In this document: one piece after another, positions 1 to 64,000 of the stretch
How positions within the stretch are numbered: the stretch's first letter is position 1
Layout: each line of letters begins with the position of its first letter
Assembly: GCF_036365525.1 (NCBI RefSeq)
Contig: NC_090418.1
Location: 8,846,266 to 8,910,265 of the forward strand
Origin: Heterodontus francisci
Lineage: Eukaryota
Length of the DNA stretch: 64,000 nucleotides
Reading direction: 5' to 3'
Program-made: the position numbers and the translations under genes
Notes under the pieces: model-generated
What the model saw: the letters and a program-made list of their open reading frames with translations, nothing else
Told to the model about the DNA's origin: nothing
Databases searched by the model: none

Positions 1-207
1 AGAGAGTTGTGGAGGCTAGATCACTGAATGTATTTAAAGAGGAGGTAGGTGGAATTTTGAAATGTTGGGGAGTTGAGGGCTATGAGGAGCTGGCACGAAA
101 GAGGAGTTGAGGTCTGGGGCAGATCAGCCGTGATCTTATTGAACGGCAGGGCAGGCTTGAGGGGCCGAATGGCCTACTCCTGCTCCTATTTCTTATATTC
201 TTATGTT
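1..207 (+). mobile_element. CR1/HER1-type LINE 3' end fragment
   Basis: Ends in the CR1 3'UTR motif 'gggccgaatggcctactcctgctcctatttcttat...' that recurs throughout the window. Confidence 0.75.
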
Positions 208-536
208 TATTATGTGGAGATCTGAACGCGGTCAGTCAGAAAATATCAGTGAGGTGGAGCGTGACTACAGCAATGAGTTCCTCTTTGTGTGGTAAATAAA
301 TTAAGGAATTGGTTCAAAATACATAAAACAGCAAAGAGGAACAAAACAACATTGCACTCGAATTTAAAAGCACAGTCACTAGGCTGAGTGCGCTGGCAGA
401 GCTCTTATTGACATGGCACCTCAGATGATAGGAACAAAGAGCAGACCATCCATCAAGGTGGAATTTACAGATCGCAGAAATCCTAATGCAAAGGGTTAAT
501 GAGTTATACTCGATCAGAAACGTGTGTGCGATAAAA

Positions 537-852
537 CGGCACAGTGGCGCAGTGGTTAGCACCGCAGCCTCACAGCTCCAGGGACCCGGGTTCGATTCTG
601 GGTACTGCCTGTGTGGAGTTTGCAAGTTCTCCCTGTGTCTGCGTGGGTTTTCCCCGGGTGCTCCGGTTTCCTCCCATGGCCAAAGTCTTGCAGGTGATAG
701 GTAAATTGGCCATTGTAAATTGCCCCTAGCGTAGATAGGTGATAGGGAATAAGGGATTACTGTAGGGTTAGTATAAATGGGTGGTTGTTGGTCGGCACAG
801 ACTCGGTGGGCCGAAGGGCCTGTTTCAGTGCTGTATCTCTAAATAAATAAAT
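537..852 (+). mobile_element. HE1-like tRNA-derived V-SINE
   Basis: Pol III A box TGGCGCAGTGG, B box GGTTCGATTC, V-domain 'tgcgtgggtttt..cgggtgctccggtttcctccca', CR1-type tail and (TAAA)n end; two near-identical copies at 45449 and 58295. Confidence 0.9.
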
Positions 853-875
853 ATTTCAGTTTCAATATAGCCTAC

Positions 876-1788
876 TGTTATGAAAGTGCTTCTATTTTTT
901 AATTTTTTTTTTGAGGACTCATGTTTTAAAACTGTGGAGATGGAGTCATTGGAGGACTGAAGGCCAAAATTCCATAGATGCTGAATATTTTATTTTAAAT
1001 GTCACCGGAAGGACTTTGGGACTTGAGCTTTCTGTTTAAAACCAACACCTACGGGAAGTCATGTCTTCAGCTAAGTAAACAGCAAACGCCTTGGTGACGA
1101 GGCGGAGTTGTTTACAGAGAAGTGCAATGTCAAGTTTTATGGTGGTCAAGAGTTGGTTCCATTTTGAATACTGTTTTGAGACAGTTGGGGTAAGAGAGAA
1201 GACACAGTTCATCTTTTCTCCACCTCTTTGAGAAACCCTGTGAATCCACTGTGTGGTAGCCGAAACCCTTGATGCCGCATTTCTCCCGGAAAAACCTGCC
1301 AGACTAATTCTCGACGCTGCCTGAAAAGAACTGCTCCAGAAAGATCCCAGTGGCAGCCATCTACACGTATCTGGGATGCCAGAATAACTGATATCATTCC
1401 ATATCTTATCCTTTTCCTTCAAGAATTAACAATTATTTGGCCAAAGTATTTTTTTTGTTGTCTTTTTTGTAAAATGATCTCTGCAGAGAAAATTTCTTCA
1501 TTTTTCCTTTAACTGGTGTATGTGTGTGGGGCTAAGGTAGAAGGGAACTTTCATATTTCAATCTGTGTGTTAATGCTTTGCATCTTTACTGAATATATGT
1601 CTTGTTTTATAATAACTTGACAATTTTGTTGTTTATTAAAGAAACCTGGTTGGTGGATTTTATTCTGAAATAAAAAGAGAGTGTATAATTGGCTATATTG
1701 GTAACTGGGTCAACATTTAAATATATATTGTGACCCAAGAAGTGGAATTAGAGAAAGACAGTGCACTCCTCCCGTCTTGGTCGTAACA
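876..1788. mobile_element. Solo LTR (Gypsy-like), 913 bp
   Basis: Starts TGTTATGA and ends TCGTAACA (7/8 inverted match, TG...CA); flanked by the direct repeat CTAC at 872-875 and 1789-1792; internal AATAAA near 1669. Confidence 0.85.
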
Positions 1789-1829
1789 CTACGCACACTT
1801 TGTCGCTCAGACTATAAATTCCAAAGTTA

Positions 1830-2310
1830 CATAGCAGGAAATGGGGGAGGCCATTCAGCCCCTCGAACCTGTTCTGCCATTCAATTGGATCATGGCTGAT
1901 CTGCACCTCAACTCCATCTACCCACCTTGGTTCCAAATCCCTCAATACCCTTCCCCAACAAAATTAAACTAAGCTCAATTCCAAAATGCTCAGCAGCTTT
2001 TTGGGGAAAGTCCCAGATTCCCACTCCCCTTTTGTGTGAAGAAGGGCTTCCTGACCTCACCCCTGAATGGCCTGGCTCGAATTTTAAGGTTATGCCCCCT
2101 TGTTCTGGACTCAAACCGCAAGCCAATCGACTATGAAGGCACCGCAGTTGAACTCATTCCTGGCAACAGCCATAGCAACAAGAGGAGGCCATTCAGCCCC
2201 TCGAGCCTGTTCCGTCATTCAGCGAGATCATGGCTGATCTGCGAGCCAACTCCATATAGTTGCCCTTTGCCCCATATCCCTTAATACCTGAGCATGACAA
2301 AAACCCATCA
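1830..2310 (-). mobile_element. Two CR1-type LINE 3' fragments
   Basis: Reverse-oriented CR1 tail 'ggccattcagcccctcga..ctgttc..ccattcaa...gatcatggctgatct' occurs twice. Confidence 0.7.
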
Positions 2311-2577
2311 CCCTGCATTTCCCAAAGTGATCACTGCATTGGTTAGCATAGGAGTTTGAACACCCCTCCCCTCTCCACATCCTACTCCAGGGAAACGCGC
2401 ATCGCCCCCGTAATAGAGATAGCAGAGATCGAGGGGGTGGGCCTTGCCCTTTCTTTCTGGCTCAGGTACACCATGGGCCATTATCAAGCAATCAGTGGAC
2501 TGTGCAACTTATAAATAACATTTGCACAAAACACCAACAAATCACAGCTGAATAATCTTAATCCAATAACAATCCAA

Positions 2578-2995
2578 GGTGTCAACTGTGGATCAGTGGA
2601 TAACACTCTCGCCTGGGAGTCAAATGGTCACGGGTTCCAGGCCCACTCCGCAGACTTAAGTACATAATCCAGGGCCGACAATCCCAGTGACGTACTGCAC
2701 GACCGGAGGTGCCGTCTTTCGATTGAGACGTTAAACCGAGGCCCCCCATCTGCTCTCACCGGTGGACGTAAAAGATCCCACGGCAGATCAGGGGAGTTCT
2801 CCCCGGTGTCTCCTGCTAATACTTAACATAAAAACAGATGATCTGGTCATTGTCACCTTGCTGTTTGTGGGGGCTTGCTGTGCACAAATTGGCTGCTACA
2901 TTTCCTGCAACACTTCAGAAAGTAATTCGCTAGGCTGTAAAGTGCAAAGCGTCCCAAGATTGTGAAAGGCGCTATAGAAATGCAAATAGTTCTTT
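2578..2995 (+). mobile_element. SacSINE1-like Deu-domain SINE
   Basis: tRNA-like head, 'ggaggtgccgtctttc..tgagacgttaaaccgaggcccc', Deu core 'ttgctgtttgtggg.gcttgctgtgcacaaattggctgc', L2-like tail 'aaggcgctatagaaatgcaa'. Confidence 0.8.
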
Positions 2996-3989
2996 TGATT
3001 TAAAAAAAAAAAGTGGATGGGATTTTCATCTAATTTTTTTCAGTGTGTATAAAATTTGTAGGGGGGGGGGTGGGGCTGGGCAGTTGGTGGGATAATAAGA
3101 GAACAAAGCAGGCAGTCACCAACCCAGAGGATAATTAGCTTCAGAGTAACTCAAGGAGCTGTTGTCACCGCTTCCCCATAGCTGAGAAGCAGCTTTAAAG
3201 GGGCAGGCCTGGTTAACAGCTCGACGCTGCAAACTGTGCACTACAACCCAACACGTTAGTGCAATCACAGGAAATCGGCTGGTGTGCGAATAAAGCTGGC
3301 TTGCCCCGACCAAACCCCTCAGATCTGGCTTTCGTTCAGCGACTTGAGAATGGTATCGTGGCTGTGCCTTGCTTTCTGGCATTCACCAGTGGCTCATAAT
3401 TCTCGTAAAGCGTCTTTAAGGTACTTGCAGGGTGTGAGAGGGCTGTCAAGACATGTCCTGTGGTTGCACAGGTGAAACGGGAAACACAGCTAATATGTGA
3501 GTGTGTGCGCGCGTGCATGTGTCTTTTTAAATACTTGAAGCAGAACAAATTTGCTATGCGGAAAGAGGTGGTAGTGGAACCAACCAGATAGCTCTTTTAA
3601 AGAGCCAGCACAGACACAATGGGCCAAATGGCCTCCCTTTCTGGGCTGAGAGATTCTGTAAAATGGGGTTAAAGATTAGTAGAGGTGTTCAGTGCCTTCC
3701 ACTCAGGGGCAATGAAATACTGCTTTAAAAAGCTTGATTATATTCAGTGTTAAATGGCAAGATCCCATCAAGAGATAATAATTGGGCTAGTCAGCTCTTG
3801 CCTGGGCTGTAACTCACAGCGAGGCCTCAAAGCTACTTGGATGCCAAGACTGGTTTGTGGTTGAAACTCTCCCAGATCAAGCCGAGATTCCTGGCACTTC
3901 CCGCAAGCTACAAACAGGAGTCGTCGTCTTGCCTCCTTTATCCAGCAGGATAGCTGCGGATATTGTTTTCTCTCTGAAGAACAGTACGT

Positions 3990-4515
3990 TAGGTTAGCCG
4001 AGATATTCCAAGGCATTCCCGGCCAGCCTTCCACCTGGCGTGGCTCGAGTTCATCCAAAACTCTGCTGCTCGTACCCTAACCTGGGCCCAGGACCTGCGC
4101 TCCCTGACCCTCACTGGCTCCCGGCTCGATTTTAGAATTCACATCCTCATTTTCAAATCCTGCCGTGACCTCGTCCCTTCTCCATCTCTGTCACCTCCTC
4201 CAGCCCCACAACCCTCCGAGATCTCTGCGCGCCTCCAAGTCCCACCTCTCGTGCGTCCCCCGATTCCCATCGCTCCGCCATTGGCGGCCATGCCTTCAGC
4301 TGCCTGGGGGCCCCGAGCTCTGAAATTCCCTCCCTAAATCTCTCCGCCTCTCCCTCCTCATTTGAAACGCTCCTTAAAACCTATCTCTTAGACCGAGCCT
4401 TTAGCCGCCCTGTCCCTAATATCTCCTTACGTGGCTCGGTGTCAAATTTTGTTTGGCGACACACCTGTGAAGGGCCTCGGGACGGTCGAGACGCTATATA
4501 AATGCAGGTTGTTGA
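3990..4515 (+). mobile_element. L2-type LINE 3' fragment
   Basis: 'ccaaaactctgctgctcgt...cactggctcccgg...gccttcagctgcctggg...cgctatataaatgcaggttgttg', typical of L2 ends; similar pieces near 6240-6540 (-), 14870-15490 (-), 19880-20570, 38590-39065, 47100-47670 and 61670-61940. Confidence 0.75.
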
Positions 4516-4675
4516 GATAATTAAATCCGACTGCTCGATTACGTTTCCTTAGCAAGGGGGCGGAACGGAAAAAGAAGAAGGGGCGCACGGATGGAGATCA
4601 CTGATGGGGTAGAGTGAAGCTCAGCAAAACGAGTGCCAACACTAGCATGTCTATTATTGAAAACAGTACTTAGCA

Positions 4676-6044
4676 TGCTGCAAACAACAGATGCCCCTCT
4701 ACGTTGCTTTCATTGATCTCACCAAAGCCTTTGGCTCGTCAGCAGACGTGGTCTCGTCAGACTACTAGAAAAGATTAGATGCCCACCAAAGCTATGAAGT
4801 ATCATCACCTCATTCCATGACAATATGAAAGGCACAATTCAGCCTCATCAGACCCCTTTCCTATCCTGAGTGTTGTGAAACAGGGCTGTGTTCTCGCACC
4901 TACACTGTTTGGGATTTTCTTCTCCCTGCTGCTCTCACATGCATTCAAGTCTTCAGTAGAAGGAATTTTCCTCCACACAAGATCAGGTGGCAGGTTGTTC
5001 AACCTTGCCCGTCTAAGAGCGAAGACCAAAGTACGGAATGTCCTCATCAGGGAACTCCTCTTTGCTGACGATGCTGCATTAACATCTCACACTGAAGAGT
5101 GTCTGCAGAGACTCATCGACAGGATTGCGGCTGCCTGCACTGAATTTGGCCTAACCACCAGCCTCAAGAAAACGAACATCATGGGACAGGACATCAGTAA
5201 TGCTCCATCCATCAATATTGGCGACCACGCTCTGGAAGTGGTTCAACAGTTCACCTACCTAGGCTCAACTATCACCAGTAACCGGTCTCTCGATGCAGAA
5301 ATCAACAAGCACATGGGAAAGGCTTCCACTGCTATGTCCAGACTGGCCAAGAGAGTGTGGGAAAATGGCGCACTGACACGGAACACAAAAGTCCGAGTGT
5401 ATCAGGCCTGTGTCCTCAGTACCTTGTTCTACGGCAGCGAGGCCTGGACAACGTATGTCAGCCAAGAGCGACGTCTCAATTCATTCCATCTTTGCTGCCT
5501 CTGGAGAAGCCTTGGCATCAGGTGGCGGGATCTCGAGGCAGCCAACATCCCCAGCATATACACACTACTGAGTCAGCAGCGCTTGAGATGGCTTGGCCAT
5601 GTGAGCCACACGGAAGATGGCAGGATCCCCAACGACACATTGTACAGCGAGCTCGCCACTGGTATCAGACCCACCGGCCGTCCATGTCTCCGCTTTAAAG
5701 ACGTCTGCAAACGCGACATGAAGTCCTGTGACATTGATCACAAGTCGTGGGAGTCAGTTGCCAGCGATCGCCAGAGCTGGCGGGCAGCCATAAAGGCAGG
5801 GCTAAAGTGTGACGAGTCGAAGAGACTTAGCAGTTGGCAGGAAAAAAGACAGAAGCGCAAGGGGAGAGCCAACTGTGTAACAGCCCTGACAACCAATTTT
5901 TTCTGCAGCACCTGTGGAAGAGTCTGTTACTCTAATATTGGCCTTTATAGCCACTCCAGGCGCTGCTCCACACACCACTGACCACCTGCAGGCGCTTACC
6001 CATTGTCTCCCGAGACAAGGAGGCCGAAGAAGAAGAAGACGACG
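4676..6044 (+). mobile_element. 5'-truncated RTE-clade (BovB/RTE-like) non-LTR retrotransposon
   Basis: Upstream 'PLYVAFIDLTKAF' motif, RT C-terminal ORF, very short 3'UTR and (GAA)n tail; 8-bp TSD ACTTAGCA at 4668-4675 and 6045-6052. Confidence 0.92.
4875..5981 (+). pseudogene. RTE reverse transcriptase C-terminal ORF (368 aa, truncated, no endonuclease)
   Basis: KQGCVLAPTLF, LLFADD, FTYLGS, RLRWLGHV, GRPCLRFKD and a terminal CxxC...H zinc-finger-like motif. Confidence 0.9.
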
Positions 6045-6714
6045 ACTTAGCACAGTCCCATCCCTCTCTCAAACCCCACATATTGTCAAAATGAAGAAAC
6101 AGCAACCAGCAAGGAAGATTAATCCAGAATACCAGGGCTCGTGACCGGCATGTGGCTCACGGGTAGTAAATATCTGGATACTCCAGATATACTTGCTGAT
6201 CAAGCTCAACAACTTATTGTATAATGTCTACAACAGAGAAGAAATGTCCCAAGGTGCCTCACAGTAGTATGATCAAAAAAATCTTCACATTTAAGGAGAT
6301 ATTAGGGACATGCGACCAAAAGCTCCGTCGAAGAGGTCGGTTTTAAGGAGCGGCTTAAAGGAGGAGAGAGGGAGGCGGAGAGGGTTTAGGGAGGGAATTC
6401 CAGAGCTCGGGGCCCCAGGCAGCTGAAGGCACGGCCGCCAATGGTGGAGCAATTAAAATCGGGGATGCTCAAGAGGCCGGAATTAGACGAGCGCAGATAT
6501 CGGAGGGTTGTGGGGCTGGAGGAGGTTACCGAGATAGAGAGGGGGGCGGGGGGTCGAGGCCATTGGAACAGGACGAGGCCATTCAGCCCCTCAAGCCTGT
6601 TCTGCTATTCAGTTAGATCACGGTTGATCTACACCTCAACTCCATGTACCCAACTTTGCTCCATATCCCTGGACACAACAACAGTCAACAACAACACAGA
6701 TGTGCTCCCAGGGG

Positions 6715-7711
6715 CCCCCCTGTAAATACTGACATACTCCCCGAGACCCCCTGTAAATACTGACACACTACCCGGGGCCCCCCTGTAAATACTGACACAC
6801 TACCCGGGGCCCCCCTGTAAATACTGACACACTCCCGGTGACCCCCCTGTAAATACTGACACACTCCCGGTGACCCCCCTGTAAATACTGACACACTCCC
6901 GGTGACCCCCCCTGTAAATACTGACACACTCCCCGGGAACTCCCCCTGTAAATACTGACACACTCCCGGGGACCCCCTGTAAATACTGACACACTCCCGG
7001 TGACCCCCCTGTAAATACTGACACACTCCCGGTGACCCCCCTGTAAATACTGACACACTCCCGGTGACCCCCCCTGTAAATACTGACACACTCCCCGGGA
7101 ACTCCCCCTGTAAATACTGACACACTCCCGGGGACCCCCTGTAAATACTGACACACTCCCGGTGACCCCCCTGTAAATACTGACACACTCCCCGGGAACT
7201 CCCCCTGTAAATACTGACACACTCCCGGGGACCCCCTGTAAATACTGACACACTCCCGGTGACCCCCCCTGTAAATACTGACACACTCCCGGTGACCCCC
7301 CCTGTAAATACTGACACACTCCCGGTGACCCCCCCTGTAAATACTGACACACTCCCGGTGACCCCCCCTGTAAATACTGACACACTCCCGGTGACCCCCC
7401 CTGTAAATACTGACACACTCCCCGGGAACTCCCCCTGTAAATACTGACACACTCCCGGGGACCCCCTGTAAATACTGACACACTCCCGGTGACCCCCCCT
7501 GTAAATACTGACACACTCCCGGTGACCCCCCCCTGTAAATACTGACACACTCCCGGTGACACCCCCTGTAAATACTGACACACTCCCGGTGACCCCCCTG
7601 TAAATACTGACACACTCCCCGAGACCCCACTGTAAATATTGACACACTCCCGGTGACCCCCCCTGTAAATACTGACACACTCCCGGTGACCCCCCCCTGT
7701 AAATACTGACG
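6715..7711. repeat. Minisatellite, about 31 units of 31-34 bp, consensus (C)n TGTAAATACTGACACACTCCCGGTGAC
   Basis: Tandem array read directly; about 31 TGTAAATA cores counted; variable C-tract; recurring variant units. Confidence 0.98.
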
Positions 7712-9649
7712 TATTCACACATGTCACAACTTGGGAAAGGCTGCAGCAGTTAGAACTTGTCTGATCATTTTCACACGGGATCTGTCACCACACGAATCTG
7801 GGAACCCAGACAGATATTGGATCAGAACCCTTCAGGTGCCCCACCCTCTTACTGTGCAATATTGTTAACGCTCTTTCAGTCGTTAACCTTTAATCTGTTG
7901 CCTCGGCTGCCTTCCTTACTCTCTGCCTTTCCCCTACCCCGGGAGGGTCTCCTCCTGCAGGAGGATAGGATTGCTCAAGGCTACCTCGCCATTCTCAACG
8001 TGCCAGAGGGAGGGAGTGGACGGCCAGCTATTCGACCATGGGAGGAAGACGCCATCGCACCCCCCAACCCCCCGGCCCTGCAAGCACCCCTTCCCACTTT
8101 GGGTTTGGTGTTTAAGGCAAAGCTCTCTCCCTCTCTCTCTGACTGTCTGCAATGGGGATCTGAGCCAATGAACAGAGTTCTGGCTCAGCTGTTCCCTTAA
8201 CAGATCCAGACCCCAAACATCACACTGAAAAGCTGCACAATATTCCCTCCCTCCCTCTATCCTGGGACAATTCCCAAGGGAAAGCATGACCCTTGCGTGC
8301 ACCCATGTTTAAAAAAAAACTAGGACCCAAACATGTCTCTCAGCTCCCTCCTCACACACACCCAATGCAATTTCACCCTTGTCGATTTCTCCCAGTGTTA
8401 GGATCTGACAACTTTACTGAATTACTAAAAGAGATTCCCTTAGGAATCTGGCCTCAAACGAGGGGAGGGGGAGGGGGGGGGGGGGGGAGAAAAACACATT
8501 AAAACCAAGTTGTATCTTACCTCCAACACATCGTTCGAACAAACTTCAAAAGCGATTCACCAAACTTTCCGATCAAATTGGGGAGGATCCAAATATGACC
8601 AGCTCTCCTTCAGACAATACTGCTGGAAGTTTTTTTTGGAGCAAATCGGATGTTGAAGGGAGGGAAATCCTCTCACGAGTAGGCTTGGCTTCTTGTAAAG
8701 GGTTTTTTGTTTCAAAAGTGCTTGCTTGAGATCAGAGAACAGGATTTGCGTTCTGGAGACACGGTCAAAGCGAACTTTGCAGCCCAGTGACTGCTAAACG
8801 AGGCATGTTCCCCTCTCTGATTCAGAAAGGTGTGTTTAAGGAAACGACTGAAGACATATCCTGCACATGTGACCCTCTTTATCACAAAGTCTGCAGTCGT
8901 TTGAGGGTTAAAGGAAATACGTTGGATAAATGGGGACACCTAGGGATTTTAAACGCCTACCCAAATTTATCAGAGGGGGGAGGGGGAGGGGTAAAGGAAG
9001 AGATTTGCACAAAAACGGAATTACAGGGGCGCTGGAGAAGGTGCAAAAAAATATCTGATGGAATGATACTGGATTGAGAGATTGTACCCATCAGGAAAAG
9101 GTTGAGCAGGCTGGGGGCTCTTGAGGACAAGAGAAGGCTGAGGGTGGACCTGATGGAGAGTTTTACATTTATGAAAGGGTTTGATAGATGTAGAGATCTT
9201 TCCACTTGTGTGGGAGAGACCAAAAGCAGGGAGGCACCAATAATAAGATAGATAAACCCAAATGGTAATTCAGCAGAAATTCTTTACCCAGAGAGTGGTG
9301 AGAATGTGGAACTCGCTTGAGGTGAATAGTGTCGATACATTTAAGGAAATGAAGAAGTCAAATTCGATTGTACAGGTCATGATAGGGTTGAGGAAGGAGC
9401 AAGTGCTTTGCGTAAAAGGCGGTGTGTTCTAAGAGGAAGGAAAGACTAGGGGAGGTGCACTCCTGAGGTGAAAGGGAGTAGGAGATGGTATGTTGAGTGC
9501 TGATTTCAACACAGGACCTCGGAAGTGTGGGTGTGTCTGCAAAGGGAGCAGAAGTGGGAAGGAAGTTTCAGGGAAGCAGAGACTGGAGTGGGACTGAGAG
9601 GGAGGTTGGAGGCTAAACGGCGTGTGACGGAATGGATTTTTCGTGGAAT

Positions 9650-10095
9650 TAGCAGCACCGAGACGGGCCATTCAGCCCATCGTGCCTGTGCTGTCCCCTT
9701 GGTAGAGCTAGCCAATTCCTCACTCCCGCCTTCTCTTTCCCCCTGTAGAATTTGCCCCTTCAAGTATTTATCCAATTCCCCTTTTGAAAGTTACTATTGA
9801 ATCTGCTTCCACCGCCCTTTCAGGCAGCGCGTTCCAGATCACTAAAACTTGCTGCGTAAAAAAATTCTCTTCATCTCTCCCCCTCTGGTTCTTTTACCAA
9901 TTATCTTAAATCTGTGTCCTGTGGTTACCGACCCGCCTGCCAGTGAAGACAGTTTCTCCTTATTTACTCTATCAAAACCCCTCATAATTTTGAACACCTC
10001 GATTAAAATCTCCTCTTAACCCGCTCTGCTCTAAGGAGAACGATCCCAGCTTCTCCAGTCTCTCCACATTAACTGAAGTCCCTTATACCTGGTTT
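9650..10095 (-). mobile_element. CR1-type LINE 3' fragment
   Basis: Reverse complement of 'atctggaacgcgctgcctgaaagggcggtggaagcagattcaatagtaactttcaaaaggg'; same subfamily near 27330-27760, 39940-40255, 54615-54970 and 60430-60940 (+). Confidence 0.8.
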
Positions 10096-10704
10096 ATTCC
10101 TTGTTTATCCAGCTTCCCCGTAAATGCGTCGATGCTAAACACCTCAACCACTCCCTGTGGGAGCGAGTTCCACATTCTCACCACTCTCTGGGGGAAAGAA
10201 GTTTCTCCTGAATTCCCGATCGGATTTGTTAGCGACTATCTTCGCCTGGGTTTTGCGGTCAGCGGCAAAGCAAGGGTGCTGATCGCTGACCTCAATGAAA
10301 GCCTCGCTGAGAGATCTAACCATCTCTTTTGCATGACCTTGCAGTGTTCTGCAATGGGGATTCCCAGTGTGGAACGGTGGTGATGTCAGCAAGCTGCCCG
10401 AGCAGCCAATCACAGTAAAGGATTCTCACAGGCAGCCAAGCAGGAAATGAGTCGTAGAGTATATTTAAAGTTTATGGGGTGAAGTTAGAAGCTGAAATAT
10501 TATGAAAAACTTAAAAATGTATATAATTATTTTAAAAATGTATTTAAAAAAAAAGTAATTAATTTTAATGATGACGCTTAACAGCACTCCACAAATACCG
10601 AACAATTTTCTAGGACCAGCCTTGTTGTTTAGCTATTGTTATTATTCAGCTTGCAGTTAAAAACCCAGTTACACCTGATTGAGCAAGGTGTAAATTTTTT
10701 AAAA

Positions 10705-11030
10705 ATTCATTCATGGGATGTGGGCATCGCTGGCCAGGCCAGCATTTATTGCCCATCCCTAATTGCCCCTTGAGAAGGTGGTGGTGAGCTGCCTTCTTGA
10801 ACCACTGCAGTCCATTTGAGGTAGGTATACCCACAGTGCTGTTAGGAAGGGAGTTCCAGGATTTTGACCCAGCGACTGTGAAGGAACGCCGGGTATAGTT
10901 CCAAGTCGGGATGGTGTGTGACTTGGAAGGGAATTGGTGGTGTTCCCGTGCATCTGCTGCCCTTCCTTCTAGGTGGTAGAGGTTGCAAGTTTGGAAGGTG
11001 CTGTCGAAGGAAGCTTGGCGAGTTGCTGTG
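10705..11030 (-). mobile_element. LINE family B (CR1/L2 group) 3' end
   Basis: 'ttcatgggatgtgggcatcgctggccaggccagcatttattgcccatccctaattgcc' tail shared with copies at 12800, 28600, 32750 and 59630. Confidence 0.8.
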
Positions 11031-11366
11031 GCACCTCATACAAAATGGGGTTTCTAACCAGGAAGTGAGTGCGGAAAGGGTGATGTTCATGCCACACCAC
11101 CTGATTTTAATGAGGACATTCGGCCCATTGTGTCTGTACTGTTCTGGTCCCCCCCCCCCCCTGCCGCAAGTGGGAAAATCTTCTGTACGTCTACCCTATT
11201 GAATCCCTTCGTAATCTTAAAGACCACTTTTGGGTCACCCCTCAGTCGTCTTTTTTTCCAGGAAGAACAGCCCCGGCCTGTTTAGCCATTCCAACCTTTG
11301 AGTTCGAGTACCATTCTGGTAAATCCATTATTGCACCTTCCCCAGTGAGAGGGTGAGTGGACAACA

Positions 11367-12485
11367 AGAACATAAGAAATAGGAGCAGGAGTAGGCCATT
11401 CAGCCCTTCGAGCCCACTCTGCTATTCAATGAGAGCATGGCTGATCTTCTACTTCAATGCAACTTTCCCGCACTATCCCCGTAACCCTTGATGTTTTTAA
11501 TATGTAGAAATCTATCGATCTCAGTCTTGAACACACTCAACGACTGAGTCTCCACAGCTCTCTGGGGTAGAGAATTCCACGGATTTACCACCCTCTGAGT
11601 GAAGAAATTCCTCCTCCTCTCAGTCCTGAATGACCCTGCCCCTGATTCTGAGACTGTGGCCCCTGGTTCTAGAATTCCCCAGCCAGGGGAGACATCCTTC
11701 CCGCATCTACTCTGTCGAGCCCTGTAAGAATTCTGCATTAAAAACAGAAAGTGCTGCAGGTCGGGCAGCATCTGAGGAGAGAGAAGCAGAGTTAATGTTT
11801 CAGGTCTGTATGTTTGAATGAGGTCACCTCTTATTTTTCTAAACTCCAGAGAATAAAGGCTTAGTCGATTTAATATATCTTCATCGGACAATCCCCCCAT
11901 CCCAGGAGTTAGTTTGGTGAACTCCTTCTATAGCAAGTATATCATTCCTTATGTAAGGAGACCAAAACTGCACATAATACTTCAGGTTTGGTCTCACCAA
12001 AGCTCTATCTAATTGCAGTAAGACATCTTTACTCCCATACTCAAATCCTCTTGTAATAAAAGCCAACATACCATTTGCCTTCTTAATTGCTTGCTGCTAA
12101 CTTTCAGTGACTCATTAATAAGGACACCCAAGTTCCTTTGAATTTCAACACATCCCAGCCTCTTACCGTTTAAGAAATACTCTGTATTTCTGTTTTTCCT
12201 ACCAAAGTGGATAACCTCACATTTCTCCGCATTGTATTCCATCTGGCAATTTTTTGTTCGCTCGCTCAGCCTCTCCAAATCCCCTTGAAGTGTCTTTCCG
12301 TCCTCTTCCCGACTCACGCTGCCACCTAGTTTTATGTCATCTGCAAACTTGGTAACGTTACATTTAATGCCCACATCCAAATCATCGATTTAGATTGTGA
12401 ATAGCTGGGGCCCAAACACCGATCCTTGCGGTACCCCACTAGTCACAGCCTGCCAACTTGAAAATGACCCATTTATTCCTACAAG
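11367..12485 (-). mobile_element. CR1/HER1-type LINE, decayed ORF2 C-terminus and 3'UTR
   Basis: Frameshifted ORF pieces SGVPQGSVFGPQLFTI, KFADDIKLGG, KCEVIHFG, FFTQRVVNPWNSLP. Confidence 0.92.
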
Positions 12486-12799
12486 CTTTTTTTTTGCATA
12501 CTTATGCCTTACAGTCACTACTGCAGGCACTAACAGTGGAGGAACACTGGGGGAGCGTGGGATAAAGAACACAGATTAAATCAATTCAACTCCCACACCT
12601 GAAATATTGTGGAAGAACTTAGAATTACTGAAAGGCGTTGTTTGACAGAGACAAACAATTCAAAGGTAATTGTAAGAAACAGAAAATCCCGTCTGATGAA
12701 GAATCTCAGGAGATGGAGGATCAGGCATTTGGAGAGGGGGATGGGGTTAAAGATTGAGGATGGGATATTGGAGGTGGAGTATGGGGGATGGGACTTTTA

Positions 12800-13730
12800 T
12801 TTATTCTTTCATGGGATTTGAGCATCACTGGCCAGGCCAGCATTTATTGCCCATCCCTAATTGCCCTGGAGAAGGTGGTGGCGAGCTGCCTTCTTGAACC
12901 GCTGCAGTCCGTGTGGGGTAGGTACACCCACAGTGCTGTTAGGGAGGGAGTTCCAGGATTTTGACCCAGCGACAGTGATGGAACGCCGACACATTTCCAA
13001 GTCAGGATGGTGTGTGACTTGGAGGGGAACTTGCAGGTGGTGGTGTTCCCATGCGTCTGCTGCCCTTGTCCTTCTAGGTGGTAGAGGTCACGGGTTTGGA
13101 AGGAGCCTTGGTGAGTTGCTGCAGTGCATCTTGTAGATGGTGCACACTGCTGCCACTGTGCTTCGGTGGTGGAGGGAGTGAATGTTTAACATGGTGGGGA
13201 TCAAGTGGGCTGCTTTGTCCCGGATGGTGTCAAGCTGCACTTATTCCAGTATTCCATGACACTCCTGACTTGTGGATATTGGACAGGCTTTGGGGAGTCA
13301 GGAGGTGAGTTACTCGTCACAGAGTTCCCAACCTCTGCAGCCACAGTATTTATGTGGCTGGTCCAGTTAATTTTCTGGTCAATGGTAACCCCCCAGGATG
13401 TTGACGGTGGGGGAATTCAGCGATGGTAATGCCATTGAATGTCACGGAGAGATCGTCATTGCCTGGCACTTGTGTAGTGCAAATATTACTTGCACTCATC
13501 AACCCAAGCCTGAACATTGTGCGGGTCTTGCTACATGCGGACAGGGACTGCTTCAGTATCTGAGGAGTCGCGGACGGCACTGAACATTGTGCAATCATCA
13601 GCGAGCAACCCCACTTCTGACCTTATGATTGAAGGAAGGTCATTGATGAAGCAGCTGAAGATGGTTGGGCCTAGGACACTACCCTGAGGAACCACTGCAG
13701 CAACATCCTGGGGCTGAGATGCTTGGCCTC
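12800..13730 (-). mobile_element. LINE family B fragment with RT remnants
   Basis: VPQGSVLGPTIFSCFINDLP..LLADDCT on the minus strand, followed by the family B 3' tail. Confidence 0.85.
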
Positions 13731-14491
13731 CCCGACTTTTCTTTGAAAAAGTGGCAGCGGGACCTTTCACGTCCACCCGACATCTTATTTAACTTCGCAT
13801 CCGAAAGATGGCAGCTCCGACAGTGCAGCACTGGGAGTAATTTTTGTGTTTAAGTCCTGGAGTAAGGTTTGAACCTGCAACCCTCTGACTCAAAAAGCAA
13901 GCGTGCTACACACTAAGCCACTGCTGTTACCATGCTTAAAAGGGCATAATCATTAGCCTTTTATATCCAGAATAAAATACAGGGCTCTTACTTTTCTTGA
14001 CTTGATTCTTTTTTAGATTTTTCTCATGTTAATGAAATGCAACTGGAAATGGATGGGAGTCGCTAATGAGATGTTAAAGAGCGCATGCGGCTCCAGAGTT
14101 TCAGGTTGCTGACCCCTCCCCTGGTGGGGGGGGATGCGTCTCATTCCACTTACAAAGCAACTTGCATCTATATTTACAATTCATGTAAACATTTTCTGAT
14201 GCATACACACAGCCTGAGGGGTTCAACACTGTCTGTTCCAGTCCAGAGACTTGCATAAGTTCTAGGCTGCCTCTGCCAGTGCAGTTACTGAGGGAGTGCT
14301 GCACTGTTGGAGCTGCCCTCTCAGGTGGACATAAAAGATCCCACGGCATTTTTCATATTGGGCGGTCCTTCCCGGCATTCTGGCAATATTTAACCCTCCA
14401 TCAACATCACTAAAATAGATTATCCGCTCGTTGTTTGTTATGAGAGTTCATTGTGCGCAGCTTGGCTGGCATATTTCCTACATTCTTAATA

Positions 14492-14872
14492 TTGTAAATT
14501 CATATGTTCACCTTTATAATGAAGACTGCCTATGTAAACATGTCACACTGTAATTACACCTTCCTACCAAGGGTGGCGCTGTAACATCTGCATTTGCATC
14601 TTCCAGCCAGCCCCGCAGAGAAATATCTGATGAAAGAATCTCCTGACTGGGGTTTCCTGATCCAATTATCTCTCGCCCTCTAACTCACTGCATCTGAAGT
14701 CTGCACTCGGTCTTGACTCCCCCCTCTCTCGTTGGGAGATTGACCGGTGGAGTTCAAGAAACTGTGGCACAGATCACAAAACGTGCCGGATCGGAGCCGC
14801 TTGAGAGCTGAACCAAGAGTCCTGGACGCCTTTAATAAACAGCTTGTGAGACACAGCAAGCTAGGCTACAAC
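14492..14872 (+). mobile_element. Possible small solo LTR
   Basis: TGTAA...CTACAACA ends, internal AATAAA near 14834 and an 'accaagggtggcgct' motif; no TSD found. Confidence 0.35.
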
Positions 14873-16029
14873 AACAACCTGCATTCACATAGCCCCTTTA
14901 ACGTAGTAAAACATCCCCAAGGCGCTTCACAGGAGTGTTACCAAACAAACTGTGACACTGAGCCACATAAGGAGATATTAAGTTAGGTCATAGTCATAGT
15001 GTCACACAAATGTTTGGTCAAAGAGGTATGTTAGAAGGAGAAGAGGGAGGTTTAGGGAGGGAATTCCAGAACTTAGGGGCAGCTGAAGGAACGGCCACCA
15101 CTGGTGGAGCGATGAAAATCAGGGACACTCGAGGCCAGTATAGGAGGAATAAAGAGACCTCAGAGGGTTGTAGGTCTGGGGAAGGTGACAGAGGTAGGGA
15201 GGTGGGGGAGGGGGGGGGGGTGAGGCCATGGAGGGAATTGAGGGATGACAGTTTCAAAATCGAGGCATTTCTGGACCGGGAGCCAGTGTAGGTCAGCGAG
15301 CAGAGCAGGGGTGCTGGGGGAACGGGACTGGGTGCGAGATTGAATGCAGAGGTTCGGATGAGCTCAAGTTGTCAGAGGGTGAAAAGTGGGAGGCCATCCA
15401 GGAAAATATTGGAATTGTCTAGAGGTAACAAAGGCCGGGATGAGGGTTTCAGCAGCAGATGAGTAGAGGCAGGGACAGAGGTGACAGTGTTACAGCTCAG
15501 GTTAAACACAGCTCCACCTTAGCATTAGACAGCTTTCCTCAAGGCATTCCTTTCATGTTTGTTAGGAAATATCTAGTAAGATATAAATACTCCCTCATAA
15601 TATAATAATGCATTGTTGACTACGGGGCATAACATCTATCATTACAAAGCTCTACATCCTCCAACTTACTGAGAGCAACTCTAAAGGTAATCAGCTTGTA
15701 ATTATTAATTTATTTCGACATCACGCATAGTATCATAATACAACTATCTGAATTAAGCAACATCTTGCCTATAAGGTCTCGCATTCCTTATAAGAGCATA
15801 AGTGACAGGAGCAGGCCATTCGGCCCTTCGAGACTGAGATCTTCTACCTGAGCACCACCTTCCCCGCAGCATCCCAATATATCTTGAGTCCCCTAGTGTG
15901 GGGGAGCCTAGCGATCATCATCTATTTGAATGGCGGGACACGCTCGAGGGGCTAAATGGCTTAATCCTGCTCCTATGCATCCTTCTCTTCCGTGCACTGT
16001 CCGTGCCCCGGGTGGCACTGGAGCTGGTG

Positions 16030-16330
16030 CATAATCCAGGCTGACACTCCCAGTGCAGCGCTGAGGGAGTGCTGCACCGTCGGAGGTGCCGTCTTTCAGA
16101 TGAGACGTTAAACTGAGGCCTGCGCCTGCTCTCCCACGACGCTATTTTGAAGACGGGTTCTCCCCAGTGTCCTGGGCCAATATTTATCCCTCAATCAACA
16201 TCAGGACGATATTATCCGGTCGTTATCTCATTGCTGTTTGTGGGATCTTGCTGTCCACCTAAAGTATTTTGTTGGCTGGAAAGGTGTGTGGGATGCCCCG
16301 AGGCCATGAAAGGCACTATAGAAATGCAGG
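16030..16330 (+). mobile_element. SacSINE1-like SINE, partial
   Basis: Same Deu-SINE body and tail as the copy at 2578. Confidence 0.75.
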
Positions 16331-16716
16331 CAATTCCCTTCCCGGCGACACTAGCTTTGCCAAGACCACCGTGACTGGTTCAATCAAAATGGGCATAGTT
16401 TGTCAGCTGAGGCAACGGGAGACCGAGGGATAGTTTGCGTGCAACGTTGAGGGAGTAAGACTGAGATGCAGTCACAGCTCTCTGGGGTGGAGAATTCCAA
16501 AGCTTCAGCACCCTTTGAGTGAAGAAATTGCTCCTCATCTCAGTCCTAAATGGCCGACCCCTTATTCTGTGACCCCCCCCCCCCTCGTTCTAGATTCCTC
16601 AACCATGGGGAAACAGCCTCTCGGCATCAACCCTATCAATCCTCTCAGGAAGTTTACATATTTCGATGAGATCACCTCTCAATCTTCCAAATTCCGGGGA
16701 ATATCGGCACTAGACT

Positions 16717-16863
16717 TCTTTCTTTTGGGCCTCCTTATCTCGAGAGACAATGGATACGCGCCTGGAGGTGGTCAGTGGTTTGTGAAGCAGCGCCTGGAGT
16801 GGCTATAAAGGCCAATTCTGGAGTGACAGGCTCTTCCACAGGTGCTGCAGAGAAATTTGTTTG
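16717..16863 (-). mobile_element. Severely 5'-truncated RTE LINE 3' end nested in a CR1 fragment
   Basis: Matches the reverse complement of about 5890-6030; flanked by the 13-bp direct repeat TCGGCACTAGACT at 16704-16716 and 16864-16876. Confidence 0.9.
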
Positions 16864-17119
16864 TCGGCACTAGACTACTCAAGGGAAAAGCCAGTCATTA
16901 TCAAGTTGCTGGTTGCGGGAGCTTGCTGTGCGCAAATTGGGCGCCGCGTTTCTTTGTAAAGTGCGGCTTTGGCGGCGAGGCGCTTTGGGACGCCCTGGGG
17001 CGGTGGAAGGTGCTATATAAATGCAAGTCTTTTGCCACTGAAGGGAGCTGAGGCTGAACTGGACTTGGCACTTTTGTTTTTGCCAAGGGGTTGGGACACC
17101 TGATGGTGCATGAGTTCCC

Positions 17120-17298
17120 CCTGTGGCCACAACGCGCAGGGATACTCGCCGGCGGGGGGGGGGTGGAAGAGGAGGCGACGTGTGCGTTATGCGGCCGTGC
17201 GTGATGACGCATGGGCAGCGTGCCGGCGGCTCACGGCAGGCGGGCGGGCGGAGCGATCTGGCTCTGCGGTTAATGTTTATTCCAGCTCGAGGCTGTCG
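17120..17298 (+). promoter_or_regulatory. CpG-rich probable promoter and non-coding first exon of the vigilin gene
   Basis: Densest CpG patch in the window; GGGCGG boxes, TGATGACGCA (CRE/ATF-like) at 17202-17211, ends at a consensus donor CG|GTGAGT (GT at 17299); TSS not determinable. Confidence 0.6.
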
Positions 17299-17997
17299 GT
17301 GAGTTGAATGGAGGGGGCGCTAGTTAACTCATTAACTAGTGACAACTAGCATAACCAGCCTGGGTTAAACTGGCGTGTGACTGCATTGGCTGTTGGGGCT
17401 AGGGGTTTGGTTGGTGTCAACAATCAATCAGGGTCTGGTTAATAATAACCAGCGGGTTAAGTGCTGGTTAAGTGCTAGTTAAATAATAACCTGGTTGGTT
17501 CAAGTTTGATGGTGGGCTGGGTGTGCGGAGGGTTGGGATGGGAATAATGATTTTTTTTGAATTAGCGGACCTCGAGTGATTTTCTTCCCCGGAGCCTGAG
17601 CGCTGGGCCCCGGTGAGGGGAAGGACATAGACCTGGAGGGGCTGGGACTTCCCTCTCTGCTCTGCAGCACCAGAGAGGGACAGATCCCTCCCTTCAGCTA
17701 CAGCAGCAACAAAACAAATCCAAATTACATTTTTTTTTTGGTTGCAAAAGAGCTGCATTAATTTTAATAATCTGCAAATTAAACCTGGATTTCTATTTTA
17801 CTGTGTGTTGGATTTGTTTCCCATTTTGCATTCGCTTGGCTCTTTTATCCATTGAATCTGGTGCAGTGTGCAATGAATATTGGGGTCCTCCTCTGAGAGA
17901 CAGTTGACCCATAGATGGAATGTACCCTGGTTAATAAATAGCATTTTGGTACTCGACTGTGCCCCGCTGTTGGCTGCAGACAAGGTACTTGCAGGAC

Positions 17998-18095
17998 CAA
18001 AAACAAGAAATGCTGGATTCACTCAGCAGGTCTGGCAGCATCTGTGGAAAGAGAAGCAGAGTTAACGTTTCGGGTCAGTGACCCTTCTTCGGAAC
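17998..18095 (-). mobile_element. Penelope-like element terminal remnant
   Basis: 'tgctgga..actcagcaggtctggcagcatctgtgga.agagaagcagagttaacgtttc' motif, also near 11740, 20850 and 43170; hammerhead-like core on the minus strand; family assignment from recall. Confidence 0.55.
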
Positions 18096-18159
18096 TTGCA
18101 GGCATCGTTGGGCGTAAAGCTCACCTTTCATGTGTCTCTCACTCCTGCTCGCCGAGAGG

Positions 18160-18585
18160 TTTGCATTTCTCGAGTGCCTTCCACTACCCGAGGGCATCCC
18201 AAAGTGCTGCACAGCCACTGTGGTCGCCATTGTAATGTAGGAAGCATAGCAGCCAATTTATGCACAGCAAGCTCCCACAAACAGCAATGTGATGATGATC
18301 TGCTTTTGCAATGTTGATTGAGGAGGAACTATTGGCCCCAGGTGGCAGGGGAGAACTCCCTTGCTCTTCCAATAGTGGCCATGATATGCGTTACATCCGC
18401 CTGAGAGGGCGGACGGGCCTCAGTTTAACGTCTCATCCGAAAGATGGCACCTCCGGTGCAGCTCTCCCTCAGTCCTGCGCTGCGAGTGCTAGCCTGGATT
18501 TTGTGCTCACGTCACTGGAGTGGGGATTGAATCCACAACCTTCTGACTTTGAGGTAAGAGTGCTACCCACTGAACCATGGCTGCT
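18160..18585 (-). mobile_element. SacSINE1-like SINE, near full length
   Basis: Reverse complement of the Deu-SINE head, core and tail. Confidence 0.8.
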
Positions 18586-20839
18586 ATGTACATTTTCCTG
18601 ATTTTTGTGATCCGCAGCCGAGGTTATCCTCCTGTGTGGATCCCAGAAGCAGAGGTTCTTGATTGTGGAGCTCTTAGTGCTGCTAATGGCGGTTGCTTTG
18701 TCCTAAGTGGCTATGCTTCATTTGTGAGTTGAAGTGAGTATTGACGGGCTGTTTGACAATGGAAGGTATCGCAGCTGATTCTTTCTAGTGTCCACATGTG
18801 TGCGTTTTCCAGTTATGGCCATAGGATTGTGTTTGGGAGCTGGAATCTGGCTCAGCCACCCTTCGTCAGGGATTCAGCAACCAACTGCAGAGCTCATGCT
18901 AAGGGCTTGAACACAGGACCTTCCTGGTCTGAAGGCTTAGTGCTGTGATAGATGGTGGTTTTACCTAGTCAAGGGAGCTTTAAAGGGAAACCTTTTGATG
19001 TGAACCCTTTTGTTAGGCAAGTATATTAAAGTTGATGGGACCAAGGCAGATCGATGGAGTTAAGAAACAGATCAGCCATGATCTCATTGAATGGTAGAAC
19101 AGGCTTGAGGGGTAGAATGGCCTCCTCCTGTTCCTTTGTAAATGCCATGAAAGAGTTGAAAGCCTTTTGACTGCATTGCAGGGAGTTAGGAGCCGGACGA
19201 GGGGATCCCTCAGTCATTTCTGTATCAGTGCTACGTTTCGAGGCTTCCTTACAGTGAGGGAGGTAATGATAGAGTGATGTTGGCAGAGGTTTGGTGTCTG
19301 GTTTACTTTTAAGGACAAAAGACAAGGGAAAAATAATTAAACTGGTAACCATAAAACAGACTGAAGAAGTTCATATACAGCACAAAAGGAGGCCATTCAA
19401 CCCATTGCACCTATACTGTTTCTTTGAAAGAGCTATCCAATTAGTCATTGTCCCCACAGCACTGTGAATTTCTCCTTTTCAAGTATTTATTCGATTCACT
19501 TTTGATAGTTTCTTCACTTTCCTTTTGGAAAGTGCATCCCAGATCACTAAGTACAAGGAGAGACCGTTGTGTTAAGACTCGTATAAATATACAGTCCCAA
19601 ATCACTTTAAATACAATTAATTACTTCACAGTACAGCCACTGTTGTTCCAGGCCGATACACGTAGCAAGATGCCACAAACAGCAATCAGATGGATACAGA
19701 ATATCATCCAGGCTCCGAGCAAACTCTCCTTTATATAGTGTCTCGGGAACTTTAATGTCCATCCAAATGAGATGGTCGACGCCTGGGTATGATGTCTACT
19801 CCAAATGACCGTGCTTCTTCAGTGTCAGCCGAAACTATGTGCTCAAGTAATCTAAAGGAAGTAACTGAAATGCCTGCGAATAAAATGGCCACTCTCTCAG
19901 GCTGAACATGTTAGCAACCTCGGTTTGACTCTGAGCTGAGCTTTAAACGCTGTATCCTCTCCATCACCAAGACTGCTAACTGCCACCTCCGTTATATTGC
20001 CTGTCTCTGCCCCTGCCTCAGCCTGTTGGCTGCTGCAACCTCATCTGTGCCCCAATTACTTCCAGACTTGACAATTCCAGTGCACTCTTTGCTGCCTTCT
20101 CACTTTCCAGCCTCCAGAGACCTCAGCTCATCCGTAACTCTGCTGCCCGTCTCCTAAGGTGACTGAGTCCCGTTCACCCCACACCCCTGTCCTCGGACCT
20201 GCAACACCTCAAACTTAAAGCTCTCGTCTTTTTGTTCAAACCCCTCCAAAGCCTCACCCAACCTATCTCTGCAACCTCCTGCAGCCGTACAACCCTCTGA
20301 GATTTCTTGTGCCGTCCAGTTCTGGCCTCTTGAGTAACCCTGAGATCAGTGTACTCACCACCGCCGTTTTGTACCTTCAGCTGCCTGGTTCCTAAGCTCT
20401 CAAATTCTCTCCCTAAACCTTTCCAACTTTGCCCTCTCCTTAAAACCTAACTCTTTGGTCAGCTGTCGTAATATCTCCTTATGGGGCTCGGTGTCAAATT
20501 TTATTTGATAATTGCTCCTGTGAAGTGTCTCGGGGATGTTTTACTATGTTTAAAGGCTCAAGTTGTGGTTGATAATAAACAACTTACTTGTCATTATGAT
20601 GTGATGTAAAATTTCCTTGCTGAAGTTTGATGGTGCAAAATACAGATGATTGGCAAATGCTACCTTAAAGGCATATTTTTCGTCCCTCCTTATGCTCAAA
20701 CCCTTTTCCTAAAGCCTTGTTATTGCTCATCGTTCTGGACATTTCCCAGTCAAATGTCCTTTAATGGAATTCTCAGGTCATTCGGCAGGGGCTACCTATT
20801 GACAATGAAGCTACTTAGCCAAGCTCGAGTGTTGTGTTT

Positions 20840-21060
20840 CAAAAGCAAAATACTGCAGATGCTGGAAATCTGAAATGAAAACAGAAGATGCTGGAAATAC
20901 TAATGCAGGGCTGGTAGCATCTGTGGAGAGAGAGAGAGAGCGAGAGAAACAGAGTTAACGTTTCAGATCAGATGAAAGGTCATCGACCTTGAACGTTGAC
21001 TGTTTCCCTCTCCATGGAAGCTGTCAGAGCTGTAGAGCATTTGCAGAGTTGTGTTTTCCC
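20840..21060. mobile_element. Penelope-like remnant arranged as an imperfect inverted repeat
   Basis: Left arm 'gcatctgtggagag..aaacagagttaacgtttc'; right arm 'gaacgttgactgtttccctctccatggaagctg'. Confidence 0.55.
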
Positions 21061-22479
21061 CAGTTGTTTGCTTTACGCTGTTTGGGTGCTCCTGTAACTC
21101 ATTCCATCTTACAGGCCAGGAAGTTTTTTTTCTCATGGGATGTGGTGTGGGCGTCACTGGCAAGGCCAGCGTTTGTTGCCCCTGAGGGGGCTGCAGAGTG
21201 TCTTGTAGATTGTACTCAGTAGAGCCACTGTGCGTCGGCAGTAGAGGGAGTGTATGTTGAAGGTGGTGGATGGGATGCCGATCGAGTGGGCTGCTTTATC
21301 CTAGATGGTGTTGAGCTTCTCGAGTGTTGATGTTGCTGCACTTGTCCAGCCGAGTTGAGAGTATTCCATCGCACTCACCTTTGCCTTGCTGGTGGTGGAC
21401 AGGCTTTAAGGTGTCCGGAGGTGAGTCATTCTTGCCAGTATTTACAGGCCCATATCTTGCCTCTCTGCGCTGCAGTATTCTGGAACACCAGTGTCCTCCA
21501 GCACTGCACCAGCTGAGCTACAGAATGCCACTTCTAATCGGAGAGAGTCTGATGTACATGCTAGAGTTAGCACACACTGAGGAGAATGGTTTGTGAAAAC
21601 ACTGAGCCGAAAAGCATCAGGCCTAGAACCTATGCAGTTATCGAGAGCTTCAATTCAAAGAATGTTTTGCCATTATTAATCCTCTTCCTTTTCACCCTGT
21701 AATTTCCCTGCACTGATTTCAACCTCTCCTGTGCAGTAGCTGCTGGTAGGTGTTCGAGATAGGGTGGGGAGGGGGGGTGCATGGAGGGTTGCGATTTTCC
21801 TGTTTTCCCTCTTTTCCTGTGGTAAAGTGTCCTGGATTCCACATGGCACCTCTCTGGGATGGCATGGGTCAGATGGTAATCCCGCAGTCCAGCCCGGCGT
21901 TAGTTCAGCTGCTGCATCGTCCTCCTCCAACCCAGTTTGCTTCCGTTAAATCCCCAAAACCTTTCACCTCACCCTATCAGCATATCCTTCCTTCCTCCCT
22001 CATGCACTTATCTAGCTTCTCCCTAGATGCATCTGTGCTGATCACCTCAATGACTGCTTGTGTTACCAAGTCCCATATTTTGTAAGGTAACCACCTCAGC
22101 TGAAATCTCTCCTGGTTTCTAAAGCTTCTCAGAGCTGTGCAGAAGTATAGTGCCTTTCAGGATGCGGGGGTTACTGTCATGTCTGTATTTACTGCCCATC
22201 CCTAGGTTTATAACTGACTGGTTTGCTAGGCCTCTTCATGGGCATTAATAGTGTGGACTACAGTATATGTATGCCACGGGAAATGGGTGAACCATGTCCA
22301 TTCCCTGAACTGTAGTGAACCAGTTGGGTTTACATCTCTCTGCCAGCATTCAAATATTTTGTCCGATGCCAGTTCACAAGTTATAACAAATCCAACTTGA
22401 CACAATGGGCTTTGAACTCCCAACACCTGGGTTGCTCATCCAGTACCATATATACGAACTTACTCTGTAGTACCTGGAA

Positions 22480-22930
22480 TGACAGTGTGCTTCAGTGGGT
22501 AGTGCTCTTCCCTCTGAATCAGAAGGTTGTGGGTTCAAGTCCCACCTCAGAGACTTGAGCGCAAAGTCCAGGCTGATGCTCCCCCTGCCAGTACTGAGGG
22601 GGTGCTGCACAGTCAGAGGTGCCGTCTTTTGATGAGATCTTAAACTTGAGGCCCCGTCTGCCCTCTCCGGTGGGTGTATAAGATCCCATGGCACCATTTC
22701 AGAGAAGAGCAGGGAGTTCGCCTCAATGTTCTGGCTAATATTTATCCCTCAACCAACTTCATGAAAAAAAACCAGATGATCACATTGCTGTTTTTGGGGG
22801 CTTGCTCGACACAAATTGGCGGCTGTGTTTCCTACATTCCAACAGTAACTACACTTCATAACGGTAAAGCGCTTTGGGATGTCTTAAGGTTATGAAAGGC
22901 ACTATATAAATGCAAGTTCTGTCATTCTTT
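22480..22930 (+). mobile_element. SacSINE1-like SINE, full length
   Basis: Head 'cagtgggtagtgctct..cctctgaatcagaaggttgtgggttcaagtcccac' with B box, Deu core, tail 'ggcactatataaatgcaag'. Confidence 0.85.
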
Positions 22931-23859
22931 CTAAGGGAACCCTAACCCTGAACTCCTCCCATTACTTTGCTTGTGAGCCTTAGGATCATGTTGTTTTACT
23001 TGCTTATGATGCAGCGTTAAATCTCTCGAGGAAACTGCAGAATCTTGTAGCTGTTGTACGTTTTGGTTGAAAATATTTAATGGGCTGTTCTTGTCACCGT
23101 GACATTCCCTTCAAGACTCCGTGCCATGCATATCTCATCCTCCACACTCGGGGCTGGAGGGGGTTATTGAGGGGAGGAGGCCTTGGAGGGATTGGAAGGC
23201 AGGACGAGAATTTTAAATTTGAGGTGTTGCCAGACCTGAAGCCAATATGAGTCAGCGAGCACAGGGAGGTGATAAGTGAACGTGATTTGGTATAAATTAG
23301 GATACCAGCAGCAGAGTTTTGGATGACCTCAAGTTTCAGGAAGAAGACTCAGAGCGTAGGAGAGAAGATCAGCTAAAACATGATGTGCCAAGTAGTGATG
23401 TTCATTTGGGAATTAAATCATGAATTTCTTATTTCCTGCGTCTGTGGTATTAAGGTACTCCTTGAAGTAATCTGAACTGATGGGGCTTTGTGAAGTTATG
23501 GTTCTTTGAAACTCTTTACTGTGAACAATTTGTGGATTTAATTTTTAGTCAAAGGTTTTTAATTGAGAACAGTCTCAAAAGTTTATACTTGCCTGCAGCT
23601 CAAACTACATCGTGATATTTGAGCTAGACTTGGTATCTCCGCAATTTTCAGCACAATTTTCCCGCGACATTAGTTTGAGATGTCATTTAAAGGGGCCCCT
23701 CCCATCCCATGGTTCAATGCATGCCAATTGTGCTCTGATACTCAAGTGAAGTGCTGAGGGATGTTCAACTGTGGAAGGCCTCACAATTGAGCGCAATACC
23801 CATCTGAGCTCCACACTCAGGGGCGATTTCCAGCAGAAATCACTGAAAGAAAATTATTT

Positions 23860-24205
23860 TGCACCTTGCACAACCTCAGAACGTCCCAAAGCCAATGAAG
23901 TACTTTTTGAAGTGTAATCACTGTTGTAATGTAGGAAACGCAGCAACCAACTTGTGCACAGCAAGCTCCCACAAACAGCAATGTGATAATTACTAGATAA
24001 TTTCAACGATGTTGGTTGAGGGATAAATATTGGCTAGGTCCCTTCTCGTTGAAATAGTGCCCATGGTGTCGTTTAGGTCCACCAGGAAGGGCAGAAAATG
24101 CTCCTTCTGAAAGATGACATCAACTGTGCAGCAATCCCCTCAGTATTTAAACCCACAACTTTCTGACTCGGAAGTGAGCATGCTACCCACTGAACCACAG
24201 CCAAG
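23860..24205 (-). mobile_element. SacSINE1-like SINE with internal deletion
   Basis: Deu core and tRNA-like head in reverse orientation. Confidence 0.75.
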
Positions 24206-27200
24206 CCTCTGTAAGGATCACAAATGGAAATTCTGGCTGATTTCCCCACCCACGTCCCACAGTCCAGAGGCACCGAGGCCAGTTGTAGTGTATTGTCTCA
24301 ATAAAGAGTGTTTGCTAAACCTATTAAAGTTTGTTGAATGCTGTAATATAGATGTGGACATACCACGAGAAAGGACAGGTAAAGGTCAGCTGGCCTATCA
24401 AAGCTGACCTATTCTGGCATAGTGTAACGTCTGGATATGAACACTCCCTCTCCCACCATGTCGCCCACACAATCTCCTGGGAGAATCAATAAAAAAAAAA
24501 TAGAAAAATCTTAGGCCATTTCACTGGGAATTCCTCTCTCATCCCTGAAAATGCTGACAAAATATCCAGGAGGCCAAATATGGAGAAGGTAGGTAGGTGA
24601 CGGTTTAAGAATATAAGAAATAGGAGCAGGAGTAGGTTATTCAGCCCCTCGAGCCTGTTCCACCATTCAGTAATATCATGGCTGATCTACTCTAACTCCA
24701 CCTCGCTGCCCTTATCCCCATTTATTTCATTTGCTTCCTTTAGACTTGCAGTGGCTCACCTACCTTCTGGTTGTAGATATGTTCGCCACGCTCAGGAACT
24801 GGTCTTGCTTCCTTTGAAGGCTTGGAGCGCATGGAGGTTTAAAGGGTGAAATTATAAGGACAGATTGTACTCCTTTGAGTGTGTAAGATTACGGGGTGAT
24901 CTAATTAAGGTGTTTAAGGTGATTAAAGGAGTTGATAGGCTGGATAGACCCAGTTTCCTCTGGTGGGTAGAGTCCAGAACCTTAAATTTAGAGCCAGGCC
25001 ATACAGAGCTGATAGAATCATAGAATGGTTACAGCACAGAAGGAGGCCATTCAGCCCATTGTGTCTGTGCCAGCTCTGTGCAAGTAGGAAGCACTTCTTC
25101 ACACAAAGGGGAGTGGAAATCCGGAACGCTCTTTTCCCCCCCCCCCCCTCTCCCCCCCAAAAGCTGTCGAGGCTGGGGGTTAATTAGAAATTTCAAAACT
25201 GATGGTGGATAGATTTTTGGAAAAAGTTACAGGTGTGCCAGGTTTTAAGCAGGGCAGGGAGAGAAGGGAAGGGAGGGAAAGAACAAAAGGGAAGGCCTGT
25301 GATGGGGTGGAAAACACTGAGAGATTGAATGGCAAAAGGGATGATGATGCAAGGCAAAGGGGAGTGGTAATGGGACGAGTGAAGAAAAGATGCGTCGAGA
25401 GGAGGTGTGAATGGGCAAATGCAGGCTCATCAGCAACAACAGCCATCTAAAAACAAACTTGGTTGGTAAATGGAGGCATTTGCAGATCTTAAGAAAAGGA
25501 GGCCATTCAGCCCTTCCAGCCAGATTCACTATTCAGTTACATTATGGCCGGTCTGTACCTCAACTCCATTTTTTTTCACCTCTGCTGCACATCTGTCAAT
25601 ATCCTCATCCATCAAATATCTGCTAATGGTCTTGAAAGCTCCAGTTGTAGTCCTAGCATCAATAAAGGAGGGGGGGGGGGGGGAAATCTGGAACTCTCTC
25701 CCCCCAGAAAGCTGTGGACGCTGGGGGCCAATTGAAAATTTCACAGTGAGATTGATAAGATTTTTGTTAGGTTACGGAACGAGGCAGGTATGTGCCAAGA
25801 ACTGCCATGATCTAATTGAATGGTGGAACAGGTTTGGGGACTGCCGATTTCCTCCTGTACCTGTGAATCTGCACTCATTGTGCTGGGGAAGAGAGTTCCA
25901 GATTTCCACTACCCTGTGTGTGCAGAAGTGCTTCCTGATTTCACTCCTGAATGGCCTGCCTCTAATTTTTAAGGCTTCAGTCTTGATTCCCCGACCAGCG
26001 AAAATAGTTTCTCTCTAACGGCCCATATCGAATCCTCTGCAAAGGAATGCAGGCCAAATTTATGTTATTCACCCTCACAATTTAACCCTCCAAAGCCCCG
26101 GTGTCATTCAGGGGAATCTGTGCTGAACCCCCTCCCAGGCTGATGTATCCTTCCTGAGGTGCAGAGCCTGGAACTGAGCACAGTTACTCCAGGGATGGGG
26201 TCTGAGCAAGCTCCCGTGCAACTGAAGCATCACTTCCACCCGTTTGTCTCCCAGCTCCTTCCCCACCTGAGATAAAGACTTTGCGTGAACACCCACGTTG
26301 GTTAGCAGCAGTAGTCACAAGATTAGCGCAAGTGAGAGGTAATAAATATCTTTCCTGGGCCAATTTTTTTTTTAAACACAAATGTTTCCCCCCATTTCTC
26401 TCCCCCAAGTCTCTCGCTGGAACTTGGTTCAGTAGGTAGCGATGAGGAACAGGCACTCTGTCTTAATCTCTCTCCTGGCACTGAGGCCAATTACAGTACT
26501 CCCAAGCCCTGGCTGATATCAGGCAACTTGGTGCCAGGAACTTTGAGTGGTCTGTGTTGCTCAGTTATCGCTAGACAGGAGCATGCCAACCATAGAGGTA
26601 GGGGAAGTCAGTCATTGTTTTTGTGGCCACTGGCGAGCTGATTCTTCAGCCCCGTCTCAGATATATCAGAGCTGTGATTCCTGGCTTTCCTGCATACCCC
26701 ATTAACTTGGAAAGCAGCGAGGGCTTGTTTGTGTCTCAGGGGAAGCAATAGGTTTAATGAGAAAAATGCTCCTCAGTTATTAAACATGTTCCCACATTTC
26801 CAGAGGTTGGGGGTTGGTGCGGTGGTTGGGGCTGTTTTTCAGCTGTTGTTATTGATGGCACTGACTTCCCTGAGGAATGAGGGCATTAGTGATATGTGCA
26901 CAGGTTTGTTGGAACGTGGCACAAAGGAACAGCACCCGACACCCGAGGCTCTCAGTGCGTCGCCTATGATACAGCGATGGGCAGATAAGGTTTTTATGTT
27001 GTGTCCATTTGATCCGTGGCCAAGCACTCAGCAGCACATCTGTGGATTTTGGTCCTTGTGCTGTGTCGGGGGAGAGCTGTGCAATGCGAAGGTGCAGTGC
27101 TGGGGGTTACAGGTGTGCCTCTGATGGTGGGTGCATCTTGTTGTCCGGGGGGGGGGGGGGGGTGCGGGGACGGTGGGGAGGGGGTGTTAAGAGCTGCGGA

Positions 27201-28599
27201 TTGGTGCAATATTCTACTGTCTTGTCTTAAGTTGGGCTCCTATCATATGTTATGCAGTGACTGGTGATGCTGGCAGAAGGGAGGATTGATTGAATTGTTA
27301 CCTAATATTATATGTTGAATGGCCGAGGGACTTAAGTTATGTGGAGAAGCAAGAGAAGCTTCCTAGAGCAAAGAAGCTTAAGGGAAGATTTGATAGAGGT
27401 GTGCAGAATGATGAAGGGTTTCGATAGAGTAAGTAGAGAGAAGCTGTTTCCGCTGGCAGGAGGGTCAGTGACCAGAGGACCAGCAGATTAAAGATAATTG
27501 GCAATAGAACCAGAGAGGAGAAGAAACGATTTACGCAGCGAGCTGTTGTGATCTGGATCGCGCTGCCTGAAAGGGCGATGGAAGCAGATTCAATCATAAC
27601 TTTTAGCCGAGAATTGGATAAATACTCGAAGGGGAAAGTTGCAGAGCTATGCAGCAGAAAGAGCAGGGGAGTGGGATTAATTGGATAGCTCGACCAAAGA
27701 GCCAGCACAGGCATGATGGGCTGAATAGCCTCTTTCTGTGCTGTTCATTCCATGATCTAATATTATAATAGGAGATGACTAAAGGAAATGTGTTTCTGTT
27801 ACCTGGTGTGTATCAGCCTTTCCTTACCAAGCATGATTCATCCTTGGAAGTTGCCAGTTAAATTCAGCCAGATATTGTCAGTACAAATTCTCTGTGGTAA
27901 GCCCAGTGTTTTTAAATTTGAATCCATATTGTTGGATTATTGAGAGTCTAGTAAACTTGGCACAATGCATTTCTGTCTTTAGACAGTGGCTGTAAAGTTC
28001 AAGGGGTCTGAACTTCCCATTTCATTTCCCTAAGCTCTGGGATTCCTTTCCTAAAGCTCTCCGACTCTCTCTTCCCTCCTTCAAGATGTCCTTAAAATCT
28101 GTGCCTATGACCCAGGTTCTCCTTATGTGGCTCGGTGTGAAACTTTGTCTGAGAATCGCTCCTGTGAAGCTCCTCGGGACATTTTGCTGCATTAAATTGT
28201 AAGTTGTTTATTTCCAACCAGCTTGCTCCTTATTTCCCCTGAGGACACTGGCACCTTTAGGCATCTGTTTGGTACCAGGCTCTCAAGTGGCTGTTATTGT
28301 GAATGCTGGCGGCCTCTTTAACCTTACAGCTGAGCCGCAGGCTGTCTTCACGTATACTTCCAGCGGGGGATAATGGATAGCCGTTAAGATGTGAGAATTC
28401 TCGTTATCTTTCTCCATCCCCACCCCGCACCCCAACCTATGCATTAACGTGGAACTTGCATTTATATAGCGCCTTTCACAACCTCAGGACCCAAGCTGGT
28501 GCAGACATGATGGGCCAAATGGCCTCCTTCTGCACTGTAACAATTCTGTGATTGTGTGAAAGAGCTTTACAGTCAATGAAGAACCCCAATAGTTTTTTT

Positions 28600-29200
28600 A
28601 AAATTTGCTTTTGGGATGTGGGTGTCACTGGCAAGGCCATTTATTGCCCATCCCTAATTGCCCTTGAGAAGGTGGCGGTGAGCTGCCTTCTTGAACTGCT
28701 GCAGTCCATGTGGGGTAGGTGCACCCACACTGCGGTTAGGGAGGGAGTTCCAGGAATTTGACTCAGCGACAGTGAAGGAATGGCGATATATTTGCAAATC
28801 AAAATGGTCTGTGACTTGATGGTGATGGTGTTCCCATGTGTTTGCTGCCCTTGTCCTTCTAAGTGGTAGAGGTCGTGGGTTTAGAAGGTGTTATCTAAGG
28901 GGCCTTGGTGAGTTGCTGCAGTGCATCTTGTAGATGGTACACACTGCTGCCACTGTGTATCAGTGGTGGAGGGAGTGAATGTTTAAGGTGGTGGATGGGG
29001 TGCCGATCAAGCGGGCTGCTTTGTCCTGGATGGTGTTGAGCTTATTGTTGGAAACACACACATCCAGGCAAGTGGAGAGTATTCCCTCACATTCTGGACT
29101 TGTGCTTTGTGGATGGTGGACAGGCATTGGGGAGTCAGGAGGTAAGTTACTCACTACAGAATTCCCAGCCTCTGACCAGCTGTTGTCGCCACAGTATTTA
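28600..29200 (-). mobile_element. LINE family B 3' fragment
   Basis: KLNTIQDKAARLIGTPS on the minus strand plus the family B tail; interrupts a SacSINE1-like copy. Confidence 0.8.
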
Positions 29201-30119
29201 TATAACTGATCCAGTTAAGTTTAACGGTGGGATATTCAGCGCTGGTAATGTCTTTGAATGTAACAGTGTAAGACGCTGTTGTAATGTAGGAAGCGCAGCA
29301 ACCAATTTGCACACAGAAAGCTCCCACGAACGGTAATGTGATAATGACCAGGTCATTGTGAGGTTGGTTGAGGGATAAATATTGACCGGGACACTCGAGG
29401 AGAACTCCCCTGCTCGTCTTTGAAAGAGTGCCCTAGGTGAGACCAATCACCTCAGCACCGACGGGGGACGGAACCCGGGTAAATTCTTCATCGTACGGCT
29501 TGGCTGGTCCTGGGAACACGCTGGGTAATCTCGCCGAGCCTTTGTGAATTTGCGTTTGCGAGAAAACTGAATAAAAAATTAACCTTTTGTCAAACCTGCT
29601 TTCAGAAAAATGCAGCTGAGCGGCAAATGGATTTACGGTGGAGATTAGCAAATACAGGTGCCAAAAGTGGAACCTGTTTCAGTGCAGCCATCACTCATGT
29701 TATGATGACGATCACACTCACCAAATAGTTTCCACTTAAAAAAAAACATTTAATTAATCAGAGTACCGACAGAACCGTCTTAACTTAAAATTCTAATAGG
29801 TTTCATGGAGAGAAATATTAGCTGGAGCTTGAAGTGCATCTGATTAAACATTCTCGCCATTAAGATATCTCCAGGCATCAAATGTATTGCTCAGGTCCCA
29901 CTTCATGTCCCACGTGAACCTCTTGAATTACTTTCAATAATTCCCCAACTGCAGCCCTCACTAACTCCCATCTCGGCTCCTTTATATTAGAGAGCTAGCA
30001 CTAAGGGCAACTCCCGCCTTCAGAGACAGTGCTGGAAAGCAGACAAGGTGCAGATATGGCCTCTCAAGATGCCAGGAGTCTCCTGGAGAAGCAGCTGCAG
30101 AGGAGAAAGAGAGCGAGAA

Positions 30120-30515
30120 AGCCTTGCATTTATATAACACCTTTCACAATCTCAGGACGCTCCAAAGTAGTTAATCGCCAATGCGCTTTTGAAGTGTGGT
30201 CAGTGCTGTGGTAGGAAATGGGGCAGCCAATTTGCACACAGCAAGATCCCACCAACAGCAATGAGATAAATGGCCTGATAATCTTTTTTAATGATGTTAG
30301 TTAAGGGTTGAACATTGGCCCAGTACACTGGGGCAGAACTCCCCTGCTTGTTGAGATAGGGGACCTTTTATGCCCACCTAAGAGGGCAGGCGAGGCCTCG
30401 GCGTAACTGCAGCACTGGGAGTGTCAGCCTGGATTTTGCGCTCCAGTCTTGGGAGTGGGACTTGAACGCACAAGGCCTCTGATCCAGCGACAAGAGTGCT
30501 ACCCGCTGAGATACT
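30120..30515 (-). mobile_element. SacSINE1-like SINE
   Basis: Reverse Deu-SINE tail, core and head. Confidence 0.8.
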
Positions 30516-31246
30516 GGTGCAACACGACTGGAAGGATGTTACAGCGGTTTTATCTCGTGAACAAATTATAATTTGTGGAATTGCTGGTGAGCAGATAAGA
30601 TGCAGATGAGATGGTAAGAGATTTCACTTAGAGAGACGCCTTAATCTGTAGTTGTCTGTAAAACCATTTGAGCACACAGTAGGACTCAGTGAGTAGCACA
30701 TTACTGTTCGGAATAATGACGGGCTTCAGCTCTGTAAACTAAATCTGTAGGATTTAATATTTAATTCAATACTACCTTTTGGACAATCATCGATCTTTCT
30801 ATAGTCCTAGGCTTTTAACTTCAAGGTAGGTTTCTTCAAAATATATAAAAATTCAAAATTGATTTGCTGAAAATGATGAGCTTTTAAACCAAAAACCCAC
30901 TTGGTTATAATAATCTAATGGGTTCCCTTTTGGTTGGGAAACATGTTGTCTAATATATCTGCATATTATTTGAGAGCACTCACCACAATATCTACTTCCA
31001 AGTGTCAAAAGCATTTAAAAGAGATAGGACTTGAGAGAAATAGACTTGCAGGATTGCAGGGTTCGAGCGGGGGAGTGAGACTGACTGGATAGCTCCGTGG
31101 AGAGCTGGCACGGCCTCGATGGTCAGAACGGTCACCTTCTTGCTGTAAATGACTCTGACGAAAGACGGGCATTTTATACTGTTTCTTTTCTTCTGACCTG
31201 GAGCCAGGAATTTCTGTCTCACAGCAGAACAATGAATCACAGATTG

Positions 31247-31400
31247 ACGTGTGTGTGGATGTGTTTGTTTGTGAGGTTGTGTGCGTGTGTGTCTGTGTGT
31301 ATGTGTGTGAGTGTGTGGGTGTATGTGTGAGTGTAGGGGGGGTGTGCGTGTGTGCACGTGTCTGTGTGTGTATGTATGTGTGTGTGTCTGTGTATGTGTG
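31247..31400. repeat. Imperfect (TG)n microsatellite
   Basis: Directly visible TG repeat. Confidence 0.95.
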
Positions 31401-32749
31401 GTCAGGCTAGTGCTTTTTTAATATTAAAAAAAAATCTCTTGGATAAGTAACTTTAGCACCATCTGCTACTCCTAATATCTTGTGATTTGAAGGCCTGCTC
31501 TTGTCTCTGGTGTTATGTTTGCTGTTACCCCCTCTCTCTCTTCCATTTGCCGTCTCCAGTCTTTCTGATGCAGTTTGATGAGGTCACAGAGACACAGCTG
31601 TAAATGGAATGATGTAATAATAACCCCGCTTGTCACGCGTGACGTCATAAGTGTATGACTGAGTGAGCTTTAGGATAAGATTAGCTTGATGAAAACCTTG
31701 GGTGACCTTGCCTATTCATGGTTAGTACCTTCGCGTGGCTCCCTGTATCTTAGATTTCATGTTTCCCGCCCGAAAGCTGCTGATTCTTGGAACTAATACA
31801 TTCCCCACATGTCCTGGCCACCTTGGTCAAATGGTTCTTCCTTGCGTTAACCAGAGACAGCTGGCGTCAGCACGCCACGGGGGTGGTCACAGCGGGGCTC
31901 GGCCCTGACCTTGTCCTCACCTGCTTATCTGGTTAGCCAGACTTTGCAGCAGGGCTCAGTGGATGGTCATCCGGATCGGGGTGGGGGGGGTGCTTGGGTT
32001 AGTGATTCGGGAGTGGGAGGTGGAGTTTGGCCTCATCTGCCCACCCATGAGACCAGATGTTGTTCCTCTACCTCTGTGGCTGCAGCTTCCTGGAATGGGT
32101 CACTTCACCGTCGTTCGAACAGGGACTAAAGTGTCGTGGAAACCTGGAATTCTCTCCTCTGCATGCGGTGCGGTTGCTGAGGGGATCATCAGAGCTTTCA
32201 AGACTCAAGATGAGATAATAGATTTTTGTTAGGCTAGTGTATTAAGGGTTATGGATCCAAGGCAGGTCGATAGAGATAGGCTGCAGATCAGCCATGGTCT
32301 AACTGAATGACCGAATCGCCTCGAGGGGCTGAATGGGCTGCTCCTGTTCCAGTTCTCTGCTCCGTCTGGTTTGGAACCAGACAATGCATGGTTTAGGCTC
32401 TAGTCTGCTGTTGGACATTAGCAGGAGCTGTAACAGAATCGCACTGACAGAAGTCTTCACGTCGTAGAGGCAAATGGATCATCCCTTCAGGAGAAAGTCC
32501 TGCCATGACTATCCTGCTTAGAAACATCACCTCGAAACCTGCACTTGTTAAGGTTTGAGGTGCAGAGCCTTTTCCAAAAATCGAGCACATATACTTCAAT
32601 CCCATTCAGAGAAGTCTTGTCGATTGTTACTACGAGGGAGGCGCTTTATAAATGTCAGTTTTTGCAACTCAGTGGCTTTCTGAAAAGTTTAGTTCTGTGA
32701 TTTTTCACCTTGTTGCTCCAGTACCATTTCATGTATCCACACCTATGGG

Positions 32750-33160
32750 ACCCCATTCACCACCTTCAACATTCACTCCCTCCATCACAGTGGCAGCAGT
32801 GTGTACCATCTACAAGATGCACTGCAGCAACTCAGCAAGGCTCCTTCGACAGCACCTTCCAAACCCGTGACCTCTACCACCTAGAAGGACAAGGGCAGCA
32901 GACGCATGGGAACACCACCAGCTGCAAGTTCCCCTCCAAGTCACGCACCATTTTGATTTGCAAATATATCGCTGTTCCTTCACTGTCGCTGAGTCAAAAT
33001 CCTGGAACTCCCTTCCTAACAGCACTGTGGGTGTACCTACACCCTATGGACTGCAGCGGTTCAAGCAGGCAGCTCACCACCACCTGCTCAAGGGCAATTA
33101 GGGATGGGCAATAAATGGTCTTGCCAGTGACGCCCACATCCCATGAACAAATAAAAAAAA
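32750..33160 (+). mobile_element. LINE family B 3' end
   Basis: VAAVCTIYKMHCSNS..LLRQHLPNP, then the tail '...gggatgggcaataaatg...cacatcccatgaacaaataaaaaaaa'. Confidence 0.85.
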
Positions 33161-33232
33161 GCACAGCTGTCTCTTTAGCAAGGCAACAAAGAGTTGTGAT
33201 ACTAAAACCATCTGCTTTTCCTTTCTCTTCAG

Positions 33233-33314
33233 GACCAAAGACATAAAGTCACACTGAAGCGACACCGGTAGCCTTGTTCAGGACGGACTTATCTGGCTTT
33301 AGACCATTTTGCAG
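33233..33314 (+). other. Probable 82-nt non-coding 5'UTR exon of the vigilin gene
   Basis: Non-repeat sequence between repeats; polypyrimidine acceptor 'tgcttttcctttctcttcag|' and donor 'GCAG|gtgggt'; no ATG. Confidence 0.55.
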
Positions 33315-33394
33315 GTGGGTTTGGTCGATGCTGTGGACTGTATAGACAAACTGAAACTGATTTAGTAAGGGTGGGTGATGCAGTGAAAGAAAGG

Positions 33395-34790
33395 AAGATT
33401 TGCATTTATTTTTCAGGACGTCCCAAAGTGCTTTACAGCTGGCAAAGTAATTTTGAGGTGCAGTCACTTTTATAATTTATAACATGGTTGCCAATTGTCA
33501 CACAGCAAGCTCCCAGAATCAGCAATGTGATAATGACCAGATAATCTTTTTTGTTAATGATGTTGGTTGACACTTGAATCTTGGCCCAGGACATCGAGGA
33601 GAATTACCCTGCCCTTCTTAGAATAGCACCATGCGATCTTTTACATCCACCTGAGAGGGCAGTCAGCAGCCTCAGTTTAACATCTCATCCAAAAGATTGC
33701 ATTTCTGCCAGTGCAGCACTCCCTCAGCACTGCACTGGAAGTGTCATAGAGTCGTAGAGTTATACAGCACGGAAACAGACCCATCGGCCCATCGTGTCTG
33801 TGCTGGCCATCAAGCACCTAACTATTCTAATCCCATTTTCCAGCAGTTGCCCCGTAGCCCTGTATGCTATGGCGTTTCAAGTGCTCATCTAAAAACTTCT
33901 TAAATGTTGTGAGGGTTCCTGCCTCAACCACCTCTTTAGGCAGTACGTTCCAGATTCCAACCACCCTCTGGGTGAAATTTTTTTTCCTCAAATCCCCTCT
34001 AAACCACCTCCTGCCCCTTACCTTAAATCTATGCCCCCTGGTTATTGACCCCTCTGCTCAGGGGAAAAAGTTTCTTCCTATCTAACCTATCAATGCCCCT
34101 CATAATTTTGTATACCTCAATCATTTCCCCCTCAGCCTTCTCTGCTCTAAGGAAAACAACCCTAGCCTTTTCATTCTCTCTTCATAGCTGAAATGCTCCA
34201 GCCCAGGCAACATCCTGGTGAATATCCTCTGCACCCTCTCCAGTGCAGTCACATCCTTCCTATAGTGTGGTGCCCAGAACTGTACACAGTACCCCAGCTC
34301 TGGCCTAACTCGCGTTTTATACAGCTCATCATGACCTCCCTGCTCTTCTATTCTATGCCTCGGCTAATAAAGGCAAGTATCCCATATGCCTTCCTAACCA
34401 CCTTATCTACCTGTGCTGCTGCCTTCAGTGATCTATGGACAAGTACACCAAAGTCCCTCTGACCTTCTGTACTTCCTAGGGTCCTACCATCCATTGTATA
34501 TTCCCTTACCTTGTTAGTCCTTCCAAAATGCATCACCTCACACTTCTCAGGATTAAGTTCCATTTGCCGCAGCTCCGTCCATCTTCCCAGCCCACCTATA
34601 TTGTCCTGTAATCTAAGGCTTTCCTCCTCGCTATTTACGACACCACCAATTTTCATGTCATCTGTGAACTTACTGATCAAACCTCCATACCTCCTTAGAT
34701 TATGTGCTCAAGTCTCTGGAGTTGGGTTTGAACCCACAACCTTTAGACTGAGAAACAAGAGCACAGCCCACTGAGACAAGGCTGGCATTG
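33395..34790 (-). mobile_element. SacSINE1-like SINE split by a CR1 LINE insertion (CR1 about 33746-34682, minus)
   Basis: SINE breaks at '..ggaagtgtca' and resumes at 'tagattatgtgctcaag'; the insert encodes ISKFTDDMKIGG and EKCEVMHFGR on the minus strand. Confidence 0.85.
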
Positions 34791-35149
34791 AAAGCTTGGA
34801 GTTGATCAGGAAGTTGAAACTATGCTGACAGGTGCACTAAAGGGTTAACGTGTAGTAAATAACTGTCCTCCCATCAATGATCCCTCACAAAATGTCCTTT
34901 TGGCAGCTACACGTTCTCTACTGAAGAATGTAAACCTCAGACCCACCATGAGAAATGCTGTGCCCGGACCTTTGCTGATGCCCACCCTGTAAGCGGTTGC
35001 TAATAGGTACCCACGATGACTGACACACGGCATCTTTCCGACAGCATGGCCAAAACCAGGCATCTTCCACACGGAAGAGTTGCATGGGGTGCCAACAGAC
35101 CTTTAAAAAAAGGTTAATAAGAGCATTAAAAAAACGGGAGCAAAGCACT

Positions 35150-36200
35150 GGGGCCCATTCCTAGAGGGATAGAACTGGAAAGCAGAGATGTCAGTTAAAC
35201 TTGTATCGAACTTCGGTTAGACCATGCTTGGGTCACTGTGCACAGCTCTGCTGCCCATATTCCAAAAAGGGTATAGCGGCCCTAGAGAAGGTGCAAAAAA
35301 AGATTCACAAGTATGATGCCAGAACTGAGAAGTTATACTTATCAGAGAAAGCTAAATAGGCTGGGGTCCTTTTCTCCAGGAAAGAGAAGGCTGAGGGGTG
35401 TCCTAATAGAGGTCTTTAAAATGATGGAGTTACATCGGGTAAACATAGAGATGTTTCCATTTATGGGAAAGACAAAAAGTAGAGGTGATAAATATGATTC
35501 TTCTTCTTCTTCTTTGGCCTCCTTTTCTCGGGAAACAATGGGTAAGCGCCTGGAGGTAGTCAGTGGTTTGTGGAGCAGTGCCTGGAGCGGCTATAAAGGC
35601 CAATACTAGAGTGACAGACTCTTCCACAGGTGCGGCAGAAAAAATTGGTTGTCGGGGCTGTTACACAGTTGGCTCTCCCCTTGCGCTTCTGTCTTTTTTC
35701 CTGCCAACTGCTAAGTCTCTTCAACTCGCCACACTTTAGCCCCGCCTTTATGGCTGCCCGCCAGCTCTGGCGATTGCTGGCAACTGACTCCCACGACTTG
35801 TGATCATTGTCACAGGACTTCATGTCGCGTTTGCAGACGTCTTTAAAGCGGAGACATGGACGGCCGGTAGGTCTGATACCAGTGGCGAGCTCGCTGTACA
35901 TGTGTCCTTGGGGATCCTGCCATCTTCCATGCGGCACCAATAAATCCAATAGGGAATTAAGAAGAGACTTCTTTGCCTAGAGAACGGTGAGAATGTGGAA
36001 CTTGCTACCGCACGGAGTAGTTGATGTTAATAAAGTCGATGTATTTAAGGGGAAGCTAGATAAATGCATGAGGGAGAAAGGAATAGAAGGTTAAGTTGAT
36101 AGGGTGAGGTGAAGAGGGGTGGAAGGAGGCTCATGTGGAGCATAAACACCAGCACGGAGCAGATGGGCTGAATGGTCTGTTTCTGTGCTGGAGTGTAACA
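35150..36200 (+). mobile_element. CR1 LINE 3' fragment interrupted by an RTE insertion
   Basis: KRRLRGVLIEVFKMM and a CR1 3'UTR; continuity broken between about 35497 and 35935. Confidence 0.8.
35498..35934 (-). mobile_element. RTE LINE 3' fragment
   Basis: YSELATGIRPTGRPCLRFKDVCKRDMK, near-identical to the 4676-6044 copy; tail seen as (TTC)n. Confidence 0.92.
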
Positions 36201-36329
36201 TGTGAAAGCCATTCCCTTCCCGCTCCTTGGCGCAGGGCTCCAGTGTGTTGCGCGGCAGTGCTGCCGTTCCCCGGTTGTGCGGTCTTGGCGAGCCGATGCT
36301 GACGTCACCATCTTTCGTTGTCGTTTCAG

Positions 36330-36366
36330 TGGAATATCGGAATCTGTCAAATCTGGGTTTGGAACC
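36330..36366 (+). other. HDLBP: 5'UTR part of the first coding exon of vigilin
   Basis: Acceptor 'tctttcgttgtcgtttcag|' (AG at 36328-36329), CTGAC branch-like motif at 36299-36303, Kozak context ACCATGA. Confidence 0.8.
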
Positions 36367-36442
36367 ATGAGCTCGGTAGCTGTGCTTACACCGGAGAGCT
36401 TTGCTGAGCATCGCAGCGGCTTAGGAGACCAGGAGACCAGAG
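36367..36442 (+). CDS. HDLBP: Vigilin (HDLBP family) coding exon 1
   Basis: MSSVAVLTPESFAEHRSGL matches the vigilin N-terminus; 76 nt; phase-1 donor G|gtcagt. Confidence 0.95.
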
Positions 36443-36629
36443 GTCAGTGTTGCCGTAAGGGTGGCTGCCATCTTTAGCAAGACCATGAGAAAGGTCGATG
36501 TCTGAGGTAAAGCAAAGTGACTTTTCCATCATCCTGATTTTCTGTGAACGGATAGGTGCAGCAAACATCTGAGCCTGAGGACATAGCCCCTTTGACCTAG
36601 TAGTAAAGGCACTAAGTCATTACAGAAAG

Positions 36630-37005
36630 AAAAGCCATGCATTAATTATTGCATCTTTCACAGCCTCAGGACGTCCAATAGTGCTTTACGCTAGTGGAGT
36701 ACTTTTTGAAGTGTAGTCACTGTTGTAGGAAACATGGCAGCCAATTTGCACACAGCAAGCTCCCACAGAGAGCAGTGCGATAATGTCACAGGCGCAGGAT
36801 CGTTTACATCCACCTGAGAGAGCAGAGGGGGCCCCGGTTTGGTTGTCACATCCGGAGGTCAGCACCTGCGACAGTGCAGCATTCCCTCGGTACTGCACTT
36901 GGAGCGTCAGTCTGGACTTTGTGCTCTGGTCTCTGGAGTGAGCCTAGTATCCACAGCCTTCTGTCTCAGATGCAAAAGTGCTGCTCCCCTGAGCGATGGC
37001 TGATG
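36630..37005 (-). mobile_element. SacSINE1-like SINE
   Basis: Reverse Deu-SINE tail, core and head. Confidence 0.75.
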
Positions 37006-37807
37006 CCGCACGCAGCTGAAGGCCCCAGGTTCCACACCTAGTCTGTGGTGAATTTGTCGATCTCCACTGATCAGCGCTCTTTGAGGGGTTGAGGGCGCAG
37101 GGACAGGAATCAGCTGGCCTTCTTGGCAAGCTGATTGCTCTCCCGTAATCCATGCTGGACCACGCATGCGAGCATGGGTATCAGACAAGGGCAGAATCGG
37201 GCCTGACCGCGATGCCTCTGCAGTCGAGTAGCTTACCAACGCACATTGTCTCGGCTCACACACAAGGAGTGGAGAGTTAGCCAGTTAGCAGAGGGCTTCT
37301 GGCAATTTTCCAGTTGTACCCTTTAACCCCTCCAGAAGCGGAGGGAAGAATGTCGGGACAGGGTTAAAAGGTTCTGAAAGGCCCATGAATGTCCACCTTG
37401 TCTTCGGAAGGGAGGGAGAGACCGTGCGAGTGAAGATCAGAGGACAAGGCCAGCCCACACTGCTCTTATGCCCTTCCTGGTTAGAGGATCTTTGGCACAA
37501 CCAGGGGCAGCCAGGACAGGGAAGGATGCTGAAATGTGATTCCAAAAGCTGCTGCTGCTGCCCAGTGGTTCATTCCTTGATCTCTGTGCTGACCTTAAGT
37601 GAGGAGTGACCAAAACATTGAAACTACAAATGCCTAATGTGAGGTAGGAGCTTTTATTTGCTATGCTTGCATTGTGGAGGGAGGGAGCAGAGGAGGCGAG
37701 TACTTTAAATTGAAATATTCCCTTCCTCGTACTCAGCTTCCCTTTGGATATAGTGCTTATTTATAATGCTGACGCACTTTGTGTTGATGTTGGCTATGTG
37801 TTTGCAG

Positions 37808-37956
37808 GTGGAGTACCTGAGGATGAAGCTTATATCCCCACTTACCTGGAGGCTTTTCCTCCCCTCCCTGAGAAGGGAGCGCCGGGGGACAAGTCTGGTG
37901 AACCAATTGGAGCGTGGAGCAAAATCCGACCAATCAAATCCTCAGTAATCACCCAG
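37808..37956 (+). CDS. HDLBP: Vigilin coding exon 2
   Basis: GGVPEDEAYIPTYLEAFPPLPEK...KIRPIKSSVITQ; tttgcag| and |gtacgc; 149 nt restores phase 0. Confidence 0.95.
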
Positions 37957-38009
37957 GTACGCGAACGCTCTCTGTGGTATATACACAACAAAATTGATCT
38001 GAGAATCTA

Positions 38010-38435
38010 TTTAAGAAATACTTATTTGTATCTCTGGGCCACCTTTGATGCCCTTGGGACGTTGCAAAATGTTTCACAGTTAAGAAACTACTTTTTAAAT
38101 TGTGGTAATATAGAAAACGTAGCAGCCCCTTTGTGCACAGCAAGCTCCCACAAAGAGCAAGAGGTAATGACTAGATCGTTTGGGTTTTTTTTTTTGATGT
38201 TGGTTGAGGGATAAATATTGGCCCGGACTCTGGGAAGAACTCCCCTGCTCGTCCTTAAAATTATGCTGTGGGATCTTATACGCTTCCCCGAGAGAGCAGT
38301 TGGGGGCCTCAGTTTAGCGTCTGCACCTGGAGCATCAGCCTGGATTTTTGTGCTCAAGTCTCTGGAGTGGGACGTGAAGCCATGATTTCCTGACTCAGAG
38401 GCGAGAGTGCTCCCCACTGAGCCACAGCTGACACT
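38010..38435 (-). mobile_element. SacSINE1-like SINE
   Basis: Reverse Deu-SINE with intact head 'gagtgctccccactgagccacagctgacac'. Confidence 0.8.
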
Positions 38436-41400
38436 TATCAGGGCATGTTAGTACGTACAGAACCAGAAATACTCCAACCAAAGCCACAGGCGATATTCTC
38501 TTTCACTACGATCATGGTGCATCATTCTCCTCGACTTCTCTGCAGACTACACCAGCCTCATTCAGTGCTGCTCATCTATTGCCCAGTTCTGTGGGACTGC
38601 CCTCGCTTTGTCCTTAAACTCATCCAAACCTCTGCTACTCCTATCCTATTCCACTCATCCATCACCCCTGTACTCGTAGGCTTCCAATATACCAATGCTC
38701 CCTGTTTAAAATTTTCACCCTCATATTTAACTCTCTTGTGGCTTTGTCCTTCCCTGGGTCTGTAACCTCCTCTGGATCTGCCGTTCCCCCATCACTGAAC
38801 TATCTATTCCTTTGACAGTGACCTCTTGTGCATTCCCCCTTCTGCTGCCTGTCACCCCACCATTAACAGTGGTGCCTTCAACTTCCTTGGCCCTGTGCTC
38901 TGGAACTTCCTCCCTGATCCCCTCTGCCCCTCCATTGCCCCCTGCTTTACAATTAACTCCTTTAAATAAACTTGTGATCATCCCTTCTTTGACTTGTCCC
39001 CTATGCCTTTTGATACAATTTGGGACCTTTTTCCACACTAAAGGCTTTTGTATATGCAAGTTGTAATGACCTGGGTTTGATTGTCAATTTGTACTGATGT
39101 CGCCAAGATCTCAGTGCCGCGGGACTATTACAAAAAATCAGCTGGATTCCTGCTCCTGTCCACTATCCCGTGATCTCCTAATAACAAGCACATGTGTGTT
39201 TTAAAAAGGGGTGCAAGGAATAAAACTCGAAAAAGGTAACGCTAAACCTTTACAAATTATTGGATGGATAGAGTTAGGTTATTGTGTTCAGTTATGGGCA
39301 CCCTACTTTAGGGAGGATGTCATGAGAGGGTATAAAAGAGATTTACTAAGATAACATCAGAGCCAAGAGGCTTTAGTTACAAAGAGCAACTCTAGGAACT
39401 GGAGATCTTATCATTAGCACAGAGCAGGTTACGCTAGAGCTGAGGTATTCAGAATTAGTATTGATAATGTGAACAGAGAAAAGCTATTTCCACTGGTCGA
39501 GAATTGGATAACTAGATGACATAAATTTAAAATCGTCACCAAAGGGAGAGGGGAAAATAAAATCCTTTTAAAAGTAAAGTGGAGACATAGTATGGGGAAA
39601 GGGCAGGGGATTGGACCTATGGGGAAACTGTTCCTTAGTTAATGTTTCAAATAAAAACTGATTGTTTTTTAACTTCAGAAATCGAGTCAGTCTAAAAAAT
39701 GATAGACAGAGAGAAAAAAGTCACCTATCTATATTCTTATAGTTAATTATAGTTACATTTACTAAATTTATTTGTTTGTAGAACTGCAGTTATTAAGGGA
39801 ATAATTAATATTTTGGTTTCTGGGCATTAAAATCTTAGGGAAAGAACTTAAACCTTGTTAAATTTATTCTCCATTTTACCTTCGGAGGTAAATTTTAAAA
39901 GTCCTGCTTTTCATTAAAAATAAAGAATTTTAATATGTTTTAATGGAGTAGATAGAGAGAAATAGTTTTAACTGGGAGGTAGCAAGAGGACACAGATTTA
40001 AGACCTGGGGAGAAATGAGGACAGTATTTTTTTACGCAGTGGATTGTTGTGATCTGGAACGCGCTGCCTGAAATAGAGTGAAAACAGATTCAATAGTAAC
40101 TTTCAAAGGTGGAATTGGATGACTGCTTGAAAAGGTGACATTTTCAGGGCTATGGGGAAAGAGTGGGGGGAGTGGGACTAATTGGATAACCCTCTCGAAG
40201 AGACGGCACAGATATGATGGGCCGAATGGCCTCCTTCTGTGCTGCATGATTCTATGGGACAGCTGGTCACAACGCAAATCATTTTACTTAGGCTTTCATC
40301 TCATAATCATTTTGGGGCTTTTACCGGCAGCAAATAATGTTTTCTGAGGCAAGTTCGAGAAACTGTTTCTAGAATAGTTACAGCACAGAAGGAGGCCATT
40401 CAGCCCGTCATGGCTGTGCCAGCTCTCTATGAGGGCAACTTAGCTAGTCCCACTCCCCCGTATTTTCTCCGTAGCTCTGCATTTTTTTTTCTCTTATAAT
40501 TATCCAATTCCTTTTTGAAAGTCCTGATTGAATCTGCCTCCAAGTGCATTCCAGATCCTAACCGCTCGCTGCACTTAAAAGAAAAATGCTTTTCCTCACC
40601 TTGCCTCTGGTTCTTTTGCCAATCACTTTAAATTGATGATTGAAAGCAAGACAGGCCATTCAGAGAGGATGTTATTTTGCAAGCAATCTCACTGTGTAAG
40701 AGATGCTGGAATTGCTGCCACTACCGAACTAGTTGTAAACAAGAATAAACTTTCTTAAAGCCATCATCTGTTTATTTACTCTTGCACTGAGGTATAATTA
40801 CTGGAATAGCTTGTAATTAAAATGCACTTTGGCTTATTTCTTGTCAGTCAGTGGCCCTGATAATTGCATAGAATTACACAGAAATTACAGCCCAGGAACA
40901 GGCCATTTGGCCCATCCAGTCCATGTTAGTGTTCATCCTCCACATAGAGTAGTCCTGATTCCATGTGCCCACCCTCCGGTCCAATCTCTTCACTCAAAGG
41001 GTTGTGAATCTTTGGGATTTTCTACCCCAGAGGGCTGTGGATGCACAGTCATTGAGTATATTCAAGACAGAGATCGATATATTTTTGGGTATGAAGGGAA
41101 TTAAGGGATATGGGTGTAGTGGGGAAAGGTGGAGTTGGGTTACAAGTACCACCACGGCCTCATTGAATGGCGTAGCAGGCGCAAAGGGCCAAATAGCCCA
41201 CTTGTTCCTATTTCTTATGTCTTTATATCTCTATCCCCATGATATGCTCAAGAAGCTCCCTTTTGGTACACATTTGCAAACTTGTCACCTGTTGGAAGTG
41301 AACCCAGGGTCAACCCAAAACAGAGTCCACGGAGATTTGAACTTGGATCGCTGGATTCAGAGTGCATTTTACACCATGGGCCCAGTAGTGCCTAACATTG

Positions 41401-43924
41401 CTTAACATCCTAAGAGAAAATAACGTACCCTCTTAGTGCCGTAGAGTAACTGCAAGTAATGTAGTGAAAGTGGTAGGCCTAGCTCACGCTTCCTATCTGT
41501 CGCACCTCTACATCACACCCCAAGTGGCCCACTAAAAATTCCATTTCGCAGTGTTAAATAAAAGTATGAGGGCAAAAAAAGACTTTGGACTGTATAAAGA
41601 AACTCAGCAGGTGCATAAACTACAGGAGTCAGAATATCTGCAGCCTCTCAGTGGACCTTCTCCCAAAATTCCCTTCACCCCCACCGTTGGTGGTTATGCC
41701 TTCAGTCATCTAGGTCCTAAACGCTGGAATTCCCTCCCTAACATTCTCTGCCTGTCCGCTTCCCTCTCCTCCTTTAAGACCCTCCTTAACACGCATTTTA
41801 TTCTTTCATGGGATGTGAGCATCGCTGACAAAGCCAGCATTTGATGCCCATCCCTAATTGCCCTTGAGAAAATGGTGGTGAGCCATATCTTCAACCAAAG
41901 TCACCCCTCCTAATATCTCCTCCTTGGACTTAGAGCTGAATTCTGCCTGATTATACTTGTGTGAAGTACCTTGGATGTTTTTCTGCATTAAAAGAGCTAT
42001 ATAAATGCAAGTGGTTGTTATCAATAGCAGTTGAGAAATAGACAAATACAGATAGGATTCGTACCTGCAGCCATTGAATGGTAAATGGACTCACACAGTG
42101 CTTACTTAACAGCAATTAGGCTCAGTGTTCTTAAAACAACACAGCATCTCCTTGCTATCAGAGCTTTACATTCAATATTACATGATATAACCCCCCATTT
42201 TTTATAAACCAACATGCCACCTGATTTACCGTAAGCAATGCCGTGTGGGACCTATAAAAGTCATGCATCCAGTGCATGTGCATCGCAAAAAGTCACATGT
42301 CAGATATCATACTTATTACAGGGCAAAACTTTTCCTTTAAAAACAGGGTGAAAAAGCAAGTGGTGAGCCTTAACTGGCCTCTGATGGAGCTGAGCAGTTT
42401 CTAGGTCGCGACAATTAGCTAGTTTTACCGATGTAAACGAGTGGCTTTTAAAGAGTACATCAGGCTAGCAGCTGAACTTCACAGCTGTGCTCTGGACCCC
42501 AGACCGAGGCCACAGCAGATCCACCAGTGAAGACTGTGGGATGACGTGCGTAGCGATTTAACGAGAGGATGTGAGATCCCAGTTGAGGGGAACTGTTGGT
42601 TGGAAATTGTGAGTAGCTGTTCGGGAAAAGCACTCGTTCAGCCTGAGACGTAAGACTGACACATCCTGTGTGATCTATGTCTTGGTTTATAAGTGTCCAC
42701 AAAGTAGCTGGGTTCACATAAACTTTCCAGTAACAAACAGGAAAACCTGTTTATTGTTGAATTCAGTGCTGATAGTGACTCATTTCCCCTGATCATTTGT
42801 GCTTTGGACATTTGCTGTTAATGGTTGTCAGGGAAGAGCTACCGGGATTTGAGTTTTCATTTCCCTTAAAGGAATCAGTCGTAGAATTGCTGGACATGTT
42901 ATTCTACTACAACCAGTCTTAATGTTTGAGAATCCAGTTTACTTTTGTCCCCACAGCTATTTTTAATCAAGAACTTTTGATTGCTCCACTGAAGTTTCCT
43001 CTCTTGCGTCTGCCTAGTTCCCAGTGCAATGTCTTCACAATCTATCTCCACCGTGCGTCCTTATTTATTGAAATAATTATAAAGGACTTGCATTTATATA
43101 GCGCCTTTCACAGCCATAGGACATCCCAAAGTGCTTTACAGCCAGTGAACTACTTTAAGAAATAAAAAACAAAGCGCTGAAAATACTCAGCAGGTCTGTC
43201 TGCATCTGTGGAGAGAGAAGCAGAGTTACCGTGGCAGGTACCCAGTTTTGTGTCATCGAAATCATTAATGTATATTGTGAATAGCTGGGGTCCTAGCACC
43301 GATCCCTGCGGTACCCCACTAGTCACTGCCTGCCATTCGGAAAAAGATCCGTTTATTCCTACTCTTTGTTTCCTGTCTGCCAACCCTTCATCAATTACTT
43401 TAAGTGTTGTAATCTAGCCAATTTGCATACAGCAAGCTCTTACAAACAGCAGTGTGCTAATAACCAGATAACTGCCTTCAGATATTGATTGAGAGATAAC
43501 TATTAGCCCAGAATACCAGGGAGAACTCCCTTGCATTTCTTCTTTGGAGCTCATGAATCTGTGGACAATAGCTATTTGGCTATAGTGTCTCGGTGAAGAG
43601 AGTTGGGAGATGATAGCCAGTGCTCATGGACTGGATTTCACACGGGGTCTGTTAGTGAAATGATTATGGCACTGGGCTAGCAACCCAGAGGTTCTGAGTC
43701 CAGATCCCTCCATGGCTTGGCATGATACTGACATCATTTGTAATTGAAACACAACAACCACACTTACGGTTGTGTAGACAAGTAAGATTTTTCATGTATC
43801 ACAGATATTCAGCACAGTCGTGGAATTAACCATCCAGCCAACTTACAGCAAAGGATCTGTGAACTTGCTCAAGCCAGGGGGGAAGTAAATTGGCGCTGTT
43901 GGCTGCAAGCTTTTTTTAAAGATT

Positions 43925-44315
43925 TCACTCTTGGGAGGTGGGTATCGCTGGCAAGGCCAATATTCATTACCCATCCAAGCTGCCCTGAAAAGGTGCTGGT
44001 GGTGGTGGACCTTCCTTTAGGACCACAGCAGTTTTTATTGCTAGAACTGAGGCCACTTCAGCAGGAGCAGTTAACCTCATTGGTGTGGTACTGGAGTCAC
44101 ATCTAGGCCCAGACCAGGTAAGGACAGTTGGTTTCTTTCTTTAGAGGGGATTAATGAGCTAGTGGGATTATTACAACAGTCTGACAGCTTCACAATCACT
44201 TTTACAGAGACCAGTTTATCAGTTGCAAATTTTTCTGTCATGGGATTTGAACTCACTGGATTATTAGTCCTAACCTCGGGATTATTAGTCCAGCAACATA
44301 ACCGCTACGCTACTG
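43925..44315 (-). mobile_element. tRNA-derived SINE with a LINE-family-B-type 3' tail
   Basis: Body 'ggagtcacatctaggcccagaccaggtaaggacag' shared with 59322-59630; its end resembles the family B tail. Confidence 0.6.
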
Positions 44316-44379
44316 TACCCAGGCAAGAGGACATGTACGGAAGGAATTATATATCTTTCTCTTTGTCACCTCCGCCCAG

Positions 44380-44595
44380 GTGTTTCACGTCCCTCTGGAG
44401 GAGCGCAGGTACAAGGACAACAGTCAGTTCGGTGAAGGCGAGGAGGCGAAGGTGTGTCTGGACATCATGCAGAAGACGGGAGCCCATATTGAGCTCTCAC
44501 TGGCCAAAGATCAGGGCCTCTCCATCATGGTGACCGGCAAACTCGACTCTGTCATGAAAGCAAGGAAGGAAATCGTGGCTCGGCTTCAGACCCAG
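44380..44595 (+). CDS. HDLBP: Vigilin coding exon 3 (N-terminal degenerate KH region)
   Basis: VFHVPLEERRYKD...GAHIELSLAKDQGLSIMVTGKLDSVMKARKEIVARLQTQ; cccag| and |gtcagc; 216 nt. Confidence 0.97.
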
Positions 44596-44779
44596 GTCAG
44601 CTGTCTGGATTAGTTTGCTGCTGCTGTGGGGGATAGGGAATTTATATGTCTGCAATCATATTTCAATACCCTAGGGCTTCTCTCCCCTCCACTTGAATGA
44701 TCAGAAGTAGATTCTTCAGCCTTGTAATTGCCTCCTTAAACTCCTCTGACTTGCTATCACTCTCCCCACTCCCCTTGAA

Positions 44780-45230
44780 GGGGATTCAGCACAGATTTAC
44801 CATAGTGATACCGGGGCTAAAAGAGTCAAATTATGAAGGTAGTTGCACAGACTAGCCTTATATTCCCTTGAGTGTAGAAGAATAAGGGGTGTTTAAGATG
44901 ATTAAAGGATCTGATAAGGTAGATAGAGAGAAACTATTTCCTCTGGCGGGGGGAGCAAGGGGCCAGAGCCTTAAAATTAGAGCCCGGCTGTTCAGAGGTG
45001 ATGTTAGGAAGCACTTCTTCACACAAAGGGTGGTGGAAATCTGGAACTGTCTCTCCACAAAAAGCTATTGGGGCTGGGGGTCAATTGGAAATTTCAAAAC
45101 TGAGATTGATAGATTTTTGTCAGGCAAGGGTATTGGGGTTACGGAACCAAGGTTTAAGACACAGATCTGCCATGATCTAATTGACAATAGGTTCGAGGGG
45201 CTAAATAGCTCAGTCATGTTCATATGTTCC
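44780..45230 (+). mobile_element. CR1 LINE 3' fragment
   Basis: FKMIKG.DKVDREKLFPL...HFFTQRVVEIWN. Confidence 0.8.
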
Positions 45231-45448
45231 TAAAAGCCTCAAGGCCTACCTTTTTAACATGTCTTCAGCATTTCCAATACCTCTTGTATTGCCCAGTTTA
45301 AAGCCCCTTGGGCCAGTTTGTCCATATTAGCACAGATTACCATTCTCTGAAGGAGAGTAGAATTAGTCTTGATTATTGACACATAAAAGTCAGAGCATTA
45401 ACAGAGACTCCTCAGTAATTTGCTAAGATTATTGTATGTGATTAAATA

Positions 45449-45783
45449 GCACAGTGGCGCAGTGGTTAGCACCGCAGCCTCACAGCTCCAGCGACCCGGG
45501 TTCAATTCTGGGTACTGCCTGTGTGGAGTTTGCAAGGCTGTGTCTGCGTGGGTTTCCTCCGGGTGCTCCGGTTTCCTCCCACATGCCAAAGACTTGCAGA
45601 TTGATAGGTAAATTGGCCATTAGCAATTGCCCCTAGTATAGGTAGGTGGTAGGGAAATAGAGGGACAGGTGGGGATGTGGTAGGAATATGGAATTAGTGT
45701 AGGATTAGTATAAATGGGTGGTTGATGGTCGGCACAGACTCGGTGGGCCGAAGGGCCTGTTTCAGTGCTGTATCTCTAAACTA
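45449..45783 (+). mobile_element. HE1-like V-SINE
   Basis: Same A/B boxes, V-domain and tail as the copy at 537. Confidence 0.9.
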
Positions 45784-46004
45784 TGACGTTGCAGCCAACG
45801 TAATGCACGCTTGCACCAACGCTTATGCATTAGCTTGGCTCAGGGCTGTGAACTGAGCCATGACTGAGGCCCATATACAATTCCTATTGTCGCAATTTTT
45901 GTCACGTTGTATGTCAACAGTTAACATTGAAACTGCCTATGTAATCATTTAGAATGGAAATCCTGTATGTAAACAGTTGCCTGTAACAATGTAGTTGCAC
46001 AGTC

Positions 46005-46023
46005 TGGCCACTAGGTGGCATCA
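46005..46023 (+). promoter_or_regulatory. CTCF-like motif
   Basis: TGGCCACTAGGTGGCATCA resembles the CTCF core CCASYAGRKGGCR; motif match only. Confidence 0.5.
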
Positions 46024-46207
46024 CAGTGATTTTTATTTGAAAGCTCTTGTATGTGACAGAGAAATTTACATACGTAAAGTGACTGTGGGCACTGCGGTCT
46101 CAAAAAAAAAAGTGAAATGATTTGCAAATCTTCTGTACCAGCCCTCGCTTCCATGGAGAGCACGTTGCCGGCATCCCTTGCTTCACCGGGCTCTTTAACT
46201 TCTTTAG

Positions 46208-46414
46208 GCTTCAGCTACTGTCACCATCCCGAAAGAACACCATCGGTTTGTCATCGGCAAGAACGGAGAGAAGCTGCAAGAACTAGAACTGAAGACGGCG
46301 ACGAAAATCAACATCCCCCGCCCCGATGACCCCAGCAACCAGATCAAAATCACAGGGACAAAGGAGGGCATCGAGAAGTCCCGGCACGAGATCCTGCTTA
46401 TCTCTGCAGAACAG
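46208..46414 (+). CDS. HDLBP: Vigilin coding exon 4 (KH domain)
   Basis: ASATVTIPKEHHRFVIGKNGEKLQELELKTATKINIPRPDDPSNQIKITGTKEGIEKSRHEILLISAEQ; GxxG loop; tttag| and |gtacgg; 207 nt; this frame is absent from the ORF track. Confidence 0.97.
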
Positions 46415-47741
46415 GTACGGCCGTCCATCCTTCCCTTCAAAAAGCAGTAATTCATGTTAGTTTTGATGCTTCCTGGGTCTTCCATTGACTGAAATTGGGC
46501 TATGTATCATTCAAGATAATGAAATGGCTGCTTGTCTGACATGAGCAGAAATGTCCTCCAATTAGCTGTTGGGAAGACCAAAGCTATTGTCTCATCCATG
46601 TTTCTTCCTCGCCACCATTGCATCCTGCTTCCAGGTCACTGTCTGAGGCTGACGCTGATTGTTTGCAATCTCAGCATCCTGTTACCCATGATATCGCCCA
46701 ACGCTGCCGCTGACTCTGCCTCCGCCCATCATTCACAGCACAGAAGGAGGCCATTCGGCCCAATCGAGTCCATGCTAGCTCTCCACTGAGCAATCCAGTC
46801 AGTCCCACTCCCTGGCTCCATCCCTGTAACCCTGCCAGTCCGTTTCCTTCAATCCAGTTTCCCTCCGAAAACATCGATCGCGTCCGCCTCCGCCACCCTT
46901 ATGACCCTTTGCACGCCTCAGGTCTGGGAGGACATTTTTTAAATTTAATGTTTTGTCGTCTTATGTCTTCTCGATAAACAAGTGGAATGGGAACTAAATT
47001 AGCAATATTATAACAAAATGAAAAATAAAAGAATGTGCATTTATATTATGCCTTTCACAACCTCAGGTCATCCCAGAGCACTTCACAATGAAGCATTTTA
47101 AAACCCTCATCCACGCTTTTGTTACCTCCAGAATCGACTATTCCAGCGATCTTCTGGCTGGCCTCCTATCTTGCACCCTCCATAAACCAGATATCATCCA
47201 AAACTCTGCTGGCCGAATCCTAACTCACACCACGTCCTGTTCATCAGTTCATCGCTGACCCACATTGGCTCCAAGACCACCAATGCCGCAAATTTAAAAT
47301 TCTCCTCCTGGTTTTCAGATCCCCCCCCCCCCCCCCACCGTGGCCTTCGCCTTCCCTATCTCTGTAACCTCCTCCAGCCTTATAATCCTCCAGAAATTCT
47401 GCGTTCCTCCAACTCTGGCCTCTTGATCATGCCCGATTTCCTTTACTCCACTATTGACAACCGTGTCTAAGTTCAGGAACCCCCTCCCTAAACCTCTCCA
47501 CCTCGCTGCCTCTCCTCCTCCTGTTAAATTTTCCATAAAACCTACCTCTTTAACCATGGTTTTGATCACCTGGCCTAATATCTCCTCCTTTGGCGTCAAA
47601 GTTTGTCGTATAGTGTTCCTGTGAAGCACCTTGCGGCCCTTTTTGCTATGTTAAAGGTGCTATAATAATGCACGTTACTGTTTTTGAAATGAATTCTTAC
47701 CGTATCTCTTGAGACATTCTCTATTGCTTATTAAACTCCTC

Positions 47742-48211
47742 GGCCAAGATTTCCGGCTGGGAATTGTGCCCGGGAATGCGGTGGGATCTGGTCGTCTGCC
47801 TCCCTGCTCATCCTGCCCCTTCCGGGATTTCCTGCTGGAAGTGATAGGGGAGGGGAGTGGCCGCAACATGTGAGCTGATATGCTATGGAAATGTTGGAAA
47901 TACGTCGTCCTGTGCATTTTCCACCATTTACAATGTAGCAGTGCCTTTGCCGTTAAGTTTAGCGCCCACGCAGTCGACTGAGGAGCAATCTGTCACATGG
48001 GGGGGGGGCGGTGAAGCTACTTTTTTTTGGTAACGTCGGTTTGGTTGACTGACAGCAGTGAGGCAGCCAGTGACCCGAAGGCCGGCAAGGCCTACAGGAA
48101 GCAGTCTCTGTGCCCTTCCACACCAGCCAAGGAACCCTGTTAGTATATGAGGCCCCCCTCCATCCCCCCCCCCCCTCCATCCCACCCCAACCCTCATTTG
48201 GAAAATTGGCC
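47742..48211. mobile_element. Probable MITE with short imperfect TIRs
   Basis: Left end GGCCAAGATTTCC, right end GGAAAATTGGCC; non-coding interior. Confidence 0.4.
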
Positions 48212-49401
48212 TGAGGTTAAGGGTCACAGCTGCTAGCCTAATGACCAAGCGGTGAGTCTTGGCTCCTCTGCTGCCCTCTCGGTGAGAGGCATGAGCATCC
48301 AGAAATGGAATGTACTTGGATTCTGGGCATCCATGCCCATGCACTTCTGCCTCAGTCTAGATGCCGAGTAAAGCCCCCTCTCAATATGCTGAAATCCCTG
48401 CCTCAGAAAGGTCCCACTCATCCGTTCCCACATCATCCATCCCGTGGCCTCTCTGAGTGATAGTCAATCCCTGTAAAATTAGGGAGCGGTTTTGTGCAGT
48501 TTGGGATCTTTGCCTGATTTCTTTTCTTGCCTCCCTCCCTATACACAGCATGACCTAGAATTTACAGCCCAGAAACAGGCCGTTCAGTCCATCTGCTCCG
48601 TGCTGGTATTTATGCTCCACACGAGCCTCCTCTCATCTCTCTTCATTTCATGCTATCAGCATGTCCTTCTATTCCTTTCTCCCTTGTGTACTTATCTAGC
48701 TTCCACTTAAATGTATCAAGGGCCCCACACTTCTTGATACTGAACTGCTTTTAATGGGAGCTGTCTACAGGCCTCCTGATAGCAGTGATGAAGTAGAAAG
48801 ATGCAGAAATACAGAGATCGGAGAAGCTTGTCTCAAGAGCATATTGGTTATACCACATCTGGAATCCTGGGTACCTCACCTCGGGATGGAAATATTTGCC
48901 TTGGACTGGGTGCAACGCAGATTCACCAGAATGACACTGGGTCTAACAGGGTTAAGTTATGTGGACAGGTTGCACAGTCTAGGCTAGAGAGCAGAAGATT
49001 AAGGGCTGATCTAATCGAGGTGTTTAAGATGATTAAAGAATTTGATAGGGTGGATAGAGTTAAGATAATTGAATGGTGGAACAGGTTCGAGTGGCTGAGG
49101 GCCCGACTCCCATTCCTGTATGAGCCCAGTACAGAAATGACGAGACCAGTTGCTTTGACCCCCTGCTGCTTTTCTGTCCGCTCAGCACTGATGGGGATAG
49201 AGGCTGCGACAATTTGGCCCCGTGCCACTCGCGAGCATCTTTAAACACTCCCTTGATTATATCGTAGCTCTGCTTAGTTAAAAAGAATTTTAAATCCTGA
49301 GCAACATTAGCCATGTAGGGTGGGTGCGTGAGAGGAGAGGGGGGGAGTGAATAAGAAGCTCGTGTGCTCGCCTTAACTAATGATTTCTGCCCTATTACTA
49401 G

Positions 49402-49617
49402 GACAAGCGGGCTGTCGAGAGGATAAACCTGGAGAAAGTCTTCCATCCATTCATTGCTGGGGCTTACAACAAAGTGGTCCAGGAGATAATGCAGGAGACC
49501 GGAGCTCGCATCAACATCCCCCCTCCCAGCATCAACAAGGATGAGATCTTCATCACCGGTGAGAAAGAGCCCGTGGCCCAGGCGGTCACCCGCATCAGGA
49601 AGATCTACGAGGAGAAG
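49402..49617 (+). CDS. HDLBP: Vigilin coding exon 5 (KH domain)
   Basis: DKRAVERINLEKVFHPFIAGAYNKVVQEIMQETGARINIPPPSINKDEIFITGEKEPVAQAVTRIRKIYEEK; actag| and |gttaga; 216 nt. Confidence 0.97.
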
Positions 49618-50277
49618 GTTAGATCAGCGTCCTTGTACTGAAAAGAAACTTGTATTTATGTGCCACGTTAGCCTGTCGTACAGATCTCTCAAAGCTCTCT
49701 CTTCCCCCAGTTAATGCTCTCCCTCAGTTAATATTGCCACTCTCCCTCACCATTCCCTCTCAGTTAGGATTTGTGTGACTATTGTTACGTTTCCAAACAA
49801 TGCAGCCTCAGCAACAACCTACAAACAGCACTGAGATAAATCTCAGCTGTCGTTTCTTAGTTAAGGGTGGGGGGAGGGGGGGGGATTGTTAAACTTGGTA
49901 AACCCACCAAAATATGGATTAACCCATGCCCGTTCACTGCATTGCAGGTGGGACGTTGAATTGGCGCTGCCTGCTGTTTTACAAGATTATTTCGTGCACC
50001 TGGTGCTCCCCACATTGTTCATTAGCTGCATGCAGCAGCAGGGAGCCCAATATTGCACTTGATTATCTCGCTACTGAAAGGCAGCCAGCAGCTCTTAAAG
50101 GGGAGGTGCATTAAAGGGGAGCCAGCTGCATAAAAATTAAGACTTGCACTGTGGCAACAAGAAGTGCTGGGGGTCCTTTGAGAGGTGAATCTATGCCATA
50201 AAGGATTGAAGAATGGCTGAACGTACGAGATGCAATGGAGGCCTTGGTGTAAGATATGGAGAGAAGGAGAGACATCT

Positions 50278-50859
50278 GGGGCACAGTTTTCCCTCCAGGA
50301 GCAGGAAACAGAGGTCAGGAATGTTTCTGGGTCCCGAACACACCCCAAGAGATACAGTCGCCCATCCCAATTTTCACGGGGGGAGTCCCCTTAATTGGCT
50401 TGGAGACGAGCTCCAATGAAGGACAGCGGGCGGCCTCTCGAAGCTGGAGGGCCAATCAGAGGCCTTCTGGCTTGAAAGGAGCATCAGGCTACATTAGAGG
50501 GTAAGTAAGGGAGAGGGCGCTTCAAAATGGAGGCACCCTCTTTCCAACTCTTTTAAACTTTTGTTGACAAGCCACCACTATGGGGGTTGTGGGAGTTCCT
50601 CTACAGGGCAGCACATGGCTGCTGCAACACCCAGGCAGGCAGGGGGGGGGGTGGTATGTCGCCAGGAGGCTGCTTCCAGGCACCTAAACCTGCTCCCGTC
50701 GCCTGTGGGAACCTGGAGGTTGACTGGAAAATCCCACTCGGCCTCCTTTAATTGACCTCAATAGGCTCTTAACGAGCAGCATTGGCTACCCATTGCATGG
50801 GGGCAATTTCCTGCCCATCACCGTTCCCAGCCCTGACGGGAACTCAAAATCTAGCCCCC
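50278..50859. mobile_element. MITE-like insertion splitting the Myb domain
   Basis: Imperfect TIRs GGGGCACAGTTTT / AAAATCTAGCCCC; Myb-like coding resumes on the far side. Confidence 0.6.
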
Positions 50860-51019
50860 ATATCTGCAGGGGTTCAGGAGGCAGTGGGAAGGAATAGCAC
50901 TGGAGCTCAATGCCAGGAGTATAGCTCTAAGAACATGGATGCAGGTCATGAAGAAGTTTTAATGATCTGCCGCGAGTTGTCAGGGTGAGTGAGTTCAGTC
51001 TTCAAATGGCTCACCTTAA

Positions 51020-51470
51020 AGAAAGACTTGCATTTATATAGCATTTTTCACAACTACTGGACGTCTCAAAGTGCTTTTAGAGCCAATGAAGTACTTTTGA
51101 AGTGTAGTCACTGTTGTAATGCAAGAAACACGGCAGCCAAATTGTGCACAGCAAGCTCCCACAAACAGCCATGTGATAATGACGAGATAATCTGTTCGTG
51201 TGATGGTGATTGAGCGAATAATATTGGTCAGAACACTGGGAATAACTTCCTTGCTCCTCTTCAAAATAGTGCTGTGGGATCTTTTTACATCCATCTGAGA
51301 GGGCTGTTGGTTTAACGTCTCAACTGAAAGACAGTACCTCCAACAGAGCAGTACTCCCTCAGTACTGCACTGGAGAGTTAACCTTGATTTTTGTGCTTAA
51401 ATCCTGGAGTGGGATTTGAACCCAGAACCTTATGATTTAGAGGTGAGAGTACTGCCAGCTGAGCCACGAC
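51020..51470 (-). mobile_element. SacSINE1-like SINE, full length, inside the Harbinger intron
   Basis: Complete reverse head, Deu core and tail. Confidence 0.85.
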
Positions 51471-53439
51471 CGACCTCTAAGTTTGTCATAAAATTTTGGC
51501 AATAATTAGTACTGCTTACCAGCTGCACCATTAGCCTCATCCACTTCTCAATTTACTACTAGTGACGTCATCGTCACTCGCAACCCTGCTACCAACAATA
51601 TCAATCAGTACTCAACCCTTCAGTTCATATGGTTTATCTCACCCTCACATACTTAGCACTGTTGCAAGCCTCACACTCACAGCTCACATGCACCGGCAGC
51701 TATTTAATCATGGCAGCCATATCATCCAAACTTACTGCAGGGCATTCACTGACACACTTCCCTCTTTCTTGCAGGAGAAGGTGGTGTTTAATAGGAGGCA
51801 GCAGGAGCAAACTGGAGGAGGACAAGTGCGCCTGCAAGGTTTAACCACTGTCAAGGAGACAGCCCAGGGAAGGGACGTCGCAGAGGCCATGGACACTGGT
51901 GACGCTGGAGGGATTAAGGATGAAGGTATCTGTGTACTTAATCCTCCTGCTCTCATCCCACTGCTCCCTCATCCCGCAATCTCCTCTGACTCATAATCTG
52001 CAGATGATAGAAGCACACCCTTCTTAACATACCCTTGTCTCTTTTTCATTTCAGTTCCCCAAGAACTGGAATCTTCCCAGTCAGAGGAGGAAGACAAAGA
52101 AGACAGTGAAGATGAAGAGACGTCATCGTCACTCGCAGCCGCCGGCTCAGAGACTGACACTGCGCGTATTTTAGAGGCTTGGCTAGAGGAGGGATCTGCG
52201 TGTGATGAGACACCGGCTGCAAGTGTGCAGGACCCGGGGCGGTGGAAAAGGATGGCACAGGTGGCAGCTCGCCCGAGGTTGAGGTTGAACACTAGTTCTG
52301 CCGCAGAGGAGTCAGATGAGGACTTTGATGGCCCAGGTTACAGGAGAATGCTGATGGGTGTACACAACCAAGTGGCTGGTGCACTGGAAAGTCTGCCAGA
52401 GAGCCTGCGGGCAATGTCAAGGAGCGTGGAGGAGTCTAGCTCCGACTTGGCACGGAGCTTTACGCAGAGCTTGAAGCTCATCCTTTCAAACATGGAACAG
52501 GTGGTTACTTCCATCAGCACACCTATGGATCCCAGCATGATGCAGCGCCTGATGGCCGAAGTCACAGCTTCCATTTCAGCACAGACGGCTTCCGTCAAAG
52601 TTCTCAGTGCTGCAGTCGAAGCTCAGACTGCTGCCTTGCAAGCTCAGACTGCTGCCGTCGTGGCTCTGGATGCCACTGTTCGAAGGGGCTTCCAGGATCT
52701 CACAGCAGTCCAGCAGATCAGCAGGAATGCTGAGGCACAGCCCCGCGAGAGTGGCAGTGGCTCCATAGCACCCGAGCCTCCTGTCCTCTCACAGGCTGAC
52801 AGCATTCCTGCTCCCACCCTCGCCACTCCGCCAGTGCCCCTGTTATTGCCCGTCGGCCACCAAGCCCGGAAAATTGCAGCCGGGCGTTCTAAGCCCAAAG
52901 CTGCGCGAGGTCACCCTCCAAGGACATCCGCAGCCTCCTCATTTGGAGCTCAGTATCTTTCCGACATCCATGCTGCAACCACTGGGGAAGCACCTTATAG
53001 GAGCACTAGGATAGACAAAGGCACATGGAAGACAGAAACCAAGGGAAACACGCAAGGGTGATTAGACTATTTCTGTGTGGATTATTTATTGAGCGAATTG
53101 ATAAAATTGACTTTGAATTTGCATTTTCTGGTGTGTTTTTTTAATTTTGTGTTGTCAGCAGGAGGATGGTGTGATGGTCAGTGACTGAGGAGAAGTAAGA
53201 AGTGTGGGACAGTTGGTGAATGGGGAGGCCTAGGTGAGGTTACGGGTATTGCTTATGAATAATCTGATCACTGGGCAGAAACTGACTTTCTACTTTGTAG
53301 ACTCTCTTCCACTTCCTGCTCCTCACTTCCTAGTTCACTTCCTCCTCCTCATAAGAGCATAAGAAATAGGAGCAGGAGTAGGCCATTCAGCCCCTCGAGC
53401 CTGCTCAGCCATTCTCGAAGATCCTCATAGGTGGGGGCT

Positions 53440-53960
53440 AGGCCTTGTCCCTCCTAATGGCCAGGTTGTGCTGCATGCACCACAAATACCTGTTCAGCTG
53501 AGTACTCCAGGGCTCCTCCAGAAAGGTCCAGGCAGGGGAGGTGTTGCTTGTGGATACCGATGGTTCCTTGTGGCAGCATGGCCCTTGTTATTGGCCTGCT
53601 GTGCACGTGTGCCTGGGTTCCTGGCCGGAGTCATGAGTCATATCATGAGGGGGTAACCCTTGACGCCCAGTTAGCCGACCTTTGACTTGCCATGGTGGGT
53701 CAAATAGAGACAGAACTGACTGCCCGCAGAATGGAATAATCATGAGTGCTGACATAACAGGCATTCGACTACCTGTGGTTGCGAACTGTCTGCATATTGA
53801 GGGAGGGGGATTCCGTTCTGGAGATGAAAATGGCTGAGTGCCGATGAGGAGCAGTGTGGGTGCAGTTAATGGCACCCTGCACCATGGGGAAGCCCGCAAT
53901 CCATGCAGAACCTTGTGCTCGCTCCTCCTGCTTGATTCTGGCAAGGAGGAATGCGATGGA
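53440..53960 (-). pseudogene. HARBI1-like DDE transposase remnant
   Basis: IAGFPMVQGAINCTH (family GAIDCTH), SLNMQ, STHDYSILR, GVKGYPL.I*LMTP (family GDKGYPL..WLMTP), CLDLSGGALEYS, HNLAI; stops and frameshifts. Confidence 0.85.
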
Positions 53961-55594
53961 CGTAGCACACTGATTCTCATCATCACCTCGCTCCTCTTGC
54001 ATGCTACCGATGGTCATTAGACATGCACGCACAAACCCCTTTACCAAGACGGAGTCCTGCGCACCTCCCAGCGCGCACTTTGGGCCCCATCTTCGAGACT
54101 TATTTGGCCATTAAAAAATGGTGCACTGCACCACCCAATTTATCCACCACTTCTTGAAATAGATACTATCTGACCAGGCTAATGTAGGGTCATCAATAGA
54201 GTAGCACCTGTGACAATGCAGCACTCCCTCAGTGTTGCATGTGATGTTGAGTCTAAGCTTGGGTGAGTGGCCAGAACCCGCAGTCTCCTGATCAAGGGGT
54301 GAGAGTGCTAACAGCCAAGGCAAACTGGTGGCAACTAAGTGAAGGGCCAAAAAATGCACATCGTGTCTTGGCCAGGGGCCATTCTCAGCAATCCTGCACC
54401 GCATCACACTGTGGGATGACAATCGTTCACTTCACTTGATAGGTACAGTTTCTAAGTGGCATTTGAGCACTTCTGCCCAGGAAAGGGAGGCCTGGGAAGT
54501 GTGAATGACAACAGGGCTAATGGTTTTAACAGGGCCCTTTCACCTGTTCTAAGGATGACCAAAATAATCTGGCCTCCTAATTGCCTCCACTGACTGGACA
54601 GCAAAACCAATCTGATGAAGGGTTTTGTTAGAGTAAATAAGGAGAAACTGTTCTCACTAACAGGAGGGTCGGTAACCAGGGGACACAACGTTGAAACAAT
54701 TGGCAAAAGAACCAGAGTTGGAGATGAGAATTTTTGTTTTATGCTGTGAGTTGTTACGATCTGCAGTGTACTGCCTGAAAAGGTGGTGGAAGCAGATTCA
54801 ATACAAACTTTTAAAAAGGAATTGAATAAGTTCTTGAAAGGGAGAAATTTGCACGGCTATTAGGAAAGAGCAGGGGGGGAGTGCAACTAATTGGATAGCT
54901 CTTTCAAAGAGCCACCACAGACACAATGGGCCGAATGGCCTCCTTCTGTGCTTTTAGATTCTATGATTCTAAATCCAATCATGCCCTCGCCCAACTTTCC
55001 CACACAAACACACACACACATTTCGGGCAGCTGGAACTGAAACGCTAGATTTCCCACCCTCCTTATTTGGTGCGCAGTTTAGAATGTCCTTGGTTTGTCT
55101 GGGGCAATGAGGTGCACTGGAGCCCATGGATAACCTCATGCTGCATCTGCAATGCACAAATAGTTTTATAAAAACACCGCACGGCCGTGGAGAGTGTGAC
55201 CAGTGTAAATATTAGACACAGGAGCGGCTTGTAACTATGCACTGTTTGCTTTGGGAACAGGAGTAGGCCATTCAGCCCCTCAAGCCTGATCCATCAGTCA
55301 GTTAGCTAGTTGGATAACTCCACCTGCCCGCCTGGATTCTGTTACCCTTGCCTAACAAAAGTCTATCAATCACAGTTTTGACATTTTCAATTGATCCTCA
55401 GTTTCAACAGCTCTTTGGGGGAGAGAGTTCCAGATTTTCACTACCCCATGTGTGAAGAAGTGCTTCCTGATAACATCCCTTGAAATGGCATTGTTCTGGG
55501 GACGGTCCTTTGAAGGGCCATTCCCTTGTTCTGTACTCTCCCACCAGATGAAATAGTTTCTCTATGTCTAACATGGAACAGAGAAGGAAAAGAA

Positions 55595-56035
55595 AGACAT
55601 GCATTCATGTAGCACCTTTCACATCCTCAGGGCATCGCAAAGTGCTTTTACAGCCAGTGAAGTTCTTTTGAAGTGTGGTCACTGTTGTAATGCAGGAAAC
55701 GCAGCAACCGATTTGTACACAGCAAGCTCCCACAAACAATGATGTAATAATGACCAGATCATATTTTTATTTTAACGGTTTTGACTGAGGGATAAATATT
55801 AACCAGGGCTTGGGGAGAACTCCCTTACTGTTCTTCAGAATAACACCATGGGATCTTTTTGCACCCACTTGAGGAAGCCTCGGTTTAATTGAGGTCCAAT
55901 CCAACAGTCACACTTCCCAAGTGCGAGCACCAGGCATGTCAGCCTAGATTATGTACTTGTGTTATTGGAGTGGGATTTTAACCCACAATATTCTGACCTA
56001 GAGATGTAAGTGCTACCCACTGAGCCACAGCTGAT
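55595..56035 (-). mobile_element. SacSINE1-like SINE
   Basis: Reverse Deu-SINE; another partial copy at about 56545-56830. Confidence 0.8.
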
Positions 56036-58294
56036 ACTAAAAGTGAGCGCCTTTGAGAAAGAAATGATAGTTAGATGATGACAAGCTTGGGTTTTAAGCC
56101 TGTAGATTGTAGGAGGATGGGCACTCTGGGAGTCCGTACCTCCGGAGATCCTGGGGAAGAGTATGTGTTGATTTCAACATAAATGGGAATGCAGTGAGTG
56201 TTATTGGGCGGGATCTTTAGAGCTTAGGAGGAGCAAGAAAGTTCAGAGTAGCACTGGCCACAGAGGACTAACCTTTTATTATGGCCCGACCACTTGTGGG
56301 CGAGAGGGCCTGGAACAGCCCGTCTGCATTAAGACGGAAACTTTATGTTGACCTGGTAAGTTTTCGAATTGGGATCCCTGGACTGCAGGGGGTTCGCGAG
56401 CAGATCCTGGGGCGGTCTTTCTGCCTCCTGTTTTCTGTATTTGTTGCCTTATTTAGCATTCTATTTCTGTTACTGAACAGTGATAAACATGTGCAGTGAG
56501 AGCATTGTTTTCCTTTGGGTAAATGACAGTGTTTGGAAAGAGCAACAACAAACTTTCATTTATACAGCGCCTTTATGACCTCAGGACGTCCCAAAGAGGT
56601 TTGCAACCAATGAAGCACTTTTGAAGTGTGGTCACTGCTCCAATGTAGGATATGCAGCAGCCACTTTGCACACCAAAAGCTCCCTCAAACAGCAATGTGA
56701 TAATGACTAAGATCTTCGGATTTTTTTTTAGTGATGTTGCTTGAAGGATGATAAATATTGGCCAAAACACCAGGGGAGAAAACTCCCCTCCGATTCTTTG
56801 ACATAGTGGGATCTTTTCCATCTATCTGACAGTTCGGACAGGGTTCCAGGGAATGAGTCAAAATTTTCAAGGGGGTCCCATAGACAGAAACATACGTTCA
56901 AAGCAGGCCCATTTTGTGTCTATAAAATGCGTAAATGATACCCTGGGAATAGCCATTCACAAATGGAGTGCAGGCTTTCAGCTGACTGCATAACCATGGG
57001 TCAGTTTAGCTTGCTCATAACGGGGTCACTGTGGGTTGCACCACTGTAAAGTATTCACGGCAATTTCTGGTCAGTGAGTTGAACGCATGCATTTGCGATT
57101 TCACTGAAGTTACTGACCAGAGGACCACGCACGCCCACCATTTTGGGCAAGTGGAACTCACCCGATCTGACCTGTGGCAGGAGCGTAGTGTTCGTAAAGC
57201 TCTCCCTGGAGTCTGCATTTCAAGGTATAGACTGTGTACGTTGTTAACAGTGACTTTACACAGGGGAGCTGGCTATATATATGAGTGTGTGTGTATGTGT
57301 GTGCAGCACATAGAGTCGCAAAGGGGAGCTTTATTAATAGAGAAATCTACGGGGAACACTGGGTTCTGACACAAACATGTTAGTTATACCCAGTGCAATT
57401 TGTAGCTTGGCATTTTGGAAGAGCACGTTAAACAAAATTGCTGGTTTGGTAAAGATCAGCCTAAACGGTGTAGGTGCAAATTTTGCATTGCACAGTCGTA
57501 TCTGTAAAGGATAATTTCACTTGGATCCTGTGCCAATGTGGAGTCTCGCTACGTGGAAACATGTCTCAGAGAGAGGACTGGATTTGATGTCTGCTGTGGC
57601 TCAGTGGCACTTGCCTCTGGTGTTGGAAGGTTGTGGCTTCAAGTCCCATGCCAGAGCCATGAGCACACAATCCAGGCTGATGCTCCTCTTTGTACGGCAC
57701 AGAAACAGGCCATTTGTTTCAGCCAGTCCATGCCGGCCTTTATGCTCCACTCCAGGCTCCTCCCATCTTTCCTCCTCTATATCTATCAGCGTAACCCTCT
57801 ATTCCCGTCCCTCTCATACGCTTGTCTAGCCTCCTTAAATGCATCTATTCTATTCACTTCAGCTACACCCTGTGGTAGCAAGTTCACATTCTCACCATGC
57901 TTTGGGTAAAGAACTTCCTTCTGAATTCCCTATTGGACTTCTTGGTAACTATCTTATATTGATGTCCTCTCGTTATACTCTTCCCCAGAACTTCAGTGCA
58001 ATACCGAGGGAGTGTTGCACTGTCGGAGGTGTCGTCCTTTGGATGAGACATTAAACTGAGGCTCTGTCTGACCCCTCAGGTGGAAATAAAAGATCCCACG
58101 ACACTATGAGAAGAGCATGGGAGCTCTCCCTGGGAGCTCTTGGGCATTGGAGATAAGGCAGAAAAGGATAACCAACATAATGGGGCGGGGGGGGGGGGCC
58201 TTGTTCAAGAACATGGGAACTGGAGGAGGACACTTAGCCCCTAGATTCTGTTCTGCCCCATTCAGAAATGGCTGCTCTGTGACCTAACTCCATA

Positions 58295-58655
58295 TTAGAT
58301 TGATTTGATTAGATTAGAGATACAGCACTGAAACAGGCCCTTCGGCCCACCGAGTCTGTGCCGACCATCAACCACCCATTTATACTAATCCTACACTAAT
58401 CCCATATTCCTACCAAACATCCCCACTGTTCCTATATTTCCCTACCACCTACCTATACTAGTGACAATTTATAATGGTCAATTTACCTACCAACCTGCAA
58501 GTCTTTTGGCTTGTGGGAGGAAACCGGAGCACCCGGAGAAAACCCACGCAGACACAGGGAGAACTTGCAAACTCCACACAGGCAGTACCCAGAATCGAAC
58601 TCGGGTCCCTGGAGCTGTGAGGCTGCAGTGCTAACCACTGCGCCACTGTGCCGCC
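58295..58655 (-). mobile_element. HE1-like V-SINE nested in a CR1 3' fragment (CR1 about 58200-59090)
   Basis: Reverse complement closely matches 45449-45783; pentamer-repeat tail; CR1 sequence 'taactccata...cctgcctttgccccata' continues on both sides. Confidence 0.9.
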
Positions 58656-59321
58656 CGCCTGTACCTGCCTTTGCCCCATATCTCTTAATACCTTTGGTTA
58701 ACAAAAATCTATCAACTTCAGATTTAAAGTTAACAATTGATCCAGCATCAGTAGCCAGTTGTGGAAGAGAGTTCCAAACATCTACCACCCTTTGTGTGTA
58801 GATGTGTTTCCTAATTTCACTCCTGAAAGGCCTGACTCTAATTTTTAGACTGTGCCCCCTCGTCCAAGACACCCCAATTAACGGAAATAGTTTCTACCCT
58901 GTCTGTTCCCTTTAATATCTTAAAAACTTTGATCAAATCACCCCTGAACCTTCTAAATTCCAGGGAATACAACCCTAGTTTTGTAATCGCTCCTCTTAAT
59001 TTAACCCTTGGAGTCCAGGTATCAGTCTGTTAAATCTACACTGCACTCTCTCCCAGGCCAATATATCCTTCCTAAGGGGTGATGCTTAAAGCACCTGAGC
59101 CACGAGAAGAGGTTGAAGAGTCTAGGGTTGTTTACTCCAGATACAGAGAGGGCTTAGGGGACATGTTACTCAAGTATCCTTAGGGGAAATTATAAATTAA
59201 AGCCCCTGTAATGTGCTGCAAATTACCACAAGCTCCAGAACCAGGAGATTCACTGTTGGCAGAGCGAAGGTGCATAGACAAATTCAGTTTAACTGTTTTA
59301 CACAAAGGGTTAGGTACAGCT

Positions 59322-59630
59322 GAGTGGCTGGCTAGGCCATTTCAGAGGGCATGTAAGAGTTAACCACATTGCTCTGGGTCTGGAGTCACATGTAGGCCAG
59401 ACCAGGTAAGGACAGCAGATTTCCTTCCCTAAAGGACATTAGTGAACCAGATGGGTTTTGACAACAATCGACAATGGTTTCATGGCCATCATTAGACTAG
59501 CTTTTAATTCCAGATTTATTAATTAAATTCAAATTCCACCTTCTGCTGTGGGATTCGAACCCATGTCCCCAGAGAAATACCCTGGGTCTCTGGGTTAATA
59601 GTCCAGTGACAATACCACTACGCCACCGCC
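59322..59630 (-). mobile_element. tRNA-derived SINE
   Basis: Minus-strand A box TGGCGTAGTGG and B box GGTTCGAATCC; body shared with 43925-44315. Confidence 0.7.
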
Positions 59631-60285
59631 TACCATTGGCCAGAAACTGAACTGGAGTAGCCATATAAATACTGTGGCTACAAGAGCAGGTCAGAGGCTA
59701 GGAATCCTGAGGCGAGTAACTCACCTCCTGACTCCCAAAAGCCTGTCCACCATCTACAAGGCACAAATCAGGAGTGTGATGGAATAGTCTCCACTTGCCG
59801 GGATGGGTGCAGCTCCAACAACACTCATGAAGCTCGACACAATCCAGGACAAAGCAGCCTGCTTGATTGGCACCCCATCTATAAACATTCACTCCCTCCA
59901 CCACCGACCCACAGTGGCAGCAGTGCGTACCATCTACAAGATGCACTGCAGCAATGCACCAAGGCTCCTTAGACAGCACCTTCCAAACCTGTGACCTCTA
60001 CCAACTAGAAGGACAAGGGTAGCACATACATGGGAACATCACCACCTGCAAGTTCCCCTCCAAGTCACACACCATCCTGACTTGGAACTATATCGCCGTT
60101 CCTTCACTGTCGCTGGGTCAAAATCCTGGAACTCCCTTCCTAACAGCACTGTGGGTATACCTACCCCAAATGGACTGCAGTGGTTCAAGAAGGAAGCTCA
60201 CCACCACCTTCTAAAGGGTAATTAGGGATGGGCAATAAATGCTGGCCTGGCCAGCGATGCTCATAATTCCATGAATGAATTTTAA
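59631..60285 (+). mobile_element. LINE family B 3' fragment
   Basis: MGAAPTTLMKLDTIQDKAACLIG...LLRQHLPN plus the family B tail. Confidence 0.85.
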
Positions 60286-61190
60286 AAAACGCAAAGGGTG
60301 GTGAACATGTGTAGCGGACCATAAGAGGCAAATTCAAGAATTGATTGATCTGTGAGAGATTGGGTGACTGATGGGTGATAGCTTTTTGTGACTGGACAAA
60401 TCTTTTCTAAACACCATCCAGTGTATCTTTGTGATTTAGGAAGGATGTCGAGGTCTTGGAGAGGGGGCAGAGGAGATTTACTAGAATGGTACCAGGGAGG
60501 AGGGACTTCAATTATGTGCAGAGACTGGAGAAGCTGGGGTTGTTCTCTTGGGGCAGAGAAGGTTAAGAAGCGATTTAATAGCGGCATTCAAAAACCCTGA
60601 AAGATTTTGATAGAGTATGTAACGAGAAACTGTTTCCACTGGCAGGAGGGTCGGTAACCAGAGAACCTCAAAATGTCAAGATGAGGAGGAATTTTTTTTT
60701 ACGCAGTGAGTTGCTGTGATCTGGAACGCGCTGCCTGAAAGGGCGGTGGAAGCAGATTCAGTAGTAACTTTCAAAAGGGGAATTGGAGAAATACTTGAAG
60801 GGGAGAAATGTGCAGGGCGATTGGGGAAAAGAGCAGGGGGGGTGGGGGAGTGGGATTAATTGGATCGGTCATTCAAAGAGCTGTCACAGGCACGATGGAT
60901 TGAATGGCCTCCTTTAGTGCTGTAAGATTCTATGATGATTGATAGTGTGCATGTTTTGAGTGATAAAACCTATCGGCCATGTCTACTCACCCAAAATGTA
61001 ACATACACTAATAAATAAAGGCTTGTAAAAGCCTTTTGGATCTGTGCCACCTCACAGTGGCTCAGCTGGTTAAGACAAAGAGGACCTGTACCTAGAAAGG
61101 TTTTAGTTTGGAGTCCAGGGCCTGTGCTCATTTTTGATCTCTAGTGGATGTGGGGTACCGCTAATTTTGTTCAGCATCACTGGGTTAGGA

Positions 61191-61563
61191 CTTGTTTGGT
61201 TGAAGGACCCCTTTTCAAGTGGATTAGTAATCACGGACTCCGTCTAAACTATGATACTATAAAATCCTCCTAATATGTAAGTGCGCCATTTAAAGAGTGC
61301 TTTAATAACGCGTTGAAGAAATCAGGTATTTGCTTACAGATTAATTCCGGATATGGCAGTCTTCGTGCCAGTCTCATCGCTTTGCCATGCTCGCTCCTCT
61401 CCTAGGTGAGACAGCCGCCTGCTCTGCGCTTCTCGTGGCAGCTGCGCTCTTCTCCCACCTCCCGGCTTGTAACAGGTCTGCTTCCAGCTGCCCGCATTGC
61501 CCACCTATAAGGCCAGTTTGCGGACCCTCTGGGTTCTGCAGACTCCCAACTTGAGAACTACTG
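61191..61563. mobile_element. Possible hAT/Charlie-like MITE remnant
   Basis: Right end TTGAGAACTACTG (reverse complement CAGTAGTTCTCAA, hAT-like terminus); left TIR missing. Confidence 0.4.
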
Positions 61564-62191
61564 GGCTAGGGGGTGGAAAAGTCAGCCAGGGTCCCTGCTC
61601 CCAACCGATGATTAGAACTCTATGCTGGAAGTACATGTGTGTTCACAAAGGGTACGGAGCAACTCATACTCTTACCATCCTCCGAGCTCTCTGCATGCCT
61701 CCAGTTCTGGCCTCTTACTCCCCCATTGGCGGCAGTGCCTTCAGCTGCCTAGGCCCTGGAATTCCCTCCCTAAATCTCTCCACCTCTCTGTCTCTCTCTT
61801 TCCTCCTTTAAGATGCTCCTTAAAACCTACCTCTATGAGCTTTTGGTCACCTGTCCGAATATTTCCTTATGTGTCTCCTGTGAAGCCACTTGGGACGTTT
61901 TACTACATAAAAGTTGTTGTATAAATGCAAGTTGTTGTTGTGCTGGATTGTGACGCTCCTTGCAGTCAAATAGCCCTATGATACACTTCCACTCTGTAGG
62001 CTCACGCACGAAGGATCGTTCACAAGGGCATGGCACCTGGAACTCTGCCCAGCAAGGAGTCAACCTCGTCAAGAGGAGAAAATTGCCAGAAAATTAATGA
62101 GACTAAAATGTTCTCTTTTGTTTAATTTCTAGCTTGCTTTGTGTTGGGGTTGGCAACTGGCCAGTTTTCAGCAATGTCTTTCTGTCAACAG

Positions 62192-62398
62192 AAACGGAAA
62201 ACTACTACAATATCGGTCGAAGTGAAGAAGTCTCAGCACAAGTACATCATAGGCCCAAAAGGTAACACCCTGCAGGAAATACTGGACTTGACCGGGGTAT
62301 CCGTGGAAATGCCATCACTGGAGAGCAGTTCTGAGACCATCATTCTCCGAGGGGAACCTGACAGACTCGGCCCAGCTCTGACTCAGGTCTATGCCAAG
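62192..62398 (+). CDS. HDLBP: Vigilin coding exon 6 (KH domain)
   Basis: KRKTTTISVEVKKSQHKYIIGPKGNTLQEILDLTGVSVEMP...LRGEPDRLGPALTQVYAK; aacag| and |gtaaac; 207 nt. Confidence 0.97.
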
Positions 62399-62534
62399 GT
62401 AAACCTAGTGGCCCCCAACAGCACAGAACTGTTAAACTCTTTTTAATATTTGGGTTTAAAGATCCCTTCCCCACCCCACCAATGCACATTCATTTTGGTT
62501 AACCACTCCCAAATGTGCAATAAGGGACATAAGA

Positions 62535-63030
62535 CAAGTGAGTCTTGCTGCAATTGGACAGGGCTTTGGTGAGACCACATCTGGAGTACTGTGCACAGTT
62601 CTGGCCTCCATATTTAAGGAAGGATATCCTTGCCTTGGAGCCAATACAACGAAGGTTCACTGGATTGGTTCCTGGGATGAGAGGGTTGTCCTAGGATGAG
62701 AGGCTGAGTAAATTGGGTCTATACTCTCTGGAGTTTAGAAGAATGAGAGGTGATCTCACTGAAACAAACAAGATTCTGAAATTTCTTCACTCAGGCGATT
62801 GTGAATCTTTGGAATTTTCTATCCCAGAAGGTTGTGGATGCTTCATCATTGAGTATATTCAAGGCTGAGATAGACATATTTTTGGTCTCTCAGGGAATCA
62901 AGGCACATGGAGAGCAGGCGGGAAAATGGAGCTGTGGCAGAAGATCAGCCATGATCGTATTGAATGGCAGAGCAGGTTCAAGGGGCCGAATGGTCTACTC
63001 CTGCTCCTATTTCTTAAATTCTTATGTTCA
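62535..63030 (+). mobile_element. CR1 LINE 3' fragment with internal deletion
   Basis: 'gggctttggtgagaccacatctggagtactgtgcacagttctgg' and the CR1 tail. Confidence 0.8.
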
Positions 63031-63199
63031 GCTTCTGGGATTCTGCCAGGGCTGCTCTTTTTCCAGGTACTAGGAGGCATGTGAGAGTGAAATTGCAACA
63101 GTTTCCTCCTTCCTACATTGGGGCAGGGCAAATGAGCTCAAGAGTTCAGTGACAAGGAGGGGTGTTGAACCTTTGTTTCACCTTGCTGCTGAATGTTGG

Positions 63200-63430
63200 T
63201 AGTGCCTTGATTGCACTTGGAGCCTCGTTGCATTGGTTGCACCCCACTACCTTGATGCTTTGTTGGTTGTCACCCCGTTCCTTGGTGTTGCATTGGCTGC
63301 AGCCCAGGACCTTGATGCTCTGCATTGATTCCAGTCCAGTGCCCTGGTATTTTTTTAGATATTCTCCAGGCCCTTAGTGCTACGTTTGGTCACTCAATGT
63401 GCATTGGTTGCACCCCTTGATGCTGTGCCT
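63200..63430. repeat. Degenerate tandem repeat, period about 30 bp
   Basis: Recurring 'ccttg(a/g)tg...gcattggttgcacccc' units. Confidence 0.65.
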
Positions 63431-63885
63431 TAGTTATGCTTCAATATCCTGTGCCAAATTGCCCTTCTGCTATTTCACACCTCTTTAAATGCACAGCTAA
63501 GATAACAAACCTGCTAGGTGAGGAACCATTTGTATCAACTAGAGTTCTACAACACCGACCATGAAAAATTATCTCAGCAGCCACACCATTATGTTCAAGC
63601 ACTGCCTGTTTAAACTTTGTAATATTCATCTGAAGCACTCAACAGATTTCTTACTGCCGCTTGGTAACCTTCTTAATATGTTTCCTTTCCTCCTGTTATT
63701 TGCAGGCTTTTTAAGATCCGTACTTGCCGTGGTCTAATCCTGATTGATCTTGGCATCCTTCCTGTACGGTTCCTCCTCCAGTGGTCTCCTGTGCAGTGAC
63801 TGCCAGCCCTTCATTTGTCTTTCTCCACGTAAAAGTGAGCCTTTCGCTGACCTTTCTGTATTCCCTTTTCCCCGTGTGTTTTCAG

Positions 63886-63993
63886 GCAAAGAGCGTGATG
63901 GTGGCTGAAGTAACCGCACCGGCCTGGCTGCATCGCTTTATCATCGGCAAGAAGGGGCAAAACATTGGCCGCATTACCCAGCAGCTGCCCAAG
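63886..63993 (+). CDS. HDLBP: Vigilin coding exon 7 (KH domain start); gene continues beyond the window
   Basis: AKSVMVAEVTAPAWLHRFIIGKKGQNIGRITQQLPK; ttttcag| and |gtaatc; 108 nt. Confidence 0.96.
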
Positions 63994-64000
63994 GTAATCA

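Follow-up and report, generated by a model that had tools for sequence, protein, structure and literature searches.

In the CSB-PGBD3 fusion, a piggyBac element lodged in intron 5 of ERCC6 acts as an exon trap, and alternative splicing joins host exons 1-5 in frame to a terminal exon that the transposon provides (PMC2268245). Host-transposase fusions of the KRABINER type likewise use the element's own splice acceptor, depend on alternative splicing and have arisen recurrently; the survey describing them covered tetrapods and required a transposase Pfam domain, and its main text does not contain the words 'Harbinger', 'shark' or 'Myb' (10.1101/2020.05.07.082677). Harbinger elements have been domesticated in another manner. 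Their second, Myb-like open reading frame is the source of NAIF1 and MSANTD1-4, stand-alone genes built on the Myb domain, and neither 'fusion' nor 'shark' occurs in the text of the corresponding study (PMC9392472). As for the host considered here, human vigilin (HDLBP) binds RNA in a multivalent fashion, its KH5-9 fragment binding like the full-length protein and its KH0-4 fragment having no high-affinity substrate (PMC9117268). In the literature that we searched, which includes few subscription journals, no paper was found pairing vigilin with Harbinger.

We analysed a window of 64,000 nucleotides from the horn shark, Heterodontus francisci, in which an old transposon copy lies within a vigilin-like gene. 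Exons 2 and 3 of a Harbinger accessory gene were probably captured by this host once, before the galeomorph orders split, and would have been kept since then as a predicted self-associating module; that the capture is both ancient and selected is the explanation we favour, with good though not full confidence. The likeness to CSB-PGBD3 extends to a DNA transposon placed as an exon trap in a host intron, to alternative splicing, to host exons 1-5 in frame, and, in the horn shark, to a terminal exon as the likely form. By contrast, CSB-PGBD3 captures a whole transposase, whereas the vigilin case involves the C-terminal half of an accessory gene, from which the DNA-binding domain is missing; the transposase no longer works, the host protein binds RNA, and in carpet sharks the exons serve as an internal cassette. 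Furthermore, the CSB-PGBD3 protein has been demonstrated, while the vigilin fusion is known from gene models. The features on which the argument is built are the following, in window coordinates.

49402..49617, plus strand: vigilin-like exon 5, with a KH domain and a phase-0 donor, upstream partner of the capture
49880..54150, no strand assigned: old PIF/Harbinger copy in vigilin intron 5, collinear with sibling copies, ends approximate and inverted repeats degenerate
50190..50984, plus strand: broken Myb/SANT exon 1 of the element, start approximate, split by an insert
50279..50860, no strand assigned: MITE-like insert of about 580 bp with short inverted ends, within Myb exon 1, recognised as a homology gap against siblings
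51018..51466, plus strand: SINE-like repeat in the element's intron 1, with many 70-84% copies within the window
51775..51925, plus strand: captured exon, the element's exon 2, from phase 0 to phase 1, holding Met 51889 of a 347-aa model
52055..53061, plus strand: captured exon, the element's exon 3, with an acidic stretch, two long helices, a Pro-rich tail and the stop
52330..52734, plus strand: helical segment under constraint (105-165 and 172-239 in the numbering of the 347-aa model), whose second helix is a predicted self-associating coiled coil
52744..52752, plus strand: place where carpet-shark models leave the element for exon 6; here CGC/GAGAGT, with no GT donor
53100..53105, plus strand: GATAAA, which may serve the element's own gene as a variant poly(A) signal; a T/G-rich tract comes after it
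53423..54073, minus strand: remains of a broken transposase, in convergent orientation with the Myb-like gene and collinear with siblings
62192..62398, plus strand: vigilin-like exon 6 (KRKTTT...), opening on a phase-0 acceptor; the exon to which the cassette form returns

The captured exons sit in the 12.6-kb intron 5 of a gene whose other exons were placed at 36367, 37808, 44380, 46208, 62192 and 63886, and the orthologue of this host locus is labelled 'vigilin-like'. Exon 5 ends AAG/gttaga in phase 0, as does the acceptor at 51775 (ttcttgcag/GAGAAG). The first captured exon closes on AAG/gtatct at 51925, the second opens on tttcag/TTCCCC at 52055, and the two, once spliced, make 1158 nt, with 385 stop-free codons and a stop at 53059-53061. 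A preliminary description, made from the letters of the sequence, had proposed these splice sites and a frame of about 385 residues in phase with exon 5, and both proved exact on re-inspection. It had also counted 288 vigilin residues upstream of 49617, a number borne out by the orthologous protein, where the insert begins at residue 289, and by the exon sizes, which add to 864 nt up to exon 5 when the 46208 acceptor is used. The lesions it had seen in exon 1 and in the transposase of the same element are likewise real: exon 1 contains stops and is interrupted by the insert of about 580 bp, and what is left of the transposase has been frameshifted and has lost internal sequence. Two further loci match vigilin exon 5, C11:21277496 (74%) and C330:56903 (64%), and the latter, inside a 312-aa open frame, may be a retrocopy.

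The source element is a PIF/Harbinger transposon, and the captured piece corresponds to exons 2-3 of its accessory Myb-like gene. Siblings carry DDE_Tnp_4 on the opposite strand with the Myb-like exon upstream, the two-gene layout described for Harbinger (PMC9179366). This domain reaches 31.3 and 30.3 bits in siblings L012 and L024 (cut-off 24.8) and stays below the cut-off in L004; a Pfam scan of the window remnant gave no match, and the remnant is collinear with the siblings bearing the domain. Myb_DNA-bind_5 appears at E 0.23 in the window copy and at 7e-4 to 0.08 in siblings, below the cut-off, and its cut-off is passed by full-length protein relatives (7 of the 25 proteins scanned). PIF/Harbinger elements produce a 3-bp target duplication, TWA; in the window the ends of the element are heavily decayed and its inverted repeats degenerate. 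Among 21 stretches examined for such repeats, two (L044 and L056) have perfect inverted ends, of 15 and 14 bp. Because the best other copies are 69-74% identical, an active transposon was rejected. The siblings also tell where the splice sites come from. An AG stands at the equivalent of the 51775 acceptor in 23 of 26 siblings and at that of 52055 in 26 of 27, and GTATCT is their commonest donor at the end of exon 2 (13/27), so that the sites are the element's own and the acceptor existed before the capture, as in host-transposase fusions. The captured part, however, is not a transposase domain: it is a piece of the accessory gene, the transposase lying broken on the other strand. Since it has no significant Pfam match at the cut-off, a screen keyed to transposase domains would miss it. 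It also departs from NAIF1 and the MSANTD genes in that the Myb exon has been destroyed and the rest grafted into a host; an intact Myb/SANT domain is absent from all five inserts discussed below. The unusual aspect of the locus is precisely that the non-DNA-binding half of an accessory gene was taken into an RNA-binding protein. Elsewhere in the window, a 386-aa reverse transcriptase frame (RVT_1) occupies 4821-5981 on the plus strand, and a repetitive stretch at 6685-7784 on the minus strand has three frames open for 300-350 codons.

Decay of the family provides a yardstick for the open frame. Counted over 51775-53040 (375 codons), with the column majority of 29 siblings as reference, the window copy has neither stop nor frameshift, while the siblings accumulate 107 stops and 178 frameshifts, that is 285 lesions in 10,098 codons, with 5-15 each and none lesion-free. 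The window copy would be expected to carry 10.6, giving a Poisson probability of 2.5e-5 for none at all (4.9e-4 for the part up to 52748, 0.05 for the tail alone). All four of its indels keep the frame, as do 52 of the 230 counted in siblings, and a 1-nt insertion at 53046, beyond the counted range, changes the last few codons only. The preliminary description had suggested measuring dN/dS against the family consensus, and the neutral value that it would have taken as refutation is nearly reached by the frame as a whole. Against the family majority the whole frame is near neutral, at 0.70 (sibling median 0.79, range 0.59-1.13), exon 2, the acidic part and the tail having 0.73, 1.05 and 0.86; the helical part is lower, at 0.45, below all 29 siblings (0.48-1.12). 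Changes are also rarer in the helix than in the N-terminal part in the four inserts tested (odds ratio 0.35-0.46, p 0.005 to 6e-5), among which the carpet sharks are not independent of each other; the same ratio spans 0.49-1.51 in 27 siblings. Conservation concerns the frame and the helical part rather than the sequence as a whole. Other copies of the family are open as well: L057, L058, L059, L060 and five more have stop-free exon-3-like frames of about 170-325 residues (43-52% identity), with no element exon 2 recognised in the four named ones, and they are either further captures or lucky copies. Near-identical copies that share the same 1-3 stops also occur on C28 and on unplaced contigs, many of them small, which suggests a copy caught in tandem or segmental amplification.

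The stronger argument comes from other sharks. In Hemiscyllium ocellatum, the gene model of vigilin-like isoform X1 (XP_060710802, 1526 aa) reads IYEEK, then 266 residues matching both captured exons, then the KRKTTT of exon 6. The Chiloscyllium punctatum model, isoform X3 (XP_072447485), has a 275-aa insert with the same placement, so that in both species the insert is internal and in frame between vigilin exons 5 and 6. Compared with ordinary vigilin/HDLBP, some 270 aa are added after the second GxxG-type motif of a protein which, in Hemiscyllium, shows 14 KH_1 stretches. A Rhincodon model, g46248.t1, joins exon 5 to the insert and exits at the same EAPPW into unrelated sequence, and a partial model of Scyliorhinus torazame, GCB81243, starts at the same Met as the 347-aa horn shark model and passes from the N-terminal part of the insert to exon 6; these two depart from the other models at their ends. 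The evidence of fusion consists of gene models throughout: the captured piece is in frame with host domains in the models of related sharks, and the phases are compatible in the horn shark. The idea of a vigilin-transposon fusion put forward in the preliminary description gains from the IYEEK-EK.. junction in models of three carpet sharks, and has to give up the view of an exaptation 'in progress', the insert being shared across galeomorph orders. The replacement tail it envisaged does not hold for Hemiscyllium and Chiloscyllium, where the cassette rejoins exon 6 and all KH domains are kept.

That these inserts descend from one event is indicated by their derived residues. The window copy has 22/69, 21/72, 25/72 and 15/33 of them in common with the Hemiscyllium, C. 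punctatum, Rhincodon and Scyliorhinus models, respectively (29-45%), while siblings reach at most 15-19%; a 3-residue deletion is also common to the window copy and the orthologous inserts. In a quick tree one branch (SH-aLRT 98) separates the five inserts from the rest, and the three carpet sharks group with one another. Its rows were projected on the family majority without their insertions, one sibling of less than 200 residues was left out, and the broken siblings have longer branches. Between the window copy and carpet sharks the insert is 63-64% identical, host exons 87-100%. Eleven other relatives of the family, with Heptranchias and Pristiophorus among their sources, share 8-18% of derived residues and were for this reason rejected as orthologues. 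A single insertion preceding the separation of bullhead, carpet and cat sharks would explain these sequences most simply, and is likely. Bullhead sharks have a fossil record of at least 180 Ma (PMC7614348), and the oldest galeomorph fossil is dated to 208.5 Ma (PMC9763247); if the insertion was single and preceded the galeomorph split, the oldest bullhead fossils would make the capture at least 180 Ma old. A recent exaptation was rejected, since orthologues are present in three orders.

The horn shark probably uses the exons differently. Carpet-shark models exit after EAPPW, a point equivalent to 52746 in the window, and one sibling has TGG/GTGAGT there, which places a strong donor one base from the family state. 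The gain of this donor in carpet sharks would be simpler than its loss in horn sharks because the family majority is without it. Beyond the stop there is no AATAAA before 58085, an absence that the preliminary description had counted against the fusion; a candidate GATAAA at 53100 stands where 13 of 22 siblings have TATAAA. This hexamer can act as a poly(A) signal. With no donor at EAPPW and a candidate signal close to the stop, the captured exons most likely end the transcript in this genome. The arrangement would be of the CSB-PGBD3 type, the element supplying the stop (as in the 347-aa model) and, as its only candidate signal, the variant GATAAA, whereas carpet sharks read through to exon 6. 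From the phases of exon 5 and of the acceptor we infer a 49617-51775 junction in the horn shark. As a lead only, seven runs presumed to be RNA, from two organisms, hold 0.19-0.39 of the words of 49380-53200, where about 0.05 would be expected from exon 5 by itself and about 0.35 from exon 5 together with both captured exons.

Other accounts of the horn shark locus have to be weighed against capture by vigilin. The exons might form a stand-alone nested gene of 347 aa, begun at Met 51889 and reached via the broken exon 1, the fusion being lost or rare and the cassette existing only in carpet sharks. The only matching horn shark protein record is indeed XP_067879757.1, a 347-aa 'uncharacterized protein' identical to the open frame from that Met, which uses the 51925-52055 junction and the stop at 53059-53061; the exon 1 donor at 50984 (AGG/GTGAGT) is intact and in phase 0, exon 1 has no in-frame Met after its last stop, and the Scyliorhinus model starts at the same residue. 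Moreover, a search of longer proteins returned a single match, from Hemiscyllium, among 7,992 candidates, with no fused H. francisci protein, and the Hemiscyllium insert retrieved only itself among 6,800 candidates of a clustered set in which members can be hidden. However, the 38 codons that precede Met 51889 are open in the same frame, the junction-proximal residues match those of the carpet-shark fusions, and gene models often detach a weakly covered alternative exon from its host gene. We find the nested gene possible but doubtful, and it is compatible with the preferred explanation as regards age and origin. Distinctly less probable is that the horn shark also makes a shorter, full-length cassette isoform by way of a cryptic phase-0 donor in exon 3, 52500 (CAG/GTGGTT) or 52260 (CAG/GTGGCA). 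On a crude scale these weak sites score 2.0 and 0.3, and seven real donors within the window score 2.2-4.4. It is near the 52260 point that the Scyliorhinus model passes from the element to exon 6, yet either donor would remove the best conserved helix (52531-52734), the NCBI model continues to the stop, and the frame stays open beyond both donors, even if for the tail taken alone this has P 0.05.

Tolerated splicing noise would be an old, low-level exon trap in which selection acts only against frame breaks, truncated vigilin being harmful, and the added protein has no function of its own. This would suit the near-neutral dN/dS of the whole frame and the divergence between Hemiscyllium and Chiloscyllium, where 8 of 266 insert residues differ against 7 of 1260 host residues, with two or more further vigilin-like loci as a possible buffer. 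But a weaker acceptor would have been a simpler remedy, and the acceptor has been kept and is pyrimidine-rich; change is selectively low in the helix; and in the horn shark the exon ends in a stop, so that keeping the frame protects no downstream KH domains. We regard noise as unlikely. Chance alone would mean that a single copy among tens of thousands stayed open by luck and was never spliced to vigilin. That the open frame could be chance was the caveat of the preliminary description, and for this genome taken alone it was well placed. First-look counts of the family gave 9,772 and 63,258 candidates, 9 of 117 other protein matches are stop-free inside and other open frames of the family exist; a probability of 2.5e-5 applied to 10^4 to 6x10^4 candidates would thus allow about one such copy per genome. 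The orthologues speak against it, the same copy being open and joined to vigilin exons in the models of four other species, and luck becomes very improbable. Capture followed by selection is in our judgement the likeliest account.

What the captured module may do is suggested by its predicted structure. The 347-aa model has two long helices (105-165 and 172-239; pLDDT 75-87) within disordered sequence, is of low confidence outside them (mean pLDDT 58.8), and found no match in the PDB at E 0.001 or better in a fold search. A three-copy model of residues 100-245 scores 0.58, the best of three controls 0.00, with heptad-spaced contacts along the second helix; its runs agree in at least 27% of contacts, with pLDDT at least 52. 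The score mark was reached by 21/30 solved pairs and 0/23 single chains from microbes, and by 17/29 pairs and 0/30 single chains from eukaryotes, in a calibration using two copies where the model uses three, the oligomer number being the analyst's choice. Long helices often score as oligomers, and conservation did not separate core from surface (invariant at 12 of 16 core positions against 26 of 38 neighbours in four species, p 0.75). Self-association of the second helix is a prediction, which the model supports, and that oligomerisation is the use of the captured module we put at even odds.

The history that we propose would run as follows. The element inserted into intron 5 in the orientation that gives its Myb-like gene the same strand as the host, as its present position indicates, and its acceptor matched the phase of the exon 5 donor, so that capture needed no new mutation. 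The Myb exon and the transposase then decayed, leaving exons 2-3 in frame. In carpet sharks, a donor at ...EAPPW, predicted from the gene models, would send the transcript on to exon 6, with a vigilin of 1526-1535 aa as product, all KH domains plus about 270 aa. In the horn shark, a transcript entering at 51775 would run to the stop at 53061 and end near 53100-53130, encoding a truncated fusion of 673 aa if it came from exon 5, or 347 aa if it came from the element's exon 1. Finally, and here the chances seem evenly balanced, an acidic disordered spacer followed by a coiled coil may oligomerise the isoform, multiplying RNA-binding valency in the cassette form. KH5-9, through which human vigilin binds RNA, would be retained in a cassette isoform, which might oligomerise as well; a terminal fusion would be left with N-terminal KH domains only.

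Related pieces turn up in other genes, each known from one gene model. In Heptranchias perlo, exon 3 pieces of the same family are joined to a SAMD1 winged-helix protein and stand at the front of a VSIG1-like protein, both being insertions different from that in vigilin. A PML-like RING/B-box protein of Pristiophorus (P0025) ends in a related helical exon, and in an IRF3 model (P0032) a related piece separates the DNA-binding domain from the IRF-3 domain; horn shark IRF3 showed no match to this insert in two loci, which leave a gap of 1.5 kb uncovered. Rays of the genera Hypanus, Mobula and Hemitrygon (the P0018 cluster) have a conserved Myb-plus-helix gene that stands by itself and has several isoforms; it was probably domesticated separately, from a related accessory gene. 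Another Pristiophorus model (P0014) displays three Myb units in tandem and, after them, a single helical segment. We would tentatively suggest, at somewhat less than even odds, that the C-terminal coiled coil of the Harbinger accessory protein is a portable oligomerisation module repeatedly plugged into unrelated shark host proteins, which in vigilin gives a regulated, oligomeric isoform of higher valency, retained over at least 180 million years, in carpet sharks as a cassette and in horn sharks as a terminal exon. If this is true, screens keyed to transposases are blind to the whole class. Vigilin is a highly conserved translation factor, in which an in-frame transposon insert of 270 residues across shark orders was unexpected. 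The case takes transposon exon capture beyond DNA-binding transposase domains, to the half of a Harbinger accessory gene that is uncharacterised and to an RNA-binding host. The same insertion apparently serves one order as a terminal exon and another as an internal cassette, and since the two forms are probably one donor base apart, the steps by which an exon is born may be put to the test in living species.
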